DNA from: Kineococcus radiotolerans SRS30216 = ATCC BAA-149 | GTDB lineage: Bacteria; Actinomycetota; Actinomycetes; Actinomycetales; Kineococcaceae | Assembly: GCF_000017305.1 (NCBI RefSeq) | Contig: NC_009664.2 | Location: forward strand, 3,360,001-3,392,000 | Direction: 5' to 3' | DNA: 32,000 bases | Shown: positions 1-32,000 of the stretch, piece after piece | Layout of the letters: the number at the start of each line of letters is the position of its first letter | How positions within the stretch are numbered: position 1 is the stretch's first letter | Notes under the pieces: model-generated | Seen by the model: only the letters and a program-made list of their open reading frames with translations | What the model was told of the DNA's origin: nothing | Database searches by the model: none | Made by a program: the position numbers and the translations under genes

Positions 1-26
1 AGACGGTGGGCCTCATCGTCCCCTGA
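1..26 (+). CDS. 3' end of an unidentified upstream CDS (partial, ...TVGLIVP*)
   Basis: Frame 3 reads acg gtg ggc ctc atc gtc ccc tga. All 7 sense codons end in G/C. It is followed 25 nt later by a strong palindromic terminator. Too short to identify. Confidence 0.3.
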
Positions 27-50
27 GGACGCCCGCGCACCGCTGAGCGA

Positions 51-78
51 CCCCCCACCCCGCGCGCGGGGTGGGGGG
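51..78. terminator. Perfect 28-nt GC palindrome, probable bidirectional terminator
   Basis: CCCCCCACCCCGCG / CGCGGGGTGGGGGG are exact reverse complements (14+14 nt) followed by TT. The element sits between the + strand stop at 24-26 and the - strand LysR stop at 204-206. Confidence 0.6.
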
Positions 79-203
79 TTCTGCACGTCCGGGGGCGGCG
101 GTGGGCCGTCGAGCCGGCGGGGCCCGGGGAGCAGCGCGTGCCCGGGGTTCCGCGTGCGGCTCCGGGCGCCGGTGCCGGATCCTGGGAACGTTCCCGCGCC
201 CGG

Positions 204-1100
204 TCACCCCGCCGGGGCCGCCAGGTGCCGGCGCAGTTCGGCGAGGAAGGCCCGGGTCGCGGCGGAGGACGTCGCCCCGGCGTGCAGGACGCAGCTGCGC
301 CGGACCGGGCCGTCGGTGACGACGACGGTGCGGACCCCGTCCCCGGCCTCGCCGCCGCGCACCGCCGCGGCCGGGAGCAGGGCCACGCCCGCCCCGGAGC
401 GCACCAGGTCCAGCAGCAGCCGCAGGTCGTCGGTCTCCACCACGACGTCGCGGGCCAGGCGGGCCGCGGCGAACGCCTCGTCGGTCTGGCGCCGTCCCCC
501 GGTCCCGGCGGGGAAGTCGACGAAGGGGCAGGCGGCCACGTCCCGCAGCCGGACCCGGCGCCGCGCGCGCAGCGGGTGGTCGGGGCCGAGGACGGCGACG
601 TGGGGTTCGGTGGCCAGCACCTCGGCCTCGACCCCGCGCGGCGGGGCGTCCAGCGGGAACCCGGCCAGACCCGCGTCGAGGGTGCCCGCCGCGACCTGGG
701 CCAGGGTGATCTCGCTGCTGTGCACGGTGACCGAGGCGCGGATCCCCGGGTGGGCCCGGCGCAGCGCCAGCAGCACCTCGTGCAGGCGCAGGTCGGGCAG
801 GGTGGGGATGGTCCCGATCCGCAGGCGGCCCTCCACCGCCCCCGAGGCGGCCACGACGTCGGTGCGCAACCGGTCCAGCTCCGCCAGCACGCTGCGGGCC
901 CGGGGGAGCAGCGCCTCCCCGGCCGGGGTCAGCCGCACCCGGCGGCTGGTGCGCTCGAACAGCGGGGCCCCGAGCTCCTCCTCGAGGGCGGCGACCTGGT
1001 GGCTGAGGGCGGACTGGGCGATGCCCAGCGCGGCCGCGGCCCGGGTGAAGTGCAGGCCGTCCGCGACGGCGAGGACGCAGCGCAGCTGCAGCGGGGTCAC
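204..1100 (-). CDS. LysR-family transcriptional regulator
   Basis: 298-aa ORF with a GTG start. The N-terminus 'LRCVLAVADGLHFTRAAAALGIAQSALSHQVAALEEELGAPLFERTSRRVRLTPAGE' is the canonical LysR HTH signature. It is divergent from a transporter gene, the classic LysR arrangement. Confidence 0.93.
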   Translation of the reverse strand: MTPLQLRCVLAVADGLHFTRAAAALGIAQSALSHQVAALEEELGAPLFERTSRRVRLTPAGEALLPRARSVLAELDRLRTDVVAASGAVEGRLRIGTIPTLPDLRLHEVLLALRRAHPGIRASVTVHSSEITLAQVAAGTLDAGLAGFPLDAPPRGVEAEVLATEPHVAVLGPDHPLRARRRVRLRDVAACPFVDFPAGTGGRRQTDEAFAAARLARDVVVETDDLRLLLDLVRSGAGVALLPAAAVRGGEAGDGVRTVVVTDGPVRRSCVLHAGATSSAATRAFLAELRRHLAAPAG

Positions 1101-1117
1101 CCCCGCAGGCTAGCCGT

Positions 1118-1154
1118 CGATCGGGTTCCGCGATCGGTCCCGACCCGTCGATCG
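1118..1154. promoter_or_regulatory. Candidate LysR operator: three CGATCG hexamers including a T-N11-A box
   Basis: CGATCG occurs at 1118-1123, 1131-1136 and 1149-1154 in the 55-91 bp divergent spacer. ATCG-N7-CGAT (1120-1134) gives T(1121)-N11-A(1133), the generic LysR box form. Confidence 0.4.
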
Positions 1155-1191
1155 CTTGGACAGCGGTCGCGGGGACGACGACGATGGTCCG

Positions 1192-2397
1192 GTGCTGACC
1201 CGACCCCTCCTGCTCGTCATGGCCCTCGCCACCGGACTCACCGTGGGCGGGAACTACGTCAACCAGCCGCTGCTGCACACCATCGCCGGCGACCTCGGCG
1301 TCCCCGACGGCCGGGCGGCGGCCCTGGTGACGGTCGCGCAGGTCGCCTACGGGCTGGGGCTGCTGCTGGTCGTCCCCCTCGGGGACCTGCTCGAGCGCCG
1401 GCGGCTGCTCACCGTGCTGGCCCTGCTCGCGGCCGCGGGGCACGCCGTCTGCGCGCTCGCCCCGAACTACGCGGTGCTGGTCGTGGGCACCGCCGTCGCG
1501 GGGGTGTTCTCCGTGGCCGCCCAGGTCCTCGTCCCGTTCGCGGCGGAGCTGGCCGAGCCGGGCCGGGAGGGCCGGGCCGTCGGCACGGTGATGAGCGGCC
1601 TGCTCATCGGCGCCCTGCTGGCGCGCAGCGTCTCCGGGGCGCTGGCCGAGGTCGCCGGCTGGCACGCGCCCTACGCCGTCGTCGCCGCCGGCCTGGTGCT
1701 CATCGCCCTCGTGCTGCGGTGGCGGCTGCCGCGCAGCGTGCCCTGCTCCGTCGGCGGCTACCGCGCGACGCTGCGCTCAGGAGCCCGGCTGGTGGGGGAG
1801 CTGCCGCGGCTGCGCACCCGGGCCCTGCTCGGGGGGCTGGGGTTCGCGGGCGTCTCGGTGCTGTTCGCCACCACGACCTTCCTGCTCGCCGGGCCCCGGT
1901 TCGGGATGTCGGAGCTGCAGATCGGCCTCGTCGGGCTGGCCGGGGTGGCCGGGGCCGCGATGGCCTCCGCCGCGGGCCGGATGGCCGACGCCGGGCGGGG
2001 GCAGCTGGCGACCGGTCTGGGGGCGGTCGGGCTGGTCTTCACCTGGGGCCTGCTGGGGCTGTCCGCCTCGACCTGGCTGACCTCGGCGCTGCTCTTCGTC
2101 CTCGGGTTCGGGCTGGCCGACATGTTCCTGCAGGCCGTGCAGGTCTCGAACCAGAACGCGGTCTACGGGTTGCGGCCGGAGGCGCGCTCGCGGCTGAACT
2201 CCGTCTACATGACGACCTACTTCGCCGGGGGTGCCCTGGGCTCCGCCGTCGGCTCCGCCGCCTGGAGCGCCGGGGGCTGGCCCGCGGTGACGGCGGTGGG
2301 GGCCGGGTTCGGGGTGCTGACGATCCTCGTCTGGCTCGTGGACCTGCGCCTGGACCGGGCGGCGCGGCTCAGCCCCGCCGGCGCCGGTAGCCGATGA
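1192..2397 (+). CDS. MFS transporter (12-TM type)
   Basis: The hydrophobic protein starts 'VLTRPLLLVMALATGLTVGGNYVNQPLLHTIAGDLGV...PLGDLLERRRLL', which contains the MFS loop 2-3 motif. The ORF opens at TTG 1156. GTG 1192 is preferred as the start, but the start is uncertain. Stop TGA is at 2395-2397. Confidence 0.88.
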   Translation: MLTRPLLLVMALATGLTVGGNYVNQPLLHTIAGDLGVPDGRAAALVTVAQVAYGLGLLLVVPLGDLLERRRLLTVLALLAAAGHAVCALAPNYAVLVVGTAVAGVFSVAAQVLVPFAAELAEPGREGRAVGTVMSGLLIGALLARSVSGALAEVAGWHAPYAVVAAGLVLIALVLRWRLPRSVPCSVGGYRATLRSGARLVGELPRLRTRALLGGLGFAGVSVLFATTTFLLAGPRFGMSELQIGLVGLAGVAGAAMASAAGRMADAGRGQLATGLGAVGLVFTWGLLGLSASTWLTSALLFVLGFGLADMFLQAVQVSNQNAVYGLRPEARSRLNSVYMTTYFAGGALGSAVGSAAWSAGGWPAVTAVGAGFGVLTILVWLVDLRLDRAARLSPAGAGSR

Positions 2398-3022
2398 TCC
2401 CCCCGGCGCCGCCGACCACCACCACGACGGCGGCGGCCACGGCGACGAGCGCGCCCCCGCCCCCGGAGGACGTGGGGTCGACGGGATCGGCGGCGGAGGC
2501 GGTGGACGTGCTCGCGGACGGGGCGGGTCCCCCCGCGGTCGTGGTGGGGCTCGCGGTGGGGCCCTCGGCCGCGGCGGACGCCGCGGTGAACGTGAAGGAC
2601 CCCGAGACCGGGTGCCCGTCGGAGGACGTCACCCGCCACTGGACCTCGTAGGTCCCCGCCGGCCGCTCGCCGGTGACGGCCTGGGTCACGGTGTCGTCCA
2701 CGACCCGCGCCTCGCCGGTGGAGACGACACCGGCGGGGCCGGTGACCTGCACCCGGGTCCCGAGGGCCAGCGGTGGGGACGACATCGTCAGGACGACCGC
2801 GTCGGGGGCGACGGCGACGCCGGCCCCGTCGGCGGGGTCGGTGGACTCGAGGCGGTCGTGGGCCGCGGCCGGACCCGCACCCACCACCGGCAGCACCGCC
2901 GGGGCCAACAGTCCGCCGAGCAGGAGCGCGGCCGCCCGGCGCCGCGCGGGCGGGCGGGCCGCCGGCCGGACGAGCGGGCGGCGGGCGGGACGGGCGGCGG
3001 GGCGGTCGGTGGGCGTCGGCAC
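2369..3022 (-). CDS. CopC-domain (copper-binding) protein with signal peptide and C-terminal membrane anchor
   Basis: After the signal, 'AAAHDRLESTDPADGA...YEVQWRVTSSDGHPVSGSFTFT' matches the CopC/YobA fold signature (H-x-L-x-S-x-P ... W-R-V-x-S-x-DGH). The C-terminus is an Ala/Pro/Thr/Ser linker, then 'ALVAVAAAVVVVVGGAGGIIGYRRRRG', a TM helix plus basic stop-transfer. GTG start. Confidence 0.85.
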   Translation of the reverse strand: MPTPTDRPAARPARRPLVRPAARPPARRRAAALLLGGLLAPAVLPVVGAGPAAAHDRLESTDPADGAGVAVAPDAVVLTMSSPPLALGTRVQVTGPAGVVSTGEARVVDDTVTQAVTGERPAGTYEVQWRVTSSDGHPVSGSFTFTAASAAAEGPTASPTTTAGGPAPSASTSTASAADPVDPTSSGGGGALVAVAAAVVVVVGGAGGIIGYRRRRG

Positions 3023-3152
3023 GCGTCCAGCCTACGGAGTCTCCTACGCGGTGTCGTCGACGCGCCCGCCCCGCCGCGCGCACCCGCCACCGGGCCCGCC
3101 GCCGGGCCCACCGCCGGGGTGCCGCGCCGCCGCGGGGTGGCACAGTGGGGGC

Positions 3153-3401
3153 GTGGAGCAGCAGCGGACCCAGCCGACCAACACCGGGGCCATCGCCGGG
3201 ATCGTGGCCTCCGGCGCGGGGCTGGTCGTCTCCCTGGCCCTCGCCCCGCTGTCCCTGGTCATGGGCCTGGTAGTCCTCGTCCTCGGCGTGCGGGCCCTGC
3301 GCTCGGGCCACCCGGACCGCGGCTGGTGGACGCTGGCCCTGCTGCTGGCGGTCCTCTGCACGGCCTCCGGGGTCCTCGGGACGCTCGTCGTCCTCTCGTG
3401 A
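3153..3401 (+). CDS. Small (82 aa) two-TM membrane protein, unknown function
   Basis: An in-frame GTG at 3153 gives 'VEQQRTQPTNTGAIAGIVASGAGLVVSLALAPLSLVMGLVVLVLGVRALRSGHPDRGWWTLALLLAVLCTASGVLGTLVVLS'. This has two clear hydrophobic helices. Its stop overlaps the next start (GTGA at 3398-3401). The upstream part of the 242-aa track ORF is Arg/Pro-rich shadow. Confidence 0.6.
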   Translation: MEQQRTQPTNTGAIAGIVASGAGLVVSLALAPLSLVMGLVVLVLGVRALRSGHPDRGWWTLALLLAVLCTASGVLGTLVVLS

Positions 3402-3907
3402 GCGCGCTCATCGTCGCTGCCGCCTTCGGCGCGGCGGCGCAGGCCTCCCTGGACCGCCTGCGCGAGCAGTGGTTCCCCCCCGAGCGCAACCAGCTCGCCG
3501 CGCACCTCACCCTCTTCCACGCCCTGCCCGCGGACGCCCTCGAGGAGGTGACCGCCGCGCTGACCCGGGTGTGCGAGCAGCCGGCCCCCGCGGCGGAGGT
3601 CACCGGCGTGCGCTCGCTGGGGCGCGGCGCCGCTCTCGTGGTCGCCTCACCGGGGCTGGAGCGGGTGCGCGGGCAGCTCGCGGCGGGGTTCGCCGGGCGC
3701 CTGACCCGCCAGGACGCCCACGGCTTCCGCCCCCACGTCACCGTGCAGAACTTCGTCGCGCCCGAGGTGGCCCGGGCCACGGTGGCCCGGCTGTCGGAGG
3801 GGTTCGTCCCCTGGCCGCTGGAGCTGACGGGCCTGACCGTGCACCGCTACCTGGGGGGCCCGTGGGAACCGCTGGCCCACGTCGGTTTCGCGGCTCGCGC
3901 CGACTGA
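3398..3907 (+). CDS. 2H phosphoesterase superfamily protein (2'-5' RNA ligase/LigT-like)
   Basis: 169 aa from GTG 3398. It has two H-x-T-x motifs, 'HLTLF' and 'HVTVQ', at the spacing typical of 2H cyclic phosphodiesterase/LigT folds. The start forms a GTGA overlap with the upstream small membrane gene. Confidence 0.75.
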   Translation: MSALIVAAAFGAAAQASLDRLREQWFPPERNQLAAHLTLFHALPADALEEVTAALTRVCEQPAPAAEVTGVRSLGRGAALVVASPGLERVRGQLAAGFAGRLTRQDAHGFRPHVTVQNFVAPEVARATVARLSEGFVPWPLELTGLTVHRYLGGPWEPLAHVGFAARAD

Positions 3908-3920
3908 CACCGGCTCCCCG

Positions 3921-3943
3921 GTTGTCACGATAAAACAACGATG
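3921..3943 (+). promoter_or_regulatory. AT-rich island upstream of the sugar-binding protein gene (possible operator/promoter)
   Basis: 'gttgtcacgataaaacaacgatg' is a sharp low-GC patch in a GC-rich spacer, 140 bp upstream of the ATG at 4085. It contains GTTGT...ACAAC arms and two ACGAT repeats. No clean palindrome. Confidence 0.3.
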
Positions 3944-4084
3944 CCGCCCGGCGGGCGGAGTTCCCCGCGCCGGTGCGGCGCCGGGACGTACGGTGCTCCA
4001 GCACCCGGCGGGAGGACCCCCGGGCGCGCGCTCGCTTCTGAACGCCCGCACGCCGCACGGTCGCGGCTCGGCAACGGAGACACC

Positions 4085-5410
4085 ATGGACCAGCGCACCA
4101 CCCGTCGTTCCTTCACCGCCCTGCTCCTCGCCACACCGCTGGCGGCGCTGACCGTCAGCTCCTGCGGCGGCTCCTCGGGACCCGGCGCGGCGGCCGGGAA
4201 CGGCCCGAGCATGTGGATCCTCACCGGGCAACCGGCCGAGGGGATCCGCACCGACGCCGTGAACGCCTTCAACGAGGCGAACCCGGACCAGGAGATCGCC
4301 CTCTCCTCGTTCCAGAACGACGCCTACAAGGCGAAGATCCGCACGGCCATCGGTGCCGACCAGGCGCCGACGATCATCCCGACCTGGGGCGGGGGCGGAC
4401 TGCGCGACTACGTCCGCAACGGCCAGGTCGAGGACCTCACCGGGTTCTTCGCGGAGAACGCCGAGCTGCAGGAGAAGCTGTTCGCCAGCGCCTTCGCCGC
4501 CGCCACCGTGGACGGGAAGGTCTACGCCGTCCCGTGCGAGGTCGTCTCCCCGATCGTCCTGTTCCACAACAAGCGGGTCTTCGAGCAGGTCGGGGCGCAG
4601 CCGCCGACCACCTGGGACGAGCTGATGGCGCTGGTGCCGGTGTTCAACGCCGCCGGCATCGCCCCGTTCTCCCTGGGCGGGCAGTCGCGCTGGACGAACA
4701 TGATGTGGCTGGAGTACCTCTACGACCGCATCGGCGGGGCGGAGCTCTTCACCTCCATCTACGACGGTGAACCGGGCGCCTGGTCGAAGCCCGCGTCGAT
4801 CGACGCGCTGACCAAGCTCCAGGACCTGGTGCGCGCCGACGGGTTCATCAAGGGCTTCGCCTCGATCACCGCCGACTCCAACGCCGACCAGGCCCTGCTC
4901 TTCAGCGACAAGGCCGCGATGATGCTGCACGGTTCCTGGGTCTACGGGTCGATGAAGACCGACGGCGGCGACTTCGTGACCGGCGGGCACCTGGGGTTCA
5001 CCACCTTCCCCGTGGTGACGGGGGGCGCGGGCGACCCCACGGCGACCGTCGGCAACCCCGCGGGGTACTACGCGATGTCCGCGAAGGCCGACGAGGAGGC
5101 CAAGACGGCGGCGAAGCGGTTCTTCGCCGAGGGGCTCGTGACCGAGGCCACCACCGCGGCGTGGGTCGAGTCCGGGTCGGTGCCGATCGTCGTGGGTTCC
5201 GACCGCGGGTTCGCCGGGTCCGAGGACGAGGAGTGGCTGCAGTTCGTCTACGACCTGGCCTCCGGGGCGTCCACGTTCCAGCAGTCCTGGGACCAGGCGC
5301 TCTCGCCCACCGCGGCCGAGGCGCTGCTGGAGAACATCGAGAAGCTGTTCGGCCTGACCCAGACGCCGCAGCAGTTCGCGGAGGCGATGGAGGCCGCCGG
5401 CGCCGCCTGA
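4085..5410 (+). CDS. ABC transporter extracellular sugar-binding lipoprotein (SBP_bac_1 family)
   Basis: The ATG at 4085 gives 'MDQRTTRRSFTALLLATPLAALTVSSCGG', with a Tat-like RR motif and a lipobox Cys. The body resembles carbohydrate cluster-1 binding proteins ('VYAVPCEVVSPIVLFHNKRVFEQVG...TWDEL'). The upstream part of the track ORF (from 3941) is non-coding. Confidence 0.9.
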   Translation: MDQRTTRRSFTALLLATPLAALTVSSCGGSSGPGAAAGNGPSMWILTGQPAEGIRTDAVNAFNEANPDQEIALSSFQNDAYKAKIRTAIGADQAPTIIPTWGGGGLRDYVRNGQVEDLTGFFAENAELQEKLFASAFAAATVDGKVYAVPCEVVSPIVLFHNKRVFEQVGAQPPTTWDELMALVPVFNAAGIAPFSLGGQSRWTNMMWLEYLYDRIGGAELFTSIYDGEPGAWSKPASIDALTKLQDLVRADGFIKGFASITADSNADQALLFSDKAAMMLHGSWVYGSMKTDGGDFVTGGHLGFTTFPVVTGGAGDPTATVGNPAGYYAMSAKADEEAKTAAKRFFAEGLVTEATTAAWVESGSVPIVVGSDRGFAGSEDEEWLQFVYDLASGASTFQQSWDQALSPTAAEALLENIEKLFGLTQTPQQFAEAMEAAGAA

Positions 5411-5439
5411 CCCGTCCCGGCGTGTGCCAGCATGGCGCC

Positions 5440-6504
5440 GTGACCGGGGACGAGCGGGTGCGCGGCGCGGGCCGGGGGCCGGCGGGTGCGGCGGGTCCGG
5501 CCACCTACAAGGACATCCAGCGGCTCACCGGCCTCTCGCTGGCCACCATCTCCAAGCACTTCAACGGCGGCACCGTGCGGGAGCCCAACCGCCTCGCCAT
5601 CGACGCGGCCGCCCGGGACCTGGGTTTCCGGGTGAACGCCGTCGCCCGCAGCCTGCGCACCCGGCGCTCGCGGACGGTCGGCGTCCTGGTCCCGGAGCTC
5701 GACAACGACTTCCACCTCTCGGTGGTGGCCGGGGTGGAGCGGGCGTTCTCCGCGCACGGGGTCAGCGTCCTGGTGCGCTCCGGGCACCGGGTCGGCGGTT
5801 CCGGCGGCGGGGCCGCGGAACTGCTCGACCACCAGGTGGACGGGATCGTCGCCGTCCCCCCGGCGGGGGAGGTGGACGCCCTGCGGCGCGCGGCGTCCCG
5901 GGGCGTGCCGCTCGTCCTCGTGGACCGGCTCGTGAGCGACCTCGCGAGCGACACCGTGGTGCTGGACAACGCCGGGGCCTCGCAGCGGGTGCTCGACGAC
6001 CTCGTCGCGCACGGGCACCGCGACCTCGCCGTCCTGGCCGGCCCCGAGGACCTGTGGAGCCTGCGCGAGCGGCGGGAGGGTTTCCGCGCCGCCGCCCGCG
6101 CCGCGGGGGTCCCGCTGGGCCGCGGCGCGGTGGTGACCTGCCCCCTGACGGTGGAGGGCGGGCGGGCCGGGATGCGGCGGTTGCTGGCCCGCCGCCACCG
6201 GCCCACGGCCGTCTACGCGACCAACCACGAACTCACCCTGGGGGCGCTGACGGCGCTGGCCGACGCGGACGTCGACGTGCCGGGGGAGGTGTCGTTCGTG
6301 GGGTTCGACGCCGCCCGGGTGGCGGCCCTCACCCGGCCCCGCACCGCCGTCCTCGTGCAACCCGTCCGGGAGATCGCCGCGGCCGCGGTGGACCTCATGC
6401 GCGACCGGCTGGACCCGGACGGGGACCGGGAGGCGCCCGCCCGCCGGCTGGTCCTGACCGGGGACTACGTGCGCGGCGGTTCGGTCGGCCCGCCCGCCCG
6501 CTGA
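5440..6504 (+). CDS. LacI-family transcriptional regulator
   Basis: HTH 'TYKDIQRLTGLSLATISKHFNGGTVREPNRLAIDAAARDLGFRVNAVARSLRTRRSRTVGVLVPEL', followed by a periplasmic-binding-protein-like core. The start is taken as GTG 5440; GTG 5458 is also possible. Confidence 0.9.
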   Translation: MTGDERVRGAGRGPAGAAGPATYKDIQRLTGLSLATISKHFNGGTVREPNRLAIDAAARDLGFRVNAVARSLRTRRSRTVGVLVPELDNDFHLSVVAGVERAFSAHGVSVLVRSGHRVGGSGGGAAELLDHQVDGIVAVPPAGEVDALRRAASRGVPLVLVDRLVSDLASDTVVLDNAGASQRVLDDLVAHGHRDLAVLAGPEDLWSLRERREGFRAAARAAGVPLGRGAVVTCPLTVEGGRAGMRRLLARRHRPTAVYATNHELTLGALTALADADVDVPGEVSFVGFDAARVAALTRPRTAVLVQPVREIAAAAVDLMRDRLDPDGDREAPARRLVLTGDYVRGGSVGPPAR

Positions 6505-6520
6505 CGGCGGCTCCGGCCCC

Positions 6521-6549
6521 TTGTCGGCGCGAATCGTTTCGTCTAGCGT
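6521..6549 (+). promoter_or_regulatory. Predicted promoter with LacI-type operator in the spacer
   Basis: -35 TTGTCG (6521-6526), a 17-bp spacer, then -10 TAGCGT (6544-6549, TAnnnT form). The spacer contains CGAATCGTTTCG (6530-6541), a 10/12 palindrome with a central CG as in LacI-family operators. An SD (GGGAG) precedes the ATG at 6580. Confidence 0.45.
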
Positions 6550-6579
6550 CGGGGCACCCGGAGACGATCGAGGGAGACC

Positions 6580-7611
6580 ATGTCCGACGAGCACGCCCCC
6601 GTCGACCCGGCGCTGGTGCCGCGGCGGGAACTGCGCGGGGGAGCGACGGTGCCGGCCATCGGGATCGGGACCTTCGGGTCCGACCGCTACAGCCCCGCCG
6701 AGGTCGCCGCCGCCGTGGCCGGGGCGGTCGCGGCCGGGTACCGCCTCGTGGACTGCGCCGCCGTCTACGGCAACGAGGCGCAGGTCGGCGAGGCGCTGGC
6801 CGGGGCGGTCGCCGGCGGCGTCGACCGCGACGAGCTGTTCGTCGTGTCCAAGGTGTGGAACGACGCGCACGCCCCGGCCGACGCGGTCGCCTCGGTGCAC
6901 CGCTCCCTGCGCGACCTGCGCCTGGACCACCTCGACGCCGTGTTCGTGCACTGGCCGTTCCCCAACCACCACCCGCCGATGGCCGACACCGACGCCCGCG
7001 ACCCGCGCGCCCGGCCCTACGACCACGACGCGTACCTCGCGCTGTGGGGGGCGCTGGAGGGTCTCGTCGATTCCGGGCTCGTGCGCCACCTGGGCACCTC
7101 GAACACCACCGTCGCCAAGCTCGACCTGCTGCTGCGCGACGCCCGCATCCCCCCGGCGCTCAACGAGATGGAACTGCACCCCTGCTTCCAGCAGCCGGAG
7201 CTGTTCGCGCACTGCGTGCGCCACGGGATCCAGCCCGTCGGCTACTCCCCGCTCGGTTCCCCCTCGCGCCCCGAGCGCGACCGCACCCCCGGCGACGTCG
7301 TGGACACCGAGGACCCCGTCGTGGTGCGGATCGCCCGCGAGCACGGCGTCCACCCCGCGCTGGTCTGCCTCAAGTGGGCCGTGGCCCGCGGGCAGGTACC
7401 CATCCCGTTCTCGGTGAAACCCGCCCAGTACACCGCCAACCTGCGCGCCGTCGTCGAGGACCCGCTCACCGCGCAGGAGGTCGCCGACCTCGCCGCCGCC
7501 GATCGGGGGGAGCGCCTCATCAAGGGGCAGGTGTTCCTCTGGCCGGGAGCGGAGTCCTGGCGCGACCTGTGGGACGAGGACGGGACGATCGTCGGCTGGA
7601 CCGAGCGGTGA
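6580..7611 (+). CDS. Aldo/keto reductase family oxidoreductase
   Basis: 343 aa. AKR signatures: 'GTFGS', 'GYRLVDCAAVYGNE' (catalytic D and Y), 'LFVVSKVWN' (K), 'VFVHWPF' (H), 'LGTSN'. Confidence 0.92.
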   Translation: MSDEHAPVDPALVPRRELRGGATVPAIGIGTFGSDRYSPAEVAAAVAGAVAAGYRLVDCAAVYGNEAQVGEALAGAVAGGVDRDELFVVSKVWNDAHAPADAVASVHRSLRDLRLDHLDAVFVHWPFPNHHPPMADTDARDPRARPYDHDAYLALWGALEGLVDSGLVRHLGTSNTTVAKLDLLLRDARIPPALNEMELHPCFQQPELFAHCVRHGIQPVGYSPLGSPSRPERDRTPGDVVDTEDPVVVRIAREHGVHPALVCLKWAVARGQVPIPFSVKPAQYTANLRAVVEDPLTAQEVADLAAADRGERLIKGQVFLWPGAESWRDLWDEDGTIVGWTER

Positions 7612-7624
7612 GCGGGGGACGACG

Positions 7625-8059
7625 GTGCTGACCTACGACCTGCTGCACCCGCAGCTGCTGGCCGGGCTGGCCGCGGCCGGGCACGGGGACCGCGTGGTCC
7701 TCGCCGACGGGAACTTCCCGCTGCGCGCGGGGACGAACCCCTCCGTACCGGTCGTCCACCTCAACCTGCGCCCCGGCCTGGTCACGGTGCTCGACGTGCT
7801 GGAACCCCTGCTGGGGGCGGTGCCCGTCGAGGCCGCCACCGTCATGGCCTCCCCGGACGGGGCTCCCGTGCCCGCCCACGACGACTACGCCCGGCTGCTG
7901 GGGGAGCGGGCCGCGCTGAGCGCCGTCGACCGCTGGGCCTTCTACGCGCAGTCGCGCGCCGACGACGTCGCCCTCGTCGTCGCCACCGCCGACCAGCGGC
8001 TGTGCGCCAACCTGATCCTGACCGTCGGGGTGCGCACCGCCCCGGCGGGGACCCCGTGA
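7625..8059 (+). CDS. fucU: RbsD/FucU family sugar mutarotase (L-fucose mutarotase-like)
   Basis: 144 aa, GTG start. 'LLHPQLLAGLAAAGHGDRVVLADGNFP' is the RbsD/FucU signature (HP-x-L...GHGD...aD-x-nfP). Adjacent to a GH29 fucosidase. Confidence 0.85.
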   Translation: MLTYDLLHPQLLAGLAAAGHGDRVVLADGNFPLRAGTNPSVPVVHLNLRPGLVTVLDVLEPLLGAVPVEAATVMASPDGAPVPAHDDYARLLGERAALSAVDRWAFYAQSRADDVALVVATADQRLCANLILTVGVRTAPAGTP

Positions 8060-9603
8060 CGACGAGAGGACGGACACCCGTGGACGAGCAGCGACCCGGC
8101 GGTGCCCACGACCCGGTGGGCCGCGACGACGCGGAACTGGCGCGGGTGCGCGCGGTCGCCGCCGCCGGCCCGTACCAGCCCGAGTGGAGCTCCCTCCAGC
8201 GGTACCGCGCCCCGCTGTGGTACCGGGACGCGAAGTTCGGGATCTTCATCCACTGGGGGGTCTACTCCGTCCCCGCCTTCGGCAACGAGTGGTACGCCCG
8301 GACGATGTACCAGCGGGGGACCCCCGAGTTCGAGCACCACCGCACCACCCACGGCCCGCACGACGAGTTCGGCTACAAGGACTTCGTGCCGCTGTTCCGC
8401 GCCGAGCGCTTCGACCCGGTCGCCTGGGCGCAGACGTTCCAGCGCGCCGGGGCGCAGTTCGTCGTGCCGGTGGCCGAGCACCACGACGGGTTCGCGATGT
8501 ACGACACCGCGCGCTCGCGCTGGAACGCGCGCGCGATGGGACCGCAGCGCGACGTGCTGGGGGAGCTGGGTTCCGCCGTCCGCGACGCGGGCATGGTGCT
8601 GGGCGCCTCCAGCCACCGCGCAGAGCACTGGTGGTTCATGAACGGCGGTCGCGCCTTCGACTCCGACGTCCGCGACCCGGCGAACGCCGACTTCTACGGC
8701 CCCGCCATGCGCGAGGAGACCGCCCCCAACGAGCAGTTCCTGGAGGACTGGCTGCTGCGCACGGTCGAGCTGATCGACCGCTACCGCCCGCAGGTGCTGT
8801 GGTTCGACTGGTGGATCGAGCGCCCGGCCTTCGAGCCGTGGTTGCGGCTGCTCGCGGCCTACTACTACAACTCCGCCCACGCCTGGGGCCGCGAGGTCGT
8901 CATCAACTACAAGTGGTCCGCGTTCGCCGAGGGGTCGGCCGTCCTCGACGTCGAGCGCGGCGCGCTGGCCGGCACCCACCCCGAGGTCTGGCAGAACGAC
9001 ACCTCGGTGGGCCGCACCTCGTGGAGCTGGGTCGAGGGGCACCGGTACAAGACCATGGCCGAGCTCGTCGGCGACCTCGTCGACGTCGTGGCCAAGAACG
9101 GCGTGCTGCTGCTCAACGTCGGCCCGAAGGCCGACGGCACCATCGACCCCGCCGAGGTGGCCCTGCTGGAGGAGATCGGGGACTGGCTGCAGGTCAACGG
9201 CGAGGCGGTCTACGGCAGCCGTCCCTGGACGATCCCGGGCGAGGGCCCCACCTCGCTGCCCGCCGGTTCCTTCGTGGACGCCGCCGAGCGCACCTACACC
9301 GGGGCCGACGTCCGCTTCACCCAGCGCGACGAACCCGGCGGGACCCGCCTCTACGCGCTGGTCCTGGCCTGGCCGGAGGACGGCGTCGCCCGCGTCCGGG
9401 CCTGGGGCCGGGGTTCGGGACTGGTGGCCGGGGAGCTGGAGGACGTCCGCGTCCTGGGCGCCGACGGTCCGGCGGTGGTGCGCCGCACCGCGGAGGCGCT
9501 GGAGGTCGACCTGCCCGACCGGCGTCCCAGTTCCGTGGGGGTGGTGCTGCGGGCCACCCTGCGGGAACCAGAACCCCCGCGCCGCGACGACACCCTGCAC
9601 TGA
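8056..9603 (+). CDS. Alpha-L-fucosidase, glycoside hydrolase family 29, cytoplasmic
   Basis: 'WYRDAKFGIFIHWGVYSVPAFGNEWYARTMY...HHDGFAMYDT...LWFDWW' is typical GH29. No signal peptide. The start is taken as GTG 8056, a GTGA overlap with the fucU stop; GTG 8080 is possible. Confidence 0.9.
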   Translation: MTTRGRTPVDEQRPGGAHDPVGRDDAELARVRAVAAAGPYQPEWSSLQRYRAPLWYRDAKFGIFIHWGVYSVPAFGNEWYARTMYQRGTPEFEHHRTTHGPHDEFGYKDFVPLFRAERFDPVAWAQTFQRAGAQFVVPVAEHHDGFAMYDTARSRWNARAMGPQRDVLGELGSAVRDAGMVLGASSHRAEHWWFMNGGRAFDSDVRDPANADFYGPAMREETAPNEQFLEDWLLRTVELIDRYRPQVLWFDWWIERPAFEPWLRLLAAYYYNSAHAWGREVVINYKWSAFAEGSAVLDVERGALAGTHPEVWQNDTSVGRTSWSWVEGHRYKTMAELVGDLVDVVAKNGVLLLNVGPKADGTIDPAEVALLEEIGDWLQVNGEAVYGSRPWTIPGEGPTSLPAGSFVDAAERTYTGADVRFTQRDEPGGTRLYALVLAWPEDGVARVRAWGRGSGLVAGELEDVRVLGADGPAVVRRTAEALEVDLPDRRPSSVGVVLRATLREPEPPRRDDTLH

Positions 9604-9622
9604 GCGGCCCCCGGCGGCTCAG
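9600..9622. terminator. Hairpin between convergent genes whose arms contain both stop codons
   Basis: CTGAGC (9600-9605) pairs with GCTCAG (9617-9622). TGA 9601-9603 ends the fucosidase and TCA 9619-9621 is the LacI stop on the other strand. An inner GCC/GGC extends the stem. Confidence 0.4.
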
Positions 9623-10677
9623 CGGGCCGGCCGGGCCCCGCGGGTCCGCCGGGCCGGCCGGGCCGGGCGGGTGGTCGACTCCCGCTCCACGAGCTCGAAG
9701 GACACGGTGACGTCGGTCGGGGTGGCCGCGGGGTCCTGGATCCGGCGCTGCAGCAGCCGGACGGACTCCGCGACGAGACCGTCGTGGTCCGGCGCCACCG
9801 AGGACAGCGACGGGACGTGGAAGCGGGCGTCCTCGACGTCGTCGAAACCGACGACGAGGACGTCGTCGGGAACCCGGACCCCGCCGTCGGCGAGGCCGCG
9901 CACCACCCCGAAGGCCAGGGTGTCGGTGACGCAGAAGATCCCGTCGGGCCGCTCCGGGCGGCCCAGCAGGTCCTGCGCGCACAGCACCCCCGCCGCCTGG
10001 GTGACGCCGTGGTGCGAGGAGGTGACGTCCGCCCCGCCGGCGCGCGCGGCGCGGAGGAAGCCCTCGGTGCGCAGGGAGAAGGCCGCTCCCTCGGGCAGCC
10101 GCACCTTCTCCACGTCCTCGAGGGTGGGGAAGCCGACCAGGGCCAGCCGGCGGCAGCCGCGGTCCAGCAGCAGCCGGGTCGCCGCCTCGGCCCCCGCGAC
10201 GTTGGGCATGCTGACGTGGTCGACGGTCTGGTGCAGCTCCTGCTCCCCGAGCACCACCACCGGCACCTCGCGGCTGAGGGCGTTGATCTCGCGCTCGGAC
10301 AGGCCCAGGGCGGCGATGACGAGCCCGTCGTAGGCGTTGAGCCGGGAGTCGCGGAAGGCGGCGAGCTCACCCTCGCGGCTGGCGTGGGTCTCCTCGACGA
10401 CCGTGGCCAGGCCGGCCTGGGAGAACGCCACCACGAGGCGGTGGCTGAGCTGGCTGTAGTAGTGGCTGTCCAGGGTGGGGACGGCGACGCCGACGACCCC
10501 GGTGCGGCCCTGGCGCAGGCTGCGGGCGGCCACGTTGACCTGGTAGCCGAGGCGCTCGACCGTCTCCATGACCAGCCGGCGGGTCGGTTCGCTCACCGGA
10601 CGGCGCCCGGTGAGCGCGTTGGAGACGGTCATGGCCGAGACGCCCGCCTCCGCCGCCACGTCGCGCATCGTGACCAC
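9619..10677 (-). CDS. LacI-family transcriptional regulator
   Basis: 'VTMRDVAAEAGVSAMTVSNALTGRRPVSEPTRRLVMETVERLGYQVNVAARSLRQGRTGVVGVAVP' is a LacI HTH. GTG 10677 lies 7 nt after GAGGAGGAG. Confidence 0.92.
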   Translation of the reverse strand: MVTMRDVAAEAGVSAMTVSNALTGRRPVSEPTRRLVMETVERLGYQVNVAARSLRQGRTGVVGVAVPTLDSHYYSQLSHRLVVAFSQAGLATVVEETHASREGELAAFRDSRLNAYDGLVIAALGLSEREINALSREVPVVVLGEQELHQTVDHVSMPNVAGAEAATRLLLDRGCRRLALVGFPTLEDVEKVRLPEGAAFSLRTEGFLRAARAGGADVTSSHHGVTQAAGVLCAQDLLGRPERPDGIFCVTDTLAFGVVRGLADGGVRVPDDVLVVGFDDVEDARFHVPSLSSVAPDHDGLVAESVRLLQRRIQDPAATPTDVTVSFELVERESTTRPARPARRTRGARPAR

Positions 10678-10765
10678 GGGCGATCTCCTCCTCGGGCGCG
10701 GCGGAGGCCGGTCGGTCCGGTTCCTGCCGTGGTGCAGAAGTTACAGGCAGACCCGCCCGATCCCC

Positions 10766-10803
10766 TTGACACGACCGGGCGCCCCCCGCACTATATCGAT
10801 ACA
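10766..10803 (+). promoter_or_regulatory. Predicted promoter/operator of the arabinofuranosidase operon
   Basis: A consensus -35 TTGACA (10766-10771) is followed 17-20 bp later by the AT-rich block CACTATATCGATACA. TATATCGATACA (10792-10803) is a 12-bp palindrome with one mismatched pair and a central CG, as in LacI-type operators. The exact -10 hexamer is ambiguous. Confidence 0.45.
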
Positions 10804-10911
10804 CGCAGGGTCGCGGTCCGCCGAAGGGGGCGGACGGGACGGCCCGCACCACGAACGCAGCGGTCCGGTGCGCCCGGCCCGGCTGCCTCCCCACCACCTT
10901 GCGAGGCCCTC

Positions 10912-12519
10912 GTGCTCACCGACGACCACCGAGTGGACGAGTCCCTGACCGTCGCCGACCCGACCCCCGACGCCCCGCCCGCCCCCGCGACGCGGGTCCG
11001 CGCCGTGCTGGACGTGGACCTCCCCGGCCCGCGCATCAACCGCCACCTCTACGGGCACTTCGCCGAGCACCTCGGCCGCTGCATCTACGGCGGGTTCTGG
11101 GTGGGGGAGGACTCCGAGATCCCCAACGAGGGCGGGCTGCGCCTGGACGTCGTCGAGGCCCTGCGGGCGCTGGACATCCCCAACCTGCGCTGGCCCGGCG
11201 GCTGCTTCGCCGACACCTACCACTGGCGCGACGGCGTCGGCCCCCGCGAGGACCGCCCGGCGATGGTGAACTCGCACTGGGGCGACGTCGTGGAGGACAA
11301 CTCCTTCGGCACCCACGAGTTCATGGCCCTGTGCGAACTCCTCGGCGCCGACCCCTACGTCTCGGCCAACGTCGGCAGCGGCACCGTCCGCGAGGCCGCC
11401 GAGTGGATCGAGTACCTCACCCGCGCCGACGACTCGCCCATGGCCCGGCTGCGCCGCAGCCACGGGCGCGACGAGCCGTGGACCGTCCCGTTCTGGGGCC
11501 TGGGCAACGAACCCTGGGGGTGCGGTGGGGGCATGAGTTCCGGCGCCTACGCCGAACTCGCCCGCCAGTACGGCACGTACAGCCTCGACCACGGCGACAA
11601 CAGGCTGTACCGCATCGCGGCCGGCGCGGCCGACGCCGACTACCGCTGGACCGAGGTCCTCCTGCAGAACCTCGGCCGCTACCTCGGCGACGGCGAGGTG
11701 ACCGGGCACGGCAAGAACACCTACCAGGCGATCTCCTTCCACCACTACACGATCGTCGGCCCCACCTGGGAGGAGAAGGGTTCCGCGACGCGGTTCGACG
11801 ACGACGAGTACTACCGCACCATGGTCAAGGCCACCGAGATCGAGCGGATCATCGCCGGGCACGCCCACGTCATGGACGCCTACGACCCCGACAAGCGCGT
11901 CGGCCTGGTCCTGGACGAGTGGGGCACCTGGTTCGACGTCGAACCGGGTACGAACCCCGGGTTCCTCTTCCAGCAGAACACCGTGCGCGACGCCCTCGTC
12001 GCCAGCGTCCACTTCGACGCCTTCCACCGCCACGCCGACCGGCTGGTGATGGCCAACATCGCCCAGACCGTCAACGTCCTGCAGGCCATGCTGCTCACCG
12101 ACGGCGACGCGCTCGTCCTCACCCCCAGCTACCACGTGTTCGCCATGAACAAGGGGCACCAGGACGCGGCCTCCCTGCCGCTGACCGTGCGCGGGGAGAC
12201 CCCCGTGCGCGACGTCGACGGCACCGGCCTGCCGACGTTCTCCGGGTCGGCCAGCACCAAGGACGGCAGCGTCCTGGTCTCGCTGAGCAACCTCCACGCC
12301 ACCGAGGCGCTGGTCGTGGAGCTCGACGTCCGCGGTTCCGCGGTGGGCGCCCCCGTCGGGCGGCTGCTGAGCGCCGAGACGGTCACGGCCCACAACACCG
12401 CCACCGACACCCCGGTGCAGGTGCGCGACCTCGACGACCTCTCCGTGGAGGGCGGGGTGCTGCGGGTGACGCTGCCCGCGCACAGCTTCGCCACCGTCAG
12501 CTTCACCGTCGACGCCTGA
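10912..12519 (+). CDS. abfA: Alpha-L-arabinofuranosidase, glycoside hydrolase family 51
   Basis: From GTG 10912: 'INRHLYGHFAEHLGRCIYGGFWVGEDS...LRWPGGCFADTYHWRDGVGP...FWGLGNEPWGCGG...LVLDEWGTW' contains the GH51 catalytic-region motifs (GNE acid/base, DEW nucleophile). The 911-aa track ORF is real only from this start. Confidence 0.93.
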   Translation: MLTDDHRVDESLTVADPTPDAPPAPATRVRAVLDVDLPGPRINRHLYGHFAEHLGRCIYGGFWVGEDSEIPNEGGLRLDVVEALRALDIPNLRWPGGCFADTYHWRDGVGPREDRPAMVNSHWGDVVEDNSFGTHEFMALCELLGADPYVSANVGSGTVREAAEWIEYLTRADDSPMARLRRSHGRDEPWTVPFWGLGNEPWGCGGGMSSGAYAELARQYGTYSLDHGDNRLYRIAAGAADADYRWTEVLLQNLGRYLGDGEVTGHGKNTYQAISFHHYTIVGPTWEEKGSATRFDDDEYYRTMVKATEIERIIAGHAHVMDAYDPDKRVGLVLDEWGTWFDVEPGTNPGFLFQQNTVRDALVASVHFDAFHRHADRLVMANIAQTVNVLQAMLLTDGDALVLTPSYHVFAMNKGHQDAASLPLTVRGETPVRDVDGTGLPTFSGSASTKDGSVLVSLSNLHATEALVVELDVRGSAVGAPVGRLLSAETVTAHNTATDTPVQVRDLDDLSVEGGVLRVTLPAHSFATVSFTVDA

Positions 12520-12570
12520 CCCCCACCCCCCGACCACCCCACCCCACGACTCCCGAAGGAGGGACCTCGC

Positions 12571-13875
12571 GTGAACACGCCGTCCCGCAAGTCGCTGTCG
12601 CTGTCCATGTCCCGTCGCCGCGCCCTCGCCCTCGGCGGCCTCGCCGGCGGTCTCACCCTCACCGCCTCGGCCTGCTCGTCCGGCTCGGGCGGCTCCAGCG
12701 ACCCCAACACCTTCGAGTTCTGGTCCTTCACCGGCATCAACCAGAAGGACTCCGTCGAGGAGTACAAGGCGCTCGCGCCCGACGTCACGGTCAAGCTCAC
12801 CGAGGTCGGCAACGCCCAGGAGACCGCGCAGGGCCTGACCACCGCGCTGGCCGGCGGCAAGGTCCCCGACCTGGTGCTCATCCAGGCCGGCGACCTGCCC
12901 AAGTTCATGAAGAACCCCGGCAACTTCATCGACCTCACCACCCTCGGCGCCGACGAGATCCAGGACGACTACGTGGACTGGGTGATGGCGCAGGCCACCG
13001 CCGAGTCCGGCGAGGTCATCGGCATCCCCACCGACGTCGGCGGCATGGGCGTCGCCTACCGCACCGACCTCATGGCCGCGGCCGGGCTGCCCACCAACCG
13101 CGACGAGGTCAGCGCGCTGTGGCCGACGTGGGAGGACTTCATCGCCACCGGCCAGCGCTACACCCAGGCGACCGGCAACGCGTTCATCGACAACGCGGCC
13201 ACCACCGTCTTCCTGCAGGCCGTCTCGCAGGGGGAGGAGCAGTACTACTCCGCCGACGGCGAAGTGGTCTACGACACCAACCCCATCGTCCGGGAGTCCT
13301 TCGACCTCGGGCTCAAGGCCATCGCCGCCGGGATCACCGCGAAGCTGGAGAGCTTCACCGACGGCTGGAACGCCGGCATGGCCAAGGGGGCCTTCGCCGC
13401 CGTCGCCGCACCGTCCTGGATGCTCGGCTCCATCCGCTCCGCGGCCCCCGACACCGAGGGCAAGTGGGACATCGCCACCATCCCCGGCGGCAGCGGCAAC
13501 TGGGGCGGCAGCTACCTCGCCATCCCGGCCCGCGCGGCCAACCCGCAGGCGGCGTGGAAGTACGCGTCGACGATGCAGTCCCCCGAGCAGCAGCTCAAGC
13601 ACTTCGTGGACTCCGGTTCCCTGCCCACCACCCCGGTGAACTACGACAAGCCGGAGCTGGTGAACCACACCGACCCCTTCTTCAGCGGCGCCCCCACCGG
13701 CAAGATCTTCACCCAGGCCGTGCTGGGCCTGAAGCCCTTCGTCAACGGCGAGTACAACACCGAGATCAGCACCGAGCTGCTCAACGGCCTCAACGGCGTC
13801 GAGGGCGACGGCGCCCCCGCCGACGCGGCGTGGGACACCGCGGTCAAGAACATCAAGACGGCGATCGGCGCCTGA
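12571..13875 (+). CDS. ABC transporter sugar-binding lipoprotein
   Basis: GTG 12571 lies 7 nt after GAAGGAGGG. 'SRRRALALGGLAGGLTLTASACSSG' has an RR signal and a lipobox. SBP_bac_1-like body. Confidence 0.92.
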   Translation: MNTPSRKSLSLSMSRRRALALGGLAGGLTLTASACSSGSGGSSDPNTFEFWSFTGINQKDSVEEYKALAPDVTVKLTEVGNAQETAQGLTTALAGGKVPDLVLIQAGDLPKFMKNPGNFIDLTTLGADEIQDDYVDWVMAQATAESGEVIGIPTDVGGMGVAYRTDLMAAAGLPTNRDEVSALWPTWEDFIATGQRYTQATGNAFIDNAATTVFLQAVSQGEEQYYSADGEVVYDTNPIVRESFDLGLKAIAAGITAKLESFTDGWNAGMAKGAFAAVAAPSWMLGSIRSAAPDTEGKWDIATIPGGSGNWGGSYLAIPARAANPQAAWKYASTMQSPEQQLKHFVDSGSLPTTPVNYDKPELVNHTDPFFSGAPTGKIFTQAVLGLKPFVNGEYNTEISTELLNGLNGVEGDGAPADAAWDTAVKNIKTAIGA

Positions 13876-14825
13876 TGAGCGCCACCCTGACCCCCGGAAC
13901 CCTGAAGGGAGTCAAACCGGCCACGGCGACCCGGCCCGTGGAGAAGCGCTGGGAACGGCTGGCGCCCTACGGGTACGTGGCGCCCTTCTACGTCCTGTTC
14001 CTGATCTTCGGCCTCTTCCCGCTGCTGTTCACCTTCTACGTGTCGCTGTTCGACTGGAACCCGATCGGCGACAAGACGTTCGTGGGCCTGGAGAACTTCC
14101 GCCAGCTCGGGCAGGACCCGCGCTTCTGGAACGCCCTGCGCAACACGTTCAGCATCTGGATCATCTCCACCGTCCCGCAGCTGATCATCGCGCTGATCCT
14201 GGCCCAGGTCCTCAACAACGCCTTCCTGCGCTTCGCCAACTTCTTCCGCATGGCGATGCTCCTGCCGTACATCACCTCCGTCGCGGCGACGGCGATCGTC
14301 TTCGCCCAGCTCTTCAACCGCGACTACGGCCTGCTGAACTGGTTCCTGGGCCTGATCGGCGTCGAGCACATCGACTTCATGTCCACCCCGGTGGGCAGCC
14401 ACCTGCTCATCTCCGTCATGGTCATCTGGCGCTGGTTCGGCTACAACACGCTGCTCTACCTGGCGTCGCTGCAGGCCGTGCCGCGCGACCTCTACGAGGC
14501 GGCCGCCATGGACGGCGCCGGGCCGGTCAAGCAGTTCCTGCACATCACCCTGCCCTCGCTGCGCCCGGTCATCGTCTTCACCGTCATCATGTCCACCATC
14601 GGCGGCCTGCAGATCTTCACCGAGCCGCTGCTGCTGTCCAACGGCACGCTCACCTGCGGGACGGCGCGCCAGTGCCAGACCCTCTCGCTCTTCCTGTTCG
14701 ACCAGGGCTTCGGGTCGTTCAAGTTCGGCTACGGCTCGGCCATCGGCGTCGCGCTGTTCGCCATCATCGTCGTCGTGGCGTTCATCAACTTCCTGCTCTC
14801 CAGCCGACTCGGGAAGAAGGGCTGA
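13875..14825 (+). CDS. Carbohydrate ABC transporter permease (MalF/LacF-like)
   Basis: ATG 13875 overlaps the upstream stop (TGATG). 'YGYVAPFYVLFLIFGLFPLLFTFYVSLFDWN' and the EAA-loop region 'LYLASLQAVPRDLYEAAAMDGAGPVKQFLHITLPSLRP' support the call. Only the last 316 codons of the 1308-aa track ORF are genuine. Confidence 0.93.
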   Translation: MSATLTPGTLKGVKPATATRPVEKRWERLAPYGYVAPFYVLFLIFGLFPLLFTFYVSLFDWNPIGDKTFVGLENFRQLGQDPRFWNALRNTFSIWIISTVPQLIIALILAQVLNNAFLRFANFFRMAMLLPYITSVAATAIVFAQLFNRDYGLLNWFLGLIGVEHIDFMSTPVGSHLLISVMVIWRWFGYNTLLYLASLQAVPRDLYEAAAMDGAGPVKQFLHITLPSLRPVIVFTVIMSTIGGLQIFTEPLLLSNGTLTCGTARQCQTLSLFLFDQGFGSFKFGYGSAIGVALFAIIVVVAFINFLLSSRLGKKG

Positions 14826-14827
14826 CC

Positions 14828-15721
14828 ATGGCCACCACCACCGACCCGCCGCGCCGCGACGAGCTCCGCGCCCGGACGCCGCGGACCCCCCGGCGGCGCA
14901 GCATCGTCCGGGTGCGCTGGTACACGTACGTGATCCTCACCCTGGCCGCCGCCGCGTGCGTCTTCCCGGTCTACTGGATGTTCGTCGTCTCCTCCGTCGG
15001 CTCGGAGGCGGCCACCCAGCTGCCCCCGCGCGTGGTCCCCGGCGGCAACTTCCCCGAGCTGCTCAGGCTCGTCTTCGAGACGGTGCCGTTCCTGCGCTCG
15101 CTCTTCAACAGCTTCGTCGTCGCGGCCCTGATCGCCGTGGGCCAGGCGTTCCTGTGCTCGCTGGCCGGCTTCGCCTTCGCCAAGATGACCTTCCGCGGGC
15201 GGGACGTGCTGTTCCTCGTCCTCGTCCTGACCATGACGGTTCCGGCACAGCTGGCCGTCATCCCGCAGTACATGATCATCTCCCGGCTGGGGTGGGTGGA
15301 CACCCTGCAGGCCCTCGTCGTGCCCGGCCTGGTCAGCGCGTTCGGCATCTTCTGGATGCGCCAGCACATCAGCGCCACCATCAGCGACGAGCTGCTGCAG
15401 GCGGCGCGGATGGACGGGGCGAACTCGTGGCAGATCTTCGCCCGCATCGCCTTCCCCGTCGTCCGGCCCGCGGCCGCGGTCCTCGGGCTGCTCGGCTTCG
15501 TCAACGCCTGGAACGACTTCCTCTGGCCCTTCATCGTCCTGAAGTCCCCGGACACCTACACCGCGCAGATCGCCATCAAGGCCCTGCAGTCCAACATCTC
15601 CGTCGACCTCGGCCTGGCCATGGCCGGTTCCTTCCTCGTCACCGTCCCGCTCCTGGTGCTGTTCGCCTTCTTCGGAAAGCAGATGGTCTCCGGGATCATG
15701 GACGGCGCCTTCAAGGGCTGA
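14828..15721 (+). CDS. Carbohydrate ABC transporter permease (MalG/LacG-like)
   Basis: ATG at 14828, 2 nt after the previous stop. EAA loop 'ISDELLQAARMDGANSWQIFARIAFPVVRP'. Six hydrophobic segments. Confidence 0.93.
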   Translation: MATTTDPPRRDELRARTPRTPRRRSIVRVRWYTYVILTLAAAACVFPVYWMFVVSSVGSEAATQLPPRVVPGGNFPELLRLVFETVPFLRSLFNSFVVAALIAVGQAFLCSLAGFAFAKMTFRGRDVLFLVLVLTMTVPAQLAVIPQYMIISRLGWVDTLQALVVPGLVSAFGIFWMRQHISATISDELLQAARMDGANSWQIFARIAFPVVRPAAAVLGLLGFVNAWNDFLWPFIVLKSPDTYTAQIAIKALQSNISVDLGLAMAGSFLVTVPLLVLFAFFGKQMVSGIMDGAFKG

Positions 15722-15747
15722 CGCCCCCACCCCGTGAGGACAACCCC

Positions 15748-16617
15748 GTGAGCACCAGCACCACCACCGCCCCGCTCGACGACGCCCAGGTCGAGCACTT
15801 CCTGGAGAAGGGCTACGTCGTCCTGGAGGGCTGCTTCGACGCCGAGGCCGCCGCCCCCGTCGTTGACCGCGCCTGGGAGCGCCTCGGAGTCGACCGTGAC
15901 GACCCCACCACCTGGGACCGGCCCCGCGTCCACCTGCCCTCCGAGCAGCACCTCGACGCCGCCGAGTTCGCCCCCCGCGCCTTCGCCGCGGCCTGCCAGC
16001 TGCTGGGCGGCGAGGACCGCGTGCAGACCCCCTGGCGGTGGTCGGACGGGATCATCGCCAACCTCGGGGTCGGCGCCGACCGCCCCTTCGACCCGCCCTC
16101 GGCCGACGTCGGCGGCTGGCACAAGGACGGCGACTTCTTCCGCCACTTCCTGGACTCCCCCGAGCAGGGGCTGCTGACCATCGTGCTGTGGACCGACGTC
16201 CTCTCCCAGGGGGGCGGCACGTTCGTGGCCACCGACTCCGTGGGGGTCGTGGCCCGGTTCCTGGCCGAGCGCCCCGAGGGCGTCCTGCCCGACGAGCTCC
16301 AGTCGACCCCGCTGATCCGGGAGTGCCACGAGTTCGTCGAGCTCACCGGCAAGCAGGGCGACGTCGTCCTCATGCACCCCTTCGTGCTGCACGCGACCTC
16401 GCAGAACGTCCTGCGCGCCCAGCGCCTCATCACCAACCCGCCGCTGAGCCTGCGCGAACCCCTGCGCTTCGACCGCGAGGACGGCGCCTCCTCGCCCGTG
16501 GAGCAGGGGGTGCTGCGCGGCCTGGGCGTGGACCGCTTCGCGTTCCGCCCCACCGCCCCGCGCGAGGACGTCGTCCCGCCGCGGCTGCGGGCCCACCGCG
16601 AGGGTGCGGCGGTCTGA
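15748..16617 (+). CDS. Phytanoyl-CoA dioxygenase (PhyH) family Fe(II)/2-oxoglutarate-dependent oxygenase
   Basis: From GTG 15748: 'LDDAQVEHFLEKGYVVLEGCFD' is a PhyH N-terminal motif. 'GWHKDGD' supplies H-x-D and a distal His lies in 'VLMHPFVLHATSQN'. The gene starts 26 nt after the permease stop on the same strand. Confidence 0.8.
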   Translation: MSTSTTTAPLDDAQVEHFLEKGYVVLEGCFDAEAAAPVVDRAWERLGVDRDDPTTWDRPRVHLPSEQHLDAAEFAPRAFAAACQLLGGEDRVQTPWRWSDGIIANLGVGADRPFDPPSADVGGWHKDGDFFRHFLDSPEQGLLTIVLWTDVLSQGGGTFVATDSVGVVARFLAERPEGVLPDELQSTPLIRECHEFVELTGKQGDVVLMHPFVLHATSQNVLRAQRLITNPPLSLREPLRFDREDGASSPVEQGVLRGLGVDRFAFRPTAPREDVVPPRLRAHREGAAV

Positions 16618-16673
16618 CGCCGGACCCGCCGACCGGCGGGCGGGTCCCCGCGCCGGGTGGGAGGGTCCTGTCC

Positions 16674-18224
16674 GTGCACGACGACAGCGGCGCGGCCGCG
16701 CGAGTCCCCGTGACCGGGGCGGGGACCGGGGCGGGGACCGGGGCGGGGACCGCGGCGGAGACCGGGGCGGAGACCCGGACGGTGCGCCGGCTGGTCGTCG
16801 CCGGCGCCGTGAGCGTGGCGGCCGCCGTCGCCATGCTCGTCGTCGGGCCCATGGGCGCGGCCCGCGGCCCGTGGCTCGCGGTGCTCCTCGCCAGCTGGGC
16901 GGCCTTCGGTCTCAGCGCCTGGTGGGCGCTGCGGGCCCCCGCCCCCGCCACCGCCCGCACCCGCCGCCGCGCGCTGGGGCTCGTGGTGCTCCTCGCCGCG
17001 CTGTGCCAGCTGCCCGCCCTCACGTCCATCCCGCTCTCGTCCACGGACGCCTACCGCTACGTGTGGGACGGCCGCGTGCAGCTCGCCGGCGTCTCGCCCT
17101 ACCGCTACGCCCCGGGCGACGACGCGCTGGCCCGGCTGCGCGACCCGATCCTGTTCCCCGGCCTGGGCCCGGGGGAGGCGGGCGGCCTGTCCACGGTGCG
17201 CGACCTGCCCGAGGACCGCGCGGCCTTCGACGCCGTCATCCACGACGACCCCCGCGTGCGGATCAACCGCCCGCGCACCGTGACGATCTACCCGCCGGCC
17301 GCCGAGGCCTGGTTCGCGGCCGTGGCGGCGGTGACTCCCTGGTCGGCGGGGACGCTCGGCCTGCAGATCGGCTCGGCGCTGCTGGCGCTGCTGACGACCG
17401 CCGTCATCGGCGTGGTGCTCGCGCGCCGCGGGGGCGACCCGCGCTGGGCGCTGCTGTGGGGGTGGGCGCCCGTGACGCTGGCCGAGACGGGCAGCGGCGC
17501 CCACGTCGACGTCCTCGCCGCGGCGGCCGCCGTGGTGGCCCTGGCGCTGCTCAGCTGGCGGCGGGGCGTGCTCGCCCGCGTCCTCGGCGGCGTGGCCCTG
17601 GGGGTCGCGGTCTCCGCGAAGCTCCTGCCGCTGGCGCTGCTGCCGGTCGTGGTGCCCCTCCGCCACCGCCCCTCCTCGTGGCTCGCGGCGCCCGTCGCCC
17701 TGCTCACCGTCGCCGCCACCTACGTGCCCTACGTGGCCGGCGCGGGCGCGCTGGTCTTCGGCTACCTCGGCGGCTACCTGGACGAGAACGGCTTCGACTC
17801 CGGGACCGGGAAGTTCTCCGTCCTGGCCGTGCTGCAGGTGCCGCCCGGGGCCAGGAGCGGCGTGGCGGCGGCGGTGCTGCTCGCCGTCGCGCTCGCCGTC
17901 GCGTGGCGCAGCGACCCCCTGGAGCCGTTCGTCGGGGCGGTGGTCCTGTACGGCACCACGCTGCTCGTGCTCACCCCGAACTACGCCTGGTACGCCCTGC
18001 CCGTCGTGGCGCTGGGAGCCCTCGCCCGGCGGCCCGAGTGGTTCGTCCTCGCGCTGCCGGGCGCGGTCGCCAACTCGATCGTCCCGCCCGTGGAGGTCGT
18101 CGTGGCCGCGTGGGGCGGGGCCGCCGGCGTCATCGCGCTCGTCTCGCTCCTGCGGGCCCTCCGCGCCCGCACGCCGTGGCTCCCCACCGGCCCCGCGCCC
18201 GCGGGGACCGCCGCCCTGCCCTGA
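16674..18224 (+). CDS. Polytopic membrane protein, GT-C-fold glycosyltransferase-like (DUF2029/GT87-like, putative polyprenol-phosphate-sugar dependent)
   Basis: There are many TM helices. The first loop, 'SSTDAYRYVWDGRVQLAGVSPYRYAP', resembles the Asp-containing loop-1 motif of PimE/DUF2029-type mannosyltransferases (recalled from memory). The start is uncertain: GTG 16674, or GTG 16782 downstream of the tandem repeat. Confidence 0.7.
   Translation: MHDDSGAAARVPVTGAGTGAGTGAGTAAETGAETRTVRRLVVAGAVSVAAAVAMLVVGPMGAARGPWLAVLLASWAAFGLSAWWALRAPAPATARTRRRALGLVVLLAALCQLPALTSIPLSSTDAYRYVWDGRVQLAGVSPYRYAPGDDALARLRDPILFPGLGPGEAGGLSTVRDLPEDRAAFDAVIHDDPRVRINRPRTVTIYPPAAEAWFAAVAAVTPWSAGTLGLQIGSALLALLTTAVIGVVLARRGGDPRWALLWGWAPVTLAETGSGAHVDVLAAAAAVVALALLSWRRGVLARVLGGVALGVAVSAKLLPLALLPVVVPLRHRPSSWLAAPVALLTVAATYVPYVAGAGALVFGYLGGYLDENGFDSGTGKFSVLAVLQVPPGARSGVAAAVLLAVALAVAWRSDPLEPFVGAVVLYGTTLLVLTPNYAWYALPVVALGALARRPEWFVLALPGAVANSIVPPVEVVVAAWGGAAGVIALVSLLRALRARTPWLPTGPAPAGTAALP
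16712..16778 (+). repeat. 12-bp tandem repeat, 5.5 copies (GACCGGGGCGGG)
   Basis: The units are 16712-16723, 16724-16735 and 16736-16747 (identical), 16748-16759 (gaccgcggcgga), 16760-16771 (gaccggggcgga), and a partial unit 16772-16778. If translated it encodes (TGAG)3-TAAE-TGAE. Confidence 0.95.
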
Positions 18225-18278
18225 GCCGCCCGACCCCCGGGCCGGCCCACCCCGGGCTCCTCCGCTCGGGGGGCCCGG

Positions 18279-18680
18279 TCAGGCCAGGTCCCGGGTGCGC
18301 AGGACGTCGGGGCAGGAGGCGTACCCCCGCCGGGCCCAGAACCGCTGCGCGTCCTCGTCCCCCGGCAGCACCAGCAGGTTCACCCGGGTCAGCCCGCGGG
18401 CGGTGAACCGCCGCTCCAGTTCCGTGACCAGCGCGCCGGCCAGCCCGCGGCGGCGGTGGGCGGGCAGCACGGCCAGGCGGTGGATCCAGCCCCGGCGGGC
18501 GTCGGTGGTGCCGACCACGACCCCGACGACGCCCGCGCCGGGCTCGTCCGCGACGAGCAGGAGCTCGGGCGCGTGCGCGGCCACGGCGTCCAGTTCCGCC
18601 GCGGGCAGCGGGTCGCGCCCGCCGGCCCGCCAGACGTCCAGCACCTCGGGGAGGTCGCCGGGGGCGAACGTGCGGATCAC
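18279..18680 (-). CDS. GNAT-family N-acetyltransferase (133 aa)
   Basis: From GTG 18680: 'VIRTFAPGDLPEVLDVW...IHRLAVLPAHRRRGLAGALVTELERRF...RFWARRGY' contains GNAT motif A (R-x-x-G-x-A). The start forms a GTGA overlap with the cysteine desulfurase stop. Confidence 0.85.
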   Translation of the reverse strand: MIRTFAPGDLPEVLDVWRAGGRDPLPAAELDAVAAHAPELLLVADEPGAGVVGVVVGTTDARRGWIHRLAVLPAHRRRGLAGALVTELERRFTARGLTRVNLLVLPGDEDAQRFWARRGYASCPDVLRTRDLA

Positions 18681-19810
18681 CGGGAGGCCGCGCGGACGGC
18701 CCCGGGCAGGGCGTCCAGGACCGCGTCGACGTCCGGCGCGGTCGTCGTGGGGCCGAGGGTGAACCGGACGGCGGTGCGGGCCACGTCGGGGTCCAGCCCG
18801 GTCGCCAGCAGCACGTGGGAGGCGTCGTCGGAGTCGGCGGAGCACGCCGAGCCGCTGGAGCAGACGATGCCGACCTGCTCCAGCTCGGCGAGCACCGTCT
18901 CCCCGCCGACCCCGGCGAAGCAGAACGAGGCGTGACCGGGCAGCCGGCGGGTGCGGTGACCGGTGAGCCGCGCCCCGGGGACGCCGGCGAGGACACCGTC
19001 GACCAGCCGGTCCCGCAACCCCGTCAGCCGGGCGACCTCGGCCTCCCGGGTGCTCGCCGCGGCGTGCAGGGCGACGGCCGTGCCGACCGCGGAGGCGACG
19101 TCCGTCGTCCCCGACCGCCGGCCGCGTTCCTGCCCGCCGCCGTGCAGCAGCGGCACCAGCGGGACCGCGCCGCGCACCCAGAGGAACCCCGCCCCCCGCA
19201 GCCCGCCGAACTTGTGGGCCGAGGCGGACAGGGCGTCGACCCCGAGCTCGGCGACGTCGAGGGGGAGGTGGCCGGCGGCCTGCACGGCGTCGGTGTGCAG
19301 CGGGATCCCGAGCGCGCGGCAGAGCCGGGAGATCTCCGCCAGCGGCTGCACGGTGCCGATCTCGTTGTTGGCGTACATGACCGAGACGAGGGTGGTGTCC
19401 GGGCGCAGCACCGCCGCCAGGGCGTCGAGGTCGAGGAGGCCGTCCCCGTCCACCCCGACGACGTCGACGGTGAAACCGTCCCCGCGCAGCGCCAGGGCGG
19501 TCTCCAGGACCGCCGGGTGCTCGATGGCGGAGACGACGACGTGGCGCCCGCGGGGGTTCGCGGTGGCGATGCCGGTGACGGCGAGGTTGTCCGCCTCGGT
19601 GCCCCCGGAGGTGAGCACGACCTCCCCGGGGCGGGCGCCGAGGACGTCGGCGATGACCTGCCGGGCGGCGTCGAGCCCGGCCTTCGCGGCCCGGCCGGCC
19701 TCGTGGCTGCTGGAGGGGTTCCCGGTGACCTGCGTGAGGTAGGGCCAGACCGCCTCGAGGACCTCCCGGCGCGGGGGCGAGGTCGCGGCGTGGTCCAGGT
19801 AGACGCTCAC
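18677..19810 (-). CDS. Cysteine desulfurase (class V aminotransferase, NifS/IscS-like)
   Basis: From GTG 19810: 'VYLDHAATSP...TSGGTEADNLA...SASAHKFGG' (PLP lysine) and '...CSSGSACS' (catalytic Cys loop). GTGA overlap with the nadC stop. Confidence 0.92.
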   Translation of the reverse strand: MSVYLDHAATSPPRREVLEAVWPYLTQVTGNPSSSHEAGRAAKAGLDAARQVIADVLGARPGEVVLTSGGTEADNLAVTGIATANPRGRHVVVSAIEHPAVLETALALRGDGFTVDVVGVDGDGLLDLDALAAVLRPDTTLVSVMYANNEIGTVQPLAEISRLCRALGIPLHTDAVQAAGHLPLDVAELGVDALSASAHKFGGLRGAGFLWVRGAVPLVPLLHGGGQERGRRSGTTDVASAVGTAVALHAAASTREAEVARLTGLRDRLVDGVLAGVPGARLTGHRTRRLPGHASFCFAGVGGETVLAELEQVGIVCSSGSACSADSDDASHVLLATGLDPDVARTAVRFTLGPTTTAPDVDAVLDALPGAVRAASR

Positions 19811-20682
19811 GCGCGGGCCCCCCGGACCGTCGTGTCCAGCCCCAGGTCCAGGGTGCGGGAGTTCTGGGTCAGCGCCCCGACGGAGATCAGGTCGACGCCC
19901 GTCCCCGCGATGGCGCGCACGGTGTCCAGGCGCACCCCGCCGCTGGCCTCGACCAGGGCCCGGGACCGGGCGCGGACCACCCGCACCCCCTCGGCGAGGT
20001 CGGGCAGGGGGAAGTTGTCCAGCATCACCACGTCGACGTCCGCGGCGAGCACGGCGTCGAGCTGGTCGAGGCGGTCGACCTCCACCTCGATCCGGGTGGT
20101 GTGCGGGACGCGGGCGCGGACCCCCCGCAGCGCCGTCGTGACGTCGAGGCCCTCGGCGAGCAGGACGGCGAGGTGGTTGTCCTTGACCAGCACGGCGTCC
20201 GACAGCGACCAGCGGTGGTTGTGCCCGCCCCCGGCGCGCACCGCGGCGCGTTCCAGGGCGCGCAGCCCGGGGGTCGTCTTGCGGGTGTCGACGATCCGGG
20301 CGCCGGTGCCGGCGACGGCCTCCACGAACTGCGCCGCGTGCGTCGCGATCCCCGACAGGTGCTGCAGCAGGTTCAGCGCGACGCGCTCGGCGCGCAGGAC
20401 GGCCCGGGCCTGCCCGCGGACCCGGCCCAGCGCCTGGCCGGCGGTGAAGCGGGTGCCGTCGCCGGCGAGCTCCAGGAGGTCCAGGGACCCGCCGGTGAGC
20501 CCCGCGGCGCGGGTGAAGGCCTCGCGGGCGGCGTCGGTCCCGGCCAGGACCCCGGGTTCGCGCGCCACCAGCTGCGCGTCGGCGAGGGCGTCCTCGGGCA
20601 GCAGGGCCTCGCTGGTGACGTCGCCCCAGGGCGCGTCCTCGGCGAGGGCGGCGGCGACGACCGCCGCGGTGGTGGGGTTCAC
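19807..20682 (-). CDS. nadC: Nicotinate-nucleotide (quinolinate) pyrophosphorylase, carboxylating
   Basis: From GTG 20682: 'AEDAPWGDVTSEAL...RVALNLLQHLSGIAT...DTRKTTPGLR...GGGHNHRWSLSDAVLVKDNH...MLDNF' are canonical NadC motifs. Confidence 0.95.
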   Translation of the reverse strand: MNPTTAAVVAAALAEDAPWGDVTSEALLPEDALADAQLVAREPGVLAGTDAAREAFTRAAGLTGGSLDLLELAGDGTRFTAGQALGRVRGQARAVLRAERVALNLLQHLSGIATHAAQFVEAVAGTGARIVDTRKTTPGLRALERAAVRAGGGHNHRWSLSDAVLVKDNHLAVLLAEGLDVTTALRGVRARVPHTTRIEVEVDRLDQLDAVLAADVDVVMLDNFPLPDLAEGVRVVRARSRALVEASGGVRLDTVRAIAGTGVDLISVGALTQNSRTLDLGLDTTVRGARA

Positions 20683-22265
20683 GCGGTCCTCCGGAACGAA
20701 CGGCGCACGGGGTGGGCCGGGGTGGTGGGGTCGTCGCTGCGGAAGTGCGCACCGAGGCTCTCCTCGCGCGCGGTGGCCGCGGCCACGAGCAGGCGGGCGG
20801 CGAGGACGAGGTTGGCGTCCTCGCGGGTGGAGCGGGGGACGCCGAGGTCGTCGGGGGCGATCTCGACCGGGTCCTCCTGGGGGGTGAGCAGCTTCGCCGC
20901 CACGGCCAGGCCCGCCGCGTCGCGGACGACGCCGGCGTGCTCCCACAGGGCCGCCTGCAGGTCGCGGCGGCCGACGTGGGCGGCCAGGGGCAGCGCGGGC
21001 CCGGGAACCTCGACGACCTCGTCGTCGGGGAACCGCGCGGCTCCCGGCCCGCGCCGGACGTCCTCGGCGACCTGCCCGCCGGTGACGAGGGCCTCCAGCA
21101 GGGAGTTCGAGGCGAGGCGGTTCGCGCCGTGGACCCCGGAGCAGGCGACCTCGCCCGCGGCCCAGAGGCCCGGCACCGTCGTGCGCCCCGCGGCGTCGGT
21201 GCGGATCCCGCCCATCCAGTAGTGGGCGGCGGGGGTCACGGGGATCGGGGTGGTCTCGGGGTCGAGACCGGCCTCGGCGCACAGCTGGGCGATGCCGGGG
21301 AAGCGCTCGGCGAAGGGGCGGCCGAGGCGGGCCGAGACCCCGGTGGCGTCGAGGACCACGGGCGCCCCGCCGTGCTCGGCCATGGCCGCGGCGATGGCCC
21401 GGGCCACGACGTCGCGCGGGGCGAGCTCCCCCCGCGGGTCGGCGCGGTCGGCGAACCGGTGCCCGGCCGCGTCGAGCAGCACCGCGCCCTCGCCGCGGAC
21501 GGCCTCGGAGACGAGGAAGGGGGAGGGCAGCGCGGCCACCGTCGGGTGGAACTGGAAGAACTCCAGGTCGGCGACCGCGGCGCCGGCGCGGAACGCCGCG
21601 GCGAGGCCGTCGGCGGTCGCGACCGCGGGGTTGGTGGTGCGGCTGAACAACTGCCCCGCGCCGCCGGTGGCGAGCACGACGGCGTCGGCGGTGACCCGCA
21701 GGACGTGCGCGGGCCCCCCGGCCTCGTCGCCCACCAGCAGGTCGGCCCCGACGACGCGGCCGTCCTCGGTGCGCAGCCCGGCCAGGAACGCCTCCTCGCG
21801 GACGGTGACGTCGCTGCGGCGCACGGCCGCGGCCAGGGCGGCGGAGATCGCGGCCCCGGTCCGGTCGCCCCCGGCGTGCAGGATGCGCGAGGTCGAGTGC
21901 GCGGCCTCCAGGCCCAGGGCCCAGCCGCCGGTGGAACCCCGGTCGAACTCCACGCCGCGTTCGGCGAGGACGCGGACCGCGGCCGGCCCGCCCGCGCACA
22001 ACGCCCGCACCGCGGCGGGGGAGGACAGGCCGGCCCCGGCGGCGAGGGTGTCGGCGACGTGGGCGGCGACGTCGGCGGCGTCCACCGCCGCGGCGATCCC
22101 GCCCTGGGCGTAGTGGGTGCTGCCGTCGCCGAGCGCGGTCTTGGTGGCCAGGACGACGCGCCCGGTGCGGGCGGCCTCGAGCGCGGCCGTCAGTCCCGCG
22201 ATCCCGGCCCCGACGACCAGCACGTCGGTCCGCAGCTCCTCCGCGGCCCGGGCCCGGGGGTTCAC
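20679..22265 (-). CDS. nadB: L-aspartate oxidase
   Basis: From GTG 22265: FAD fold 'DVLVVGAGIAGLTAAL', then 'THYAQGGIAA', 'HPTV', 'GLWAAGEVACSGVHGANRLASNSLLE'. GTGA overlaps at both ends. Confidence 0.95.
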   Translation of the reverse strand: MNPRARAAEELRTDVLVVGAGIAGLTAALEAARTGRVVLATKTALGDGSTHYAQGGIAAAVDAADVAAHVADTLAAGAGLSSPAAVRALCAGGPAAVRVLAERGVEFDRGSTGGWALGLEAAHSTSRILHAGGDRTGAAISAALAAAVRRSDVTVREEAFLAGLRTEDGRVVGADLLVGDEAGGPAHVLRVTADAVVLATGGAGQLFSRTTNPAVATADGLAAAFRAGAAVADLEFFQFHPTVAALPSPFLVSEAVRGEGAVLLDAAGHRFADRADPRGELAPRDVVARAIAAAMAEHGGAPVVLDATGVSARLGRPFAERFPGIAQLCAEAGLDPETTPIPVTPAAHYWMGGIRTDAAGRTTVPGLWAAGEVACSGVHGANRLASNSLLEALVTGGQVAEDVRRGPGAARFPDDEVVEVPGPALPLAAHVGRRDLQAALWEHAGVVRDAAGLAVAAKLLTPQEDPVEIAPDDLGVPRSTREDANLVLAARLLVAAATAREESLGAHFRSDDPTTPAHPVRRSFRRTA

Positions 22266-23554
22266 GGGTGCACGGCCAGCATGCGCTCCACCGCCGTGCG
22301 CGCGTTCGCCGCCACGTCGGGGTCGACGCTGACCCGGTTCACGACCCGGCCCTCCAGCAGCGACTCCAGCACCCAGGCGAGGTAGGCGGGGTGGATGCGG
22401 TACATCGTCGAGCACGGGCACACGACGGGGTCGAGGCAGTCGATCGTCAGGTCCGGGCGGGTGTCGGCGAGGCGGCGGACCATGTTCACCTCGGTGCCGA
22501 TGGCGAAGGCCGTGCCCGCCGGGGCGGCGTCGACGACGCGCTGGATGTACTGCGTGGACCCGGCCTCGTCGGCGGCGTCGACGACCTCCATCGGGCACTC
22601 CGGGTGCACGACGACCCGCACGTCGGGGTTCGCGGCGCGGGCCGCGGCGATCTGCTCGACGGTGAACCGCTGGTGCACCGAGCACCAGCCGCGCCACAGC
22701 ACGACCCGCGCGTCGGCGAGCGCCTCCGCGGAGTTCCCGCCGCGGGGTTTGCGCGGGTCCCACACCGGCATCCGCGCCACGTCGACGCCCATCGCCTTGG
22801 CCGTGTTGCGGCCCAGGTGCTGGTCGGGGAAGAACAGGACGCGCTGCCCGCGCTCGAAGGCCCACTCCAGGACCTCGCGGGCGTTGGAACTGGTGCAGAC
22901 GATCCCGCCGTGCGCGCCGCAGAAACCCTTCAGGGCGGCGGCGGAGTTCATGTACGTCACCGGGATCACCGGGACGCGCCCGTCGGCGTCGGGTTCGGTC
23001 CCGTACAGCGCCTCCAGCTGCTCCCAGCAGGCCTGCACGGAGTCGATGTCGGCCATGTCGGCCATCGAGCAGCCGGCGGCCAGGTTGGGCAGGATCACCG
23101 GCTGGTCGGGGGTGGTCAGCAGGTCGGCGGTCTCGGCCATGAAGTGCACCCCGCAGAACACGACGAACTCCGCCTCGGGGTGGCGCTGGGACTGCTGGGC
23201 GAGCTGGAAGGAGTCGCCCACGAAGTCGGCGTGCTCGACGATCTCGTCGCGCTGGTAGGCGTGCCCGAGGATGGACACCCGCGACCCCAGGGCGGCCTTC
23301 GCGGCGACGATGCGGCGGTGCAGCTCCTCGGCGGGCAGCAACCGGTACTCGGCGGGGATCTGCTGCTGCACGGGGGAACCGGCGGGGACGGGGTCCTGCC
23401 GCGACGCACCGGCGCCGTAGGTCGGCAGCGGCAGGGGCGCGCCGGGGACGGCGTCGAACTGCCACGGCGCGGTGGGCAGGTCCGGGTCGCAGGTGGCGTC
23501 GGACCCTCCCGGGGCGCGGGTGAGCAGGGCGATCTGGGTGGGGACGGACGCCAT
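22262..23554 (-). CDS. nadA: Quinolinate synthase (B. subtilis-type NadA) with about 65-aa N-terminal extension
   Basis: ATG 23554 lies 7 nt after GAGAAGG. 'SILGHAYQRDEIVEHADFVGDSFQLAQ...VVFCGVHFMAETADLL...NLAAGCSMADMA...TYMNSAA...VHPECP' are NadA motifs. Confidence 0.93.
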   Translation of the reverse strand: MASVPTQIALLTRAPGGSDATCDPDLPTAPWQFDAVPGAPLPLPTYGAGASRQDPVPAGSPVQQQIPAEYRLLPAEELHRRIVAAKAALGSRVSILGHAYQRDEIVEHADFVGDSFQLAQQSQRHPEAEFVVFCGVHFMAETADLLTTPDQPVILPNLAAGCSMADMADIDSVQACWEQLEALYGTEPDADGRVPVIPVTYMNSAAALKGFCGAHGGIVCTSSNAREVLEWAFERGQRVLFFPDQHLGRNTAKAMGVDVARMPVWDPRKPRGGNSAEALADARVVLWRGWCSVHQRFTVEQIAAARAANPDVRVVVHPECPMEVVDAADEAGSTQYIQRVVDAAPAGTAFAIGTEVNMVRRLADTRPDLTIDCLDPVVCPCSTMYRIHPAYLAWVLESLLEGRVVNRVSVDPDVAANARTAVERMLAVHP

Positions 23555-23576
23555 CGGACAGCCTTCTCTCAGGACC

Positions 23577-23614
23577 GGGGGGGGGCGGGGGTTTCGGGGA
23601 GTTCGGGGGTGGGG
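23577..23614 (+). repeat. Five-tract G-run cluster (G-quadruplex-type motif) in the nrtR-nadA spacer
   Basis: G9 (23577-85) c G5 (23587-91) tttc G4 (23596-99) agttc G5 (23605-09) t G4 (23611-14) on the + strand. For the - strand operon the + strand is the template, so the mRNA carries the complementary C-runs. Confidence 0.8.
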
Positions 23615-23622
23615 CGGCCGGC

Positions 23623-24315
23623 TCAGGCGAGCGGACCGGCGGTCATCAGCGGGCCGGCCGACCCCTCCGGGACGACGGCGCGGTAGAGCTTCGGCGGGCG
23701 GTGCCGCCCGCCGGTCTGGCGTTCCCCGGTCTCGACCACGGTGCCCGACGCCTCGACCTGGCGCCGGAAGTTCGCGGGGTCGAGGGGACGTTGCAGCACC
23801 GCCTCGTGGACCTCGCGCAACTGCGCGAGGGAGAACCGCTCCTCGAGGAAGTGCTGCGCGACGTGGGCGTGCTGCACCTTCGTGCGCAGCCGCCACAGGC
23901 CGTACTGCACGATCTCGTCGTGGTCGAAGGCGAGGCCCACCGCGTCGTCGGCGGAGGTCCAGCGCACGTTCTCGCCCTCGACGGCCGCGGCCGCCTCGTG
24001 GTTGCGCACCAGGGCGGAGTACACGACGGAGACGACGCGCTGGCCGGGGGAGCGGTCGGGGCGCCCGAAGGTGTAGAGCTGCTCGAGGTAGCGCGGGCGC
24101 AGGCCCGTCGTCTCGGCCAGCGTCCGGCGCCCGGCGTCGCTGAGGCTCTCGGCGGTGCGGACCCAGCCGCCGGGCAGCGCCCACTGCCCGTCGTGGGGCT
24201 CGCGGGTGCGCCGCACCAGCGGCAGGTGGACCCGCACGTCCCCGCCCCGGTCGGGGAGCAGGGCGAAGATCAGCGTCGACACCGCGACGAGGATCGCCTG
24301 CTGGGACGTGCTCAC
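23623..24315 (-). CDS. nrtR: NrtR-type Nudix-related transcriptional regulator of NAD metabolism
   Basis: From GTG 24315 there is an N-terminal Nudix fold with a degenerate box, 'GGWVRTAESLSDAGRRTLAETTGL'. The C-terminal winged-helix region is 'FLEERFSLAQLREVHEAVLQRPLDPANFRRQV'. It lies immediately upstream of nadABC, the published NrtR genomic context. Confidence 0.85.
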   Translation of the reverse strand: MSTSQQAILVAVSTLIFALLPDRGGDVRVHLPLVRRTREPHDGQWALPGGWVRTAESLSDAGRRTLAETTGLRPRYLEQLYTFGRPDRSPGQRVVSVVYSALVRNHEAAAAVEGENVRWTSADDAVGLAFDHDEIVQYGLWRLRTKVQHAHVAQHFLEERFSLAQLREVHEAVLQRPLDPANFRRQVEASGTVVETGERQTGGRHRPPKLYRAVVPEGSAGPLMTAGPLA

Positions 24316-24370
24316 GGATCCGGGCCCCGCCTCAGTAAGGGTGGTTCTGACAACAACTCCGTCGGCGAGC

Positions 24371-24400
24371 ACTGTAGGCCCACGGCGCCCGCCGTCACAA
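24371..24400 (-). promoter_or_regulatory. Predicted promoter of the nrtR-nad operon
   Basis: On the - strand: -35 TTGTGA (24400-24395), an 18-bp spacer, then -10 TACAGT (24376-24371, TAnnnT). The low-GC patch 24333-24358 would lie just downstream of the inferred start site. Confidence 0.35.
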
Positions 24401-24486
24401 GCCGCCCGCGCGCCGCGCCCGCGCCGCCCCCGTGCCGCGCCCGCCGCGGGCGGTGCGGGTCCTCGCGACCGGTCCCGGGATTCGGG

Positions 24487-24516
24487 GTGACAACCGCGCG
24501 GGTGCAGTCGTACCGT
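24487..24516 (+). promoter_or_regulatory. Predicted promoter of a long leader preceding the MFS gene
   Basis: -35 GTGACA (24487-24492), an 18-bp spacer, then -10 TACCGT (24511-24516). The predicted riboswitch promoter at 28448-28477 has the same architecture. Confidence 0.35.
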
Positions 24517-24548
24517 TGGAGGACACGGGAAGGAGGTGGTCCGAACAC

Positions 24549-24587
24549 ATGGTTTCTCATCGGACGCGTGAGGTGGCTGCCCGCTAG
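24549..24587 (+). CDS. Candidate 12-codon upstream ORF / leader peptide (MVSHRTREVAAR*)
   Basis: The ATG at 24549 is preceded by GGAAGGAGGTGG (24527-24539), a long match to the anti-SD, although the AGGAGG core is 12 nt from the ATG. It sits in the lowest-GC patch of the spacer. The TAG stop lies in the loop of a GCTGC/GCAGC hairpin. Confidence 0.25.
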   Translation: MVSHRTREVAAR

Positions 24588-24802
24588 CAGCTGCGTGCAG
24601 GACGCGGACCGCTCTGGTCGCCCCGCGCAGCGCGGCGAATCCACGGCAGTCACCGGGTCCCCGGGCGCCGGGTTGTCCACCGGCCCACGTCGACGGTCTC
24701 GTGACCGGCGGCGCGGAAGCGCCCGGGGACTTCTCCCTGTCCGGGCGCGGGAACCCCGTGCTCGACGGGAGGTGGCTCCGGGCCACCACCTACCCTGGAC
24801 CG

Positions 24803-26107
24803 GTGAGCGCACCGCCGGCCGGTCCCGGCCCCGTCCGACCCCGCCGCCGGTTCCTCGTCGACACCACCCCGCTGCGCGAGGTCCCCGCCTTCCGCGGCCT
24901 GTGGATCGGGCAGTCCCTGGCCGCGGTGGGCACCCAGCTCACCGTCGTCACCGTGGGGTTGCAGGTCTACGCGCTGACCTCCTCCACGTTCGCCGTCGGC
25001 CTCGTCGGGATCTTCGCCCTCGTCCCGCTCGTCGCCCTCGGGCTCTACGGCGGGTCCCTCGTCGACGCCCACGACCGGCGGCGCGTGGCGCTGCTCGCCT
25101 CCCTCGCCCTGTGGGTGCTCTCCCTCGCGGTCGCCGCCCAGGCGTGGGCGCACCTGGACTCCGTCGGCCTGCTCTACGGGCTCGTCGCGCTGCAGAGCGC
25201 CGCCTTCGCCGTCAACAACCCCGCCCGCTCGGCCATCGTCCCCGGGATCGTGCCCGCCGCGATGCTGCCCGCCGCGAACGCGCTGTCGGGGATGACCAAC
25301 GCCATCGCCCTCACCCTCGGGCCGCTGCTGGCCGGGCTGCTGGTGGGGACCTGGGGGTTCCAGGCCGCCTACACCGTGGACGCCGTGACCTTCGTGGCGG
25401 CGCTGGTCGGCGTGCAGCGCCTGCCGGCCATGCCGCCGGAGGTCTTGGCGGGCTCGCAGCGCCCGGGGCTGCGGTCGGTGCTGGAGGGGATCCGGTTCCT
25501 GGGCACCCGCCCCAACGTCCGGATGACGTTCCTCGTCGACCTCTGCGCCATGGTCCTCGCGATGCCCCGCGTCCTCTACCCGGCGCTGGGCGCCGCCGAG
25601 CTCGGCGGCGGGGCCCGCACCGTCGGCCTCCTCGGCGCCGGGTTCGCCGCCGGGTCCGTGCTGGCCGGGCTGTTCTCCGGCCCGCTGGGCGGGGTGCGGC
25701 GCCAGGGGGCCGTCGTCGTCGGCTGCATCGCCGTCTACGGCGCCTCGGTCGCCGGGTTCGGCCTCGTCCTGGTGCTCGCCCCCGCGGGCCAGACCGGGAA
25801 GCTCGCCCTCTGCGTCGCGCTGCTCGCGGTCTCCGGCGCCGCGGACGCGGTGAGCTCGGTCTTCCGCGGGACCATCCTGCAGGTCGCCACCCCCGACGCG
25901 CTGCGCGGGCGCCTGCAGGGGGTGTTCATCGTCGTCGTCGCCGGCGGACCCCGCCTCGGCGACCTCGTCCTCGGCTCCACGGCCTCGGCGGTGGGGGAGG
26001 GGCTCGCCGCGCTCGCGGGCGGGACGGCCTGCGTCGTCGCCGTGCTGGCCCTCGCCCGCGGCCAGCGGGGGTTCGTGCGCTACGACGCGCACGACCCCCG
26101 GCCCTGA
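24803..26107 (+). CDS. MFS transporter (EntS/MFS_3-like efflux type)
   Basis: 'RRRFLVDTTPLREVPAFRGLWIGQSLAAVGTQLTVVTVGLQVYALT...' is the typical MFS_3 N-terminus, with 12 hydrophobic segments. The start is taken as GTG 24803; the ORF opens at GTG 24701, which cannot be excluded. Confidence 0.88.
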   Translation: MSAPPAGPGPVRPRRRFLVDTTPLREVPAFRGLWIGQSLAAVGTQLTVVTVGLQVYALTSSTFAVGLVGIFALVPLVALGLYGGSLVDAHDRRRVALLASLALWVLSLAVAAQAWAHLDSVGLLYGLVALQSAAFAVNNPARSAIVPGIVPAAMLPAANALSGMTNAIALTLGPLLAGLLVGTWGFQAAYTVDAVTFVAALVGVQRLPAMPPEVLAGSQRPGLRSVLEGIRFLGTRPNVRMTFLVDLCAMVLAMPRVLYPALGAAELGGGARTVGLLGAGFAAGSVLAGLFSGPLGGVRRQGAVVVGCIAVYGASVAGFGLVLVLAPAGQTGKLALCVALLAVSGAADAVSSVFRGTILQVATPDALRGRLQGVFIVVVAGGPRLGDLVLGSTASAVGEGLAALAGGTACVVAVLALARGQRGFVRYDAHDPRP

Positions 26108-26108
26108 C

Positions 26109-27461
26109 TCAGCCCCTGACCCGGGCGTACTCCGCCAGGGCGACCTCCCGCTCGTGGGCGTGGTCGACGATGCGCTCGGGGTAGCCGTGGGCGTAGCCGT
26201 CGGCCGCCTCCCAGGGCGTGTGCACCGACTTCCCCGGGAGGTGGCGCAGCTCGGGGACGAAGCGGCGGACGTAGTCGCCGTCGGGGTCGAACCTCTGACC
26301 CTGGGTGACGGGGTTGAAGACCCGGAAGAACGGCGAGGCGTCGGTGCCGGAGCCCGCGACCCACTGCCAGCCGTGCATGTTGCTGGCCAGGTCCGCGTCG
26401 CGCAGCCAGTGCATGAACTCCCGCCCGCCGTGCTGCCACTCCACGTGCAGGTCCTTGACGAGGAAGCTCGCGGTGATCATCCGGACCCGGTTGTGCACCC
26501 ACCCGACGGCGCGCATCTGGCGCATCCCGGCGTCGACGATCGGGAAGCCGGTGCGGCCCTCGGCCCAGGCCCGGAACTGCTCCCCGGGTTCGGCGTAGCG
26601 CAGCCCGGCCAGCTGCGGCTTGTAGTACTCCCGGGCCGAGTCGGGGCGGTGCCACAGCACGTCGGCGTAGAAGTCGCGCCAGCACAGCTCGGTGGCGTAC
26701 GTCTCGGCCCCCTTCGAGGACTGCCCGCGCAGGGCCGCCAGCAGCGTCCGGGGGTGCAGCTCGCCCCACTTCAGCGCGTGCGAGAGCTGGGAGGTCCCGT
26801 CGCGGTCGGGGCGGTCGCGGTCCCCGTCGTAGTCGGCGAGGGCGTGGTCGAGGAAGCGGTGCCAGCGCTCGTGCGCGGCGTCCTCCCCGGCCTCGGGCAG
26901 GGTCAGCCCGCCGAGGTCGGGTTCGTCGGGCCAGTGCCCGCCGTCGACGCCCTCGCCGTCCCCGACCCAGCGCACCGCGCCGGGGGAGTCGGCCGGGGCG
27001 GGCCAGCCGTGCGCGCGCCAGGCCCGGGAGAACGGCGTGAACACTTGGAACGGGCTCCCGGACCCGGTGCGCAGGGTCCCCGGGCCGATCGCGTAGGGCG
27101 TGCCGGTCCGGACCAGCTCGCGCCCGCCCGCCGCGAGCGCGCGCCCGACGGCGTCGTCGCGGCGCCGCCCGAGGGGGCCGGCGTCGGCGGTGACGTGCAC
27201 CCGGGACGCCCCGATCCGGGCGGCCACGCGGTCCACGACCACCGCCGGGTCGCCGCGCTCGACGACGAGGGCCCCGCCCAGCGCGGCGTCCAGCGAGCGC
27301 AGCGAGCGCAGCAGGTAGGTGCGCCGGACGTCGCCGGAGGGACCCCACAGGGCGGGGTCGATCACGAAGAGGGGCAGGACGTCGCCGTCGGCGGCCGCGG
27401 CCAGCAGGGCCGGGTGGTCGCTGAGCCGGAGGTCGCGGCGGAACCACAGGACGCTGGTCAC
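26109..27461 (-). CDS. phr: Deoxyribodipyrimidine (CPD) photolyase
   Basis: 'VLWFRRDLRLSDHPAL' is the photolyase N-terminal domain. 'TGFPIVDAGMRQMRAVGWVHNRVRMITASFLVKDL...WQWVAGSGTDASPFFRVFNP' is the FAD-binding domain. GTG start. Confidence 0.95.
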   Translation of the reverse strand: MTSVLWFRRDLRLSDHPALLAAAADGDVLPLFVIDPALWGPSGDVRRTYLLRSLRSLDAALGGALVVERGDPAVVVDRVAARIGASRVHVTADAGPLGRRRDDAVGRALAAGGRELVRTGTPYAIGPGTLRTGSGSPFQVFTPFSRAWRAHGWPAPADSPGAVRWVGDGEGVDGGHWPDEPDLGGLTLPEAGEDAAHERWHRFLDHALADYDGDRDRPDRDGTSQLSHALKWGELHPRTLLAALRGQSSKGAETYATELCWRDFYADVLWHRPDSAREYYKPQLAGLRYAEPGEQFRAWAEGRTGFPIVDAGMRQMRAVGWVHNRVRMITASFLVKDLHVEWQHGGREFMHWLRDADLASNMHGWQWVAGSGTDASPFFRVFNPVTQGQRFDPDGDYVRRFVPELRHLPGKSVHTPWEAADGYAHGYPERIVDHAHEREVALAEYARVRG

Positions 27462-27499
27462 CCGCGGACGCTACCGGGGGCCCCGCCGCGGCGCGCGGC

Positions 27500-27536
27500 G
27501 GCGGAGGCGGGTGCGCGGTGGCGGAGGCAGGGTGCG
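27500..27536. repeat. Imperfect 16/17-nt direct repeat in the phr-ideR divergent spacer
   Basis: GGCGGAGGCGGGTGCG (27500-27515) and GGCGGAGGCAGGGTGCG (27520-27536). The period is 20 bp, with a one-base indel. Confidence 0.7.
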
Positions 27537-27556
27537 ACCACCGGTCCCGATGGCCG

Positions 27557-28252
27557 ATGATGGGCGCCGTGAGCGATCTCATCGACACCACCGAGATGTA
27601 CCTCAAGACGGTCTTCGAACTGGAAGAGGAAGGCATCGTGCCGATGCGCGCTCGCATCGCCGAGCGGCTGCACCACTCCGGGCCGACGGTCTCGCAGACG
27701 GTGGCGCGGATGGAGCGCGACGGGCTCCTGCACGTGGGCACCGACCGCCGGCTGGAGCTGACGGAGGCGGGCGAGGCGAAGGCCATGCGCGTCATGCGCA
27801 AGCACCGCCTCACCGAGCGCCTCCTCACCGACGTCATCGGGCTGGAGTGGAGCCTGGTCCACGAGGAGGCCTGCCGCTGGGAGCACGTCGTCTCCGAGGA
27901 GGTGGAGAAGCGGCTCGTGGCGATCCTGGACCACCCCCACTCCTCGCCGTACGGCAACCCCATCCCCGGTCTGGCCGAGCTGGGGGAGGACTGCGCGAGC
28001 GAGGACTTCCGCTCGGGCGTGCAGCCGCTGACCAGCCCCGGGCTGGAGGGCCGCGCGGTCGTGGTGCGCCGCCTCGGGGAGCCGCTGCAGACCGACGTGC
28101 CGCTGCTGGCCCGCCTGCACGCCGCGGGCCTGCTGCCCGGGGCCGAGGTCGTCGTGACGTCGGTCTCGCCCGGTGTCGCGGTGTCGGTCGGGGGAGCGGT
28201 GGTGGACCTGACGTCCACCGAGGCGTCGCACGTCTTCGTCGCGCCCGCCTGA
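27557..28252 (+). CDS. ideR: Iron-dependent repressor IdeR (DtxR family)
   Basis: 'DLIDTTEMYLKTVFELEEEGIVPMRARIAERLHHSGPTVSQTVARMERDGLL...MRKHRLTERLLTDVIGLEWSLVHEEACRWEHVVSEEVE...SSPYGNPIPG' is nearly collinear with mycobacterial IdeR as I recall it, and about 231 aa. The start is ATG 27557 or 27560. Confidence 0.95.
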   Translation: MMGAVSDLIDTTEMYLKTVFELEEEGIVPMRARIAERLHHSGPTVSQTVARMERDGLLHVGTDRRLELTEAGEAKAMRVMRKHRLTERLLTDVIGLEWSLVHEEACRWEHVVSEEVEKRLVAILDHPHSSPYGNPIPGLAELGEDCASEDFRSGVQPLTSPGLEGRAVVVRRLGEPLQTDVPLLARLHAAGLLPGAEVVVTSVSPGVAVSVGGAVVDLTSTEASHVFVAPA

Positions 28253-28284
28253 CCCGGTACCCGGGACCGCCCCGACGGCCCCCG

Positions 28285-28321
28285 CACCGTCCGTCACCGC
28301 CCACAGTGGTGACGGACGGTG
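28285..28321 (+). terminator. Stem-loop terminator after ideR
   Basis: CACCGTCCGTCACC (28285-28298) and GGTGACGGACGGTG (28308-28321) are perfect 14-nt complements with a 9-nt loop, 33 nt after the ideR stop. There is no U-tract, which is common in actinobacteria. Confidence 0.65.
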
Positions 28322-28447
28322 ACGGGGGCCGTGCTGCGCCGGCACCGAACCACCCGTGCGGGCCGATCCCGGGCGCCGGGTCGTCACTCCCCGCCACGAG
28401 ATGGCGGGTGGCCCGTCACGCGCCGGGCACCTGTTCGTCACCGGGTC

Positions 28448-28477
28448 GTGACATCCGGGTCGTGTCCGGGTTATGGT
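28448..28477 (+). promoter_or_regulatory. Predicted promoter of the riboswitch-NlpC/P60 transcript
   Basis: -35 GTGACA (28448-28453), an 18-bp spacer, then -10 TATGGT (28472-28477, TAnnnT). It is overlapped by CCGGGTCGTG direct repeats. Confidence 0.4.
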
Positions 28478-28494
28478 CCACCCGCATCCACGAC

Positions 28495-28705
28495 TGTGCG
28501 CGTGGACGCCCTCACGTGGACGCCGAGCCCTGCCACCACGTCGAGGTCCCCCGAGAACATTCATGGCAGGGGTGGGGGAACCACGTTTCCCGGGCGACGC
28601 CGGACCACCAGGTCCGGTCGAGCCCTTGGGGTGAAGCCGGTGCGAACCGGCCGGGCGATACTCCCGCCCGAACCCGACAGCTCACCTCGCAGGCGTCGGA
28701 GAGGC
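28495..28705 (+). promoter_or_regulatory. ydaO/yuaA-type cyclic-di-AMP riboswitch
   Basis: Conserved blocks recalled from the ydaO motif are present in order: GAGCC...GGGGTGGGGGAACCAC, GGGGTGAAGCC, GGGCGATA, and CCCGCCCGAACCCGACAGCTCACCTCGCAGGCGT. The element sits immediately upstream of a cell-wall hydrolase gene, the typical actinobacterial context. Boundaries are approximate. Confidence 0.75.
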
Positions 28706-28712
28706 CACCACC

Positions 28713-29606
28713 TTGACGACTCGCGTCCAGGCGCGCCACCGCGCCTCCGCTCGTGTTCGCACCCCCCTGACCGACCTGTCCGACAGCGTCGCCCGCACCG
28801 CCGGCGGCGCCGCCCGCACCGGTGCCGTCGTCGCCGCCGCCGGCGGGCTCCTCGTCTCCGTCGCCCTCCCCGCGGGCGCCGCGACGAGCGCCGCCCCCGC
28901 CGCCGTCGGCTCCACCCTCGCCTCGGCGGCCACCGCGGTCCCCGCGGCCTTCGGCACCACCGCCGCCGGCGTCGTCTCCGCCCCGGCCACGGCGACGGTC
29001 CTCTCGACCACCGCCACCTTCGCCGCCGCCCCGGCCCCCGCGCCGGTCGTCGTGGCCCCCGTCGTCGCCGCCCCGGCCATCGAGCGGGCGACCCGCACCT
29101 CCGACGCCGTCCCGGTCGTGGCCTCCAGCGTCGCCGCGCCCGCCCTCGTGGTCGAGCCCGCCCCGGTGGTCGCGGCCGTCGTCGCGGCCCCCGCCCCCGC
29201 TCCGGCCCCCGAGCCGGCTCCGGCCCCCGCGCCGGCCCCCGCCCCGCTGGGTCAGCGCATCCTCGAGGTGGCCGACGACTACGCCGGCGTCCCCTACGTC
29301 TACGGCGGCACCACCCCCTCCGGGTTCGACTGCTCCGGCTTCACCAGCTACGTGTACCGGCAGGTCGGCGTCGAGATCCCGCGCACCGCCAACGCCCAGA
29401 AGCAGGCCGCGGCCGGCATCTCCCGCGGCAACGCCGTCCCCGGCGACCTCGTGTTCTTCAGCAACGGCTCCGGCCGCGCCTACCACGTGGGGATCTACGC
29501 GGGCGGCAACACCATGTGGGACGCCCCCCGCGCCGGCAAGCCCGTCCAGCTGCGGGCGATCTGGTCCGACGCCGTCACCTTCGGGCGGCTCGCGCCCACG
29601 GCCTGA
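28713..29606 (+). CDS. Secreted NlpC/P60-family peptidoglycan endopeptidase
   Basis: TTG start 8 nt after GGAGAGG. There is an N-terminal signal/anchor region and a long Ala/Pro-rich linker (…APAPAPEPAPAPAPAPAP). The C-terminal catalytic domain is 'GVPYVYGGTTPSGFDCSGFTSYVYRQVGVEIPRTA...GDLVFF...HVGIY', with the NlpC/P60 Cys-His core. Confidence 0.9.
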   Translation: MTTRVQARHRASARVRTPLTDLSDSVARTAGGAARTGAVVAAAGGLLVSVALPAGAATSAAPAAVGSTLASAATAVPAAFGTTAAGVVSAPATATVLSTTATFAAAPAPAPVVVAPVVAAPAIERATRTSDAVPVVASSVAAPALVVEPAPVVAAVVAAPAPAPAPEPAPAPAPAPAPLGQRILEVADDYAGVPYVYGGTTPSGFDCSGFTSYVYRQVGVEIPRTANAQKQAAAGISRGNAVPGDLVFFSNGSGRAYHVGIYAGGNTMWDAPRAGKPVQLRAIWSDAVTFGRLAPTA

Positions 29607-29612
29607 CCCGCT

Positions 29613-29628
29613 CCACCCCGGCGGGTGG
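29613..29628 (+). terminator. Short GC hairpin after the NlpC/P60 gene
   Basis: CCACCC cggc GGGTGG, 7 nt after the stop, followed by gatt. Confidence 0.4.
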
Positions 29629-29645
29629 GATTCACCGGAAAGTTG

Positions 29646-29675
29646 CTGACTCCCCCACCCCTCCCGACGTAGGGT
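29646..29675 (+). promoter_or_regulatory. Predicted promoter of the His-rich sORF / HNH transcript
   Basis: -35 CTGACT (29646-29651), an 18-bp spacer, then -10 TAGGGT (29670-29675, TAnnnT). A 10-bp hairpin follows (GGGTGCCGTC/GACGGCACCC, 29672-29697), then the SD. Confidence 0.35.
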
Positions 29676-29709
29676 GCCGTCAACGACGACGGCACCCCAC
29701 GGAGGCCCG

Positions 29710-29886
29710 ATGACCAGGCACCACGGAGGCACGGCCCCCGTGGTGCCCCACGCCCTCCAGCACGCGGTGCACCACCACTGCGTGCACCACCACCATGTGC
29801 ACGTCGTCGCTCTCAGAGGCGCCCTCCCCACCGGGGACGGCGCCTCTCGTCGTCTCAGGAGGTGGATGTGCGCACTCTCGTGCTGA
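29710..29886 (+). CDS. Candidate histidine/cysteine-rich small protein (58 aa)
   Basis: The ATG lies 4 nt after GGAGG (29701-29705). The product is 'MTRHHGGTAPVVPHALQHAVHHHCVHHHHVHVVALRGALPTGDGASRRLRRWMCALSC'. Hand counts give GC at codon position 3 of 50/58 and at position 2 of 30/58, which is the coding-like asymmetry. The 3' end overlaps the HNH start by 19-25 nt. No recognisable family. Confidence 0.4.
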   Translation: MTRHHGGTAPVVPHALQHAVHHHCVHHHHVHVVALRGALPTGDGASRRLRRWMCALSC

Positions 29887-30362
29887 ACGCCGGCTTCGAG
29901 CCGCTCGCGGTGGTCTCCTTCCGCAGGGCCCTCGTCCTCGTCCTCGCCGGGAAGGCGTCGGTGGTCCTCGCCGACCCCGACCCCGTCGTCGGCGCGACGA
30001 TGAGCCTGGAACGGCCGTCGGTCATCCTGCTGACCCGCTACGTCCGCGTCCCCCGCGGGCAGGTGGTCCCGGTCAGCCGGCGCGGCGTCCTGCGCCGCGA
30101 CCACCAGCGCTGCGCCTACTGCCGCGGGCACGCCACGACCATCGACCACGTCCTGCCGCGCAGCCGCCGGGGGCCGGACACCTGGGAGAACCTCGTGGCC
30201 TGCTGCGTGCGGTGCAACAACGCCAAGGGCGACCGCACCCCCGAGGAGATGGGCTGGAGCATGCCCTTCCGGCCCACCGCGCCCCGCGGGGCGTCCTGGG
30301 CGGTGCGGGGCGCCGAGCAGCCCGACCCGCGCTGGGACGAGTTCCTGGCCGCGGCCGCCTGA
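29868..30362 (+). CDS. Small HNH endonuclease (His-Me finger, Zn-ribbon type)
   Basis: GTG 29868 lies 5 nt after AGGAGG; GTG 29862 is an alternative. 'RTLVLNAGFEPL...RRDHQRCAYCRGHATTIDHVLPRSRRGPDTWENLVACCVRCNNAKGDRTPEE' contains the HNH motif with CxxC...CxxC. Confidence 0.9.
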   Translation: MRTLVLNAGFEPLAVVSFRRALVLVLAGKASVVLADPDPVVGATMSLERPSVILLTRYVRVPRGQVVPVSRRGVLRRDHQRCAYCRGHATTIDHVLPRSRRGPDTWENLVACCVRCNNAKGDRTPEEMGWSMPFRPTAPRGASWAVRGAEQPDPRWDEFLAAAA

Positions 30363-30374
30363 GGCCCGAAAACC

Positions 30375-30400
30375 GCGAGCCCCCCGGGGGCCCGGCTCGC
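30375..30400 (+). terminator. GC hairpin after the HNH gene
   Basis: GCGAGCC (30375-30381) pairs with GGCTCGC (30394-30400) around a C5G5 core, 13 nt after the stop. The next gene starts 13 nt later, so termination may be partial. Confidence 0.35.
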
Positions 30401-30412
30401 TAGCGTCGGGAC

Positions 30413-32000
30413 GTGCCCCACCGCCCGGCCGGACGTCCCGGCCTGACCCCCCGGCGGCTCGCGGGCCCCCTGACGAGCACCGCGGTGGCCCTCGGCGTCG
30501 CCGCGGCCACCGCGGAGACCCTCGGCGCCGTCGTCACCGGGCGCATCGCCGGGAACCCCACCGCGGGGCTGCTCGCCGTCCTCGCCGCGCTCGTCGTCGG
30601 GGCCAGCGCCCTCGACACCCTCGGGCGGGTGGCGCTCGCCGCCGCCGTCGGGCGGGCCGAGGGCGCGCTGCGCGCCGACCTGCTCGCCGCCGCCTTCGCC
30701 CAGCCCGTCCCCGCCCTGGCCGAGCAGGCCGTCGGGGAGGTCATCGACCGCGTCGACGACGACCCCCGCCAGCTCGCCCGGCTGCTGCGCGAAGCGGTGT
30801 GGAACCTCGGGCGCGGGCTCGTCCGCTCCCTCATCGGCTGGGTCGTGGCCGGTCTCGTGTGGTGGCCGGCGTGGATCGCGTTCCCCGTCGTCGCCGTCGT
30901 CGTCTGGCTGTCCGTGCGCCGGCTCACCCCGCTGCTGGTGCAGCGCAAGGTCGCCGAGGAGGTCGCCTGGACCGACCACGCCGCCCAGCTGGAGGAGGCC
31001 GTCGCCGGTCGCGACGACGTCCGCTCCAGCCTGGGGCAGCCGCACGTCGTGCGCCGCTACGCCCAGCTCGCCGCCGGCGTCCTCACCCGCGTCCGCGCCA
31101 CCAGCGACCTCGCCGCCACCGTCGCCCGCCGGACCACCCTCGTGCTGGCCCTCGTCTGCTCCGCGCTCGTCGTCGGCGGGACCGCGCTCGTCGCCGACGG
31201 CCGGCTCGGCGTCGCGCAGCTCGTCACCGTCTGGCTGCTGTCCGCGGGCTTCGCCGGCGACCTCACCCAGATCAGCGAGCGCCTCCCCGAGGTCCAGGCC
31301 GGCTTCGGCGCGGTGCAGCGCATCCGCGCGCTGCTGCAGGCCCCGTCCGAGCCCGTGGGCGGGGCGCCCGTCCCCCCGGGCCCGCTGGGCGTGGCGTTCC
31401 GGGGGGTCCGCTTCGCCCACCCCGGCGGGTTCGCGCTGCGCGACGTGGAGCTGGAGGTCCCCACCGGGACGACCTGCGCCCTCGTCGGGCGCAGCGGCTC
31501 GGGCAAGTCCACGCTGGCCGCGCTGCTCTCCCGCGCCCTGGAACCACCGCCCGGTGCGGTGCTCCTCGGCGGCGCCGACGTCACCGGGCTCGACCTGCAC
31601 CAGCTGCGGCGGGCCGTGGGGGTCGTCACCCAGCGCACCGAGCTGCTGGCCGGGACCCTGCGCCGCAACATCACCCTCGACGCCGACGTCGCGCCCGAGC
31701 GGGTCGACGCCGCCGTGGACTCCCTGGGCCTGCGCGACTGGGTCGCGGGGCTGCCCGCCGGCCTGGAGACCCGCCTCGGCCCCGGCGGGACCACCCTCTC
31801 CGCCGGGGAGGAGCAGCTCGTCGCCTTCGCCCGCCTCCTCGTGCGCGACGTGCGCGTCGTCGTCCTCGACGAGGCCACCGCCCGGATGGACCCCGTCACC
31901 GAGCACCGCGTCACCGCCGCCGCGCAGCGCCTGCTCGCCGGCCGCACCGGCCTGCTCATCGCCCACCGGCTCTCCACCACCGCCCGCGCCGACGGGGTCG
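30413..32000 (+). CDS. Fused ABC exporter (N-terminal transmembrane domain + C-terminal ATPase), 3' end outside the window
   Basis: This ORF is not in the track because it has no stop in the window. My translation from GTG 30413 (in-frame TAG at 30401) gives a hydrophobic ABC_membrane region. It is followed by Walker A 'GRSGSGKST', Q-loop 'VVTQ', signature 'LSAGEEQ', Walker B 'VVVLDEAT' and H-loop 'IAHR'. Confidence 0.9.
   Translation, partial: MPHRPAGRPGLTPRRLAGPLTSTAVALGVAAATAETLGAVVTGRIAGNPTAGLLAVLAALVVGASALDTLGRVALAAAVGRAEGALRADLLAAAFAQPVPALAEQAVGEVIDRVDDDPRQLARLLREAVWNLGRGLVRSLIGWVVAGLVWWPAWIAFPVVAVVVWLSVRRLTPLLVQRKVAEEVAWTDHAAQLEEAVAGRDDVRSSLGQPHVVRRYAQLAAGVLTRVRATSDLAATVARRTTLVLALVCSALVVGGTALVADGRLGVAQLVTVWLLSAGFAGDLTQISERLPEVQAGFGAVQRIRALLQAPSEPVGGAPVPPGPLGVAFRGVRFAHPGGFALRDVELEVPTGTTCALVGRSGSGKSTLAALLSRALEPPPGAVLLGGADVTGLDLHQLRRAVGVVTQRTELLAGTLRRNITLDADVAPERVDAAVDSLGLRDWVAGLPAGLETRLGPGGTTLSAGEEQLVAFARLLVRDVRVVVLDEATARMDPVTEHRVTAAAQRLLAGRTGLLIAHRLSTTARADGV

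Follow-up and report, generated by a model that had tools for sequence, protein, structure and literature searches.

A short open reading frame (sORF) of 58 codons lies directly ahead of a small HNH endonuclease gene in Kineococcus radiotolerans SRS30216, and its predicted product, MTRHHGGTAPVVPHALQHAVHHHCVHHHHVHVVALRGALPTGDGASRRLRRWMCALSC, carries 12 histidines within residues 1–31 (including the runs HHH and HHHH) and three cysteines. The question raised by this locus is whether the frame encodes a functional small protein, or whether what matters is its translation, its RNA or its DNA. We examined it within a stretch of 32,000 nucleotides (the window; NC_009664.2, positions 3,360,001 to 3,392,000, in whose own numbering all coordinates are given) and alongside homologous loci in other Actinobacteria. 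On balance, the frame probably serves the HNH gene as a translated leader (uORF) and does not encode a functional protein. A literature search found no report of the sORF-HNH pair.

The anatomy outlined in a preliminary description, made from the letters of the window, was recovered in full, with the corrections given below (Table 1). The ATG frame has the histidine and cysteine content described there, together with the GC asymmetry between codon positions (0.74/0.52/0.86, with G or C in 30/58 second and 50/58 third positions), a GGAGG Shine-Dalgarno (SD) site and an imperfect 15-bp tandem repeat (2.4 copies, 85% matches) that sets GTGCAC palindromes at a fixed spacing; the pattern GTGCAC-N9-GTGCAC occurs twice, against 0.01 occurrences expected. 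Open frames of this length come cheaply at 75% GC. The two additional hairpins reported within the frame, at 29717–29747 and at about 29819–29846, were found as inverted repeats at 29717–29747 and 29815–29847, which resemble a third repeat at 29668–29701 in size (14–15 nt each) and complementarity (93%). The fold of 29676–29890 is far more stable than those of shuffled sequences (z = −5.2, with 0/200 shuffles as good), and its hairpin at 29717–29747 is placed, relative to the frame, where Microbacteriaceae sORFs have their conserved P1 hairpin (AUCC..GGAU).

Table 1 Features of the sORF-HNH locus (window coordinates)
Feature	Position	Strand	Remarks
−35-like hexamer CTGACT	29646..29651	+	CTGAC(T/G) 17–18 nt 5′ of the −10 in Kineococcus clades A, B, C and E
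Inverted repeat CGTAGGGTGCCGTC / GACGGCACCCCACG	29668..29701	.	lies over the −10 and the putative start of transcription
−10-like hexamer TAGGGT, actinobacterial TANNNT type	29670..29675	+	conserved position in relatives
sORF Shine-Dalgarno site GGAGG	29701..29705	+	4 nt 5′ of ATG 29710
Leader sORF	29710..29886	+	58 codons; ATG 29710, stop TGA 29884–29886
sORF-internal hairpin, codons 3–13	29717..29747	+	dG −26.3, z = −4.5
His-codon block, 15-bp tandem repeat with three GTGCAC palindromes	29767..29802	+	
Terminator-derived hairpin	29802..29854	+	upper stem 29815–29847; lower stem formed by CGUCG flanks 29802–29809 / 29848–29854
HNH Shine-Dalgarno site GGAGG	29858..29862	+	5 nt 5′ of GTG 29868; kept in all Kineococcus
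HNH endonuclease gene, 164 aa, apparent IshB-like architecture	29868..30362	+	Pfam HNH families match

Signals at the two ends of the leader fared less uniformly. The proposed promoter, CTGACT-18-TAGGGT, was not flagged by a generic sigma-70 scan, but its motif is conserved: four of the five Kineococcus clades keep the form CTGAC(T/G)-17/18-TA(C/G)NNT and every clade keeps the −10-like hexamer, GACGTA(C/G)NNT is common to 22/22 Kineococcus sequences, and Microbacteriaceae have TAnnnT at the equivalent place. Transcription would then start near 29682, and 34 nt separate the end of the −10 hexamer from the sORF ATG. The 5′ hairpin of the preliminary description does exist as the inverted repeat at 29668–29701 (core dG −14.9), but it overlaps the −10, and with a start near 29682 its left arm would lie outside the RNA. 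Relatives partly keep only its core, GCCGTC..GACGGC, and the repeat may act either in the DNA, as an operator, or in the RNA, as a 5′ stem. The hairpin 3′ of the upstream NlpC/P60 gene, taken for its terminator in the preliminary description, is no more stable than shuffles. At the other end, the HNH gene most likely starts at GTG 29868 (MRTLVLNAG...), since loci L012, L014 and L021 have ATG at the aligned position and homologues in the database measure 164 aa. With this start, the overlap of sORF and HNH gene, previously placed at 19–25 nt, is real and amounts to 19 nt, and the HNH SD lies inside the sORF frame as had been noted.

To assess how the frame is maintained, we compared the window with the loci of 21 other Kineococcus genomes (22 loci in total), where, as the preliminary description had proposed examining, both frame and start proved to be kept across nine spacer lengths. 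The start codon varies by ATG/GTG exchange only, and most loci have a G-rich SD-like site (GGAGG or a near variant) 4–8 nt upstream of it, which is weaker in L005, L020 and L021; GGGAGAG stands at the equivalent position in Microbacteriaceae. The distance from sORF start to hairpin takes the values 81, 105, 114, 117, 126, 132, 135, 144 and 180 nt, all of them multiples of three, for which the chance is roughly (1/3)^8. In L002 and L013, a +2 indel is offset by a +1 indel that restores the frame 3′ of the hairpin. Because every start-to-hairpin length preserves the phase, the frame appears to be read, and the sORF is in all likelihood translated.

The peptide itself is not under purifying selection in Kineococcus, with conservation at the nucleotide rather than the amino-acid level. 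Variable sites number 21/17/20 at the three codon positions, and six codon columns change synonymously only versus 27 that change the amino acid, a ratio also given by shifted frames. Like a spacer, the opening 20 codons of clade D share only 70% identity, below the 82% of HNH third positions, yet contain no indel. The invariant peptide columns comprise M1, the only one in the upstream part free of RNA constraint, and P40, G44, A45 and C54 in the stretch from the hairpin to the HNH start; none is a histidine, and the sole invariant cysteine is encoded by the fixed HNH start region. An alignment of sORF homologues contained no His or Cys position conserved across lineages. An independent C-terminal half is not supported, because this part simply translates the hairpin, HNH SD and HNH start, which dictate the last 25 residues; the product ranges from 48 to 83 aa. 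The sORF peptide matched no family in Pfam or NCBIfam, and a profile search of 5.8 billion proteins returned only five unnamed clusters. A peptide without selection fits a leader, not a protein.

The hairpin crossed by the 3′ part of the frame behaves quite differently from the peptide. Mean identity across the hairpin and SD is 0.845, versus 0.716 at the putatively neutral third codon positions of HNH, and the hairpin is evidently conserved above the neutral rate. RNAalifold recovered the 29815–29847 stem from the Kineococcus sequences, which offer no useful covariation because the hairpin is nearly invariant; covariation comes from Microbacteriaceae alone. There, the homologous hairpin is a canonical intrinsic terminator with a U tract and compensatory pair changes, and the window hairpin is the GC-rich counterpart of this Microbacteriaceae sORF terminator. 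In the window, the U tract is degenerate (tail CUCGUCGUCU), and a terminator scan of 29400–30500 called no terminator-like site. Folds revealed no conserved antiterminator partner and no upstream segment complementary to either hairpin arm. Only 20 nt lie between hairpin and HNH start, which in Kineococcus leaves no room for a second, HNH-specific promoter.

The end of the sORF is tied to this hairpin across lineages, and in several genera to the HNH start as well. The stop codon lies at, inside or beyond the hairpin in all examined loci except two, in which it precedes the stem by 3–4 nt. Among 35 Microbacteriaceae loci, it is found at −1 relative to the stem in 19 and at +13 to +16 in 13, never more than 4 nt upstream, and it stays locked to the terminator stem while sORF length ranges between 30 and 42 codons. 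The sORF of Kineosporiaceae and relatives passes through the hairpin. Its stop then falls on the HNH start as TGATG in three genera with different spacer lengths (L022, L056, L081) or as GTGA (L016, L018), or 16 nt inside HNH (the window and most Kineococcus), and in L012, L014 and L084 the sORF is fused in frame to HNH; in L028, L032, L038 and L086 the stop is exceptionally away from the HNH start. The sORF terminator and HNH are set apart in Microbacteriaceae by about 90 nt and a further conserved hairpin, a covarying stem with an invariant A[AGCCG]U loop, without stop/start coupling, and the sORF of that family could be an independent small transcript. The order NlpC/P60, sORF, HNH is fixed in all loci examined, and that of sORF and HNH is conserved across two orders, Kineosporiales and Micrococcales, while the genes 3′ of HNH vary, which marks sORF plus HNH as the unit. 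The suggestion of translational coupling is thus reasonable, with promoter, SD, start and frame conserved and the sORF end tied to the HNH start in several genera.

These observations would be accounted for by a leader whose translation gates the nuclease gene. A single promoter, with its −10 at 29670–29675, would yield an mRNA containing the sORF, the strong terminator-derived hairpin and HNH. Without translation of the sORF, the hairpin and surrounding pairing would hold HNH expression low, through a stop or pause of RNA polymerase, occlusion of the HNH ribosome-binding region, or both. Ribosomes starting at ATG 29710 would cross the His-codon block, melt the hairpin and terminate 16 nt inside HNH, leaving the HNH SD open and ribosomes beside GTG 29868, from which HNH would be made by translational coupling or reinitiation. 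The direction of control we infer is that translation switches HNH on. The HNH gene may be harmful when over-expressed; it may also not need the sORF, since it has a good SD of its own.

Leader ORFs that act through ribosome traffic are already known, and the present one would represent an undescribed and phylogenetically broad family, found in Kineosporiales and Micrococcales and always flanked by an NlpC/P60 gene on one side and the gene of a small HNH nuclease on the other. Its anatomy is unusually clear, with the stop locked to the foot of a terminator in one lineage and read-through of the degenerate terminator with overlap of the nuclease start in another, and the loci may form a natural series of how a transcription attenuator becomes a translational coupler in high-GC genomes. 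They also advise caution, since CAC-rich RNA can give rise to an eye-catching His-rich peptide as a mere side effect.

Several well-studied leaders share parts of this arrangement. In leaders of the Escherichia coli pyrBI and pyrE type, the leader ORF spans the attenuator, and a closely following ribosome prevents the terminator from folding. The present frame likewise covers a terminator hairpin, with its stop at −1, inside or beyond the stem, and translation up to or through the stem would block hairpin formation; unlike pyrBI and pyrE, it has no U-rich pause region. To our knowledge, coupling of ribosome and polymerase in Actinobacteria is poorly characterised. The hisL attenuator combines a leader ORF bearing tandem His codons with a terminator-type hairpin that follows (PMC9413887; Rfam RF00514), and both traits recur here. 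In contrast to hisL, the stop of the present frame lies beyond the hairpin and not ahead of it, a U tract is absent from the window, no alternative antiterminator was found, no Rfam match was obtained, the downstream gene is not a his gene, and homologues in other families lack the His run. Mycobacterial polycysteine sORF attenuators (Ms5788A; Canestrari et al., bioRxiv 10.1101/834739), for which base pairing of the codon tract with the downstream SD is predicted, are similar in being actinobacterial short ORFs with runs of codons for one amino acid just 5′ of the regulated gene, in the unusually stable leader structure, in the predicted pairing of codon tract and SD, and in control via ribosome occupancy, which here is proposed. 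They differ in that they are leaderless, whereas the present sORF has an SD and a 5′ UTR; in using Cys and not His codons; and in their target, which here is a nuclease unrelated to the amino acid. In addition, the present ORF crosses a terminator-derived hairpin and overlaps its target gene, and its tract-SD pairing is not above chance. Finally, coupled overlapping pairs (mok/hok; TGATG and GTGA junctions; PMC12548453) likewise end the upstream ORF at the start of a downstream gene on the same strand or a few nucleotides beyond it. In contrast to such pairs, the upstream peptide here is not conserved, a strong hairpin lies inside the ORF, and there is no known antisense RNA partner.

Other explanations of the frame were weighed against the same evidence. 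The one raised by the preliminary description, a functional His/Cys-rich micro-protein of 58 aa that binds metal or the HNH enzyme as chaperone, inhibitor or antitoxin, draws on the likely translation of the ORF, its three cysteines and many histidines, its overlap with the nuclease gene, the annotation of the L083 homologue as a gene in its NCBI record, and some peptide-level conservation, as Kineosporiaceae sORF N-termini share xDAxRSVaGAL with synonymous differences. It is nevertheless very unlikely in view of the lack of purifying selection in Kineococcus, where the synonymous-versus-nonsynonymous comparison that had been suggested returned no peptide-level signal, the absence of any His or Cys column conserved across clades except the Cys encoded by the HNH start, the dictation of the last 25 residues by other elements, the variable length with fusion to HNH in three loci, and the lack of a family. 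A type II toxin-antitoxin pair, whose geometry fits, is not supported by a peptide that matches no Pfam or NCBIfam family and is not conserved as a protein, and the peptide differs from metallochaperones in having neither conserved ligand residues nor purifying selection. Were the sORF an independent small gene with its own terminator, merely neighbouring HNH, the Kineococcus overlap would be compaction devoid of regulatory meaning; the strong terminator of the Microbacteriaceae sORF, the ~90 nt and hairpin that follow it, and the SD that HNH always retains would agree with this. We give this account little credence, because the sORF-HNH order is held across two orders despite varying downstream genes, TGATG and GTGA junctions arose in several genera, compensating indels restore the frame 3′ of the hairpin, Kineococcus lacks space for a separate HNH promoter, and the peptide is not conserved as a protein. 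The locus might instead act as DNA, with the 15-bp-spaced GTGCAC palindromes or the inverted repeat at the −10 as regulator binding sites. The excess of GTGCAC-N9-GTGCAC over expectation, the classical operator position of the repeat at 29668–29701 over the −10 and start, and the CACGTG palindromes of clade D in the same region speak for this. The triple GTGCAC is, however, private to the window, the other 21 Kineococcus loci having a single copy or other palindromes. A recent 15-bp duplication explains the array, leaving the protein-binding role once suggested for it unsupported, and only the core of the promoter repeat is conserved, making a DNA-level element extremely unlikely.

Two further readings place the function in the RNA. 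In a histidine-sensing attenuator, scarcity of charged tRNA-His would stall ribosomes on 29767–29802 and, through altered hairpin or SD pairing, change HNH output. The abundance of His codons in the window suggests such a sensor, as does their placement just 5′ of the hairpin in Kineococcus, Clavibacter, L022 and L056. In minimum free energy (MFE) folds of 19/22 Kineococcus, CCACCACC (CCACC(ACC) or CCGCC type) is base-paired to GGAGGUGG at the HNH SD, there are apparently matched changes (GGUGC/GCACC in L004, GGUGU/ACACC in L012 and L014), and the polycysteine sORFs offer a precedent (bioRxiv 10.1101/834739). Dinucleotide shuffles nonetheless give duplex energies between SD and upstream sequence that are just as good (z between −2.5 and +0.9, for the most part about 0), and the anti-SD pairing of the His block was kept only as a possibility. 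His richness is moreover no family trait but specific to a few lineages, most homologous sORFs other than those of Kineococcus and Clavibacter lacking the run (0–3 His in most Microbacteriaceae sORFs, one in Spongisporangium), the extra His codons of the window stem from its private duplication, the target is a nuclease and not a His pathway gene, and Rfam His_leader did not match; we regard His sensing as unlikely. The other reading takes the locus for a structured non-coding RNA, either an sRNA or an omega-RNA-like partner of the IshB-like HNH protein, in which the ORF is incidental or secondary. The strong fold, the nucleotide-level conservation, the hairpins conserved with compensatory changes in relatives, the canonical terminator that ends the Microbacteriaceae unit and the apparent domain composition of the HNH protein are consistent with it, and in IsrB the PLMP domain touches a terminal omega-RNA hairpin bearing the SD (PMC9581776). 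An RNA alone does not explain the multiple-of-three lengths and the ATG/GTG start; the Microbacteriaceae AUG is kept more strictly than the bases it pairs with; the position of the stop is fixed relative to the terminator stem; the centre of the RNA is hypervariable in length (81–180 nt); and the fixed synteny gives no sign of mobility. Rfam searches yielded no match at the gathering threshold in the window or 11 related loci, HEARO included, and none at E ≤ 10 in 29560–29920. A structured RNA with an incidental ORF is accordingly quite improbable.

The HNH protein gives a related possibility some interest, namely that the leader, besides its role as a uORF, supplies an RNA partner to its own product. 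Among NCBIfam and PDB entries, the HNH domain is matched best by those of IscB and Cas9d (E = 1e-12 in NCBIfam; PDB TbaIscB, 8e-12). Aligned with the TbaIscB PLMP domain, the N-terminus scores 39, compared with 18.9 ± 3.5 for shuffles, 0/500 of which reach 39; HMMER, hhalign and BLASTP gave no significant PLMP match (the latter two against the DtIsrB PLMP domain), and the AlphaFold model, from too shallow an alignment, reached a pLDDT of 44 and is not usable. The protein thus appears to resemble IshB, described as PLMP plus HNH domains (PMC9581776, PMC10734217, PMC11610941), with an IscB-type HNH domain and a PLMP-like N-terminus whose homology is weakly supported. A length of about 165–180 aa and a structured RNA directly 5′ on the same strand, with its last hairpin adjoining the SD of the protein gene, are further likenesses to OMEGA systems. 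The differences are that the upstream RNA carries a frame-conserved ORF and a hypervariable centre, matches no HEARO or omega-RNA model, and sits in fixed chromosomal synteny without IS200/605 features. If the ~190-nt leader were such a partner, which we consider doubtful at best, the PLMP-like N-terminus would bind the conserved hairpin ~20 nt 5′ of the HNH start, as in IsrB with omega-RNA; this would be the terminator-derived hairpin in the window and the A[AGCCG]U-loop stem in Microbacteriaceae. Such binding would either let the nuclease control its own expression or yield a domesticated RNA-protein nuclease complex, fixed in the chromosome, whose RNA is also translated. Since the little-studied PLMP + HNH (IshB-like) group is kin to the Cas9 ancestor IscB, the expression of HNH and its possible binding to leader RNA are of wider interest.

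A few further candidates were set aside. The leader is not Ms1 (6S-like) RNA, which is conserved next to genes for a HAD hydrolase and an oxidoreductase rather than HNH (PMC9130861), and for which there was no Rfam match. An operon with the downstream ABC transporter was dismissed, as genes 3′ of HNH differ in relatives and are often on the opposite strand. Programmed frameshifting from sORF into HNH was likewise rejected: 29862–29886 contains no slippery site, and lineages with TGATG junctions lack the overlap. The leader is C-rich, with a C/G ratio of 1.5–1.85 similar to that of neighbouring coding strands, which is uninformative regarding Rho loading.

The preliminary description had reported a 58-codon frame (the sORF) between an NlpC/P60 gene and a small HNH endonuclease gene, with 12 His among its first 31 residues, 3 Cys, a GGAGG SD, a coding-like codon-position GC asymmetry and a 15-bp tandem. 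All of these features are present, with a measured GC of 0.74, 0.52 and 0.86 at codon positions 1, 2 and 3. The tandem yields three GTGCAC at 15-bp spacing, where 0.01 occurrences of a spaced GTGCAC pair would be expected per window; this triple copy is private to the window among the Kineococcus loci compared. RNA from 29676 to 29890 folds far more stably than its shuffles (z = −5.2). The HNH start, previously placed at 29862, is most likely the GTG at 29868, because a GGAGG lies 5 nt upstream, an ATG aligns with it in three homologous loci (L012, L014, L021), and the homologues in databases have a length of 164 aa.

Features of the sORF–HNH region and its upstream neighborhood in the window
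Feature	Position	Strand	Remark
Ms_IGR-5 match	24523-24738	+	actinobacterial sRNA family; 92 bits, E = 1.6e-19
MFS transporter ORF	24572-26107		5′ end overlapped by Ms_IGR-5 match
DNA photolyase	26109-27470	-	
DtxR/IdeR-family regulator	27518-28252	+	metal-dependent
c-di-AMP (ydaO-type) riboswitch	28539-28710	+	immediately upstream of NlpC/P60 gene
NlpC/P60 gene	28713-29606		upstream neighbor of sORF
Inverted repeat	29668-29701		strong
sORF SD	29701-29705		GGAGG
sORF	29710-29886	+	ATG 29710, TGA 29884-29886
Inverted repeat	29717-29747		strong
15-bp tandem	29767-29802		2.4 copies
Inverted repeat (terminator-derived hairpin)	29815-29847		strong
HNH SD	29858-29862		GGAGG
HNH gene	29868-30362	+	164 aa
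HNH residues 1-70	29868-30080	+	compared with PLMP domain
ABC transporter	from 30416		outside the unit

A reference-genome scan returned 80 loci, comprising 21 from Kineococcus, several from other Kineosporiaceae-like or unclassified actinobacteria, and many from Microbacteriaceae; an exact protein look-up added 6 more. Sampling covers two orders. The HNH protein is 90–94% identical to those of Kineococcus species. All loci whose upstream side was inspected have an NlpC/P60 gene 5′ of HNH, and a c-di-AMP riboswitch on that gene is frequent where a riboswitch scan was run, including in the window. Genes 3′ of HNH vary among loci and are often on the opposite strand, which limits the unit to the sORF and HNH and leaves the ABC transporter outside it.

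The comparison establishes conservation of the frame and its start codon, conservation of the hairpin, and the placement of the stop codon with respect to both hairpin and HNH start. The frame is kept across Kineococcus despite many length changes: in 22 sequences the start codon is always ATG or GTG, mostly with a G-rich SD-like site 4–8 nt upstream. The region between start and hairpin is highly variable in sequence and length, yet its nine lengths (81, 105, 114, 117, 126, 132, 135, 144, and 180 nt) are all divisible by 3, with a chance probability of roughly (1/3)^8, and a +2 insertion immediately 5′ of the hairpin in L002 and L013 is compensated by a +1 in the loop. In the eight genomes of Kineococcus clade D, the first 20 sORF codons are 70% identical, vs. 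82% at HNH third codon positions, with zero indels. In Microbacteriaceae, the sORF AUG is better conserved than the bases with which it pairs. The start codon, SD-like site, multiple-of-3 lengths, indel-free clade D and Microbacteriaceae AUG together provide good comparative evidence that ribosomes read this frame.

The peptide itself, which had been suggested as a possible partner of the nuclease, is not under selection in Kineococcus. A synonymous-versus-nonsynonymous test gave 6 synonymous-only against 27 amino-acid-changing codon columns, the same as in two shifted frames, and the three codon positions hold similar numbers of variable sites (21/17/20). M1 is the sole invariant column upstream of the hairpin, and all others fall within the stretch fixed by the hairpin, HNH SD and HNH start. 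Translating that stretch yields the conserved C-terminal part of the peptide (..VVALRGAxPxGDGASRRLRRWMCA..). Nucleotide identity from hairpin to HNH start is 84.5%, vs. 71.6% at HNH third positions. The peptide matched no Pfam or NCBIfam family, and a profile search across 5.8 billion proteins returned just five unnamed clusters. Separately, three Kineosporiaceae loci outside Kineococcus (L081, 3783–4001; L084; L086) have the motif xDAxRSVaGAL in common at the N-terminus, encoded by codons that differ synonymously, a hint that the peptide is constrained in that lineage.

A graded sequence series joins the Kineococcus hairpin (AGAGGCGCC...GGCGCCUCU, then CGUCGUC) through intermediates (GGCGCCUUUGUCGUCC in L022, GGCGCCUUUCGUCGUCC in L081) to its Microbacteriaceae counterpart (AGGCACCGUC...GACGGUGCCUUUUUGUUU), a canonical intrinsic terminator with a U tract and compensatory changes in its base pairs. 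In the window this tract has decayed, and a simple scan of this region called no terminator at the hairpin. In all loci examined except two, the sORF stops at, inside or beyond the hairpin. Among 35 Microbacteriaceae loci (ORFs of 30–42 codons), the stop lies at −1 of the terminator stem in 19, its AG or GA forming the first stem bases, at +13 to +16 (loop or 3′ arm) in 13, at −3 or −4 in the two exceptions, and past the hairpin in one. The Kineococcus sORF continues through the hairpin. Also conserved in Microbacteriaceae sORFs (e.g., L053, 2797–2895) is a rare AUA codon for the Ile of ..FIR.., part of a CAUAcGGC motif that pairs with the start region GCCnnAUG of the same sORF, and their codons 7–11 form an AUCC-loop-GGAU hairpin with loop A[AACCG]U.

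The proposed translational coupling fits the stop/start geometry in several genera. The sORF stops 16 nt inside HNH in the window and most Kineococcus, overlaps its start as GTGA in L016 and L018, and ends as TGATG on the HNH ATG in L022, L056 and L081, three genera with hairpin-to-start spacers of ~10, 50, and 95 nt. The sORF and HNH share one frame with no intervening stop in L012, L014, and L084. The hairpin-to-start gap of 20 nt in Kineococcus leaves no space for a separate HNH promoter. The tie does not extend to L028, L032, and L038 (long out-of-frame overlap), L086 (stop 70 nt upstream of HNH), or Microbacteriaceae, where ~90 nt and a second hairpin separate unrelated frames. L012 and L014 (~2863–3006) carry a 10-nt insertion 3′ of the hairpin; in these loci and in L084 (fusion region ~480–700), a ribosome initiating on the sORF would produce an HNH protein with a His-containing N-terminal extension.

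The sORF is most likely a leader ORF controlling HNH. Ribosomes on it would cover or open the terminator-derived hairpin before ending at the HNH start, so that HNH synthesis would depend on leader translation and could not exceed what it allows. The Microbacteriaceae form looks ancestral: there, a ribosome that has reached the stop would mask the terminator's 5′ arm and thereby favor read-through; Kineococcus would have compacted this system to direct translational coupling. We infer that leader translation activates rather than represses HNH, as well as the level of control and its signal. A plausible purpose is to hold a potentially harmful nuclease low and tied to translation. We found no description of this unit in the literature or RNA families; on this comparative evidence, it would be an undescribed version of ribosome-dependent leader control rather than a novel class of system.

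A minority reading is that the leader RNA is additionally bound by the HNH protein. The HNH domain is nearest to those of IscB and Cas9d, and the N-terminus (MRTLVLNAGFEPLAVVSFRRALVLVLAGKASV) scores 39 (BLOSUM62) against the TbaIscB PLMP domain, a value reached by 0/500 shuffles (18.9 ± 3.5), with HMMER, hhalign and BLASTP below significance. This likeness to the IscB/IsrB PLMP domain suggests an IshB-like protein, described as PLMP plus HNH in ~180 aa (PMC10734217, PMC11610941). In IsrB, the PLMP domain touches the last omega-RNA hairpin, on which the protein gene's SD is located (PMC9581776); likewise, each lineage examined has a conserved hairpin ~20 nt upstream of the HNH start, which in Microbacteriaceae is the separate stem-loop described below. 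However, a pure omega-RNA is at odds with a leader that carries a translated frame, has a hypervariable center and fixed synteny, and finds no Rfam match in the window or related loci.

In Microbacteriaceae, where it is separate from the sORF terminator, and in some other actinobacteria, a distinct stem-loop, NCCUGS-A[AGCCG]U-SCAGGN, precedes the HNH SD (L023–L082, ~20–37 nt 5′ of the HNH start, e.g., L053 2966–2982). Compensatory changes affect 5/7 pairs and its loop, which the loop at Microbacteriaceae sORF codons 7–11 resembles, is invariant. The stem-loop matches no Rfam family, and Kineococcus lacks it.

His richness is a lineage-specific trait, with 3–12 His per sORF in Kineococcus, 7–8 in Clavibacter, 0–3 in most other Microbacteriaceae (consensus M..sR.IQTVDaRALFFIRh..) and 1 in Spongisporangium. 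Minimum-free-energy folds pair His codons CCACCACC with the HNH SD region GGAGGUGG in 19/22 Kineococcus, with apparently matched changes (GGUGC with GCACC, GGUGU with ACACC), reminiscent of the polycysteine sORFs of mycobacteria, in which the Cys tract is predicted to pair with a downstream SD. Duplex energies between the SD region and the C-rich sequence upstream were, however, no better than after dinucleotide shuffling of that sequence, and we therefore treat both an anti-SD role of the His codons and histidine sensing by the sORF as unproven. Since CACGUG and GUGCAC palindromes generate the H-V and V-H peptide pattern, His richness may be a by-product of RNA-level sequence. In the L081 sORF, rare codons ending in A (UUA, GUA, CCA, CUA, CUA) cluster where Kineococcus has His codons.

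Of the 5′ hairpin previously proposed, the inverted repeat is real but overlaps the −10 hexamer, and no 5′ RNA hairpin would form if transcription starts at ~29682. Operators typically occupy such a position, since this 14-nt repeat, which is 93% complementary, covers both the −10 hexamer and the presumed start of transcription; its core alone is kept among other Kineococcus. Further upstream, the c-di-AMP riboswitch and NlpC/P60 pairing recurs in L081, L016, L028, and L012, and the DtxR/IdeR-family regulator and DNA photolyase are also neighbors in Spongisporangium and Curtobacterium. The strong Ms_IGR-5 match may be a 5′ leader of the MFS transporter ORF rather than a free sRNA.
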